From Desulfurococcales archaeon (lineage in GTDB: Archaea > Thermoproteota > Thermoprotei_A > Sulfolobales > Fervidicoccaceae): a DNA stretch of 45,777 nt. The notes beneath the pieces are model-generated. The model was given only the letters and a program-made list of their open reading frames with translations, made no database searches and had not been told where the DNA came from. The stretch is taken from positions 1 through 45,777 of the forward strand of contig JALTXS010000102.1 of assembly GCA_027048265.1 (NCBI GenBank), written 5' to 3'. Positions within the stretch are counted from its first letter, which is position 1. Each line of letters starts with the position of its first letter. Of this stretch, positions 1-45,777 are shown one piece after another. Both the position numbers and the translations under genes were made by a program.

Positions 1-1688
1 CTCTTTTCACGTATGACTGCTGCTGTAAGCCCAGCTGCAGAGCTTCCCTTGCCAGTTGTGTACACGCCTCGAGGCGCTATCTTGCTGACATACTGGAGTA
101 GCTGACTATTATGCATAAAGATTCCCTGGGGCAAGACGAGGAAGTTCTCGTCATTTTCAACACTGATGTCGTATACATAGTCGTAGGCAGGGTTGGTTAG
201 AGTAACCTTTTCCACAGGCACGTATATAACCTGTCCCTCCTCTAGCTTGGGTAGAAGGTCGCCTATTTTTAGGTCAGCACCTTGCACAGGCTGCAACATA
301 TTCCCTCTCTTAACTAGGAAGCTGTGGTCCAGTGTCGCCTGGACCCGGGTGCCGTCTTTTAGAAGTACCTCCACCATGGCCCCTGGTGAGTTGTGTCTGA
401 TAAATGCCCGGATTTTTGACCACCTAGGTGTCCCGGTACCAGGTTCTATGGAGAGGGTGTAATACTCATATCCAACCCTATCTGTGCGGAAAACCTCCGT
501 GCCGTCACTGCTGACCTCAATCTCTTCCCTATGCTCTTCCATTAGATAATCAGTCACTTTAGCAATGTCTGCCCAGGTCTCGGAGCCCGGCTCTCCTTTG
601 CTCAGAAGAATCATGGTGCCCGGGGGAACGCTCTTAGCGGTTCCCGGGTCCCCTACTAACAGAATGTGTATGTCTCCCCTTATCCTCATCTTGTCCTGCG
701 TTTCCTTAGGTACTCCACCAAAGAGGGCTAGTGCTATCGCTTCCTTTATGTCCCATAAGCCATAGATGCCGGGGGCTATGCTTGTTATAATCTTCTTTCT
801 TATCCAGGGGTCTCTTGCCAGCTCGAGTATCTTCTGCTCGTCCTCGCGGGTTATCTCAACCTCCTCGAGCGTCTTTTGGCTCACCTCTAGGCCAATTACT
901 TCAAGGAACTTGTCGTAGACGGGGAGTGTCTTCTTAACCGGGTTCTGTATCCTTAGCACGCCCACAGCACTTATACGATCCCCTGGCCTTGCCCTGTCTA
1001 CGAGGTCCCTGCTCACAATGGCTTCCACACTCCTGGGTATCTGGCCGGGTGGGACCTCCTCCGGTCTCTCCTGTATCACTATTTTCTGCCAGTCAACATA
1101 CCTGCTCTTTTCTGGAACAAGTCTTATGTTGCCTGGTCTCTGGCACTTGGGGCAGAATGGAGGGGTTTCGAGCGTCTCGCCAATCTCACCTTCTTCAGGC
1201 CACTCGAACTCTGCCCCGCATTTGGGGTCCATGTGCTTGAAGACGGCCTTCACCATCTTCTCTTTTACGGGCGTCGCCCTCACTAGTATGCCTTCAACCA
1301 TTACTAGCCTGTTTATAAACTCGCTTCCCAGCTTTCGTATAGGTGTCGCTCTGAGAAGCTTAACAATTCTTACAAAGAACCTATCATGCTGTTCGAGGTA
1401 CTGGGGGTTCGTGTTTGACACGACGCTGGTCAGGGCATTGTTAAACAAGGGGAGCATACCATCGGGGTCTCTCTCAAGTTGTAGTGCAAGCGTGTGATCG
1501 TAATGGTAAAGGTCGGGAAAGTCCACATGAATAGAGTATTCGCCAGATGACATCATCTGCTTTATGCGCTCCATGTACTTGCGCTCTCCCGAAGGCGTCG
1601 TATATTCTCTAAGAAACTGTGCGAACTTCGCCTCGTAATCCATCTCTTCTAGAAGAGCTTCACTATCAAACCCTGTGTCCTCACCCAT
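1..1688 (-). CDS. mcm: MCM replicative helicase, 5' two-thirds (3' end runs off the left window edge); interrupted by an in-frame mini-intein
   Basis: Absent from the ORF track because it is open at the edge. Hand translation of the minus frame from ATG 1688 gives MGEDTGFDSEALLEEMDYEAKF... It has a Zn-finger region (KCGAEF..FCPKCQ) and a Walker A read as GDIHILLVGDPGTAK-[175 aa]-SQLLQYVSKIAPRGVYTTGKGSSAAGLTAAVIREK. I met no stop codon where I checked base by base (3..659) or in the quicker read of the rest. Confidence 0.93.
   Translation of the reverse strand, partial: MGEDTGFDSEALLEEMDYEAKFAQFLREYTTPSGERKYMERIKQMMSSGEYSIHVDFPDLYHYDHTLALQLERDPDGMLPLFNNALTSVVSNTNPQYLEQHDRFFVRIVKLLRATPIRKLGSEFINRLVMVEGILVRATPVKEKMVKAVFKHMDPKCGAEFEWPEEGEIGETLETPPFCPKCQRPGNIRLVPEKSRYVDWQKIVIQERPEEVPPGQIPRSVEAIVSRDLVDRARPGDRISAVGVLRIQNPVKKTLPVYDKFLEVIGLEVSQKTLEEVEITREDEQKILELARDPWIRKKIITSIAPGIYGLWDIKEAIALALFGGVPKETQDKMRIRGDIHILLVGDPGTAKSVPPGTMILLSKGEPGSETWADIAKVTDYLMEEHREEIEVSSDGTEVFRTDRVGYEYYTLSIEPGTGTPRWSKIRAFIRHNSPGAMVEVLLKDGTRVQATLDHSFLVKRGNMLQPVQGADLKIGDLLPKLEEGQVIYVPVEKVTLTNPAYDYVYDISVENDENFLVLPQGIFMHNSQLLQYVSKIAPRGVYTTGKGSSAAGLTAAVIREK
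108..632 (-). mobile_element. Mini-intein (175 aa, Hint domain only) inserted in the MCM P-loop between K and S of GDPGTAK|S
   Basis: Codon-by-codon translation gives SVPPGTMILL... (block A, Ser1), KDGTRVQATLDHSFLV (block B, TxxH), YVYDISVENDENFLV (block F) and GIFMHN followed by +1 Ser (block G). There is no room for an endonuclease domain. Removing it restores the canonical GDPGTAKSQLLQYV. Confidence 0.85.
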
Positions 1689-1734
1689 TAGGACCTACCC
1701 TATCTTTGATGTAAGTGGTATTAAAAGGGACTTT

Positions 1735-2310
1735 TCAGATGCTTTCGCTCCCCAAGATCTTGGACCTCCATTCTCTTATTAAGTTTCTCAGCTCGTCTAA
1801 AAGCACCTGCTCTTCTGGAGTCAAACGGGCCGATATCTGGCTGGACATCTTTTCGTCCAGTGAGGACAAGGCTATTGTCTGCAACCTTTTGTCCACAATC
1901 TCGTTTAAGTAATCATGCATTCTCCTCTTTTCCTCTATCAACTGTGGCTCCGGGTTTTCCCTTATTCTCCTATCTAGGTTAGCAAGATAATCTCTGACGA
2001 GCCAGTAAAAGTTGTCAGGAAGCTGTTCTATGTCCTTAAGGGAGACCCTCTGCATCTCCCTATAATGTATACGTATAACATCCTCAATACTTACATCGTC
2101 CCACAGTATAGATACGGTTTTCTCATCCTCGAGCACACGGGCCATCCATCTAGGTATCTCAATCTTATCTCCCCTTTGTGCAGTTATCACGGTCCCATCT
2201 GGAAGCACCATCCTATCAATACTCTTAAGGGCTATTACCTTTGTCATCGTGTTCTCATATGCTTTTTCAAGCAAAGTCAGCCTAGTGGTCATTTTATCCA
2301 TTATTAACAT
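1735..2310 (-). CDS. gins23: GINS complex subunit (Gins23-type, by position directly upstream of mcm)
   Basis: About 190-aa ORF ending 47 nt before the mcm ATG. It carries an A-domain-like helix, NEIVDKRLQTIALSSL (the R..KI...A pattern of GINS). The gins23-mcm arrangement is as in Sulfolobus. The track start at 2316 is GTG; ATG 2310 follows a GGAGTGGTGA Shine-Dalgarno-like run. Confidence 0.65.
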   Translation of the reverse strand: MLIMDKMTTRLTLLEKAYENTMTKVIALKSIDRMVLPDGTVITAQRGDKIEIPRWMARVLEDEKTVSILWDDVSIEDVIRIHYREMQRVSLKDIEQLPDNFYWLVRDYLANLDRRIRENPEPQLIEEKRRMHDYLNEIVDKRLQTIALSSLDEKMSSQISARLTPEEQVLLDELRNLIREWRSKILGSESI

Positions 2311-2469
2311 CACCACTCCTTACAAATGTCGAGACCCCTACAAGTACCAAATACGTTAGTCCAAAGCTATATTGTTTGGTTGTTTTACCCACAAGCAAGA
2401 CTGTTCTTGTATCCTGCCCTATTTTTGGAAAAACAATTATCAGATTAGAGTCTGGGGGAATACTCTTTG

Positions 2470-2515
2470 GTTACTATATTTTATACTCCCGAGTTCCAAA
2501 TAAATAATTAAACTA
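2470..2515 (+). promoter_or_regulatory. AT-rich TATA-like elements in the divergent gins/rfc intergenic region (candidate rfcS promoter)
   Basis: tatattttatac (2475-2486) and aaataaataattaaa (2498-2512) lie 30-70 nt upstream of ATG 2545. Purine-rich GGTGG and GGGAG follow. Confidence 0.35.
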
Positions 2516-2544
2516 CATCATAAAGGTGGCTGAAGGGAGCGATA

Positions 2545-3537
2545 ATGAGTTCAATAGAGCAAGACGTTTACGTATTGTGGGCCGAGAAATACCGTCCTAG
2601 AACACTAGATGAGGTTGTCAACCAGGAAGAGATTGTTCAAAGGCTGAAAAAGTTCGTTAAGGAAAAAAATGCTCCCCACATGCTGTTTGCGGGACCTCCT
2701 GGCACAGGCAAGACAACATTAGCGCTAGCGTTCGCACACGACCTTTATGGACCGGATTTCAGGAGATACCTTCTCGAATTGAATGCAAGTGATGAACGTG
2801 GAATCGACGTCATAAGAACAAAGGTCAAGGAATTTGCAAGAGCGAGAGTTGCAGGCGACGTTCCCTTTAAACTGATATTACTAGACGAGGCAGACAACAT
2901 GACGGCTGACGCTCAACAGGCCCTTCGACGCCTCATGGAGGTGTTCACCCCAACGAGCAGATTCATTCTAATAGCAAACTATCCTAGCAAAATAATAGAG
3001 CCTATTCAGTCCAGAACCGCGTTTTTCAGGTTCGCCCCCCTTAGAAAGGAAGATGTTGTGGAGAGGCTAAAGTGGATAGCAGAGCGAGAAGGGGTGTCCT
3101 ACGATGAAGACGCTCTCGACGTAATATACGAGATAAGCGAGGGAGACATGAGGAAGGCCATCAACTTGCTACAGGCAGCAAGTGCAGTGGGGAGGGTCAC
3201 GGTTGAGTCAGTGTACAGGGTGGTGGGACTAGCTCACCCCAAGGAGGTGAGGGAACTGATAAGGTATGCGCTCAGGGGCGAGTTCTCCCCGGCTCGTGAT
3301 CGGCTTAGGAAGCTCATGGTAAACTATGGATTGAGCGGGCTGGATATTATAAAGCAGATACACAGCGAGCTTTTCCGAGGAGACATGGACATTCCAGAAG
3401 ACGTGAAAGTGCTGATAGCCGACTATACTGGGGAGATACAGTTCAGGCTGGTTGAGGGGGCTGACGATGAGATACAGCTGAACGCCTTCATCGCATGGCT
3501 TTCCATGCTTGGGAGGAAACTGGGGCTCGCCAAGTAA
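2545..3537 (+). CDS. rfcS: Replication factor C small subunit
   Basis: WAEKYRP (RFC box II), GPPGTGKTT Walker A, LLDEADNMT Walker B, SRTAFFRF (SRC-type motif). 330 aa with no intein. Confidence 0.95.
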   Translation: MSSIEQDVYVLWAEKYRPRTLDEVVNQEEIVQRLKKFVKEKNAPHMLFAGPPGTGKTTLALAFAHDLYGPDFRRYLLELNASDERGIDVIRTKVKEFARARVAGDVPFKLILLDEADNMTADAQQALRRLMEVFTPTSRFILIANYPSKIIEPIQSRTAFFRFAPLRKEDVVERLKWIAEREGVSYDEDALDVIYEISEGDMRKAINLLQAASAVGRVTVESVYRVVGLAHPKEVRELIRYALRGEFSPARDRLRKLMVNYGLSGLDIIKQIHSELFRGDMDIPEDVKVLIADYTGEIQFRLVEGADDEIQLNAFIAWLSMLGRKLGLAK

Positions 3538-3565
3538 AGCCCCTTATAGTGTAGGAGGTCCTGAA

Positions 3566-5002
3566 ATGTCAACCCCTCCCAAACTCCCCTGGGTGGTAAA
3601 ATATAGGCCCAAGAAGCTTGATGATTATGTAGATCAAGATGAGGCAAAGAGTGCCCTAGTTGCTTGGATAAAGGAGTGGCTCTCAGGGAGGATACCCTCT
3701 AAAAAAGCGGTTCTTCTCTATGGTCCTCCGGGTACGGGCAAGACCTCCCTCGTTGAGGCCCTTGCCGGTGAGTTTGGACTAGACATTGTTGAGATGAATG
3801 CTAGTGATTTTAGGAGGAAGGAGGACATAGAGAGGATTGCGGTTAGGGCTAGCAGGCAGTTGTCTCTTAGTGGAAGGAGGAGGATTATCCTATTAGACGA
3901 GGTAGATGGGCTAAGTGGGGTTGCCGACAAGGGTGCTATTGAAGGTATACTGGAGCTGATAAGGGACACGAGGCACCCAGTTATCCTAACAGCTAACGAC
4001 CCATGGTCACAAAGTCTTAAGCCCCTCAGAGACGCTACGCTTATGCTTCAGGTAAGGAGGCTCAGGATGCGCGATATTTTATCGGTGCTTAAAAGGATAT
4101 GTGAGGCAGAGAAGATTTACTGCGAGGACGCTGGGCTCAAGGTAATCTATGAGAGAAACCAGGGAGACCTGCGAGCATGCATAAATGACCTCCAGGCGAT
4201 AGCTGAGACCTATGGCAGGGTTACAGAAAGCCTTGCGAAGACACTCACGTATTATAGAGACCGGGAGCTGGACCCGTTCGAAACCCTAAGAAAAGTTTTT
4301 ACATCAAAATATGCATGGCAGGCCAAGAGCGCTGTGACGCACAGCCAGCTTGACTATGATATGCTCTCAGAGTGGTTCAATGAGAACATCCCTGTACAGC
4401 TAACCGATCCTGAAGACATGCTCAGAGCCTTCGACGCCCTCTCAAGGGCAGATGTTTATAGAGGCCGGATAATAAGGTCGGGCTCGTGGGACCTCCTGTC
4501 TTATGTAATAGACATGCTGGGGCCCGGCATAGCATTTTCTCGTAGGCGGACCAAGTTCAGATGGGTGGGCTACAAATTCCCTCAAAAAATAAGGATTCTC
4601 TCTGAAACCAAGGAGCGTCGTGAAAAGTTGAACAGAGCTGCTAGGAAAATCGCCGAGGAGACCCATACCTCTATCAGGACCGCATTGGCTGAAACCATAC
4701 CTGTATTGAGAGCCATTTATAGAGCTAATCCGGAGATGGGTGCAGGGATCATGAAGTATTTAGGCATTGCTCCAGATGAAGCTACCGTTATAACAGGTGA
4801 CGACACTGTGAAGAAATATATGGAAAAGGTGAAAGTTAAACCAGTTACAAGTATGCATGAAGAGTCAGTGCTGGAAAGAACACCAAGCGCGCTGAGTCAC
4901 CCCGGTGCAGCCGAGTCTACCCAGACTAGAGGAGAGAGTAAGGCGAGGGGTCGTTCTCGTAGAAGGAAAAAACCAAGCGGAGGTCAGAGGACTCTCTTCT
5001 AA
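3566..5002 (+). CDS. rfcL: Replication factor C large subunit
   Basis: WVVKYRPKKLDDYV, YGPPGTGKTS Walker A, ILLDEVDG Walker B, and a basic C-terminal tail ending QRTLF. ATG 3566 lies 7 nt after GGAGG (3554-3558). The track start at 3509 is a TTG that overlaps the rfcS 3' end. Confidence 0.9.
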   Translation: MSTPPKLPWVVKYRPKKLDDYVDQDEAKSALVAWIKEWLSGRIPSKKAVLLYGPPGTGKTSLVEALAGEFGLDIVEMNASDFRRKEDIERIAVRASRQLSLSGRRRIILLDEVDGLSGVADKGAIEGILELIRDTRHPVILTANDPWSQSLKPLRDATLMLQVRRLRMRDILSVLKRICEAEKIYCEDAGLKVIYERNQGDLRACINDLQAIAETYGRVTESLAKTLTYYRDRELDPFETLRKVFTSKYAWQAKSAVTHSQLDYDMLSEWFNENIPVQLTDPEDMLRAFDALSRADVYRGRIIRSGSWDLLSYVIDMLGPGIAFSRRRTKFRWVGYKFPQKIRILSETKERREKLNRAARKIAEETHTSIRTALAETIPVLRAIYRANPEMGAGIMKYLGIAPDEATVITGDDTVKKYMEKVKVKPVTSMHEESVLERTPSALSHPGAAESTQTRGESKARGRSRRRKKPSGGQRTLF

Positions 5003-5759
5003 AAACTCTGCTAGCCAAGACCTGGTAAAGCTCGATCTTTTCATAAATTGGTATTAGGGATATAGGGTGCTTGGCCCCTACTAGGAACAACCTGTTGGGC
5101 TCAGCTGTTCCCTGGTGTCTTATCTTCGATGTCTCTATAATGCCTTCGCCGCAGTGGAGGGCGCGGGCTATCCATATTATTCTTCTTATAAAATTGTGGG
5201 GAAAAGACTCTCCTCGGAACCGCCAGACTATCTTGCTTCCAACCCTGCGAGCGTCTACAGCTAGTATTCTCCTGAAGAAATATCTTTTCGAGAACCTTCT
5301 GACCCTCATATATATATAGTTGTGCATCTTGCGTCCTTCTATTTCCTTGACCGCTTTTGTGAGGTCTCCTAGGCTTTTGCACTTATAGTTCCTTATCTCA
5401 TCAACATAGACGTATTCCCTCCATAGTGACCAATATCTAGCTTTGAACTCTAGAGAATCTATCCACCTATATGCCCAAGGCAATATCTGTGAATCAGACA
5501 ATTCTTCCATATGCTGGAAAAAACGTAGATAGTCGCAGTCCTCCCTTACCAGCAAGGATACTGTCTGCCCAATAGCATGTACTCCCCTATCCGTTCTCCC
5601 CACGTAGGAGTACCATTGGGGTGGTGAACCGTCTGCGCATAATGACTTTTCCAGGGACTCGAAAATTACCTGTTCAACAGTATATAAATCAGGCTGTCTC
5701 TGGAATCCCCAGAATTTGGAGCCATTGTAAGCTATTTTAAATGAAAAAAGCCTATACAA
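4926..5759 (-). CDS. truA: tRNA pseudouridine synthase A (TruA/Pus family)
   Basis: N-terminus FKIAYNGSKFWGFQRQP and the catalytic-Asp motif GRTDRGVHA. TTG start lies 10 nt downstream of the nuoN stop. Confidence 0.85.
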   Translation of the reverse strand: MYRLFSFKIAYNGSKFWGFQRQPDLYTVEQVIFESLEKSLCADGSPPQWYSYVGRTDRGVHAIGQTVSLLVREDCDYLRFFQHMEELSDSQILPWAYRWIDSLEFKARYWSLWREYVYVDEIRNYKCKSLGDLTKAVKEIEGRKMHNYIYMRVRRFSKRYFFRRILAVDARRVGSKIVWRFRGESFPHNFIRRIIWIARALHCGEGIIETSKIRHQGTAEPNRLFLVGAKHPISLIPIYEKIELYQVLASRVFRRESSDLRLVFSFYENDPSPYSLL

Positions 5760-5768
5760 GCCCGCCCC

Positions 5769-7202
5769 TCAAGGCATAATTATCGCAAGCTGGTTGAAAA
5801 GCAGTGTCATTATACCAAGTCCTAGGAGGATGCTCGCCACTGCAAATATTATTACAGGCACCCTTATTGCAGGCGGCACGCCTATAACCGCCTCGCCATC
5901 TTCAGGCTCCTGATACAGCTCTCTCACAATCCGTGCATAGTAAAAGCTCGAGATACCGCTATTCACAATAGCGATTACCAGCAAAGCGGTTGACACAGGT
6001 ATTATGGACTGAAATAGATACAACTTGCCCCAGAAACCAGCCAGGGGAGGCATCCCCAGAAGGCTCATGACAACCACTGTCAACGAGAATGCAAGAACCC
6101 TATCGCTCGAGTATAGTCCCTTGAGCGACTCAAGACTTTGTGCACTTGGAAGGCTTGTTATCAGGAATACCCCAGGTTTGGAGAACGCGTATGCTATGAG
6201 ATGTACAGCTATAGCTGCAGTGGCGAACAGAACAAGACCGTGTGTGAATCCACCAGTTTTCAACGCGAATGATAGGGCAGTAACGCCTAGGAGAAGATAG
6301 CCAACATGCGCAATACTACTGTATGCCATTATTCTTTGAATATTCTTGGCTGAGAGTGCTGCTATGTTACCGTACGTCATAGTGGCAACTGAGATGATCC
6401 CCAGTAGTGCCACCAGCGTTTCAACCGCACCTGGGGGTACCAGCGTGTATATCAGCATTCTAACCGCGCCCGCTACTGCGGCTACTTTTACAACACCAGT
6501 TAGGAGAGCCACGATAGTACCGTTTATGTTACTATACACGTCAGGAAGCCAAGCATGGAAGGGGAAGGCACCCGCTTTGAAACCCACTGCAAGGACAAGC
6601 ATCAAAGCGGCAGCTGTAGCGACAAGGGGGACTGAAAAAGAGTTCCCCCCAGCAAGTAGCACGTCCCCTGAGAGGTACGGTACCGTCCCTATCCACATTA
6701 TTAGGAAAACTGTTGACGCTCCACCCATTATGGCGTATTTGAGAGCCGCGTCTGCTGATATTTTGCTCTTCTCAATAGCAGCCAGCACGTATGATGCCAC
6801 GCTCATGAGAATCCATGATGCCACAAATATGCTTATACTTGAAGTGAAGATAACCAGTATGGAGCCCAATATGGCCATATAGGATATACTATAGAAGCTT
6901 GATGCGGTGTCCTTGCCACGCGTGAACTCTGATGAGGCCAAAAGCACCAGAGCCGCCACGAAAATGGTTACCAGACCCAGGGTAACAGACAGGGGATCCA
7001 GGACGATCCTGCCTCCAAGTAACATGGTTGGCCTCTGCATTGACGTGCCTATAACCATTCCAGCGAACATTACGGCAACTATAGCTGGTATGAGTGCTAT
7101 TAGAGAGCCTTTGTCATGCTTCGTATCTATAAAGAGCGGTAAGAATATTCCAGCTGCCAGCGAAAGCACCATTCCAGTAAAAGCCAGCATCGATGCCTCC
7201 AT
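5769..7202 (-). CDS. nuoN: NADH-quinone oxidoreductase subunit N
   Basis: Polytopic antiporter-like protein with FHAWLPDVYSNINGTIVALL (NuoN-type H.WLPD.Y motif). Confidence 0.88.
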   Translation of the reverse strand: MEASMLAFTGMVLSLAAGIFLPLFIDTKHDKGSLIALIPAIVAVMFAGMVIGTSMQRPTMLLGGRIVLDPLSVTLGLVTIFVAALVLLASSEFTRGKDTASSFYSISYMAILGSILVIFTSSISIFVASWILMSVASYVLAAIEKSKISADAALKYAIMGGASTVFLIMWIGTVPYLSGDVLLAGGNSFSVPLVATAAALMLVLAVGFKAGAFPFHAWLPDVYSNINGTIVALLTGVVKVAAVAGAVRMLIYTLVPPGAVETLVALLGIISVATMTYGNIAALSAKNIQRIMAYSSIAHVGYLLLGVTALSFALKTGGFTHGLVLFATAAIAVHLIAYAFSKPGVFLITSLPSAQSLESLKGLYSSDRVLAFSLTVVVMSLLGMPPLAGFWGKLYLFQSIIPVSTALLVIAIVNSGISSFYYARIVRELYQEPEDGEAVIGVPPAIRVPVIIFAVASILLGLGIMTLLFNQLAIIMP

Positions 7203-7221
7203 TTACACGCACCTCCCTGAC

Positions 7222-9222
7222 CTAGCTAAGCATGTAGATTATCAGTGCCAGTATAAAGCCCGCAACTAGGTAGGAAACATAGGACGAAAGATCGCCCGTC
7301 TGTAACCTGCGAACGAGTATAGATAGTTTTTTGAAAGCGCTTGTGAGCCTCACGTGTATTGCCGTATCAAGCGTGCTTTCCACACCTTTATACACAGCCG
7401 TCGCGAACATATCTCCGCCCTTCACAAATACCTTATAGATTAGAGGGTTGATATACCACCTGTCGTAGAGGAAGTCTGTAAGGGGTTTTAGTGTGGAAGC
7501 CAGTCTCTTAGTATCTATTATCGCGAGGTAGTATGATGCGTAGGAGAGGAACAGGCCTGCTAGTGCGAGAGACAGGCCCATTATTGCAGTGGCTCCAACG
7601 TGCACAATTTCTTCAACCTCTCCGCCCAGACCAACTGTGCGGGATACTATGCTGGAGTACGCCTCACTTATAAACGGCCATAAAATCCCCAAGACTAGCG
7701 CAAGTCCGCCGAGAATACCGTATGTGAACAAAACATAACCAGGGGCCTCTTCCAGCTCTTTTTCGCCCTTATTGTACCTTTTGTTGAACATGAGCATGCG
7801 TGTCGAATAGAAGCCTGTAATGGGTATCGTGACAATAGCGAGAACCGCGGCCGCGGTTAGGCCTTTCTCCAGCAGCAGGCCCACAATGCCCTCCTTACTC
7901 CAGAAACCTATGAAGGGCGGTATACCAGCAAGGCTAAGCGTTGCGAGCCACATGGCTATCAATGTTTTCCTCAGCCAAGGAGTCAGTCTCGGCATCTCGT
8001 CAATATATCGGGTGTGGGTTGAATGCAGGATAATCCCGGCCCCAAGGAAAAGAGCTGCCTTGAAAATTGCATGTGCCATCAAGTGTGCCAGGACGACCGC
8101 TACCACCAACGCGGTTTTCTCGCCCACGAACCCTATCACACCTATTCCAGCAAACATGTAACCCAGCTGACTTGCCGTTGAGTATGCCAGAATAAGCTTT
8201 AGTTCCCGAGCTACAATGGCCATTGTGGACATCATGAAAGCAGTAATTGAGCCAATAAGCGCCACCGCCAGCGAGAAGCTTTGGAAGCTAGAGAGTAGGG
8301 CTGTACCTCCACCCTCTAGGGCGAGCATGTTGACGCCCGCAGCGGCTATTGGTATGAACCTTAGCATTAGGTAAACGCCTGCCTTAACCATTGCCGCTGC
8401 GTGTATTAGGGCGCTGACCGGGGTAGGGCCAGTCATGGCTGTGACAAGCCACTCGTGGAGGGGGAACTGGGCGCTCTTCGCCATAGCACCTAGGGTTAGC
8501 ATAGCCAGCACTGGTATTAACAGTCCCTTTTCTGCCAGCATTGAAACAAACAAGTCCGGCGATTCTGCGAGCTTCACTATGTTAAAGGTACCCGTTGTTA
8601 GGTATATCATGAATATACCGGCTGCAAAGGCTACGTCAGGTAGCCTCGTGAACATAAGTGCCCTTATTCCGCTATGAGTCGGAGAGAAGTACATTGGTTC
8701 TCCCAAGGCCTTTCTACCTAAGTCGCCCACATAGCGTTCCTCCTCGTCGCGGAACCAATGGCTTATCAGGGCATAGCTTGCGAGACCGGTTCCCTCCCAT
8801 CCTATAAAGAGGAGGAGCAAGTTGTCCGCTGTTACGACTAGCATCATGCTACCAACGAAGAATGAGAAGAATAGGAAGTATCTCTCGTATCCGTATTCGT
8901 GTTTCATATAGTATGTACTGTAGAGTACGATCAAGAAGCTGAGGCCGGATACTAGAATGGACATAACTATTGACAGTCCATCGTAATAAAGACCGTAGGG
9001 ACCCCCTATCCATTCTGCATTTGCAAGTATATAGTGTATGGGTTCTCCGCCAGTTAAGAACCTGATGGCGAGAACAAGACTAGTGAGGAAGGATAATCCT
9101 ATGAATAGACTGGCATAGGCGCCTGCTCGACCGTCTTTGGTCTTCCAGCTTATTGCAGATAGGAGGGATCCTATATAAGGCAATAGGACAGCTAGCAGAG
9201 CCTCCACATTAACCACCTCCAA
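7222..9222 (-). CDS. nuoL: NADH-quinone oxidoreductase subunit L
   Basis: 666 aa, with LFIGWEGTGLASYALISHWF (the NuoL GWEG.GL.SY.LI motif) and a long C-terminal extension typical of the lateral helix. Confidence 0.92.
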   Translation of the reverse strand: MEVVNVEALLAVLLPYIGSLLSAISWKTKDGRAGAYASLFIGLSFLTSLVLAIRFLTGGEPIHYILANAEWIGGPYGLYYDGLSIVMSILVSGLSFLIVLYSTYYMKHEYGYERYFLFFSFFVGSMMLVVTADNLLLLFIGWEGTGLASYALISHWFRDEEERYVGDLGRKALGEPMYFSPTHSGIRALMFTRLPDVAFAAGIFMIYLTTGTFNIVKLAESPDLFVSMLAEKGLLIPVLAMLTLGAMAKSAQFPLHEWLVTAMTGPTPVSALIHAAAMVKAGVYLMLRFIPIAAAGVNMLALEGGGTALLSSFQSFSLAVALIGSITAFMMSTMAIVARELKLILAYSTASQLGYMFAGIGVIGFVGEKTALVVAVVLAHLMAHAIFKAALFLGAGIILHSTHTRYIDEMPRLTPWLRKTLIAMWLATLSLAGIPPFIGFWSKEGIVGLLLEKGLTAAAVLAIVTIPITGFYSTRMLMFNKRYNKGEKELEEAPGYVLFTYGILGGLALVLGILWPFISEAYSSIVSRTVGLGGEVEEIVHVGATAIMGLSLALAGLFLSYASYYLAIIDTKRLASTLKPLTDFLYDRWYINPLIYKVFVKGGDMFATAVYKGVESTLDTAIHVRLTSAFKKLSILVRRLQTGDLSSYVSYLVAGFILALIIYMLS

Positions 9223-10738
9223 GTATCATGTTCACGGAGTCCATTGTGCCTGGTGCCATGTATCCAAACAACAGGAACAGCACTATGGATAAAATGATGG
9301 CTATCACAAGAGATGATGATAGCATCTTGTCAGTGTCGCCTGGTGTAAAGTCCTGCTTTTTCTGTCCAAAGAACACCTTCTTCACGGTGATGAAACTGTA
9401 AGCTATTGATAGGCCTATTCCGGAAACGAAGACCAGTAAAGGAATGGACAGGCTCCCCGCTTCCATCAGGTAGCCCGAGTATCCTCCTATTATCATAACC
9501 TCGCTCCAGAATCCTATAGTGGGTGGTACTCCTGTGATTACAAGAAATCCTACAAGGGCTGCGGATGCCGTTATTGGGACCAGTTGTGCTAGACCGCCGA
9601 GTCTATTTACCTGCCTAGTCTCGTAGTAGTAAATGATTGACCCTGCGGCCATGAAGAGGAGTGCTTTTCCAAAGGAATGAGCCAGTATATGGTATATTGA
9701 ACCAGCTATTCCCACAGGCACGAGCGTCGCTATTCCGAGGAGGACGTATCCCATTTGGCTGACACTGCTGTATGCCAATATTCTCTTTATATCATTCTCT
9801 TTAAGCGCATTGAAGCCTCCGTAGAGCATCGTTGCGAGAGCTAGTGCTATGAGAAACACCTGTAGGCCCTGTGGTAGCCCCTGGTATAGCGTGAGCAGTA
9901 TTCTAGCCACACCATAGCCTCCTAGCCCTATAAGGACAGGGGATAGTAGAGCGCTGATAGGTGTAGGAGCCTCGGCATGGGCGTAGGGGAGCCAGAAGTG
10001 CACTCCTAGCACGGCCATTTTCACTAGTAAGCCAAAGAGGATAGTGTATAGTACAAGCTTTGAGAGGAAGGGGGTTAGGATTGAGGACGCCCACCCGAGC
10101 ATTGGTCCCTTTTCTGGGTGATAGAAATCAAATGTTCCAACGATAACCCCGTATACAAGAGCGCCTAGCAGGAAGAAGGCGGCTCCGATATGAGTCCACA
10201 CGAAGTATAGTATTGCTATCCTCTTCCTATCCCCATAACCGTACCAGTTTATGAGGAGAAAGGACGATATCAGCGAAAGCTCTAGGAAGAGGTAGAATAC
10301 GATAAGGTTATTCGTAAGCGTGACACCAATCATGGAGCCCGCGAATACTAGGTAAAGGGCAAAGTACTTGGGAATGTGCTCTTCCTGGGATAGACCCATT
10401 TCCTCTACTCGTTTCACCATATAAGGCAAGCTATATAGGGCAACAATCGCGCTTACCAGACTAGCACCTAGCACGACAGGCAGACTAAGGCCGTCTACAA
10501 AGAAGCTAATAGAACCAACACCCGCGAGGCGTGCGATGGGAGGGTCAAAAACCGCTCCAGAAGAGCCCGAGCGGTAATATACGTGCATCGCAGCAAGCGA
10601 TGGCAATAGGAGTGTGATGGACGTGAGTAATGAAAGCTTTTTACCGTCCCTCGTCTTGAGGGCTATGAGTGACGCTAGGAAGGGTATTAGTATGGATAAT
10701 GTTAGCAGGGGAAAACCCGTCATCAGGGGAGCTTCCAC
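9209..10738 (-). CDS. nuoM: NADH-quinone oxidoreductase subunit M
   Basis: FWLPYAHAEAPTPISALLSPVLIGLGGYG (NuoM WLP.AH.EAP motif). GTG at 10738, alternative ATG at 10723. Confidence 0.9.
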   Translation of the reverse strand: MEAPLMTGFPLLTLSILIPFLASLIALKTRDGKKLSLLTSITLLLPSLAAMHVYYRSGSSGAVFDPPIARLAGVGSISFFVDGLSLPVVLGASLVSAIVALYSLPYMVKRVEEMGLSQEEHIPKYFALYLVFAGSMIGVTLTNNLIVFYLFLELSLISSFLLINWYGYGDRKRIAILYFVWTHIGAAFFLLGALVYGVIVGTFDFYHPEKGPMLGWASSILTPFLSKLVLYTILFGLLVKMAVLGVHFWLPYAHAEAPTPISALLSPVLIGLGGYGVARILLTLYQGLPQGLQVFLIALALATMLYGGFNALKENDIKRILAYSSVSQMGYVLLGIATLVPVGIAGSIYHILAHSFGKALLFMAAGSIIYYYETRQVNRLGGLAQLVPITASAALVGFLVITGVPPTIGFWSEVMIIGGYSGYLMEAGSLSIPLLVFVSGIGLSIAYSFITVKKVFFGQKKQDFTPGDTDKMLSSSLVIAIILSIVLFLLFGYMAPGTMDSVNMILGGG

Positions 10739-10759
10739 AGAGCCTCACCTCTCAATTAT

Positions 10760-11068
10760 TTATGCCTCGTCTAGGGGGTCTCCTATTCCCGAGGGCTCTA
10801 CTGATTTGTGCGTCCTATAGTAGAGCACGGCTATTGACACCGCGACTATCACTTCAGCAGTAGCCAGCACCACTATTATGAACCCATATATGCTTGCGAG
10901 GAGGGGCGATACTGTGCCCAGTAGTAGCAGGTAGAGGAGCGCCGCGTTGAACAGCAGCTCGACTCCTATTAGCATCTTGAGTAGGCTCCTACTACTCATA
11001 ATAGTTAGGAAGCCCAGGGATGCCAAAGCAGCAATTGTAATCTCGACTATTTTAACAAGCAAATCCAT
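10760..11068 (-). CDS. nuoK: NADH-quinone oxidoreductase subunit K
   Basis: About 100 aa with 3 TM segments and LIGVELLFNAALL. ATG 11068 overlaps the nuoJ TGA by 1 nt. Confidence 0.85.
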   Translation of the reverse strand: MDLLVKIVEITIAALASLGFLTIMSSRSLLKMLIGVELLFNAALLYLLLLGTVSPLLASIYGFIIVVLATAEVIVAVSIAVLYYRTHKSVEPSGIGDPLDEA

Positions 11069-11595
11069 CACGCATCACCTTTTGAGCCCATTATTTCTTT
11101 TCTAGCAATCACTATTGACTCAATAGCACTAGTTGCAGCAACCAATATGATTAGCACAATGGTCAGAGGATATTCTGCGACAAGCGCCCTGGGTATGAGC
11201 CCTGTTGGCGTTGACGTGAAAGCCGCGGGTGCAGGCAGCAGGGAGATAACTTTATCCACGAAAAGTAGTACTGTGGCGAACACTATTACTGAGAGTATTG
11301 CTGTACCAGGTGAAATCCTGGGCTGTATACTCTGCTCCCCCACAAGCGAGAACGCGAGAATAATGAACATCACAGCAGCTCCGACGTATATGACTAGCTG
11401 GACTGCACCTACGAGTAGAAAGCCCATTAGCGCGAAGAGGGCCGCATTTAGGAACCCAACAATACCTAAAGCGAATGCGGAGTAGAACAATGACTTCGCT
11501 CTCACTATATAGAGTGACGAAGCTATGATCCCCACCGCCACAACTATGGTGGCGGCAAGGTATACAGCTTGGTCACTCGCTATTGACTGGGACAT
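11068..11595 (-). CDS. nuoJ: NADH-quinone oxidoreductase subunit J
   Basis: Membrane protein with QLVIYVGAAVMFIILAFSLVG (NuoJ Q..VY.GA motif); position in the operon agrees. Confidence 0.8.
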   Translation of the reverse strand: MSQSIASDQAVYLAATIVVAVGIIASSLYIVRAKSLFYSAFALGIVGFLNAALFALMGFLLVGAVQLVIYVGAAVMFIILAFSLVGEQSIQPRISPGTAILSVIVFATVLLFVDKVISLLPAPAAFTSTPTGLIPRALVAEYPLTIVLIILVAATSAIESIVIARKEIMGSKGDA

Positions 11596-12097
11596 ATCTC
11601 AATCCCTTCTCCTCATCTATTACAACCCTCACCTTTCTAACATGCTCTGGTTCTTCAGGCTCTTTCGTGAACGTCTCTAGGTCAAAAACCATGTCATCCC
11701 TGTTCTCGAACACAAGGTCATGTACAGGCACGTGGTAAAGGGCTTCCACCGGACATATATCAACACAGTAACCGCAGAATATACATCTCTCATAGTTGAT
11801 TACAGGTCGCAATTTTTTAGGTGCAGCATTGAACATCTTCATCGCTGCTGCTGGACAGACCCTTGCACATAGTGAGCAACCTATGCATTTGTCATTATTG
11901 AGTACTATCATGCCCCTATATCCTTCAGAGAGTACTGGTCTCTCCAAAGGATATCTGAGGGTTATTCTTTGGGGACGCGCCAGTCTAAGCATGCCAAGTG
12001 ACAGCGCCTTAGCGTGCATTTTGGCCTTGTCTAAAAGTCCCATTCTCTCTTCTACATTTCTTTCAGAATACCTGGGACCTGCGCTTGTTTCGGCCAT
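11573..12097 (-). CDS. nuoI: NADH-quinone oxidoreductase subunit I (2x[4Fe-4S])
   Basis: Two ferredoxin motifs, CIGCSLCARVCP and CIFCGYCVDICP. Confidence 0.9.
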   Translation of the reverse strand: MAETSAGPRYSERNVEERMGLLDKAKMHAKALSLGMLRLARPQRITLRYPLERPVLSEGYRGMIVLNNDKCIGCSLCARVCPAAAMKMFNAAPKKLRPVINYERCIFCGYCVDICPVEALYHVPVHDLVFENRDDMVFDLETFTKEPEEPEHVRKVRVVIDEEKGLRYVPVNSE

Positions 12098-12098
12098 G

Positions 12099-13133
12099 TT
12101 AGAACACCTCCATTAAATAAACCACTGCGGCGGAGAGACCGATGGAAACAAGTGCCATAATGAACCAGAACCCCCAACCTCCTTTTAGTGCATGGTCTAT
12201 TCTATACCGGCCATAAACGGCCCTCGTGAATACCATGAGGAGACTTATTATCACGGCTTTTATGGCAACACTAGCTCCTGGTAGTATTATTGAATCTAGT
12301 ATGTAGTTGCCCGTAACAATGCCTCCAAGCGGACTCCAGCCTCCAAGGAAAAGGAGGACGAATATAATGTTATATACGAACATCCGTGCATATGATATGC
12401 CCATGGCCAATCCGAACATTATTCCAGAATACTCTGTGAAAGCGCCCATCACAATCTCTGACTCAGCCTCCGCTATTTCAAATGGGAAGCGCGACGTACC
12501 CATCATAACTGCAACGAAATACGTGATTGCCGCTATGGGGTTCAGGATTATGCCCCAGAGAAGGGCCTGTTGGGCCTCCACTGCTTTTAGAAAGTCGAGC
12601 GTCCCGTAGAGGAAGGACATTGAGGCTATGACAAGTAATATTATAATCTCGTAGGTAGCTATAAGGAAGCTTTCACGCGCACTCCCAACCAAAGAGAACT
12701 TGTTGTTACTGGCCCACCCTGCTAAAATGAGTAGGAGTGGGGGAATTGTCGTGAGTGCTGCAGCTATGAGTATGCTCCCCTCAGTGGTCACGGGCAGGAA
12801 CGTGGGGGAGAATGGCGTAACTAAGAGTGGCATAAGTGCGATGACGAATGCCGCTATGGGCGCTATTACGAAGGGCAACTTGTCAACCGTCCGCGGTATT
12901 ATCACCTCTTGTAAAGCATACCTTATAAGGTCTGCCATAAGCTGAGGCGCTCCTGCAAGACGTGGTGCTATTTCTAATGGACCGTATCTCATCTGCACAC
13001 GTCCTGCTATCTTACGTTCTGACCATATTAGGAACATTTCAAAAATCATTACAAAGATCAGGCCTGGAAATATAATGTAGTAGAAGAGGGGAGGCCAAAG
13101 TATGAGGTCTATGAGCCTCTCTACTATAGCCAT
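12099..13133 (-). CDS. nuoH: NADH-quinone oxidoreductase subunit H
   Basis: SERKIAGRVQMRYGPLEI (NuoH ERK..Q.R.GP motif); polytopic. Confidence 0.9.
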   Translation of the reverse strand: MAIVERLIDLILWPPLFYYIIFPGLIFVMIFEMFLIWSERKIAGRVQMRYGPLEIAPRLAGAPQLMADLIRYALQEVIIPRTVDKLPFVIAPIAAFVIALMPLLVTPFSPTFLPVTTEGSILIAAALTTIPPLLLILAGWASNNKFSLVGSARESFLIATYEIIILLVIASMSFLYGTLDFLKAVEAQQALLWGIILNPIAAITYFVAVMMGTSRFPFEIAEAESEIVMGAFTEYSGIMFGLAMGISYARMFVYNIIFVLLFLGGWSPLGGIVTGNYILDSIILPGASVAIKAVIISLLMVFTRAVYGRYRIDHALKGGWGFWFIMALVSIGLSAAVVYLMEVF

Positions 13134-14329
13134 TACCTATCAGCCTCCGGTGGGAAATAGTCTATACTCCCGTAGATCGCGGGTAGGTCAGCAACTCTGT
13201 GCCCCGGCAACACGTACTTGAATACTATTGAGTTCCTGAATGAGGGGGATACTACCCGGACCCGATAGGGTTTATTCTGGCCATCACTCACCACGTAGTA
13301 GAAGTACTCCCCTCTTCCTGCCTCAACACGAGCGTAGGCCTCTCCCTTTGGCGGCCTGAGATTGAAGAGTGCTGGTGCCAGTTTTACCCTCTTCTCGGTC
13401 TCAAGGACGTCTTTTAGAACCTTTGTGAACATCTTAAGGTACTTTTCATGAAGTATGGGGCCCTCGGGTATTCGGTTAACCGCTTGTTTCAGAATCTTGA
13501 GACTCTCCCTAAGTTCGTCGACTCTCTGCAGAGTACGGGCTAGGGCATCTCCCTCCTTGTAAATAGGAACCTCGAAGTCCAGTTCGGGGTAGGCTGCATA
13601 TGGCTCCTCTATTCTAACATCGTGCCTTATCCCACTAGCTCTTATGTTAGGGCCTACAATGCCTAGCTCGGCCGCTTTTTGCCTGCTTATGTAACCCACT
13701 CCCTCGAGCCTGCTTCTTATAACTGGGTTTTTCAAGAACATTACCTCGTACTCTTTGAGCCTTTTTTCGAAGTATTTTATCCCCTTCTCCAACTCGTCCT
13801 TGAAGCCTGAGGGAAGGTCTCTTCTGACGCCTCCCGGCCAGAAGAAGGAGTGTGTCAGCCTTTGTCCAGTAAGCCTTTCAGCGAGTTCAACAAAGACTTC
13901 ACGGTCTCCGAAGAACCACATGTACATAGTGCTATGGCCTAGAAGTATGGCGAATATACCCATTCCATACAAGTGGCTAGCTATTCGGTTAAGCTCCGCA
14001 AGTATTGTTCTAATGTACTTTGCTCTAGGCGGGGGCTCTATTCCCAATAGTTTCTCTATAGCCATAATATAACCTAGGGTACAGTTGGCCGCGTCCAGTA
14101 TAGCCATCCTTTCAAAAAGAGGCTGGTTCTTAACCCACTCCCGTCCCTCTGCTAGCTTCTCCATGGTACGGTGTACGAAGCCTATGTCAGGCTCGGCCTC
14201 TACTATGATGTCTCCATCTACTCTCAGTATTATCCTCATATGGCCGCTACCAGGATGCTGAGGACCTATGAATACCTCTAGTATATCCTTGTCTATCCGT
14301 CTGGTCAGTATCTGCGACTGCTGGCTCAT
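13133..14329 (-). CDS. nuoD: NADH-quinone oxidoreductase subunit D
   Basis: GPQHPGSGHMR near the N-terminus; RVVSPSFRN...DLPAIYGSIDYFPPEADR at the C-terminus. Confidence 0.93.
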   Translation of the reverse strand: MSQQSQILTRRIDKDILEVFIGPQHPGSGHMRIILRVDGDIIVEAEPDIGFVHRTMEKLAEGREWVKNQPLFERMAILDAANCTLGYIMAIEKLLGIEPPPRAKYIRTILAELNRIASHLYGMGIFAILLGHSTMYMWFFGDREVFVELAERLTGQRLTHSFFWPGGVRRDLPSGFKDELEKGIKYFEKRLKEYEVMFLKNPVIRSRLEGVGYISRQKAAELGIVGPNIRASGIRHDVRIEEPYAAYPELDFEVPIYKEGDALARTLQRVDELRESLKILKQAVNRIPEGPILHEKYLKMFTKVLKDVLETEKRVKLAPALFNLRPPKGEAYARVEAGRGEYFYYVVSDGQNKPYRVRVVSPSFRNSIVFKYVLPGHRVADLPAIYGSIDYFPPEADR

Positions 14330-14823
14330 CCCCTGTAGTCACCCCAATTCTCCTTCAACATGATGTTCTCTTCCTTCACAACGAAGTCTTTCCTAAGAGG
14401 TCTCAGGTCTTTGAACTCCTCAGGGTCCAAGAGTATGTGTCTCAGATCTGGGTGTCCTTCGAAGGTTATCCCGAACATTTCGTACGCTTCACGTTCCTGG
14501 AAATCAACGCTGGTCCAAACGTTTATGAGTGATGGGACTCTTGGGTTTTCTCTCGGGAGGTCAACCTGTATCTCGACCATTTTGGGATAACCTGGGGGTA
14601 GTTCATAGCCAGTCACGTGTACTATGAGTGTCATCTTGCCATCTTTTGGATAGTCGACAGCAGATAGTGAAACCACGGTTGTGTATCCTTGTTCCTTAAG
14701 CTTATTAGCAGTTTCTAACAGTTCAGGTGGAGTGGTCTTCACAACTAGGGCTTGGTCACTTTTCCTCAAAGAGCCCTCGAGGGGCAACTTTGTTTCATTC
14801 TTTCCTTCCGTTTCCTCCGCCAT
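14326..14823 (-). CDS. nuoC: NADH-quinone oxidoreductase subunit C
   Basis: FQEREAYEMFGITFEGHPDLRHILL (30-kDa subunit signature). ATGA overlap with nuoD. Confidence 0.88.
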   Translation of the reverse strand: MAEETEGKNETKLPLEGSLRKSDQALVVKTTPPELLETANKLKEQGYTTVVSLSAVDYPKDGKMTLIVHVTGYELPPGYPKMVEIQVDLPRENPRVPSLINVWTSVDFQEREAYEMFGITFEGHPDLRHILLDPEEFKDLRPLRKDFVVKEENIMLKENWGDYRG

Positions 14824-15295
14824 TTCCAGCCTCCCCGAACACCTCTTTCGACGCCTTGCCCTCTTTCATTATCTTTTTCTGAAGGCGGGCTATCGCGTGG
14901 GTTACAGCCTCAGGTCTGGGGGGGCACCCTGGTATGAACGACTCTACTGGTACTATCTTCCATGGTTTGACAATGTTGTAGCTGTTGTAGAATATGCCCC
15001 CGTCTATTGCACAGGCTCCCATTGCTATCACGAATTTAGGCCCTGGCATCTGGTCATAGGTGTTTTTCAGGACCTTAGCCATCTTCTTGGTGACTGTTCC
15101 CTCTATTACGATTGCATTGGTGTTCCTTGAGTGTGTGAAGGGGAGGCTTCCGAGCCTCTCGGTATCAAGCTTGGGAGAATATACTACTCCGAACTCACAT
15201 CCGCAGCATGAGGTCATCAAGTGGGCAGGCCATATGCTATAGGCGTTAGCCCAGTCAACTGGCTTTGAGAGCACCTTTTTAAGGCTGTTTATCAT
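14795..15295 (-). CDS. nuoB: NADH-quinone oxidoreductase subunit B (N2 cluster subunit)
   Basis: SCCGCEF, GACAIDGG and PGCPPRPE cysteine motifs. Confidence 0.93.
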   Translation of the reverse strand: MINSLKKVLSKPVDWANAYSIWPAHLMTSCCGCEFGVVYSPKLDTERLGSLPFTHSRNTNAIVIEGTVTKKMAKVLKNTYDQMPGPKFVIAMGACAIDGGIFYNSYNIVKPWKIVPVESFIPGCPPRPEAVTHAIARLQKKIMKEGKASKEVFGEAGNGGGNGRKE

Positions 15296-15301
15296 GGTAA
15301 A

Positions 15302-15673
15302 CTACCTCCAACTCCAATATCCTGTCTCCTTGGCCTGCTTTAGCGTGAATAGTAGTATTGGCAACACGATTAAAATGCTCGCAAGTACAATCAGGGCATT
15401 GTTTTCAACTGCAAACCGCGAAGAAGCGGATATTACTAAAAGGGTAATTACAACAGGCTCTATAGCCGCGAACATTATTAGGAAACCGAAATACTGGAAA
15501 CCCACCTTGACCCTAGCCTGGCCAGGTGACAAGTGTCCTGATTCCCATCGTTCGAACTTTATTCCTTCTGGACGGGGCCTCCTTATCAACGCTAGGAAGG
15601 CAACTGTAATCAATAAGAGGCTTGCGATCAGGATCGGTAATACCCCGTATGCGATTATAGTTGTTGTGTTCAA
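15302..15673 (-). CDS. nuoA: NADH-quinone oxidoreductase subunit A
   Basis: 3-TM protein with FERWESGH..FQYFGFLIMFAAIEPV (NuoA-like). First gene of the operon, TTG start. Confidence 0.8.
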   Translation of the reverse strand: MNTTTIIAYGVLPILIASLLLITVAFLALIRRPRPEGIKFERWESGHLSPGQARVKVGFQYFGFLIMFAAIEPVVITLLVISASSRFAVENNALIVLASILIVLPILLFTLKQAKETGYWSWR

Positions 15674-15901
15674 ATCTGGCCCCTCTTCGCTGCCCCGCTT
15701 CTCTGTTTCCTAGTTATACCTTGGGGGCTATTTTTTGTTTAAGTAAAACTGAGATTATTATATTTTTTATTAATCTAATAATAGAATAATGACAAAATTC
15801 CCACTAGAATGGGAAATAACCAAACAGCCAGCCACGTTGAACGCTTTCTCTATCTATGTCGTAAAAACAACGAGTAATGGAGAGAACAGTTTTTGGAAAA
15901 T
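15674..15901 (-). promoter_or_regulatory. AT-rich spacer holding the EF-2 terminator T-tracts and the nuo operon promoter
   Basis: Read on the minus strand, GATTTTCC and GTTGTTTTTA lie just after the EF-2 stop. TATA-like GGTATAACTAGG sits about 35-45 nt upstream of the nuoA TTG, and AAAAAATATAATAATC lies further upstream. Confidence 0.35.
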
Positions 15902-18112
15902 CTAGAGGGATATGAAATCCTTGTAGCTTGGCGGTTCTGGTGGTAGACCCTTTCTCTCCCTTATCTTCCTTACAACATCCATAAGCAGTGAGTCAGGCAC
16001 CGGTGCCCAGCGGCTGAACTCTATGCCCCAGAACGCCCGTCCCGCCGTCACGCTCCTAAGCTCGCTTGCCAAGTCGAAACTTTCAGCTACTGGAACCTCT
16101 GCTATAAGTCTTGTCATGTCGCCTGCCTGGGTAACTGTTATTATTCTTCCCCGTTTCCTCGTTATAACGGCGGTCACAGCACTCAGGTAGTCCATTGGGA
16201 GTCGTATGTCCAGTTTCTGGAGGGGTTCTAACAGAGTTGGTTTTGCTGTGAGGAATCCGGCAAATATGGCGTTTCTTACGGCCGGATATATTTGTGCAGG
16301 TCCTCTGTGGGCGGGGTCCTCATGTATTACTGCATCGTGGAGGACTACCTTTACTCCCCTAACGGGCTCCGCAGCTAGTGGACCTTCACGCATTGCAAGC
16401 CTGAAGGCCTGTAGTATAGTGTCCTTGACTTCTCTCAGGTGCTGAAGTCCGGTTGTCTTGTCTACGAATATGTTGATATTTTCCTCTATTGTCCATATCC
16501 TCCTCGCCTCATCATAGTCCCAGCCTGCCTTGTCTCTTAGAATCTTTGCCCTCTCCCTAAAGTCCTGGTCCTCCGTGATAGCACCTTCTTGTATGAGCTT
16601 TATAGTTTCCTCATCAAGCGGCTCCACACTTATGTAGAAGCGGTTGTGCTTGTTCGGGCTTTTTCCCTCGAAAACATCGCTCTTCGCACGTATGCTCTCC
16701 CTGTACACGACTATCGGAGGCGACGTGTTAACCTCGAGTCCATAGTTCTCCTTCATCAGAGTGAGCGCAATCTCTAGGTGTAGGGGTCCCATACCTGATA
16801 GCAGGTACTCCCCTGTTTCCTCGTTTATCTTTATGACTAGGTTGGGGTCCTCTATACTCATTTTGTGGAGAGCGTCTATAAGCTTGGGGAGGTCACGCGT
16901 ACTCTTTGGCTCAACAGCTATGGTGACCACAGGCTCGCTGACGTAGTGGAGGCGCTCGAATGGAGCCATCTCATCCTTGTACTTGACGTCGACAACCGTC
17001 TCTCCAGAGCGGGCTTTGTCAAGGCCTAACACGGCTAGTATGTTGCCCGCGACAATCCTGTCAGCAACTTCACGGGTTGGTCCCATGTAGAGGCTCACTT
17101 GGAGTACTCTTTGCTTCACACGGGTGTTTACCAACCATACTTCTCTACCGGGCTCTAGGGTTCCGCTGAAGAGCCTCCCTGTAGCGACCAATCCTGCGTG
17201 GGGGTCTACCCTTATGTCGTTGATAAGCATCACAGCAGGCCCATTTGGGTCCGCGTTGAGCATTGCTTTGCCTATCTCGGAGTTTATGTCACCTTTCCAT
17301 ATCTTGGGGATCCTGTACTTCTGGGCCTCCCTTGGATTGGGGACAAATTTTACGACCATGTCAAGCAGAGCCTCGTAGAGAGGAACCTGCTTCGCGAACT
17401 CCTCGACACCTTGTTTACCCCTCTCATAGGCTTTGACAATGTCGCTGATTTTCACACCCTTTTGAGCAGCCATAGGCACCGTGAAGCCCCATTTTTCCTT
17501 GGCGGAACCGAAAGCGACCATGCCCTTCGTGGGGTCTAGCAGCCATTTGTCCTTGAACTCAGGGTCAGCATATGAGGCTATCATCTTGTTAACTTCTTTT
17601 ATAATCTCAACGAACCTCTGCTGTATTTGCTCAGGGGTGTACTTCAGTTCCTTTATGAGCCTGTCAACCTTATTGATAAAGAGGAGGGGCCTAACCCTCT
17701 CCTCCAGCGATTGTCGTAGTACCGTTTCTGTTTGGGTCATTATGCCCTCCACTGCGTCAACAACTACTATCGAGCCGTCAAGGACCCTGAGGCTCCTGGT
17801 AACTTTGCCCGAGAAGTCAACGTGACCAGGGGTATCTATCAGGTTTATAACATAGGGCTTACCGTTGTACTCGTGGTAGAGGCTTATGTTTGCAGACTTT
17901 ACAGTTATGCCTCTCTTCTGCTCCACGTCCAAATAGTCGGTCGCTAGCGCCTCTCCTGCAACCTTATATGATATAATTCCGGCAGCGGCCAGCAACGAGT
18001 CTGTTGTGGTAGTCTTACCGTGGTCCACGTGCGCTATTATACCAATGTTCCGCACGTTCTCCAAGTTTGACATCATTTTTAGAATTTCTACTACCTGTTT
18101 ATAGCGGGGCAT
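15902..18112 (-). CDS. fusA: Translation elongation factor 2 (aEF-2)
   Basis: [17 protein letters not shown], and the diphthamide region [15 protein letters not shown] 18112 (MPRYKQV...) follows AAGGTG. The track start at 18121 is GTG. Confidence 0.97.
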
Positions 18113-18193
18113 GAATGACACCTTTCCTTACAGCGGATCGCTTATACACTACCGAGTCAAGCAACTCTTTACGGCAATAAAGGGTATAATACG

Positions 18194-19318
18194 TTATCCG
18201 ACGCTCTCTTCATGCTCGGCTAGGTACTTTTCCAAGGAGCCCAGTATCCTTTTTATAAGGCTTGGCATATCCCTCTTGGCAAAACGGCGCTTGATCAAAT
18301 ACACTCCAGCCCTATTGTGACCAAGAGGGCCCTCGGCCGATTGCCCCAACGCTCTCGCCATTGCCTTGTGCAACACGACTACAAGCTCTTCGGGGGCACC
18401 ATCTCTCACTCTGTAAGTTATCCTCGTGTAATTCTTTCCAGGATTTGCAACAAACCCTGCATCGGCGCCCAGTTGCAGAAACACTGACAAGACTGCTGAC
18501 TCCTCGCTTCCCACGAAAGTACCAGCCACAATAAACTGATTTGTATGAAGCTGGAGCCTCTGGAGAGCTTTGAAAAGCGCTATTGTTTCCGGCCGGCTCC
18601 TCCTAGACCGGGGCATCATATCCATGGCGGCATCGTAATCACAGTAGCTTGAAAGATAAGCCATCGCTTCAAAGGTTAACGGGCCTGCTCTGGAAAAACG
18701 TGAGGTATCCGCTATTATCCCCAACTGGAGCATACAATAGAGCCTCTCCTTGACCTCGACACCCAGCTCCTTCGACAGAAGCGCAACTATCTCCGAACTC
18801 GAGTAAAAACTGTCATCAACAAAGTAGTGCTTAGAGTACTTGATCAGGCTGTTACGTGCATGGTGGTCGATTAGCATATCAATGCCCTTTGAAACAAGGA
18901 CTTCTCCCAAATGTGATAAGTGTGAAAGTGATGCTGTATCAACAACCAGTAAGGATACCCGCTTCCCCACTCCTTGTAATGACTCTGTTTGTACATTGTC
19001 CTGGTTTAACAGGTGTTCTACATTATCTCTGTTACGAACTATAACTGTCGGGCAAAGTACCTTTCCTACTACAATATCATAGATTGATAACGCTGTGCTC
19101 GAAAAGCCTTCAGGTACTAACACGGAACACCTCGTCGTTGCACCCGAGAGGCTGGTAACTAGATTGCATAGATGGCAAGAGGACGCTATCGCGTCTACAT
19201 CCGCGTGCCTGTGTACGATAATGTAGACTTGTGCAGACTGCTTCACTATACTCTCAAACTTCTCGCTCAGTCCCTTTATCTCTATTTTCTTCCTCTCTAC
19301 TTCTCTCAATCTGCTCAA
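18194..19318 (-). CDS. DHH-family phosphoesterase (NrnA/COG0618-like, with a DHHA1-like C-terminus)
   Basis: Motif I HRHADVDAIAS, motif II LLVVDTAS, motif III LIDHHA, motif IV GIIADTSRF, and C-terminal GHNRAGV resembling GGGH..AAG. TTG start. Confidence 0.75.
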   Translation of the reverse strand: MSRLREVERKKIEIKGLSEKFESIVKQSAQVYIIVHRHADVDAIASSCHLCNLVTSLSGATTRCSVLVPEGFSSTALSIYDIVVGKVLCPTVIVRNRDNVEHLLNQDNVQTESLQGVGKRVSLLVVDTASLSHLSHLGEVLVSKGIDMLIDHHARNSLIKYSKHYFVDDSFYSSSEIVALLSKELGVEVKERLYCMLQLGIIADTSRFSRAGPLTFEAMAYLSSYCDYDAAMDMMPRSRRSRPETIALFKALQRLQLHTNQFIVAGTFVGSEESAVLSVFLQLGADAGFVANPGKNYTRITYRVRDGAPEELVVVLHKAMARALGQSAEGPLGHNRAGVYLIKRRFAKRDMPSLIKRILGSLEKYLAEHEESVG

Positions 19319-19598
19319 TTTCCCTTCGCGCCTCTTTAATTGCTATAGAAACTTGCCTGTCTATCGATTCTTTGTAGCTTTCACTTCCCTCTCCCTCTAT
19401 TTCTATTTTGTACATGGTGCCCTCTTCTCCTGCATCAACGACAATACTAGCCGAGAAACTCTTGATTACAGGAGTGTCGAGCTCTTTTTCTATGAGGTCA
19501 AGGAGTCGTTCTAATTCTTTTTCACTTAACACCGCTTTTCTAGACTGAGTGGTTTCCTGTGCCCCTTTCCGGGATTCCTTGCCCCTGTTTTTTTCCAT
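19254..19598 (-). CDS. Small highly charged hypothetical protein (114 aa from an internal ATG)
   Basis: ORF MEKNRGKESRKGAQ...IEIEGEGSESYKE...EEENRDKGTEREV, lying between prefoldin beta and the DHH gene and overlapping the DHH start by 65 nt. I recognised no family motif. Confidence 0.4.
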   Translation of the reverse strand: MEKNRGKESRKGAQETTQSRKAVLSEKELERLLDLIEKELDTPVIKSFSASIVVDAGEEGTMYKIEIEGEGSESYKESIDRQVSIAIKEARREIEQIERSREEENRDKGTEREV

Positions 19599-19770
19599 AT
19601 CATTAACGTCCCTACAAGGTTGTTTATGTGACGAAATTGTTCTTACTATTTCACGGATGTTATACTGGTAATAGTGATGTAACATACTCGTTGACAGTGG
19701 TATAATAGCCAGCTTAATGGGCAAAAAGCCTTTTTGTTTGACCAAAGATGTCGTGTTGCTAACTGAGGTC

Positions 19771-20163
19771 TCAAGAAGACGCTCCTTGCCTCAACGCTGT
19801 TCCCGCCATTTTCCCATAGTACTTGTTAAGTAGGTCTTTCAGTTTTTCCTGCAGGCTTTTTATTTGCTCCTTTAACTTTTCCTCCTCCTTGCGGTAACGT
19901 TCTAGCAATAGCTCGTTCATCTCTTTCTTTTCCTTCAGGTCTTCTAGAAGTTTGTTCCTGTCCTCTTCGAACAGTATGTTTCCAACATTTCTGTATACCT
20001 TCGTCTTATCCCCAAGCTCCTCGAGGGTCTCTATGATTCTTTTCAACTCGTTGAGCTCCCCCTCTAGTAGGGCTCTCTGATTTACTGTTGCAGTGTACTT
20101 CTCCTGGAGTTCGTCTAGCTCTTGTGCAATCTGTTGTATGTCCGAAGGTACTCTCTCGGCCAT
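19771..20163 (-). CDS. pfdB: Prefoldin beta subunit
   Basis: About 130 aa with a coiled-coil, beta-hairpin, coiled-coil layout (QRALLEGELNELK...KVYRNVGNILFEEDR...KEEEKLKEQIKSLQEKL). Conserved position in the exosome superoperon. Confidence 0.85.
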   Translation of the reverse strand: MAERVPSDIQQIAQELDELQEKYTATVNQRALLEGELNELKRIIETLEELGDKTKVYRNVGNILFEEDRNKLLEDLKEKKEMNELLLERYRKEEEKLKEQIKSLQEKLKDLLNKYYGKMAGTALRQGASS

Positions 20164-20248
20164 TTACGTTCACCTATTTATATCATGTTTTTATTTAGAG
20201 CTCACTATGGGGACTATTAATGTTTGGAGAAAAATATTGCAATAACAA

Positions 20249-20530
20249 TCATGTTGTTACAGGTTCTTTTATGACTTGGAGTGCTGTCATTAATAAATAA
20301 ATATATGCATTTAACAATGCCCTCGCGCCCGATGCTGAAGCGGATTCTATCTCGATAATTAGCCTTCTGCCAACCACAGTTATCTTTACATCTCCTCTTT
20401 TCCTGTCAGGTTGGGAGACTGTCTCTGGTAGCAGGGACTGGTACAATGCCTTAAGGACCTTTTCTTCCAGCGACTCCACTGTTATTCTTAGCTTGTATCG
20501 GTTTTTCTCGCTAACTTTTTTCCCCGACAC
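20249..20530 (-). CDS. pcc1: KEOPS subunit Pcc1
   Basis: 93 aa. KALYQSLLPE...LIIEIESASASGARALLNAYIYLLMTALQVI matches the Pcc1 pattern (..PE.., A.D...LR..lNsylr). GTG start. Confidence 0.7.
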   Translation of the reverse strand: MSGKKVSEKNRYKLRITVESLEEKVLKALYQSLLPETVSQPDRKRGDVKITVVGRRLIIEIESASASGARALLNAYIYLLMTALQVIKEPVTT

Positions 20531-21077
20531 GTTTGATTCCCCATATCCGTATTATCGGGCCTACCAGCTTTCTGGGGGATCCCTCATAAAAGTCTATCAC
20601 ATGCACCTTTTTTTCGCCAAGCCAGTACGGCCTTATTCTTATAACAAGAGAGTTTTTGGGCGGGATTCCGTCCAGAGGCTTTGCTTTAAACAGCTCTATG
20701 AAGAATATAGTTAACAGCCTGTCCTGCTCATCATCCGGGTAGGGTGCCAGGATATACGTTCCTTCGTTTTTGGAAGGTTTGCTATTGCCCGCTTCCCTTG
20801 AAAGAGTAATTCCTTTTAAAAAAACTGTGTAAATGTGACTGGGGTTATTATTTACTGGATCTATATCGTAGAGTCTGATTATGCTCGGGTTACCACGCAT
20901 TTCCCCGATGACTGCGAGAAAACGGGCCTTTTCCAAGCGGGCAAGCTCTACTATCTCCTGGAAGGTGTACTTACCTCTAGTTATGCGCACAAAGTGTGGA
21001 GATAAGGTTACAAAATCTTTTAAGAAGCTACGAGTCCTCTGTGAAGGCTCGCGTGAGGTAGTGAATACTGTCTTCAT
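20511..21077 (-). CDS. Brix-domain ribosome biogenesis protein (Imp4-like)
   Basis: MKTVFTTSREPSQRTRSFLKDF is a typical Brix N-terminus. Position next to L37Ae agrees. TATA-like CATATAATTC lies about 35 nt upstream of ATG 21077. Confidence 0.75.
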   Translation of the reverse strand: MKTVFTTSREPSQRTRSFLKDFVTLSPHFVRITRGKYTFQEIVELARLEKARFLAVIGEMRGNPSIIRLYDIDPVNNNPSHIYTVFLKGITLSREAGNSKPSKNEGTYILAPYPDDEQDRLLTIFFIELFKAKPLDGIPPKNSLVIRIRPYWLGEKKVHVIDFYEGSPRKLVGPIIRIWGIKRVGEKS

Positions 21078-21234
21078 AGCAAAAATGTCCCCATTGCATC
21101 GTGACACATGAATTATATGAGCATTCTCTTGTCACACGGTTACCCAGCGGATACATGGGGGATGCCGCTTGCTAGCCAGATGCTAAAAGACGCCATCCTA
21201 CTCTAGAAAAGGAGGCTAGGATTATCTAGGATAC

Positions 21235-21492
21235 TCACCTTTTTACTAGCTTTGGGAAGCCTTTTGAGAGGCCTGTCCTGGGCACGTATGCCCCTCCAGC
21301 CCATACTGATCCACACTTCTTGCACATCCATATACCTGTGCTTATACGCTTAATTCTTCCCTTGAAGCCGCAGAAGGGACACTGGTGCGGCGCATATCTT
21401 TTTTCCATAACCTCCCTGTAACGCTTCCTAAGAGTTGAACCATATCTTGCCCCGAATTTCCCAGCTATGCCAACCACTTTTGTTCTGCCCAT
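21235..21492 (-). CDS. rpl37ae: Ribosomal protein L37Ae (eL43)
   Basis: GRTKVVGIAGKFGARYG plus a C4 zinc ribbon, CPFCG...CKKCG. Confidence 0.95.
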   Translation of the reverse strand: MGRTKVVGIAGKFGARYGSTLRKRYREVMEKRYAPHQCPFCGFKGRIKRISTGIWMCKKCGSVWAGGAYVPRTGLSKGFPKLVKR

Positions 21493-21592
21493 AATCGCTC
21501 CCTCATCATGTTTTCAGCCTGTTGAATCTGTGACCGTTTGAGGGTTTAATAAGTATTTGATCACCTACTGGTTCGCATCTTGCGCGTTCTCC

Positions 21593-22450
21593 CTAAGTAG
21601 CATTATTCTTAAGCATTCTCTTGTAGCTGGTAACTGCTTTCTCTATTTCGTCAAAGTACTTCTTTGCCGTCTTCCATCCAAGCTCTATCATGTCGTCTAC
21701 ATCACTGGGTTCAAGTGCTCCCTCACCCATTTTCTGGAGACCTGCAATAGTGCCATCCCTAACAAATGATACTGATAGCCTAGAGTCCGCTACACTTTCT
21801 TCCTCATCGTTGGGATCCACAACGAGATGCTGCCCTATCTTCGCTATCGTTGCTGTGATGACCATCTTCTCCATTGGAAGCTCCTTCTCATATTCGAAGC
21901 GCTTTATTATAGGAGGGTCAGCATCTTTGTCTACTGAAGGCACACGTGTAGTGGCAAGGGCTGCAAGTGTAGCTATTGCACCAGCGTCTATTAGGTTTCC
22001 AGCGTGATTGAGCACATATATGTCGTCCCATATCACGAGGACTTTTTGACCAGGCACCACAACTAGCTCGTCGAGCTTTATCGCATGTGTCTCCCTGAAA
22101 GAACGATCAATAACCCTTGCAAGTTCAAATGCGTTTTCATCGGGAGGCCCGGGCTCGAAATAGGGAGAGGCTACTGGCACGAATTCTGCATTGACCATCA
22201 TAATGCCCTCATTGGGCGAGTCAGGGTAAGGCGTCCCAAGCTCTATCTTTATGCCTGCAAGAACCACTGTTTCCCCGAGACGGACAAGGGCAGAGCCGTC
22301 TGCTTTCTCAACGTATCCTGGCTCTATCTTTATTGGCCTAACCTCGTCAAGCTTCCTTCCATCAATGCGCTTTCCCTCCTCTAGTAGTGATATTATTGTG
22401 TCCTTCTTGACTTTCGGGACAAGTGGTATTTGAGAAGGTGTTAACGACAT
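21593..22450 (-). CDS. rrp42: Exosome subunit Rrp42 (inactive RNase PH-like)
   Basis: RIDGRKLDEVRPIKIEPGYVEKADGSALVRLGETVVLAGIK. Follows rrp41. ATG 22450. Confidence 0.9.
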   Translation of the reverse strand: MSLTPSQIPLVPKVKKDTIISLLEEGKRIDGRKLDEVRPIKIEPGYVEKADGSALVRLGETVVLAGIKIELGTPYPDSPNEGIMMVNAEFVPVASPYFEPGPPDENAFELARVIDRSFRETHAIKLDELVVVPGQKVLVIWDDIYVLNHAGNLIDAGAIATLAALATTRVPSVDKDADPPIIKRFEYEKELPMEKMVITATIAKIGQHLVVDPNDEEESVADSRLSVSFVRDGTIAGLQKMGEGALEPSDVDDMIELGWKTAKKYFDEIEKAVTSYKRMLKNNAT

Positions 22451-22492
22451 GATATCACCCACTAGGTGTTCAAGGTAGAGGCATTTAACATG

Positions 22493-23254
22493 CTAAGAGT
22501 GTTGTTGCTGTTTATTTTTACCAGCCTCACTATATGCGGTAAATTTCTCTTTAAGGACACTCTTCTGCATCTCATATATCTTGTTGATAGCGCCAATAGC
22601 CATGTTTATTGCTTGTTTAAACTCTTCTCTACTAAGGCTCCCGTTCAGTTGGAGAAGCACTATTTTGCCTAGGCCGGGCATCATAGCCACCGGCATATCC
22701 GCTTCTCCCATACTGTCCTCCACCTCGTCAACATCCACAACTATCCTGCCACCGACCTTTCCAACAGCCACGCCCGCGATCAAGTCCCTCATGGGTATAC
22801 CAGCATCGGCTAACGCCAGCGAGGCAGCGGTTATACCCGCGGTGCGGGTGCCACCATCTGCTTGAAGCACCTCTATGAACACGTCTATAGTAGTCCGAGG
22901 GTAGAGCCTTGTGAATACACTTGCTTCTAGCGCCTCTCTGATGACTTTTGAGAGCTCTATTTCCCTCCTGCTGGGGGCGGGGTTCTTTCTCTCTGTTGTG
23001 CTGAAGGGCGCCATATGGTATCTTATCCTGAGAATGGCCCTACCAGGTAGAGTCATGTGCTTGGGGAGTATCTCTCTAGGCCCGTATACTGCAGCTAGTA
23101 TCCTCGTCTTTCCGAACTCAACCAAGGCCGAACCCTGGGCGTTGTCGAGAACACCTACCTGCATTCTCACAGGACGCATATCTTCGGGCTTTCTCCCGTC
23201 ATGGCGCACGCCCTTCTCTTCGTCAAAAAGCAGTATATCCGTCTTCTTAACCAT
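22493..23254 (-). CDS. rrp41: Exosome catalytic subunit Rrp41 (RNase PH)
   Basis: [45 protein letters not shown] and [28 protein letters not shown]. Confidence 0.93.
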
Positions 23255-23258
23255 ATTT

Positions 23259-24011
23259 TCACACCTCCTCCTTCACTTTTCTAATATAATCAACTATCTC
23301 CTCTACCGAGGGGGGCTTCACTCTCTTGGTCTGCTCAATATTCTTTATAGCGAGGACGACCAGGTCTTCCGACCTCCTGTCGGGGCCTTTTATCCATATT
23401 CTGGCATTGTCTGCTATAACTATCCTGGCGCCAGTCTCCCTCTCTATAGCTTCGATCATGCTCTTCTTCTTGCCAACAATCCACGGAACCCGAGATAGTC
23501 GAACCTCTATCACCTTACCGTCAAGTATCTTTCCATAGTTCTTGCCCTTAGCTGATATTATGGGGTCCCTGTTCCTGTCGAAGCTGAGTATCTCAGCCAG
23601 AATGTATTCGCCTACATCAAGGTACCTTCTCAGCGTATCGTATCCTCCGGTATGCTTCATTATGGTCTCTCCTACAGGTAACTGGGCATTGTACGGACTA
23701 TTAATATCCACAACCCAATAGGTGGTCCCAATGTCAATGACCATGCCAATGACCATATGACCCGGTCGGGGTATGTAGGTGAGGTCAAATGGTTTAAGAT
23801 AAACCTTCTCAACGTCCTTCCCATTCCTATCAATCTTCCTAATCTCCACAACTCCAGGCACTGCCGCTCGTATAACGTCACCATCCCTATATGCAAAGGG
23901 CGTATTAAAATCAACATCACCGACAGCTAACACGTCACCTGGAAGGACGACATCCCCCTCTCCCACCATAATACGCGTCTGTTCTGCCATGGCCTGCTGG
24001 TCCTCAGCCAT
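23259..24011 (-). CDS. rrp4: Exosome RNA-binding subunit Rrp4 (S1 + KH)
   Basis: S1-like segment [20 protein letters not shown] and KH-like segment [21 protein letters not shown]. Confidence 0.9.
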
Positions 24012-24012
24012 T

Positions 24013-24723
24013 TTACTCTACCCTCATAACGTTTATCTGGGCCTCCCCTCTTGTCATCTTGTTAAGCTTGTCTATGAGCTCGTTCTGCATACCTGCAGGG
24101 ATTTCTATCTCCATTACCAGGGAGCCGTCGCTTTTCCACGAGGTGTTCTTAACCTCCCCCAAAGAGCGGCCCTGCTGGTATACCCTCCCCGAGTATGCGG
24201 GAGGAATAACCACCCTGACGAGGGCCTTTGCAAGTTTTATTGGCAGTATCCTGTTTATTGCTCGGGCAATAATAAGGGCTTGTTCCTCGACAGGTTTATA
24301 GAGATCAATACCCACCCTGGCCTCCTCCATCGCCCTTTCTATCCTCTGGGGAGGAATAGGCAGCTTCGTCTTAGGATCGATGGCATTTCTTGAGAGAAAG
24401 CTTATTATCAGGTTCTTTTTAGCCTCCAGCATCCTTCTCCTCTGCTCAGTTGTAAGCTGGAGCTCTCCTTTCTTGATTATAATATCCGCAATCTTGTAAA
24501 TGTCCTCGGTGCCGAAGACCTTCCTCATATCCTCAGGGCTCGCTTTAAGCCCTTTTCTAGCATCCTTGTAAACAATATCCCCTACAATAACTTCACGTAT
24601 ATCATGTTTGCCTGACTCCCTGTACTCAAATACCAGTTGAGGATGAGTAAGTATCTCGAACCTCTTACCTCCTACCTCATACCTGGCGATCACATAGTCC
24701 TTACCTTCGGACAAGTTACACAC
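24013..24723 (-). CDS. sdo1: SBDS/Sdo1 ribosome maturation protein
   Basis: VIARYEVGGKRFEIL...KGELQLTTEQRRRMLEAKK... Conserved position between rrp4 and psmA. GTG start. Confidence 0.88.
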   Translation of the reverse strand: MCNLSEGKDYVIARYEVGGKRFEILTHPQLVFEYRESGKHDIREVIVGDIVYKDARKGLKASPEDMRKVFGTEDIYKIADIIIKKGELQLTTEQRRRMLEAKKNLIISFLSRNAIDPKTKLPIPPQRIERAMEEARVGIDLYKPVEEQALIIARAINRILPIKLAKALVRVVIPPAYSGRVYQQGRSLGEVKNTSWKSDGSLVMEIEIPAGMQNELIDKLNKMTRGEAQINVMRVE

Positions 24724-25037
24724 CCCATGCTATTGAAAATTACGATGCGCTTACAGACTACTAATTATCCCATGTAAATGAATCAACGACCCAGGGGTAT
24801 AACCATTATGACCATCCAGGGCAGGTGCTTCTAAGGACAGTTGCTTTCATGGATATTGTTAACTATTGTCTTCCATAGAGGCTTATTGTCTCTAGTTCAC
24901 TATTTGAATATTGATATATTTCGTGTTAAGGTTAGATAGAAGGAGATATACTTACAATCTTTATATTTTTGTGTAAATGTTAGGTCTATACTCGATTATA
25001 GAATAGACGGTGTTAGGAAATCAAGTATAGATATTGA

Positions 25038-25763
25038 TTAGTCAAGCTTCTTCAGATAGGATTCCAACTCCTCTCCTTTTAGCTTCCTGTACTCGCCCGT
25101 CTCTACTGGTATAACAGCGATGTCAATCATTCTGCTGTTGAGCTTCTTATCTTCACTAACTTCACGTATGACTTCTAGAGCTAGGAGAATAGCCTCGTCT
25201 AAATTCATGTCCTCTTTGTATCTTTTTTCAAGTATCTCTTCTATCTTCTGCTCCCCTCTTCCTATTGCTGCAGCATAGTAGCCGAAATACTGGCCCGCAG
25301 GGTCTGTCTTGAATAAGTGGGGACCACTGCTGTCAACACCTCCTATTAGCAGGGATACGCCGAAAGGCCTAACGCCACCATGCTGCGTATACGCCTGTTT
25401 TATGTCACTTATGTTCTTAGTGAGAAACTCTACTGGTATGGGTTCCCCGAATGTCATCCTGTGCCTGACTGAGAGCACCCTTGCATGCTCTATGAGGACC
25501 CTTCCATCACTACCGAAGCCTGCGAACGTCACCCCTATGTGAGTGTCTATGGGCATTACCTTTTCAATAGTATCAATGTCTATGAGTGGTTTTATCTGAG
25601 TCTTCTCAGCAGCAAGCACTACGCCTTCCTTAACCTTGATACCAAGGGTGCTCCATCCCTGCCTGACTGCCTGGAAAGCGTACTCGACCTGATATAGCTT
25701 GCCGTCTGGCGAGAATATGGTCAAGGCTCGGTCGTATCCCATTACCGAGGGTGAAAACGCCAT
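25038..25763 (-). CDS. psmA: Proteasome alpha subunit
   Basis: YDRALTIFSPDGKLYQVEYA signature; 241 aa. Confidence 0.96.
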   Translation of the reverse strand: MAFSPSVMGYDRALTIFSPDGKLYQVEYAFQAVRQGWSTLGIKVKEGVVLAAEKTQIKPLIDIDTIEKVMPIDTHIGVTFAGFGSDGRVLIEHARVLSVRHRMTFGEPIPVEFLTKNISDIKQAYTQHGGVRPFGVSLLIGGVDSSGPHLFKTDPAGQYFGYYAAAIGRGEQKIEEILEKRYKEDMNLDEAILLALEVIREVSEDKKLNSRMIDIAVIPVETGEYRKLKGEELESYLKKLD

Positions 25764-25836
25764 GCTAGACGACCTCTGCTCCTGATGGTCGGGTGTAAAT
25801 AAAGCGTGTGCGAGGGTAATTAATGGTTGTGTATTA

Positions 25837-25909
25837 GGTCAGTTCGTCGCGAGGCGCTCATCAGTTGATTTACTCAACTTCGTTCTTTGGAGCGGCCTCA
25901 TCATCCCCC
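25837..25909 (-). ncRNA. Candidate C/D-box sRNA (2'-O-methylation guide)
   Basis: The minus strand reads GGGGG-ATGATGA(C)-N34-TGATGA(C')-GCGCCTCGCGACGAA-CTGA(D)-CC. It lies in the Pop5/psmA spacer, upstream of the psmA TATA (CTTTATTTAC). Spacings are longer than the canonical 12 nt and D' is degenerate. Confidence 0.3.
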
Positions 25910-25968
25910 TCTAATAGATAAGTATCCGCATTTTTAAACATGACAATGTTCATGAGGCATCTTGAGCT

Positions 25969-26487
25969 CTAGCCCCTTCCTCGTTTTCCTAGTATAACCT
26001 CTCTTGCCCTTTTTATTGAACCACTTATGCGTATAGGGATTATTAGGACTGGCTTGTCTTCAATGTTTCTCACATATGACAATGCAATTATCACTTTGTC
26101 CTTCCACAAGTGAGATACTCTGAGAACCCCATAGCCGGTACTGGGCTCGTATATGGCCAAGTACATCCTCGATAGAGACAGTCCATAGTCTCCATAAAGT
26201 CTGCTTATGGCGGTTTTGATAGCATTTTCAACATCACCATGACCTATGGGCTCTTGCGAGAGAAGCCTGAATACTATGTACCTTTTCCTCGGCTTTTTCT
26301 TGGCCTTCTTACTAAGGCTGGCCAGGGTTTCCACATTCTCCATTGATGACGCGATAAGCCCTTCTAGCCTTCCCACAATCTTAGCCAATTCCCTAGAACG
26401 TTGATACGCTACAATGGAATACGCTAGGGATATGGTAATTAGCAGGAGTATCACTACGAGTAGACCACTATCGGAGCCTGTGTTCAT
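25969..26487 (-). CDS. rnp2: RNase P protein component 2 (Pop5), with a non-canonical N-terminal hydrophobic extension if ATG 26487 is used
   Basis: Pop5 core RKRYIVFRLLSQEP...GYGVLRVSHLWKDKVIIALSYV...ISGSIKRAREV. A canonical-length protein would start at ATG 26343. Confidence 0.75.
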   Translation of the reverse strand: MNTGSDSGLLVVILLLITISLAYSIVAYQRSRELAKIVGRLEGLIASSMENVETLASLSKKAKKKPRKRYIVFRLLSQEPIGHGDVENAIKTAISRLYGDYGLSLSRMYLAIYEPSTGYGVLRVSHLWKDKVIIALSYVRNIEDKPVLIIPIRISGSIKRAREVILGKRGRG

Positions 26488-26498
26488 CTCACAACACC

Positions 26499-27110
26499 CT
26501 AGTCACCATCCAGGTATGTTGGCCTTAGTCCTAGGAGGCCGTATCTTCCGTTGTTCACTATTTCCTGGAAAAGTGACCGTATATGGTAGGGGTGCCAGAC
26601 CTCGTTCCAGGAGAGAGCGTTGCTGTAAAGTACGAATGGTATGTCATATCTATAGACACGCTCAATTAGTGTCCTGAACCATCCATAGGAGCGTGGGTTT
26701 CTAAGTAGGACAGAAAGGTTAATTCCAATGACCGAATGCCCCGATTCAAGTAATGCTCGCTGGTTCCTGTCTATAACGTTCAATGTACGCCTGTTTACCT
26801 CCACTATTTTTACCCTTGGGTCCCTCGACATGGCTCTAAATGTGGCGATATTGACCGTCCTTCCAATAAACGTGGCACCAGGCGTCGTCTCCCTCGCCTT
26901 TGAGAGCTTTTTCTTAAACTCTTTTTCCGACAAAGCTTCTAGCACCACTACTTTGATAACATTTATTCCTTTATCCGTGAAAACCTGAGCTGTCTCGGGT
27001 AACCGAGTCGCCTCAATACCTACACATGTGTAGCCGGATCTCCTCATTATGCCAGCCATTTTGGAAGCCTCTAGCCTACTCTTAGGAGCCACCAGCTGGT
27101 CGCAGAACAT
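26499..27110 (-). CDS. rnp3: RNase P protein component 3 (Rpp30)
   Basis: MFCDQLVAP..., IGINLSVLL..., YDIPFVLYSNALSWNEVWHPYHIRSL (Rpp30 pattern ..SSdA....lR.P). Immediately upstream of Pop5. Confidence 0.7.
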   Translation of the reverse strand: MFCDQLVAPKSRLEASKMAGIMRRSGYTCVGIEATRLPETAQVFTDKGINVIKVVVLEALSEKEFKKKLSKARETTPGATFIGRTVNIATFRAMSRDPRVKIVEVNRRTLNVIDRNQRALLESGHSVIGINLSVLLRNPRSYGWFRTLIERVYRYDIPFVLYSNALSWNEVWHPYHIRSLFQEIVNNGRYGLLGLRPTYLDGD

Positions 27111-27132
27111 TATATGCACCACTAGGGATGCC

Positions 27133-27627
27133 TTAAGATCGCGTGTTCATAATCCCCTTATCATTAAGCATTTTCCTAAGACTCCGCTGGTCCCTGAACC
27201 TTATGGTAATCTTAACAGACTCGTCACCGTCCCATAGTATGAAACGGCCCGATAACAGATACTGCTTATGAAGCCTGAGGTGCAGTACATTGTTTCCCTG
27301 TATTCTCTGTTCTATGGTTGCTCTTAAGAGAGAAAGCGATGTCGGCTCCAGCTTTCGCATTATCTCCCCCAACACCCTAGCGGCGTCACTATCCTCAAAT
27401 ACAACCCTGTAGTATGTTATTGGATTCCCGTGGTGACCCGAATGCTCCTGCTTTTCTAAAACCATTTTCCCCCTAAGTTCACGGGGAACTATTCTTTCAA
27501 TGACTTTAACAACTTTAACGGGATCTTCTGTCGCATGCTTTATTGCTGTAATCTCTATCCTCGCGACTCCCCTTATCTCAACCTGGCTATCTCTCTCCTT
27601 ATTCAACGTATGCCCCTTCCTCGTCAC
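27133..27627 (-). CDS. Exosome-superoperon RNA-binding protein (COG1325 / PF01877-type)
   Basis: N-terminus IEITAIKHATEDPVKVVKVIERIVP matches the family's vh.TED..kV pattern. Canonical position upstream of Rpp30. GTG or TTG start. Confidence 0.6.
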   Translation of the reverse strand: MTRKGHTLNKERDSQVEIRGVARIEITAIKHATEDPVKVVKVIERIVPRELRGKMVLEKQEHSGHHGNPITYYRVVFEDSDAARVLGEIMRKLEPTSLSLLRATIEQRIQGNNVLHLRLHKQYLLSGRFILWDGDESVKITIRFRDQRSLRKMLNDKGIMNTRS

Positions 27628-27911
27628 ATGGTAACAGTCTTTACATAATTCGCATGAACCTGTACAAAGTTTTTAATCCCATACCCTTTTCTAAATCATG
27701 AACATCTGAGAATGATACCCAAGGATTCTACCATACGTTGTTAAGCTTATCTTGATGAGTAAGTCTCTTAGGTTATCCTACAGGATACCTCCATTTTCTA
27801 GGCATTCGAGGGAGAGCATCTGGTATATTGATTACTGATGGGTGGAGGCAGACCCGCTTTGGCCATCCTTCGCAAAACTGGGCTTTACATTAAATGTAGT
27901 TAAAGCAAGTT

Positions 27912-28370
27912 TTAGAAGGCTGTAGAGACGAGCAGGCGAGCCATCTCAGGGTCGTATTTCCAGTCTTTGGGCAGTCTTCCTACCCTTACGTAGTACTTTC
28001 CTAGCCTCCTTATTTTAGATTCTATTTCCTGGAGTCCTTTCATAGCGTTCTTATCCTTAGGATGTTCTTCAAGGTGCCTTCTAAGGTTCACGGCTCTCTT
28101 CATCAGGTTAAACAGGTCCTCTGGTATCGGTTGCAGCAGGCCTTTTTCCTCTAGTATCTGGGTTATTGTCTTCCCTGTTATTGGCTTTACAAGGGGTATG
28201 CCGTACTGATCCCTGAGTATGATCCCTATCATTGATGGCGTGTAGCCTTTTTTAGCGAGCTCCGCAACAAGGTCCTCTATTTCCTCTGGTTCGAATTTGA
28301 CCCACTTTGGTATGCCTACCCTTGCCGGTCTAGTGCTTTGGGATTTGCCCTTCTTTTTCTTCTTGTTCAT
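27912..28370 (-). CDS. rps15: Ribosomal protein S15 (uS15)
   Basis: [24 protein letters not shown]...[21 protein letters not shown] 28370. The track's upstream extension overlaps the HAM1 gene. Confidence 0.93.
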
Positions 28371-28438
28371 GCTCAGAGCACCTTTTATGATACCCTCTGA
28401 GGCCTGTAATGTTTTGGTCATGGAGGGGATTAATAACC

Positions 28439-29035
28439 TTACTTGGAACCCGCGTGACGGGTGCTTCCCTGCATGAGGGTTTTTAGCCATTGGGCTAGCT
28501 TTCTAAACGCCTGCGACCTGTGACTGTACAGGTTTTTCTCGCTGATGCTCATTTCAGCGAAGGTTTTTCCTGCCCCATCAGGTTCGAATATGGGGTCGAA
28601 ACCAAATCCCCTGTTTCCCCTGATTTGCCGCGCTATTATGCCATCCACCCTCCCTTTGAACACTTTTTCGTAAGGGGGTATGATTACCGCAATGGCAGTC
28701 TCGAAGTAGGCACTACGATCGCTGGAGTCCTCCATGAGCTTTAATATGCCAGATAGCCCGAGCTTCTCAAATACGTAGCTGCTATAAGGTCCTGGGAAGC
28801 CTCTCAGCGCCTTGACGAATAGACCCGAGTCCTCGACTAAGAGAGGGTGTCTCACTATACTATAGGCATGCCTCGCCGCAAAAAGGGCTATCTTGTCGAG
28901 TCTCTCGGATTGTATTTCGAGCTTCTCGACTTCTATAGGATGAAACTCCAGCGTTTCCGGGGGAAGTTCTCTTTCCAGTACTTCCCGAGCTTCTTCATAC
29001 TTGTTTCTGTTACCTGTCACAAAATATAACGTCAA
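28439..29035 (-). CDS. Non-canonical purine NTP pyrophosphatase (HAM1/RdgB family)
   Basis: [36 protein letters not shown]. The proposed TTG at 29035 lies 26 nt after the Bud32 stop. The track start at 29143 is also TTG and would overlap Bud32. Confidence 0.85.
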
Positions 29036-29060
29036 AGTTTTCCCAATTGGCCTAAGCCTG

Positions 29061-29735
29061 TTAGGCTCCAAGACTTTTCCTCCTCTCAGCCACGTACCTT
29101 CCCATAAGAGATAGTTTCCTATATCTTGCCATAATGTTGTCAAGGTCCCTCAGGCCATCGGTATAGCATTCAATGAACTTTTCCATAATACTCTCCCTCA
29201 GCATTGGATGCGTGCTGACAACTGCTCGTTCTAGGACCCTTATATCAGTGGCCTTATCCTCCGGTCTTCTGCTTTTGAAAGCCAGTCCAAAGTCCAAGAG
29301 GTAGATGCGGCCCTGGTACTTACTTCTTATAAAATTGGATGTAGTCAAATCCCCATGTATTATATCAGTATTATGAAGTCTCTTGACTATCTCGCCCATT
29401 GTACAGGCAAGGACTCCCACATTGTCAGGTTCTTCGTCAATAACATCCCTGAGAAGGCGGCCTTCAATGTATTTGACTACAAGTATCCCGTTTTCACTAT
29501 CAATGTAAAGGGGGAGGGGGACGTGAACGCCTGCCATTCTAGCCTCTATCAACAATGAGGCCTCGCGTATGGTTCTCGTCTTAATAAGCCTACGGGTGAG
29601 CCTAGGGTCCATGTATTTCTTGGGAAACCTGTGCTTCAGGACAGCCTTTATGCCCAAGTAGTCGGTAAGGTAAAGATTCGACTCAGCCCCCCATGAAAGC
29701 GGCTCTAGTTCGAACGGCCATTTTGGTTTCTCCAA
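29061..29735 (-). CDS. bud32: KEOPS kinase/ATPase Bud32
   Basis: GAESNLYL, IIHGDLTTSNFI, LLDFGLA. TTG start overlaps the kae1 3' end by 31 nt. Confidence 0.85.
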   Translation of the reverse strand: MEKPKWPFELEPLSWGAESNLYLTDYLGIKAVLKHRFPKKYMDPRLTRRLIKTRTIREASLLIEARMAGVHVPLPLYIDSENGILVVKYIEGRLLRDVIDEEPDNVGVLACTMGEIVKRLHNTDIIHGDLTTSNFIRSKYQGRIYLLDFGLAFKSRRPEDKATDIRVLERAVVSTHPMLRESIMEKFIECYTDGLRDLDNIMARYRKLSLMGRYVAERRKSLGA

Positions 29736-30760
29736 GGCACATCCACCTCATCAGGTCTCCAGCGCTGATTTATCACTGCCTCAGAGGGCTCCATTACTAT
29801 GTTATTGAGATACGCGAGAACCCCGGCCCACGCTATCATTGCTCCATTGTCTCCAGCGAATTTGCGGGGGACGTTGTAGAATGAAGCCCCCCTGGCCTCC
29901 GCCATGAGTTTTGTTTTCTTATCTAGAATACTGCTTGCGGATACTCCTCCTGTAAGGAGTACCTGTTTTTTCCTAGTGTGGGCCAGCCCCCTTTCCGCGA
30001 CTTCGAGTATCATTGAGAAGCTTATCTCAACAAGGCTGTAGCATACATCCTCTAGCTTTGCCCCTTGTTTGAGTGCATTAAGTGCGGCTGTTAGAAGGCC
30101 TGAGTAGGAGACGTCCTGGCCCTTTACTATGTAGGGTAATTCGAGGAGCTTCTTCTCCCTGGACCTGAGTGCACACAGGTCGACCACGTGCTCACCTTGG
30201 GATATGTAGGGCGGCGCCAGACCCGCCTCCCTCGCAAATACATCCCTTAGATTACCTAATGCTATATCGAGTGTCTCTCCGAATACGCGGTATCTCCCAT
30301 CCTTGTAGGCTATTATACTGGTGTTTCCACCCGATACGTATATTACTAACGGGTCCTCAAAACCGGAGAGAAGGTTACCGATCTCTATATGCGCAATTGC
30401 ATGGTTTACAGGGACGAGTGGTTTCTCATAGTAAGCTGAAAGAGCACGAGCTACTGTAGCACCCACCCTGAGACAGGGTCCCAGTCCAGGGCCTAGGGCC
30501 ACAGCTATAGCGTTTATATCATTCATCGTGATGCCAGCTTCCTTCAGGGCAGCACTTATTACTGATGGGGCGTTCTCTGCGATAAACCTAGAAGCTTCCC
30601 TAGGGTGGATGCCTCCCATAACTGGGGTGTATCTTTTGTACTGGTTAGCAAGAATGTAGGGAGGCCTGTTACGGGCTATACCCACTCCTATTGTGTGAGC
30701 AGTCGACTCTATTCCGAGAACTGTTACTTCCTTGTCTCTAAGAATTCTGTGTAACCACAT
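29705..30760 (-). CDS. kae1: tRNA N6-adenosine threonylcarbamoyltransferase Kae1
   Basis: [25 protein letters not shown] (metal-binding His pair), [16 protein letters not shown] 30760 is preferred over the track's GTG at 30826. Confidence 0.93.
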
Positions 30761-30894
30761 GCTCCACAGTGCCACCTTGGCACGGGTTTTTTGTGATACG
30801 CCATTATACTGCCACATCGGGGACACTTTTTATTCTTGAGCTTTATAGTACCAGTGCTGTAATCGTACTCGTATAGTTTGTGCACATGGGCCAT
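30724..30894 (-). CDS. rps27ae: Ribosomal protein S27ae (eS31)
   Basis: Zinc ribbon CPRCG...CGACG. ATG 30894 is preceded by GGTGATAGGA. Confidence 0.9.
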
Positions 30895-30904
30895 TCCTAT
30901 CACC

Positions 30905-31219
30905 CTACCCACTCTTCTCTGCCTCTTCTATCTCTTCCTCTAGTGTTTTGTTTCTCTCAATAACATACTTGGGTTCGAACAACTGTGCTTTTTCGATAGT
31001 ATCATAGACATTGACAATGGCATTGGACACGCCTATACCGTATTCCGTTTCCAGTTTTCTTATAAACAACTTCTTATACTCTACGCCAAGCTTCTCAGCT
31101 AGCTTAACCCTCACATCAGGTATAGGGGGCGTACCTTTTCCCACGTGATATACCTTGATCACATACTCTCTTCGACCCACGACCCTATTGTCCTTCTCCT
31201 CAACTATCTCCGCCGTCAT
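30905..31219 (-). CDS. rps24e: Ribosomal protein S24e (eS24)
   Basis: [48 protein letters not shown] 31219. Confidence 0.9.
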
Positions 31220-31440
31220 GTCGTCGCCGATGTCGATTATTTTTCTAGTTGCCTGCAAGGTCGTCCACCTACTCCCGAGATCTCGACCAACCCATAGTAT
31301 CCACCTTGATAAGGATTATAATAATTTCCTCCAAATAGTTTGGAGACGCTAACATTAATAATGCCTCGACATGCTTACCAATGAACAGTCAAGTGACGGT
31401 AGAGGAAACATCACTACGGTGGATCGCCTTGACCAACTCC

Positions 31441-32106
31441 ATGTACCACTACATTGCAGAAGCCTGGAAGCGCCCCTATGAGGGTGAGCATAAGGAGCTC
31501 ATGAAACAGCGGCTAATAAAATGGAGGAGAGAGCCAGCGGTAGTAAGGGTTGAACGACCCACACGACTAGACAGGGCCAGAAGTCTTGGGTACAAGGCCA
31601 AGCAGGGAATTATAGTAGTCAGAGTGAGGGTGAGAAAGGGGGGGATGAGGAAGGAGAGACCCAACAAGGGCAGGAGACCCAAGAGAATGGGCGTTTACGG
31701 ATACAGCCCGGCTAAAAGCCTGAGGCTCATAGCTGAAGAGAGGGCTGCTAGAAAGTATCCTAACCTCGAAGTCTTGAACAGCTACTATGTTGGAGAAGAT
31801 GGCAATTATAAGTGGTTTGAAGTAATACTTGTCGACCCTCATCATCCTGCGATTAAGAGTGATCCCGAGCTTAAATGGATTACAAGGAAAGTGCACAAGG
31901 GAAGAGTGTTTAGAGGCCTGACCAGTGCCGGTAAGAAGATGAGAGGCCTTAGGAAATCGCGTGGTCTAAAAGGCACTATTAAGCACAAGTTCAAAAAGAA
32001 ACTTAAAGAAAGAAGACTGAAGAAACGCCACGAGGCTAGTCGTGGGGCCCGCCTAATTGCTCCTGAAGATATCCTTAGAAAGTATCACAAAGATGACTTG
32101 CAGTAA
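31441..32106 (+). CDS. rpl15e: Ribosomal protein L15e (eL15), crenarchaeal long form
   Basis: [12 protein letters not shown]..., [27 protein letters not shown], and a basic C-terminal extension [19 protein letters not shown]. Confidence 0.93.
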
Positions 32107-32459
32107 ACTTTACTACTCTAGAAATATTTTAGCTTAATAACCACCACCCTCGTGTATCTCGCAGCTACTGTTTCTCGTCATTCAGAAACCCAGACACCAA
32201 TAGTTGTTTATTACGTCTCTCTCTTTTTATCTGAAGCTGCCTATGGGTTGTTCTACTTTATTGTTGTTCAAGTACATTCACCGAGAAAATAATAACTGTA
32301 ATAAAGTGCATTAGAAATGGCTTGTAACAATCAAAACACGTTTCCAGAAGTTGTAACAGATTTTAAGGAGGCTGGGGTGTCACGACTGTAGGGCTTGTTG
32401 AGTCGCAGCTCGGAGTCATAGGTAACAAGTTATCTCAGCTCCTCAGCAAGCATGGAGAG

Positions 32460-33566
32460 TTGAATCTAACATCTATACCCTCGTTCGACCATTATCTTTC
32501 TTCGCTTGTTCTTCAATCAATCTTGGCTGAGAAGAGTATCGAGTCCCAGATTGAGCTATCATATAATTCCCCCCATTTGAAGGACAATGTTCCCCATCTC
32601 ATGGTGGGCTTTAACAAAACCAAGCCGGAGCCAAGTAGCATAACGTTGAGAATAAATGGGGAGGTTTTGGTGGCTAAGCCTGGTATACCTGTATCGGCGT
32701 CAATGCTTGTCTTAGTAGAAGGAATAAGTATATTGGGTGAGGTCCACCGGAGTCTGCTTGCAGCGTCAACTATTTCCGGTGATAAGCTATTCAGGGATCC
32801 TAGCAACCTAGACAAGTTCAACGAGCACTCGTCCCAAAGTGTAGAGTTGTGGGGGAAGTTTCTCGCCTTTTTCGCTAGTGAAGGCTACAATGTTGCGGAC
32901 TCTCTGTACGCTACTTCCTTTCCTTACTTGCCCAACATAACCGGTGTGAGATCTGGCGATGTTTTGAAGATGTTGGAGAACACGGGCATCAGTAGCGGGA
33001 AAAGCCTGACTGAAATAACGAGTGAGGAGGGCAAGAGGCTTGTCGAGGAGGTTCTGAAGAACATTAACAAGAAAGCGAAAAAGATAGTGGCTTCTAACTC
33101 CTTGGTATCCTACCTGCCAATGGTCAAGGTCCAGGGTAGACGGATAGACCTCAGAGAAATTGCTGCATCCCTAGCTATACTCGCCGAACTTAGCCTTGGA
33201 ACGATATTAGACTGTATGGCACGTAACACTATCAAGGTTCTTTTAGAAGAATACTACTACTCGCTCAACCTTATAGCAAATATTGTGGAGGACATATTGG
33301 AGAGAAAGAGCCTTGTATACAAGGGTAATATAGTAGTAATAGAAGAACCTCCTCGTGGACCTGATATGTTTCCCTTCAGTTACGTCTCATCAGCTTTGGA
33401 ATTCCTCGGGTACTTGGACCAGGCACAGTTGCTGGCAGCGGAAGACGACGGGGTCATTGTAACCAACAAGTATGAAGCGTGGAAGCACAGGTCCAGTGTG
33501 CCACTAAATAAGTTCACCCAGATAGACCATACATTGATAACTGTCCGCCCACAGGGGGAGGTTTAA
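32460..33566 (+). CDS. Hypothetical protein (368 aa) with no family recognised; translationally coupled to the downstream Pcc1-like gene
   Basis: Long ORF with protein-like composition. Its TAA overlaps the ATG of the next gene by 1 nt. The only candidate start is TTG 32460. It has an HhH-like stretch, LPNITGVRSGDVLKMLENTGI. Confidence 0.6.
   Translation: MNLTSIPSFDHYLSSLVLQSILAEKSIESQIELSYNSPHLKDNVPHLMVGFNKTKPEPSSITLRINGEVLVAKPGIPVSASMLVLVEGISILGEVHRSLLAASTISGDKLFRDPSNLDKFNEHSSQSVELWGKFLAFFASEGYNVADSLYATSFPYLPNITGVRSGDVLKMLENTGISSGKSLTEITSEEGKRLVEEVLKNINKKAKKIVASNSLVSYLPMVKVQGRRIDLREIAASLAILAELSLGTILDCMARNTIKVLLEEYYYSLNLIANIVEDILERKSLVYKGNIVVIEEPPRGPDMFPFSYVSSALEFLGYLDQAQLLAAEDDGVIVTNKYEAWKHRSSVPLNKFTQIDHTLITVRPQGEV
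33554..33562 (+). promoter_or_regulatory. Shine-Dalgarno-like site for the Pcc1-paralog gene
   Basis: GGGGGAGGT lies a few nt upstream of ATG 33566, inside the 3' end of the upstream ORF. Confidence 0.5.
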
Positions 33567-33817
33567 TGAAGATAACAGTCTGGATAGAAGTTGGTTCGAA
33601 TGATGAGAAGATTGTGGAATCCCTATACAAGTCCTTGAAGCCCGACAATAGGGGATTCCCGACAGGTATAAGGTTTAGTGAGCAGCTTCTGAGCAACAAA
33701 CTGGTATATAGCCTGGAGGCTGACGAAAACTCCTTGAAGAGCCTGAGGAACACCGTAGACGACCTCCTTGAGAGCCTGGAGACTGTGGAAAGAGTGCTGT
33801 TTAGAGAAGAAGACTAG
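33566..33817 (+). CDS. Pcc1-family paralog (candidate Pcc2 KEOPS subunit)
   Basis: 83 aa. IVESLYKSLKPDN...LVYSLEADENSLKSLRNTVDDLLESLETVERVL follows the Pcc1 fold pattern (..sl.Pd.., a.d..sLR.tvn..l). It is the second such gene in this window. Confidence 0.55.
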   Translation: MKITVWIEVGSNDEKIVESLYKSLKPDNRGFPTGIRFSEQLLSNKLVYSLEADENSLKSLRNTVDDLLESLETVERVLFREED

Positions 33818-33884
33818 GCCTCGTGGTAATTATTATAAGGCGCTGAGGGCCGAGTGAGGATAACGGTAAGAAGAGAGTGGTAAC

Positions 33885-34511
33885 ATGTCAAGGAGGCGCG
33901 ATGTCAGGGATAAGTGGAAGCTAAAGAGATGGTACACCATTGTGGCACCACCTGTATTTGGGGAAGCCCCTGTTGGAACGACTCCTGCTGATGATCCCAA
34001 TAAGCTCATAGGCAGAGTAATCGAGACCACCTTGTACGATATTACAGGCGACTACATGCAGGTCCACATAAAGCTAAGGTTCCAGGTGATCGAGGTAGAC
34101 GGCAACGTAGCTAAGACGAGGTTCAAGGGACACGAACTCGCGCGTGATTACATCAAAGTCTTAACGAGGAGAAAGAGCAGTAAGATACAGGGTATATTCA
34201 ACGTTGAGACAAAGGATGGCTATGGTCTCAGGGTAACTGTAATGGTTTTCACATCATATAGGTGCAAGACGAGTCAGAAGAAAGCTATTAGGAAAATCAT
34301 GAAAGAAATAGTGGAGAAGACCGCTAGAGAGCAGACCTTCGACGAGTTTATACAGTCTATGATATTTGATAAGATATCAGCGGAAATATTTGAGCAGGCT
34401 AAGAAGATATACCCCATAAGAAAGGTGGAGGTCTACAAGTCAAAGCTCTTAACGATACCCGGGCCACATGGTCCCATGAAGGCTGTTGTTCTACCGCCAA
34501 TTTCAAGGTAA
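33885..34511 (+). CDS. rps3ae: Ribosomal protein S3Ae (eS1)
   Basis: MSRRRDVRDKWKLKRWYTIVAPPVFG...GRVIETTLYDITGDY. Confidence 0.93.
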   Translation: MSRRRDVRDKWKLKRWYTIVAPPVFGEAPVGTTPADDPNKLIGRVIETTLYDITGDYMQVHIKLRFQVIEVDGNVAKTRFKGHELARDYIKVLTRRKSSKIQGIFNVETKDGYGLRVTVMVFTSYRCKTSQKKAIRKIMKEIVEKTAREQTFDEFIQSMIFDKISAEIFEQAKKIYPIRKVEVYKSKLLTIPGPHGPMKAVVLPPISR

Positions 34512-34709
34512 GTATTCCATTGACCTTCCTCTTGGCCCTCCTTTTACATCATAAGGTTCTTAGCAACCTTTGTCTTTCCATGGATAGAAACTACATATAG
34601 GGCTAGGGAACCTATTCGTTCTCGTGTTTGGATAAGTACCTTGACATGGTAATGTCGTCTCCTAAGTAAGTCAATTATCACAGTACTTGACATCCTTAGG
34701 TGTATCGGC

Positions 34710-35777
34710 TTGGCTGAGGAGCTTTGCTCTTTTAACATACTGCTTACTACGGGTTTGGGTAAGGAGGAGATTGCCGCAAGTTTCGTAGAGGAAGAAAGGA
34801 ACGTAGAATCAGTCATGCCCAGGCCCCTAGGGTTTAAAGGTCTTGTCCTAGTCAGATGCTCAGAGCCTGAAAACTGCCTTGCCAGCCTTTTGAAAGGAAA
34901 TGTTTTTATCGAAAAAGGATTCGTTGTGAAGGCGTGTGTTGAAGCGGAGATTGATAAAATAACTAAAGCGTCCCTAGACATTGCTAGGAAAGTAATAGGG
35001 AAGCATAACAGTTTCGCTGTAAGGACTGTGAGGAGAGGGAGTCATGATTTTTCAAGTATTGATGTCAACGTCAATGTGGGCAGAGAGGTTCAACTCGCCA
35101 CCGGAGCCCGTGTTGACCTAGAAAACCCCGACTATACTATTCTTATCAATATCTTGGGACCCGTAGCGTTCATTTCCCTTGTAGAAAACATGCCAACTAG
35201 GCCGAAAAGGTGGAAGGAGAAGACGCCCTTCTACAAGTTTTTCAACAGAGTAATAGTAGTCCAGGAGCCCTACTTGTCCCATGATCTAGAGGCATGCTTC
35301 AAAATGGGTGAGAGAGTAGGAAGAGCTCTGCAGACCTACGAGGTCGGAGACTATTACATTGCCCTAACCAAACCGGTAGATTCACGCCAACTAGGTGAGT
35401 ACATGAGAGGCGTCACTGAAGGTATTGAATCAAGATACAGCATCCAGTTGAAAAGCTATTCCAGGAAACCCGTTAAAACCAAGGTCCGCGTATACGAGTT
35501 ACATCTTCTAATAAGGAGTTTCAGGGATAATCCCATAATTATATTCGAGCCGGAAGGAGAATATGTGGCAAAAGTTTCGGACAAACTGGCCAGGATAATC
35601 CAGAGAGGTAAACGCCCCGTGCTCGTATTCGGTGCTAGAGAAGGAGTTCCCACAGGGCTTTTCAGGTTCGCAGAACTCGTGGTAGACATCGCACCTGGAA
35701 TGACGCTTTCAACCGAACAGGCTCTTACAGCGGCGTTTGGCGTCCTAACTGTTATTCTGGGTGGGGAGCAGGCATGA
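34710..35777 (+). CDS. THUMP-domain protein fused to a SPOUT-type RNA methyltransferase (AF2226-like)
   Basis: N-terminal half: FNILLTTGLGKEEIA...FAVRTVRRGSHDFSSIDVNVNVGREV...VDLENPDYTILINILG (ferredoxin-like plus THUMP). C-terminal half: PVLVFGAREGVPTGLFRFAELVVDIAPGMTLSTEQALTAAFGVL (trefoil-knot SPOUT pattern). TTG start. Confidence 0.7.
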   Translation: MAEELCSFNILLTTGLGKEEIAASFVEEERNVESVMPRPLGFKGLVLVRCSEPENCLASLLKGNVFIEKGFVVKACVEAEIDKITKASLDIARKVIGKHNSFAVRTVRRGSHDFSSIDVNVNVGREVQLATGARVDLENPDYTILINILGPVAFISLVENMPTRPKRWKEKTPFYKFFNRVIVVQEPYLSHDLEACFKMGERVGRALQTYEVGDYYIALTKPVDSRQLGEYMRGVTEGIESRYSIQLKSYSRKPVKTKVRVYELHLLIRSFRDNPIIIFEPEGEYVAKVSDKLARIIQRGKRPVLVFGAREGVPTGLFRFAELVVDIAPGMTLSTEQALTAAFGVLTVILGGEQA

Positions 35778-37036
35778 ATGCTCCTAGTGCTGTTATACTG
35801 GCTGCGGGTAAGGGCGAGAGGCTTTGGCCCCTGACAAGCACTAGGCCGAAGCCCCTTCTCCCCATATTGTGCAAGCCCCTCTTACTGAATCACTTTGAGA
35901 CGCTATATAGCAAGGGAGTGAGGGAATACTTTATCGTAGTACATCACATGGAGGAGCTTATCAGGAGGGAAGTTATGAGCTTTTTCGAGGAGCGTCGTGA
36001 TGCAAATGTTACCTTTGTAAAACAAGGAGAGCCAAAGGGAACCGGTCATGCAGTTCTCAGCGTTTTCAGAGAATCAGATATTCCAGGAGACCGTGTACTT
36101 GTGGTCTACGGTGACGTCTACATCGATGTTGAAACTTATAGTAGGGTACTGGACAGTTTTCTACGAGATAGCGAGGAAGACCACGTTCTGGGGGTTCTTG
36201 TGAATGATGTTTCTAGATTTGGGGAACTTCTTGTAGATGATAATGGTAATTTGCTGGAAATAAGAGAGAAACCAGGTGTTACAAGAAGGGGTATTATAAA
36301 TGGGGGAATATATTTCGTTGAAAAGGCTCGTCTTAGGAAGGCTCTTGAGACTGTGGGGGTCTCGGAAAGAGGTGAATACGAGCTGACTGATGCCCTAAGC
36401 AAAATCTCTAAAGTAAACAATGTTAAGGTTGACGTAATTGATCATTCCAGTTGGAGCGATATTGGGACACCCTGGGACTATCTTGAGATTAATCGAAGGA
36501 TTGTTAAAGAGCGTGTTGGAAGAGTTGTTGTTGGCGCGGGTTCCCATGTGAGTGATAATAGCATCCTAGAAGGACCTGTTTATATTGACCGTGATGTAAC
36601 AATAGGCCCGTTCAACAGGATAAGAGGGCCCACTGTAATATGTAAGGGTGCCAGGATCGGTTTTTCTGTGGAAGTGAAAGCAAGCGTGATCCTGGAAAAT
36701 GCTAAAGTACCACACCTATCATACGTGGGCGACTCTGTTATAGGAGAACATGCTAACCTGGGTGCAGGGACCATTACTGCTAATCTAAGGCATGACAATG
36801 AGCCTGTTAAGACTGTCGTGAAAGGGAGGCTAGTATCCACGGGTATGAGGAAATTCGGTGCAGTAATAGGCGGATATGCCAAGACTGGTATAAACACCTC
36901 TTTGCACCCGGGGGTAAAAATTGGTGCAAGAAGCTGGATTGGAGCTGGATGCATAATAGACCGGGACGTACCCGATGATAGTGTCCTAAAGTGCAGGTGT
37001 GAGAAGACTATCACCGGTAAAAGGGATATTCGATGA
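35774..37036 (+). CDS. Bifunctional sugar-1-phosphate nucleotidylyltransferase / acetyltransferase (GlmU- or ST0452-like)
   Basis: VILAAGKGERLWPLTSTRPKPLLPI NTP-transferase motif, with a C-terminal half of hexapeptide (left-handed beta-helix) repeats. ATGA overlap with the upstream gene. Confidence 0.85.
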   Translation: MNAPSAVILAAGKGERLWPLTSTRPKPLLPILCKPLLLNHFETLYSKGVREYFIVVHHMEELIRREVMSFFEERRDANVTFVKQGEPKGTGHAVLSVFRESDIPGDRVLVVYGDVYIDVETYSRVLDSFLRDSEEDHVLGVLVNDVSRFGELLVDDNGNLLEIREKPGVTRRGIINGGIYFVEKARLRKALETVGVSERGEYELTDALSKISKVNNVKVDVIDHSSWSDIGTPWDYLEINRRIVKERVGRVVVGAGSHVSDNSILEGPVYIDRDVTIGPFNRIRGPTVICKGARIGFSVEVKASVILENAKVPHLSYVGDSVIGEHANLGAGTITANLRHDNEPVKTVVKGRLVSTGMRKFGAVIGGYAKTGINTSLHPGVKIGARSWIGAGCIIDRDVPDDSVLKCRCEKTITGKRDIR

Positions 37037-38493
37037 AGAGAGTCATCCTAGCCAAACGCAGACTTATTGAAGAGAATGTCGTCCTGAAGAAAAAATACGA
37101 CATATCGATAGGCCTAGTGTATCCCTCAAGTTACCAGGCGAGCCTATCTAGCTTGGGATACCAAGTTCTTTACTACATGCTGAACGATTACCCAGAGGTT
37201 TTCGCGCAAAGGGTCGTAAGTATAGGCCAGGGGCCAGCCCAATCAATAGAGACTGGGGCTCCCTTGAAAAAACTCGATATCCTCATGATAAGCGCTTCAC
37301 ATGAGCTGGATTATCCTACTATTGTTAATATTCTCAGGTTTTCAGGCGTACCATTTCTAAGAGAGAAGAGAGAGGTGTCTGAACCACTGATAATAGTTGG
37401 TGGTGTCGCAGTAACCGGGGACCCAAGGCCCCTTTACCATATCGCTGATGCTGTTTTCAGGGGAGAGGTAGAGGACATGATCCCCGAGTTCATAGATAAG
37501 CTCCCTTACCTCACGCGTTCGCGGAAAAAGACCTTTCTCGAAGAGCTTGCTAATATTGAGGGCTTCTGGGTTCCAGGCATAAAAGAGAGAGCCCTCATAA
37601 GGATAACACGGGACCTTGAAAAGGCATTCCACCCTATTAAGCAGATACAGAATCCTAAGACCGAGCCGGTGTTCGGGCGTGCACTTATGGTAGAGCCTTC
37701 TAGGGGGTGTGCTCGGGGCTGTGCTTTTTGCATGGAGGCCGCTATCACAAGGGTGAGGAGGGAGAGGAGCTTCCAAACGCTCAAACGCATAATAGAGGAG
37801 GGCCTTGAGGTCAACAGGTTATCACGAGTAGCCTTCTACACACTAAGCTTCTTTGACTCTCCCTTGGGTGAAAGGCTTCTAAAATTCTTATCAGACGAGG
37901 GTATAGCTGCCAGCATTCCAAGCGTGAGAGCTGATGCACTTGACCGTGAAAGAATAGAACTTGTTAAACAAGTGGGTCAGAGGACTATTACAATAGCGCC
38001 TGAGACTCCAGTATTTGGGCTACAGCGTGTGCTTAGAAAACATATTCAAAACGAAAAGGTATTGGAAGTAGCATCACATGTTGCTGAGCTTGGCATGGGG
38101 GTGAAACTGTATTACATGGTTGGGATACCGGGCGAATCCCAGGATGACTTGCTCAAGATAGTAGACCAGGTAAAGCGGGTGAAGGAAATAATAGGTGACA
38201 GGCGGAGGGTTAAGGTGAGCGTTAATCCCTTTATCCCCAAGCCCGAGACGCTTTTGCATTCGGCAAAGATGGAGGAAAGGCGTGTTCTTAAGAAAAAACT
38301 GTATCTGCTGAAACACGAGCTCGGCAAATATGCGGGTAGGGTTGACATATACCCTGTAAACCTCGCCTATTTTCAATACGAGGTCCATAGTAGGGGTAAG
38401 GACGCATTAGACCTTATACTCAAACATGCAGAGAAGGCTGCCCATAGCTTTGTGTTGAGAGGCTCTGGAGGAGGTGTCGAGGAGCTTGGCTAA
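37033..38493 (+). CDS. Radical SAM protein with an N-terminal B12-binding-like domain (COG1032 type), function unknown
   Basis: CARGCAFC is a CX3CX2C cluster motif. The N-terminus ISIGLVYPSSYQASLSSLGYQVLYYMLND resembles uncharacterised radical SAM families. ATGA overlap with the upstream gene. Confidence 0.85.
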   Translation: MKRVILAKRRLIEENVVLKKKYDISIGLVYPSSYQASLSSLGYQVLYYMLNDYPEVFAQRVVSIGQGPAQSIETGAPLKKLDILMISASHELDYPTIVNILRFSGVPFLREKREVSEPLIIVGGVAVTGDPRPLYHIADAVFRGEVEDMIPEFIDKLPYLTRSRKKTFLEELANIEGFWVPGIKERALIRITRDLEKAFHPIKQIQNPKTEPVFGRALMVEPSRGCARGCAFCMEAAITRVRRERSFQTLKRIIEEGLEVNRLSRVAFYTLSFFDSPLGERLLKFLSDEGIAASIPSVRADALDRERIELVKQVGQRTITIAPETPVFGLQRVLRKHIQNEKVLEVASHVAELGMGVKLYYMVGIPGESQDDLLKIVDQVKRVKEIIGDRRRVKVSVNPFIPKPETLLHSAKMEERRVLKKKLYLLKHELGKYAGRVDIYPVNLAYFQYEVHSRGKDALDLILKHAEKAAHSFVLRGSGGGVEELG

Positions 38494-39709
38494 CTATAAG
38501 CCCCCGCTGGTAGGCATTGTTGGAAAGACTAACGTTGGTAAATCTACTCTTTTCGCGGCACTTACCCAGGCCCAGGTAAGTATAGAGAACAGGCCCTTCA
38601 CGACAATAGAGCCGAATACTGGGGTAGCTTATGTGAGGAAAAGGTGTCCTCACGCAGAGTTCGGACTACCAAGATGCAACCCAAGGACAGGCTACTGTAT
38701 AAATGGGACTCGATTCATTCCTGTTAACATGATGGACGTGGCGGGCCTGATAAGAGGTGCTCATGAGGGCAGGGGGCTTGGAAACAAGTTTATGGATGAT
38801 ATAAGACAGGCGGACGCGTTTATACTAGTGGTAGATGCGTCAGGCTCCACAGATGAGGAAGGCAATCCCATAGACCCTGGTAGCCGAGACCCTGTTCAAG
38901 AGGCACAGGAAATCCTCGATGAAATAAAGCTATGGTTCGAAAAAATTGTCGCTAGGGATTGGGAGCGCTTTGCCCTGAGTGTAGAAACTGGTAGAAAGGA
39001 CCCCGTTGACGCAATATATAACAAGCTTTCCGGACTATCAATCAAAAGGAGGCATGTGGTTGAGGCTCTTTCCTCCGCTGGACTTGTGTCGAAAAAGCTC
39101 ACTTCCTGGACCCACGATGACCTGAGAAGGTTCTCTGATATGCTGCTCAATATATCTAAGCCCTTCATTATCGCGGCTAATAAGGCCGATATACCTTCTG
39201 CCGAAGAGGGTATACGTCGTTTGAAAGAAGCCTTCCCCGGAGTTTACGTTATACCCGTATCAGCTGCTGCAGAGCTTGCACTAAAGAAGGCCTCCAAACA
39301 GAACCTGATCAACTATATTCCCGGTTCAGGTGATTTCACAGTAAAGGAGCAGCAAAGACTTAGCGTGACACAACAAAAGGCACTTGAGTATATAAGGAAA
39401 AATGTGCTTGACAAGTGGGGTAACACGGGAGTCCAGCAAGCAGTGGAGACACTTGTATTTGACGTGCTTGGCCTAATATCAGTATATCCCGTAGAGGACC
39501 TTGGGAAACTCAGTGACTCTAAAGGAAACGTGCTACCGGACGTCTATCTGGTTCCCAAGTCCATGACTGCTAGGGATGTTGCTGGGATAATACATACGGA
39601 TTTTGCCGAGAGATTTCTATACGCTGTAGATGCGAAGAGTAAGAAGCGTATTGGGGAAGACGATTTACTCTATGATGGCATTGTTTTCAAGATAGTTTCA
39701 TCAAAATAG
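38474..39709 (+). CDS. ychF: Obg-like NTPase of the YchF/OLA1 type with a C-terminal TGS-like domain
   Basis: G1 GKTNVGKST, G3 DVAGLIRGAHEGRGLGNKFMDDIRQAD, G4 AANKAD. GTG 38474 or TTG 38486, after GGAGGAGGTG. Overlaps the radical SAM 3' end. Confidence 0.8.
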   Translation: MSRSLANYKPPLVGIVGKTNVGKSTLFAALTQAQVSIENRPFTTIEPNTGVAYVRKRCPHAEFGLPRCNPRTGYCINGTRFIPVNMMDVAGLIRGAHEGRGLGNKFMDDIRQADAFILVVDASGSTDEEGNPIDPGSRDPVQEAQEILDEIKLWFEKIVARDWERFALSVETGRKDPVDAIYNKLSGLSIKRRHVVEALSSAGLVSKKLTSWTHDDLRRFSDMLLNISKPFIIAANKADIPSAEEGIRRLKEAFPGVYVIPVSAAAELALKKASKQNLINYIPGSGDFTVKEQQRLSVTQQKALEYIRKNVLDKWGNTGVQQAVETLVFDVLGLISVYPVEDLGKLSDSKGNVLPDVYLVPKSMTARDVAGIIHTDFAERFLYAVDAKSKKRIGEDDLLYDGIVFKIVSSK

Positions 39710-39725
39710 ACTAACTGGATCCATG

Positions 39726-40877
39726 TCATTGTATTAAGAGTGTTGCGAGGAGCGCTATTAGAGAAAATGCTGCAGGAAACATGAAGATCTCAGAGCCGTA
39801 GCCTGCTTCAAGTAATAGTCCTGACAATGTGGCACCAATCCCTGTTCCAATAATGTTAACTGTCTGCTGGAGGCCCATGCTAGTCCCCCTAATGCTTTCA
39901 TCCACCCTTAGCATAATCCACGTGCTCAGCGTCATAAGCGATGCTATGCTGAACCCCAGCACAAGGGCTGTAGCGAGGAACATTTTTTCTAGAAGCCAGA
40001 GTGTCAGCGAGAGCATAGCAGAGAAGAGGGCCAAGTATGACGTTACCATTACTAGTTTTTCCCTGTAAGCATCAAGGAGCCAGCCTGCAAATAGGAAGAA
40101 TATTATGCTGAATCCAGAGGAAATCCCAATAAACTTACCCGATAAGCCAGCAGCACTTTCATGAACCAACCCCCTGTAAATCTCCAGGGCCTGAGGAAGG
40201 CCGCCTACAACGAACCCAAAGGCTAGATATAGGGAGAATATGGCCATGGCGCCAATAATGATTCTCCTTGCATGCCTTCTCAGCGTAGTTATAAGGGGAG
40301 GTTTCTCATTACCTTTCCTGGTGCTAAGCGTATTAGGTATAAAGAACGTGGCTATTATCAGGCCCATTAATAGGAAGAGGCTCAGGATTCTAAAGGCATA
40401 ATGGAACCCATACGATTCCACTAGAACGCCTCCCATAAAACTGCCTATGGCTACTGACGTTGCCACCATGACCAGGAAGAAGGATACAGACTTGCCAAGG
40501 TTACGCTCGGTGGAAACGTTTGCCACCATTGATAGACTTGCAGGGTAGACCAGGCTCCCCCCAATAGCGTGCAATATTCTATATAATGCTAACTGGAGAG
40601 GAGATGAGGCAAGGCTGTATAGGTATACGAACAAAGCATCGCCAGCAAGTCCCATCACAAGCATTTTCTTACGTCCTATACGGTCAACAAGAATACCCGC
40701 TACTATGCTCGCTGGGATGGCTACTAGGGAATAAAGTGCAGCAATAATGCCTGCCTGGGCCTCATCTGCTCCAAGCTTTCTTGCATAAGAAGCTATTATG
40801 CCTAGCATGAACGAAGTATCCATTATTGCTATAAAGCCTATTATGCCTAGCAATATAAGTGCTCTGCGCATCTTCAT
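39726..40877 (-). CDS. MFS transporter
   Basis: Polytopic, with MFS motif A GILVDRIGRKK. ATG 40877 (MKMRRALILLG...) is preferred over the track's upstream extension. Confidence 0.8.
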   Translation of the reverse strand: MKMRRALILLGIIGFIAIMDTSFMLGIIASYARKLGADEAQAGIIAALYSLVAIPASIVAGILVDRIGRKKMLVMGLAGDALFVYLYSLASSPLQLALYRILHAIGGSLVYPASLSMVANVSTERNLGKSVSFFLVMVATSVAIGSFMGGVLVESYGFHYAFRILSLFLLMGLIIATFFIPNTLSTRKGNEKPPLITTLRRHARRIIIGAMAIFSLYLAFGFVVGGLPQALEIYRGLVHESAAGLSGKFIGISSGFSIIFFLFAGWLLDAYREKLVMVTSYLALFSAMLSLTLWLLEKMFLATALVLGFSIASLMTLSTWIMLRVDESIRGTSMGLQQTVNIIGTGIGATLSGLLLEAGYGSEIFMFPAAFSLIALLATLLIQ

Positions 40878-41250
40878 CCCTACGTGGCTATCTCTCGCTT
40901 GTTTTAATAAACTATTACACGTACTGAGAAGTATTGGAATAAACCAGGTATATGCAAAAACATACAACAACAGTTCCCAGTCACTCAATAAAATCATGCT
41001 ATAATAGCAACCAGCGAGGATTTTGGCATGTGGAGCCCTCTTCATAAAATCTTCATAAAAAACTAAATAACATCTAGTATTATCTGGCAATTAACTATTA
41101 GACGGGTTATATATTCAAGGGTGCATAAATTGCACACTCTTTGACTAGCCTCAACTGGACAAAACTTGAAACAACACTGACTCTGTAATATTAGCTTTGG
41201 AACAGGCTTGCTAGTTAGCGATTATCCTTCATTACGAATATTACTACAAA

Positions 41251-41646
41251 CTATTCGTCATCATATGCATAATACTTCTTTAGATAGTATCCATCCTCAC
41301 GCTTAGGACCAAAGAACCTTGGGCCGTGTTCGTTTATTATCTCCCTGAGTTTCTCTGCATAGGACCGGTTAATTTCACCCCTCTTCTCCATGTAGTCGAT
41401 AACCTCTAGAGCTTCCTCCTTGGTAGAAGCCCGCTGTATGAAGTCAATTACTGTCGGGTTGTATCCTCTTAATGGGTCTTTTATCTTAATCCGTGTTCCT
41501 TGATCCTTGGATAGTTCCTTCCATAGGTTCGGGTATTTCTTCTTGAATTCTTCCAAGTCTATCTCCAATGTGAACAGCCCCCTCCAGACGATATCTGTGT
41601 AGGCCCGCATCTTTCCTCTCGGCTTTGGTATGCCGTGTGTTAACAT
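41251..41646 (-). CDS. Small conserved-looking archaeal protein of unknown function (possibly DUF2095-like)
   Basis: 131-aa ORF starting 6 nt after the dephospho-CoA kinase stop. EEFKKKYPNLWKEL...HGPRFFGPKREDGYYLKKYY. The family assignment is from memory only. Confidence 0.5.
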   Translation of the reverse strand: MLTHGIPKPRGKMRAYTDIVWRGLFTLEIDLEEFKKKYPNLWKELSKDQGTRIKIKDPLRGYNPTVIDFIQRASTKEEALEVIDYMEKRGEINRSYAEKLREIINEHGPRFFGPKREDGYYLKKYYAYDDE

Positions 41647-41652
41647 TATTAC

Positions 41653-42213
41653 TTACTTCTCTTTATGCTTCTCTTTATGTATTGGAATGTTAGCTTCCAT
41701 CGCTTGGGTCACCGCCTCTGCTAGTGCTCGTGATGTAGGGTTGGTCCTTATAACAACTACTCCCATGTTGGGCTGTCCGTACAGGACATTGAAGTCTATG
41801 TGCGCAGATAATGTGAGGAGAATGGGGAGTACTAGCAGATCCTCTTCTCCGTAAACTTTTAACAATGTCTTAATGTTAGGAAAGCCTGGTAGGATCTCTG
41901 ATAGAATTGCCCTGATTTCCCATATGTTTATAGTACCGGGGAGGTTAGTCGCTTCTTTTGTTTCGTCAAACAACTCATCTATTCCGCTTAGTTTTCCAGA
42001 TTCTATTGTACGTTGTGTTTTCCCATCTATTACTGCCAGTGAGGGGGCCTTCCCTAGGTTTTTTATGTAGTCTCTTGTAACAATATCCCCAACTGTAACA
42101 GTTGGCTTTTTACTTAGTATGTGCGAGTGATTCTTCCAAAGCGAGTCGCCTTGATAAAGGATACCTATGGGTTTCGAGAGGATTTGACGCGCCCATGTAG
42201 GTAGCCTTAACAT
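41653..42213 (-). CDS. GTP-dependent dephospho-CoA kinase (DUF359/COG1909, TK1697 family)
   Basis: VTVGDIVTRDYI..., AVIDGKTQR, VYGEEDLLVLPILL, VLYGQPNMGVVVI. Conserved position after spt4. Confidence 0.75.
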   Translation of the reverse strand: MLRLPTWARQILSKPIGILYQGDSLWKNHSHILSKKPTVTVGDIVTRDYIKNLGKAPSLAVIDGKTQRTIESGKLSGIDELFDETKEATNLPGTINIWEIRAILSEILPGFPNIKTLLKVYGEEDLLVLPILLTLSAHIDFNVLYGQPNMGVVVIRTNPTSRALAEAVTQAMEANIPIHKEKHKEK

Positions 42214-42218
42214 TTTGG

Positions 42219-42428
42219 CTACCTTATCCTTATTGCATATCGCCCGGGTTTCTCTATTTCGAGGAGCTTCGCTATTTCCGATTTGCTCGGGTCAATGATT
42301 ATAACCGCTCCTTCCCATTCGTATGTAAAGTCCCTTCCTCCACAGTTGGGGCAGATTTCCTTCTCGGGTTCGACTAGCATCTTACATTTGAGGCAGGCCT
42401 TGAAATTACTTCTACGGGCCGCAGGCAT
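42219..42428 (-). CDS. spt4: Transcription elongation factor Spt4 (RpoE'')
   Basis: Zinc ribbon ACLKCK...CPNCG, then WEGAVIIIDPSKSEIAK. ATG 42428 follows GGGTGGA. The track start at 42449 is GTG. Confidence 0.85.
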   Translation of the reverse strand: MPAARRSNFKACLKCKMLVEPEKEICPNCGGRDFTYEWEGAVIIIDPSKSEIAKLLEIEKPGRYAIRIR

Positions 42429-42448
42429 CGAGTCCACCCTTTTTTCCA

Positions 42449-42970
42449 CTATTCTATCTTTCCTAGATACGGTTGCCTCATAGTCATCTGAACGCGGATG
42501 CCCTCCCTCTCTGAGCCAGCGCTTATTCCAACAATTCTTGCCCTGACCATGTCCCCTATCTCTATGGTTTTCCTGGTGTCCTTCAATATGAATCCTGGCC
42601 GGGTTGGGTCGTATTCCACATACTCTTCAGAAATCTGCGACTTGTGAACAAATCCATCAATAGGGCCTATCCTCACGAATATCCCGAAGCTCTTAACATC
42701 GACTACGGGCCCTTCGACGACTTCGTGGAGGAAGGGCTTGTAGCTTATTATGTCCATTTCGACGTTATGATAGGTTGCGCCGTCGTTTGGAATTATTTTT
42801 CCCAGGGGATCAACCTCTACATTATAGACGCCTATGATTATGCCAAGTCCCTTGTCGTATAAGCCAGAGTATTTCTGATTAAGTATACTTATTGAAACAT
42901 CTTCGAGAGGCTCTCCCAGCCTATCGGGTGGTATCCTTACAATGTCTCTCACGTGGGACACAAGGTACAA
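42449..42970 (-). CDS. rpoE: RNA polymerase subunit E' (Rpo7)
   Basis: MYLVSHVRDIVRIPPDRLG... plus an S1 domain, GPVVDVKSFGIFVRIGPIDGFVHKSQI. TTG start. Confidence 0.9.
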   Translation of the reverse strand: MYLVSHVRDIVRIPPDRLGEPLEDVSISILNQKYSGLYDKGLGIIIGVYNVEVDPLGKIIPNDGATYHNVEMDIISYKPFLHEVVEGPVVDVKSFGIFVRIGPIDGFVHKSQISEEYVEYDPTRPGFILKDTRKTIEIGDMVRARIVGISAGSEREGIRVQMTMRQPYLGKIE

Positions 42971-42974
42971 CTAA

Positions 42975-42983
42975 GTGATCACC
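42975..42983 (-). promoter_or_regulatory. Shine-Dalgarno site for rpoE'
   Basis: Minus-strand GGTGATCAC lies 4 nt upstream of TTG 42970. It is complementary to the conserved 16S 3' end (GAUCACC). Confidence 0.5.
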
Positions 42984-43120
42984 CCGCGTCAATTTTCGAA
43001 CGCTCAAGAGCTGTGTGGACCAGGTTAAAGAGTCCGAGGAGCCCAAGTTGATATAGGTTCCATAGTCAGTGATTCCTACTATTTAGTTTAAAAACTATTT
43101 CCTAACACTATCCTGGTAGA

Positions 43121-43606
43121 CTATATTGTCCTACCTAGCGACGACTGTACTCTCTTATGGGCCCACCTGAAAAACGCAACATCTATACCCCTATCTCTGA
43201 GCCTTTTTCTAAGCCTCTTATCATTAGTGGCTACAACCACACCGACACCCGCGTTCTTAAGTCTTAAAGCAAGAGCTTCTATGTCCCTATCGGCCGACAC
43301 CCTGTCAACGCTATCAAGTACCAAGATATCTGACAGTATTTCCCCAAGTCTCGTTTTTAGAAGGATCTTTAAACTATTCGAATCCCTTGCCAGCCTTTCA
43401 AGCTCTTCCAGTACGGTCTTAGTAGTGACTGGGATGATCCTAGCCCCCAGCTCCTCCTCTAGAGGCTCCCTTACTGGGACTCCCCTCATCATGTCTAGCA
43501 TCATATTTGTGTCAATGATTAGAAGGAACTCAGCTTTCCTTTTCCTCATTTCATCGATAAGTTCTTCTAAACCTACTCTACTATACCCCATCCTATTAGT
43601 CTCCAT
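43121..43606 (-). CDS. PIN-domain nuclease, Fcf1/Utp24-like (COG1412)
   Basis: LLIIDTNMM (PIN acidic motif) and [20 protein letters not shown] (Fcf1-type AT.D..Lr..l). Canonical position between aIF2-gamma and rpoE'. Confidence 0.75.
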
Positions 43607-44838
43607 CGACCGAACACCTGTCTGCTGAAAGCTACCCTGCTCTGCGGTATTGCCGCTACAGGTCTCCTTAGGGAGACTTCCATCCTTTCTTTGTCAACCT
43701 TTGTTACGATTCCAAGTGTTATGGCTGTTCCCACGGTTATCATGAGTGGCTCTCTTGGTTTCAGTGGCTCTACTTTGACAAGCTCTCTAAGCCCTACAAC
43801 TCGTTCTAACAGGTTGTACCTTATAGTTAGTGTCCTCGTAGCTTCTGGCGCATGACCAGGCTTTGCTAAAACGTTTCCTACAAGCGCGTCCGACTTAGTG
43901 ACAGAGGGGTCCAGCTCAGTCCCTACAGCTAGGAGACCGCCGGGCCTCGCCACTTCCACCTCTATATCACCGAACCTAAGACTGGTAACCTTAGTTGTTA
44001 TAGGAACGTACTCTTCTCTACCCCCCGTAGTTACTGTTCTTATGCCAGGTGTAAGCTCTACCTCATCGCCGAGCCTTAGCTCTCCCTGTAGAAGGCTCCC
44101 CCCAACTACTCCTCCTACAAGCTTCTCAGGGGGTGTGCCCGGCTTGTTCACGTCAAAGCTCCTCGCCACGTACATAAAGGGGGGCTTGCTGGGGTCTCTT
44201 GGTGGTGTTGGTATGAACTCCTGTATTGCCATTAGTAATGCATCTATGTTGGCTCCCTTAAGAGCACTAACTGGTATTATGGGGGCATCTTCTGCCCATG
44301 TTCCCTTTATCATGTTTTTTATCTCATTGTAGTTTTCTCTCGCCCTCTCTGGAGAGACTACGTCCACCTTATTCTGCACTATCACCAGGTTCTTCACACC
44401 TATGACGCCGAGGGCAGCGAAATGCTCTGCCGTTTGGGGCTGGGGGCATTTCTCGTTAGCCGCAATAACTAGTATGGCCCCATCCATAATCGCTGCTCCG
44501 GAGAGCATGGTTGCCATAAGTATCTCGTGGCCAGGCGCGTCAACGTATGAGACTCTTCTTAGCAGCTGTGGTTGGGAGTCGTCGCCACACGATTCACACC
44601 TGGGGAAGGGGGTGTATGCGTCGGGCAGAGGGCAGTTGTCACACTTGTATATGTCGCCATCTGCGTATCCTAGCTTTATTGTCATCCCCCTTTTGAGTTC
44701 CTCACTGTGTTTGGAGGTCCATATGCCAGTGAGTGCAGCGACTAGTGTTGTCTTGCCATGGTCCACGTGGCCGACCATACCTATATTGACTTCCGGCTGG
44801 GGCTTTTTGTCCAAATTGTCCCCCTCACTCTCGGCCAT
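43573..44838 (-). CDS. eif2g: Translation initiation factor aIF-2 gamma
   Basis: [21 protein letters not shown], and a zinc knuckle CDNC...CESCG. ATG 44838. Confidence 0.96.
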
Positions 44839-44903
44839 GTATGTTCGCACTATGTATTAATTCATTAAATTGTGGATAAGCCTGTTTTTCAAAAAAAGCG
44901 TGT

Positions 44904-45551
44904 TTAACTGGTAACCCACTTTACGTTTACCTGGACAATATCCTGTGTTATCGTGTTTCCTCTCACTGTTTTTCTCCGTCTCTCTCCCTTGTTACGAGGT
45001 CTATAGCCTGGAGGCCCACTTAGGAGAACCCTCTTTTTAACACCTCCACTTATGTCGGGCCTCATGGGGAATCCTGAGCTGTCGCTTCCTCCCCGTATTA
45101 CGAGCTTGCCCTCCAGCCCTACCATTGATGCAGGTATCTCGTCGTTTATCTTCAATCCTATTAGTCTCTGACTCTTCTCCTCGTCGAGGACTATCTGCCA
45201 TGCTCTTGCCTCGAACAACTCCCCCTCCGCCTCTAGTTCTCCCACAGCGTTAGCTAGTATGTCCATTGGGACGTTAACAACACCCTTTTCAACACCATTG
45301 TCCGGAATAGCTTTCAAATGTATCTTTATTTTCTTATCGGCCTCTCCCTTGAACCTGAGTGTTATGACCTTGACGTTCTCCCCAATCTCCTTAAGAGTAT
45401 CAGGATTTACCTTGGCTATAGGTAGTTCCCTTTTTTCATTAACAGACTGGTCAACCTGTATGCTCTCGTCTGCCTTTGCTTTTACCTTAACCACCTTTCC
45501 ACTAGCCCTGGGGTTTGATATAGAGAGCCTTATCTCAGGCAATTCTGCCAC
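44904..45551 (-). CDS. rps6e: Ribosomal protein S6e (eS6), crenarchaeal long form
   Basis: IRGGSDSSGFPMRPD and RRRKTVRGNTI. GTG start, with N-terminus EIRLSISNPRASGKVVKVK resembling Sulfolobus S6e. Confidence 0.9.
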   Translation of the reverse strand: MAELPEIRLSISNPRASGKVVKVKAKADESIQVDQSVNEKRELPIAKVNPDTLKEIGENVKVITLRFKGEADKKIKIHLKAIPDNGVEKGVVNVPMDILANAVGELEAEGELFEARAWQIVLDEEKSQRLIGLKINDEIPASMVGLEGKLVIRGGSDSSGFPMRPDISGGVKKRVLLSGPPGYRPRNKGERRRKTVRGNTITQDIVQVNVKWVTS

Positions 45552-45777
45552 CCCACTAGGCCCAGCTAGGCTATGCCAGCCGCATCACCGGGCTCTTAAG
45601 GTGTTTTTGATGTAGCACGCTTTTTATCATTGTCCCGAGTCGGGTTAATAACGTCTCATCAACACTACCAAGCTCTTTATCAGTATTAACATGCTAGGAG
45701 TTCAATGTATGGTGGCACATTACTTGTAATAAAGGTGGCTTGGCAAATTTTAGAGTGGATTACCACAAAGAGTGTGG

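Follow-up and report, generated by a model that had tools for sequence, protein, structure and literature searches.

What is the protein encoded by an apparently orphan open reading frame of 368 codons that overlaps the gene for a small Pcc1-like protein, and does this arrangement bring a new partner to the KEOPS complex? The question is raised by a locus in the stretch of Desulfurococcales DNA analysed here, which is 45,777 nucleotides long and is referred to below as the window. A sequence-only reading of this locus had found the longer product impossible to place in any family and had proposed it as an undescribed partner of KEOPS, with a degenerate RecJ/Cdc45-like protein as a speculative alternative. 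The family profile, the predicted fold and the synteny described below all favour that alternative. We are highly confident that the 368 aa protein is a Cdc45/RecJ (GAN) orthologue whose DHH centre is dead, that its 83 aa partner is Pcc2, and that the two form a standard archaeal pair. The longer protein matches a well-characterised family, an outcome that the sequence-only reading had itself named as counting against its proposal, and the idea of an undescribed KEOPS partner is given up here.

Overlapping frames and the start of the upstream gene

The two open reading frames share one base at the sequence TAATG (Table 1), in which TAA (33564-66) ends the first frame and ATG (33566-68) begins the second. 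A Shine-Dalgarno-like element, GGGGGAGGT, is located at 33554-33562 (+) within the 3' end of the RecJ-like gene and ends 3 nt 5' of the ATG of the 83 aa ORF; as read from the sequence, its GGAGG core lies 4 nt ahead of that codon. The shared base and the element preceding the second ATG had both been pointed out previously, and both are confirmed, as is the presence of the quoted motifs KSLKPDN, ...LRNTVDDLL and LPNITGVRSGDVLKMLENTGI. The description of the two genes as a tightly coupled pair is equally sound, as a near-zero junction recurs in relatives: in 44 related loci, the RecJ stop codon and the first Pcc2 codon aligned by the HMM are separated by a median of 1.5 nt, and in 42 of them by no more than 40 nt. 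The corresponding rps15-gan-pcc1(TK1253)-rps3 operon of T. kodakarensis is co-transcribed, and gan overlaps pcc1 by 23 nt (PMC5737688). Given the tight junction in these 42 loci and the gan overlap, the coupling is ancestral. The one-base overlap and the internal Shine-Dalgarno element would represent an old, compact operon junction that ensures co-expression. The stop/start overlap is not in itself evidence for a complex between the RecJ-like protein and Pcc2.

Table 1. Features of the locus and of related genes elsewhere in the window, in window coordinates.
Feature	Position	Strand	Basis or remark
Cdc45/RecJ (GAN-type) orthologue, catalytically inactive	32367..33566	+	full open frame, 399 codons
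368 aa ORF	32460..33566	+	TTG start
CID core	32928..32990	+	profile A1 alignment
Stop/start overlap TAATG	33564..33568	+	translational coupling junction
KEOPS subunit Pcc2, 83 aa ORF	33566..33817	+	ATG start; Pfam, NCBIfam, AF2/Foldseek, box-2 signature, tree
Ribosomal protein L15e	31381..32106	+	Pfam; upstream neighbour of RecJ-like gene
Ribosomal protein S3Ae	33885..34511	+	Pfam, synteny; conserved downstream neighbour
THUMP-SPOUT methyltransferase	34710..35777		Pfam; flank of S3Ae
Canonical KEOPS Pcc1, 93 aa	20249..20530	-	between Brix-domain and prefoldin-beta genes
GINS subunit	1735..2316	-	Pfam Sld5, 24.5 bits vs cut-off 22.3
MCM helicase, N-terminal part, with intein	3..1688	-	Pfam MCM_N, MCM_OB, MCM, Intein_splicing; cut by contig end

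The 368 aa ORF covers only what follows the first canonical start codon of the gene. The open frame extends back to 32367, which adds 31 codons of conserved coding sequence upstream of the TTG at 32460, and no in-frame ATG, GTG or TTG is present between 32367 and 32459. In a sister genome (91-92% identity) this TTG is replaced by TTA, and the 31 upstream codons encode the same amino acids except for one H/Y change; over the first 17 of these codons, the only differences seen are five synonymous third-position changes. The match to the family profile (32391-33545) likewise begins 5' of the TTG, and the upstream codons align with the N-terminal helix of all homologues and PDB targets, the latter being aligned from residues 18-38 onward. 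Two relatives, 43% and 47% identical, carry the same G-rich Shine-Dalgarno-like element with a conserved in-frame ACG after it. Candidate explanations for the start of this gene are non-canonical initiation, a shorter N-terminus or something else, and the candidate start codons are ACG 32382, ATA 32418 and TTG 32460. A programmed frameshift from an upstream ORF in the +1 frame (ATG 32317 or GTG 32377, TAG 32389-91) was considered but found no support: no slippery heptamer is found in 32367-32388, the lone workable slip site (G GGA), seen in the relative L040, is without a counterpart here, and another relative, L041, needs no shift. An Rfam scan of 32050-32520 yielded no match.

Family and active site of the RecJ-like protein

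When the 368 aa protein was used alone, phmmer gave no match in the PDB, and comparison with Pfam gave only noise, with DHH_CID not reached. A word-indexed protein search returned two matches, the protein itself and one 47% relative. Exhaustive phmmer, by comparison, recovered 16 proteins of 346-409 aa, mostly with 20-28% identity, and these were combined into an alignment and profile, termed A1, from which one match of 954 aa was left out. Profile A1 matches the RecJ of P. furiosus (5x4h, E 6.3e-10) and the GAN of T. kodakarensis (5ghr, E 3.8e-9), as well as 7bhi (M. thermautotrophicus RecJ-Cdc45) and 6tvv, and M. jannaschii RecJ2 is also among its matches. The description of the protein as an orphan is accurate for single-sequence searches and fails once a family profile or a fold is used.

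The region of similarity includes the CID, to which A1 positions 146-234 align in both 5x4h and 5ghr. Pfam DHH_CID (PF21763) is matched by three of the 16 family members (best E 3.7e-9), so that the CID signature is reached at the level of the family only, and the window protein alone misses PF21763. The sole invariant columns of A1, T152 and P155, are found immediately 5' of a stretch that had been described as 'HhH-like', and which is actually the most conserved part of this CID (CMG-interacting) domain.

An AlphaFold2 model of the 368 aa protein built on A1 (pLDDT 88.5, pTM 0.90) was compared with known structures by Foldseek, as the sequence-only reading had suggested. At E<=1e-3 there are 41 matches, every one of them an archaeal RecJ/GAN or a eukaryotic Cdc45 protein, and they extend over the whole chain, with a best E of 5e-10. 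VIA-align superimposes 323 residues of the model on M. thermautotrophicus RecJ-Cdc45 (7bih) with Z 20.3 and an rmsd of 4.9. The Z score is 17.7 for P. furiosus RecJ (5x4h), 12-15 for human, yeast and Entamoeba Cdc45, about 9.5 for bacterial RecJ, and 7-8 for NrnA-type DHH enzymes. The AF2, Foldseek and VIA-align results together reveal a three-part architecture that consists of a DHH domain, a helical CID insertion and a DHHA1 domain. The window encodes one other DHH protein (18194..19318), which was ruled out as an alternative Cdc45; it is NrnA-like and carries no CID.

To compare motifs, the A1 family was aligned with 20 S15-adjacent RecJ proteins from other classes of the same phylum. These are encoded by open frames of 440-510 aa between S15 and Pcc2/S3Ae, match Pfam DHH_CID and retain intact motifs. 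Relative to active RecJ, the window protein carries I.SFD in place of H.DAD, N.TKP in place of D.GSG, KPG in place of DHH, and STISG in place of GALGD, and it is devoid of both the NPH..G.DG segment and the GGGH motif of DHHA1. Of DHH motifs I-IV (DxD, D, DHH, D) and GGGH, all sought in the window protein by alignment, none is kept. None of these motif columns is conserved among the 16 members of the A1 family, and the loss is therefore common to the whole family. Because every metal-binding and catalytic motif is lost, the window protein, despite its Cdc45/RecJ fold, is predicted to be incapable of acting as a DHH nuclease and is most likely structural.

Active relatives of this protein are found among the GAN/RecJ-Cdc45 proteins of Euryarchaeota (TK1252, P. 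furiosus, M. thermautotrophicus; 5ghr, 5x4h, 7bih). The two groups share the DHH-CID-DHHA1 architecture (Z 17-20), sequence similarity in the CID, and an identical place in the operon, where an overlapping Pcc2 gene and then S3Ae come next. However, the euryarchaeal proteins, of about 430-480 aa, are active nucleases that depend on Mn, whereas the window protein is about 80-100 aa shorter and has its motifs substituted or deleted. A crenarchaeal nuclease-dead derivative of RecJ is also known from Sulfolobus, namely RecJdbh/Cdc45 (SSO0295, NF053566), to which the window family shows weak similarity in the CID region (E 0.002). The window protein misses the cut-off of the NCBIfam SSO0295/RecJdbh family (NF053566) with 17.1 bits against 350, which marks the window family as a lineage-specific family separate from SSO0295.

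A closer counterpart has been described in Desulfurococcales, where the active arCOG00427 is missing and arCOG00432, with an apparently inactivated DHH domain, takes its place in the same context (Makarova et al., 2012; PMC3307487). The window protein resembles arCOG00432 in taxon, in its slot beside Pcc and S3Ae, in fold and in its degenerate DHH domain. The window clade differs in that the upstream neighbour in this genus is L15e rather than S15, in that the clade is strongly diverged (about 24% identity with the other genera in its family), and in that its gene has no canonical start codon. On the basis of taxon, context and motif loss, as compared with the published description (PMC3307487), we infer that the window protein belongs with arCOG00432.

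Identity of the 83 aa protein

The 83 aa product had been proposed as a Pcc1-family paralogue and candidate Pcc2, and this assignment is upheld by HMM scores, fold, box-2 signature and phylogeny. It scores 30.1 bits against Pfam Pcc1 (PF09341, cut-off 20.9) and 44.8 bits against NCBIfam NF011470 (cut-off 27); phmmer with this protein alone against the PDB gave repeat-protein noise only. Its AF2 model (pLDDT 85.6) has the secondary structure E-H-E-E-H, corresponding to the beta-alpha-beta-beta-alpha Pcc1 fold. The best Foldseek matches of the model are 7a67, 7a66 and 3eno, and all matches at E<=1e-3 are Pcc1, Pcc2 or LAGE3, with TM values of 0.62-0.80 (0.71-0.80 apart from one chain). The protein is only about 18-23% identical to the Pcc2 and Pcc1 chains of known structure.

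The two paralogues differ at box 2, where Pcc1 has N72-S/T73 and Pcc2 has D/E72-D/E73 (PMC9889334). In a profile-profile alignment, D65-D66 of the 83 aa protein falls opposite N74-A75 of the 93 aa Pcc1 of the window. The same division follows gene context, with D/E-D/E in 45 of 45 RecJ-adjacent copies versus N-S/A/T in 16 of 16 copies adjacent to Brix/prefoldin genes in the exosome operon. A maximum-likelihood tree of these 61 sequences, none of which is experimentally characterised, separates the RecJ-context and Brix/prefoldin-context groups by one branch with support of 100/99.8. A profile of the Pcc1-context copies (A3) matches Pcc1 chains of the PDB (E about 1e-16) but none of Pcc2, whereas the profile of the RecJ-context copies (A2) matches chains of both kinds. 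The A3 matches and N74-A75 at box 2 bear out the earlier view that the exosome-operon gene encodes the canonical Pcc1. Because P. abyssi Pcc2 ranks slightly below the Pcc1 chains of M. jannaschii and P. furiosus in A2 scores, the Pcc2 call rests on box-2 signature, synteny and tree, and not on raw HMM rank.

Synteny points in the same direction. The 83 aa gene occupies the position of TK1253, the gene adjoining gan, which has been named Pcc2 (Daugeron et al., 2023; PMC9889334), in that it overlaps the 3' end of RecJ/gan and is located upstream of S3Ae. Like Pcc2 (TK1253; P. abyssi PAB_RS00380; PMC9889334), the 83 aa protein combines the Pcc1-type fold with D/E-D/E at box 2, and its gene coexists with a canonical Pcc1. 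The 'Pcc1-like' SiRe_1701 (PMC10989989) is grouped with these Pcc2 proteins.

Gene neighbourhood, rival explanations and possible roles

Of the 61 genomes of the order, 45 contain a match to profile A1, nearly all of them at a single locus. Directly 3' of the RecJ-like gene, a Pcc2-profile ORF is present in 26 of 29 other order-level loci, and S3Ae comes next in 24 of these 26. S15 is located upstream in most loci, L15e taking this position in the genome studied here and in G001, and THUMP-SPOUT often comes after S3Ae; the window order is L15e-RecJ-Pcc2-S3Ae, while relatives have S15-RecJ-Pcc2-S3Ae-THUMP/SPOUT. At the level of the phylum, RecJ is the gene found between S15 and Pcc2/S3Ae in 20 loci. 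In the 47% identical relative L041, the genes Kae1-Bud32-Ham1-S15-RecJ-like-Pcc-S3Ae-THUMP/SPOUT are carried on one strand. A scan of genome contigs for relatives recovered the sister genome only, a Desulfurococcales MAG, and two metagenome scans, one with the window protein and one with profile A4, found no relatives.

The adjacency of the two genes is conserved in relatives but is not a new association, since the archaeal RecJ-Pcc-S3Ae neighbourhood has been published (Makarova et al., 2012; PMC3307487). RecJ-Pcc adjacency occurs in Euryarchaeota too (PMC3307487, PMC5737688). The arrangement having been described for archaea in 2012, the RecJ-Pcc2 pair is an ordinary one.

Two alternatives concern the nature of the genes themselves. 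The RecJ-like gene might be a decaying or non-expressed remnant, as the lack of a canonical start before the conserved N-terminus, the lack of catalytic motifs, and the replacement of the TTG by TTA in the sister genome could suggest. Yet the frame runs uninterrupted through 399 codons, the changes seen in the first 17 upstream codons are all synonymous, the AF2 model is confident, the gene is single copy and present in 45 of the 61 genomes, and the motif loss is common to the whole family, so that we regard decay as very improbable. Still less credible is that the 83 aa protein is a redundant second copy of the canonical Pcc1. Its matches to Pfam and NCBIfam models named 'Pcc1' and the slightly higher A2 scores of the M. 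jannaschii and P. furiosus Pcc1 chains would fit such a copy; these are countered by D65-D66 where Pcc1 has N-S/T, by the complete division of box 2 by context, by the strongly supported branch, by the failure of the Pcc1-context profile to match any Pcc2 chain where the RecJ-context profile does so, and by the TK1253 position of the gene. We thus retain the assignment as an inactive Cdc45/RecJ orthologue and Pcc2.

A further possibility is a physical or regulatory complex of the RecJ-like protein with Pcc2, such that the coupled pair links CMG to KEOPS. Retention of the adjacency throughout the order and the phylum, with a spacing that is close to zero or negative in 42 of 44 loci, the euryarchaeal pairing, the presence of Kae1 and Bud32 in the same same-strand array in L041, and an essential function of Sulfolobus KEOPS that is reportedly independent of t6A level (PMC10989989) are all compatible with such a complex. 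On the other hand, S15 and S3Ae belong to the same array, which therefore resembles a housekeeping 'superoperon', whose members may be co-expressed without interacting. Moreover, purifications place Pcc2 in KEOPS (PMC9889334) and GAN with GINS and MCM (PMC5737688), and neither reports the other. We consider such a complex unlikely, and it is correspondingly doubtful that the tight Cdc45/RecJ-Pcc2 pairing, which is kept in Euryarchaeota and Thermoproteota alike, including lineages with a dead nuclease, reflects a real CMG-KEOPS link. In that case Pcc2 might, for example, have a second function at the replisome or control the Cdc45:KEOPS stoichiometry.

Separate roles for an inactive Cdc45/RecJ orthologue and Pcc2 are suggested by analogy with better studied systems. 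RecJdbh of Sulfolobus binds GINS. The window RecJ-like protein most likely acts in a similar manner, as a structural, GINS-binding, Cdc45-like subunit of the CMG (Cdc45-MCM-GINS) helicase, a role that has been shown for the Sulfolobus protein and proposed for the Desulfurococcales group. Genes for the expected CMG partners, GINS and MCM, reside in the same window (Table 1). Pcc2 of Pyrococcus forms a heterodimer with Pcc1 on Kae1 and serves as a fifth KEOPS subunit in the synthesis of tRNA t6A; by analogy, the 83 aa protein would pair with Pcc1 on Kae1 in KEOPS.

The main value of these findings is for annotation. A gene that is blank in Pfam, NCBIfam and single-sequence PDB searches is the Cdc45/RecJ of this Desulfurococcales lineage, a replication factor of the essential class, and its small neighbour is to be named Pcc2, not Pcc1. 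Such fast-evolving Cdc45/RecJ proteins can be recognised from gene position combined with either a family profile or a predicted fold, and 45 further examples from Thermoproteota back the published sequence signature of Pcc2. The Cdc45/RecJ and Pcc2 genes have overlapped since the archaeal ancestor, and the reason for this is a testable question, if not a new one.

Initiation of the RecJ-like gene

The gene for the catalytically inactive Cdc45/RecJ orthologue (hereafter RecJ-like) has no canonical in-frame start ahead of the region encoding its conserved N-terminal helix. Its open frame begins at 32367, and the TTG at 32460 is replaced by TTA in the sister genome. A strong GGAGG (32367-71) precedes a GTG at 32377, which lies in the +1 frame relative to the RecJ-like gene; this frame, in which an ATG is also present upstream at 32317, terminates at a TAG (32389-91). 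The ATA at 32418 corresponds to TTG in a related locus, L040. Common to L040 and a second relative, L041, is a G-rich element resembling a Shine-Dalgarno sequence, followed by an in-frame ACG (32382-84 in the window). Non-canonical initiation is possible for this gene.

Other replication, DHH and KEOPS components

The MCM helicase gene is cut off by the contig end, and the remaining part appears to reside on another contig, C135. An intein-splicing domain sits within its P-loop domain.

Features of the window discussed in this section and the next
Feature	Position	Strand	Remark
MCM helicase gene	3-1688	-	cut off by contig end
GINS gene	1735..2316	-	immediately upstream of MCM gene
Second DHH-superfamily protein	18194-19318	-	adjoins exosome/Pcc1 cluster
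THUMP-SPOUT methyltransferase gene	34710-35777		after S3Ae

The second DHH-superfamily protein retains an intact Pfam DHH domain. We rejected it as a RecJ/Cdc45 candidate, as it instead resembles nanoRNase/pAp phosphodiesterases of the NrnA and TM1595 type.

The Pfam CGI-121 model for Cgi121 found no match in the genome of the window. Given that this genome is 61% complete and that the model also misses the Sulfolobus acidocaldarius control, this null result says little.

Gene neighbourhood in relatives

The upstream neighbour of the RecJ-like gene is L15e in the genus of the window, whereas it is S15 in L041, a relative with 47% identity. There, a single same-strand array (L041:1-6344) carries Kae1, Bud32, Ham1, S15, RecJ-like, Pcc2, S3Ae and THUMP-SPOUT genes, such that the Cdc45 gene is flanked by three KEOPS genes. 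Of the loci sampled order-wide (L044-L068), at least 11 likewise have a THUMP-SPOUT methyltransferase gene after S3Ae, and this gene is thus an additional conserved member of the neighbourhood.
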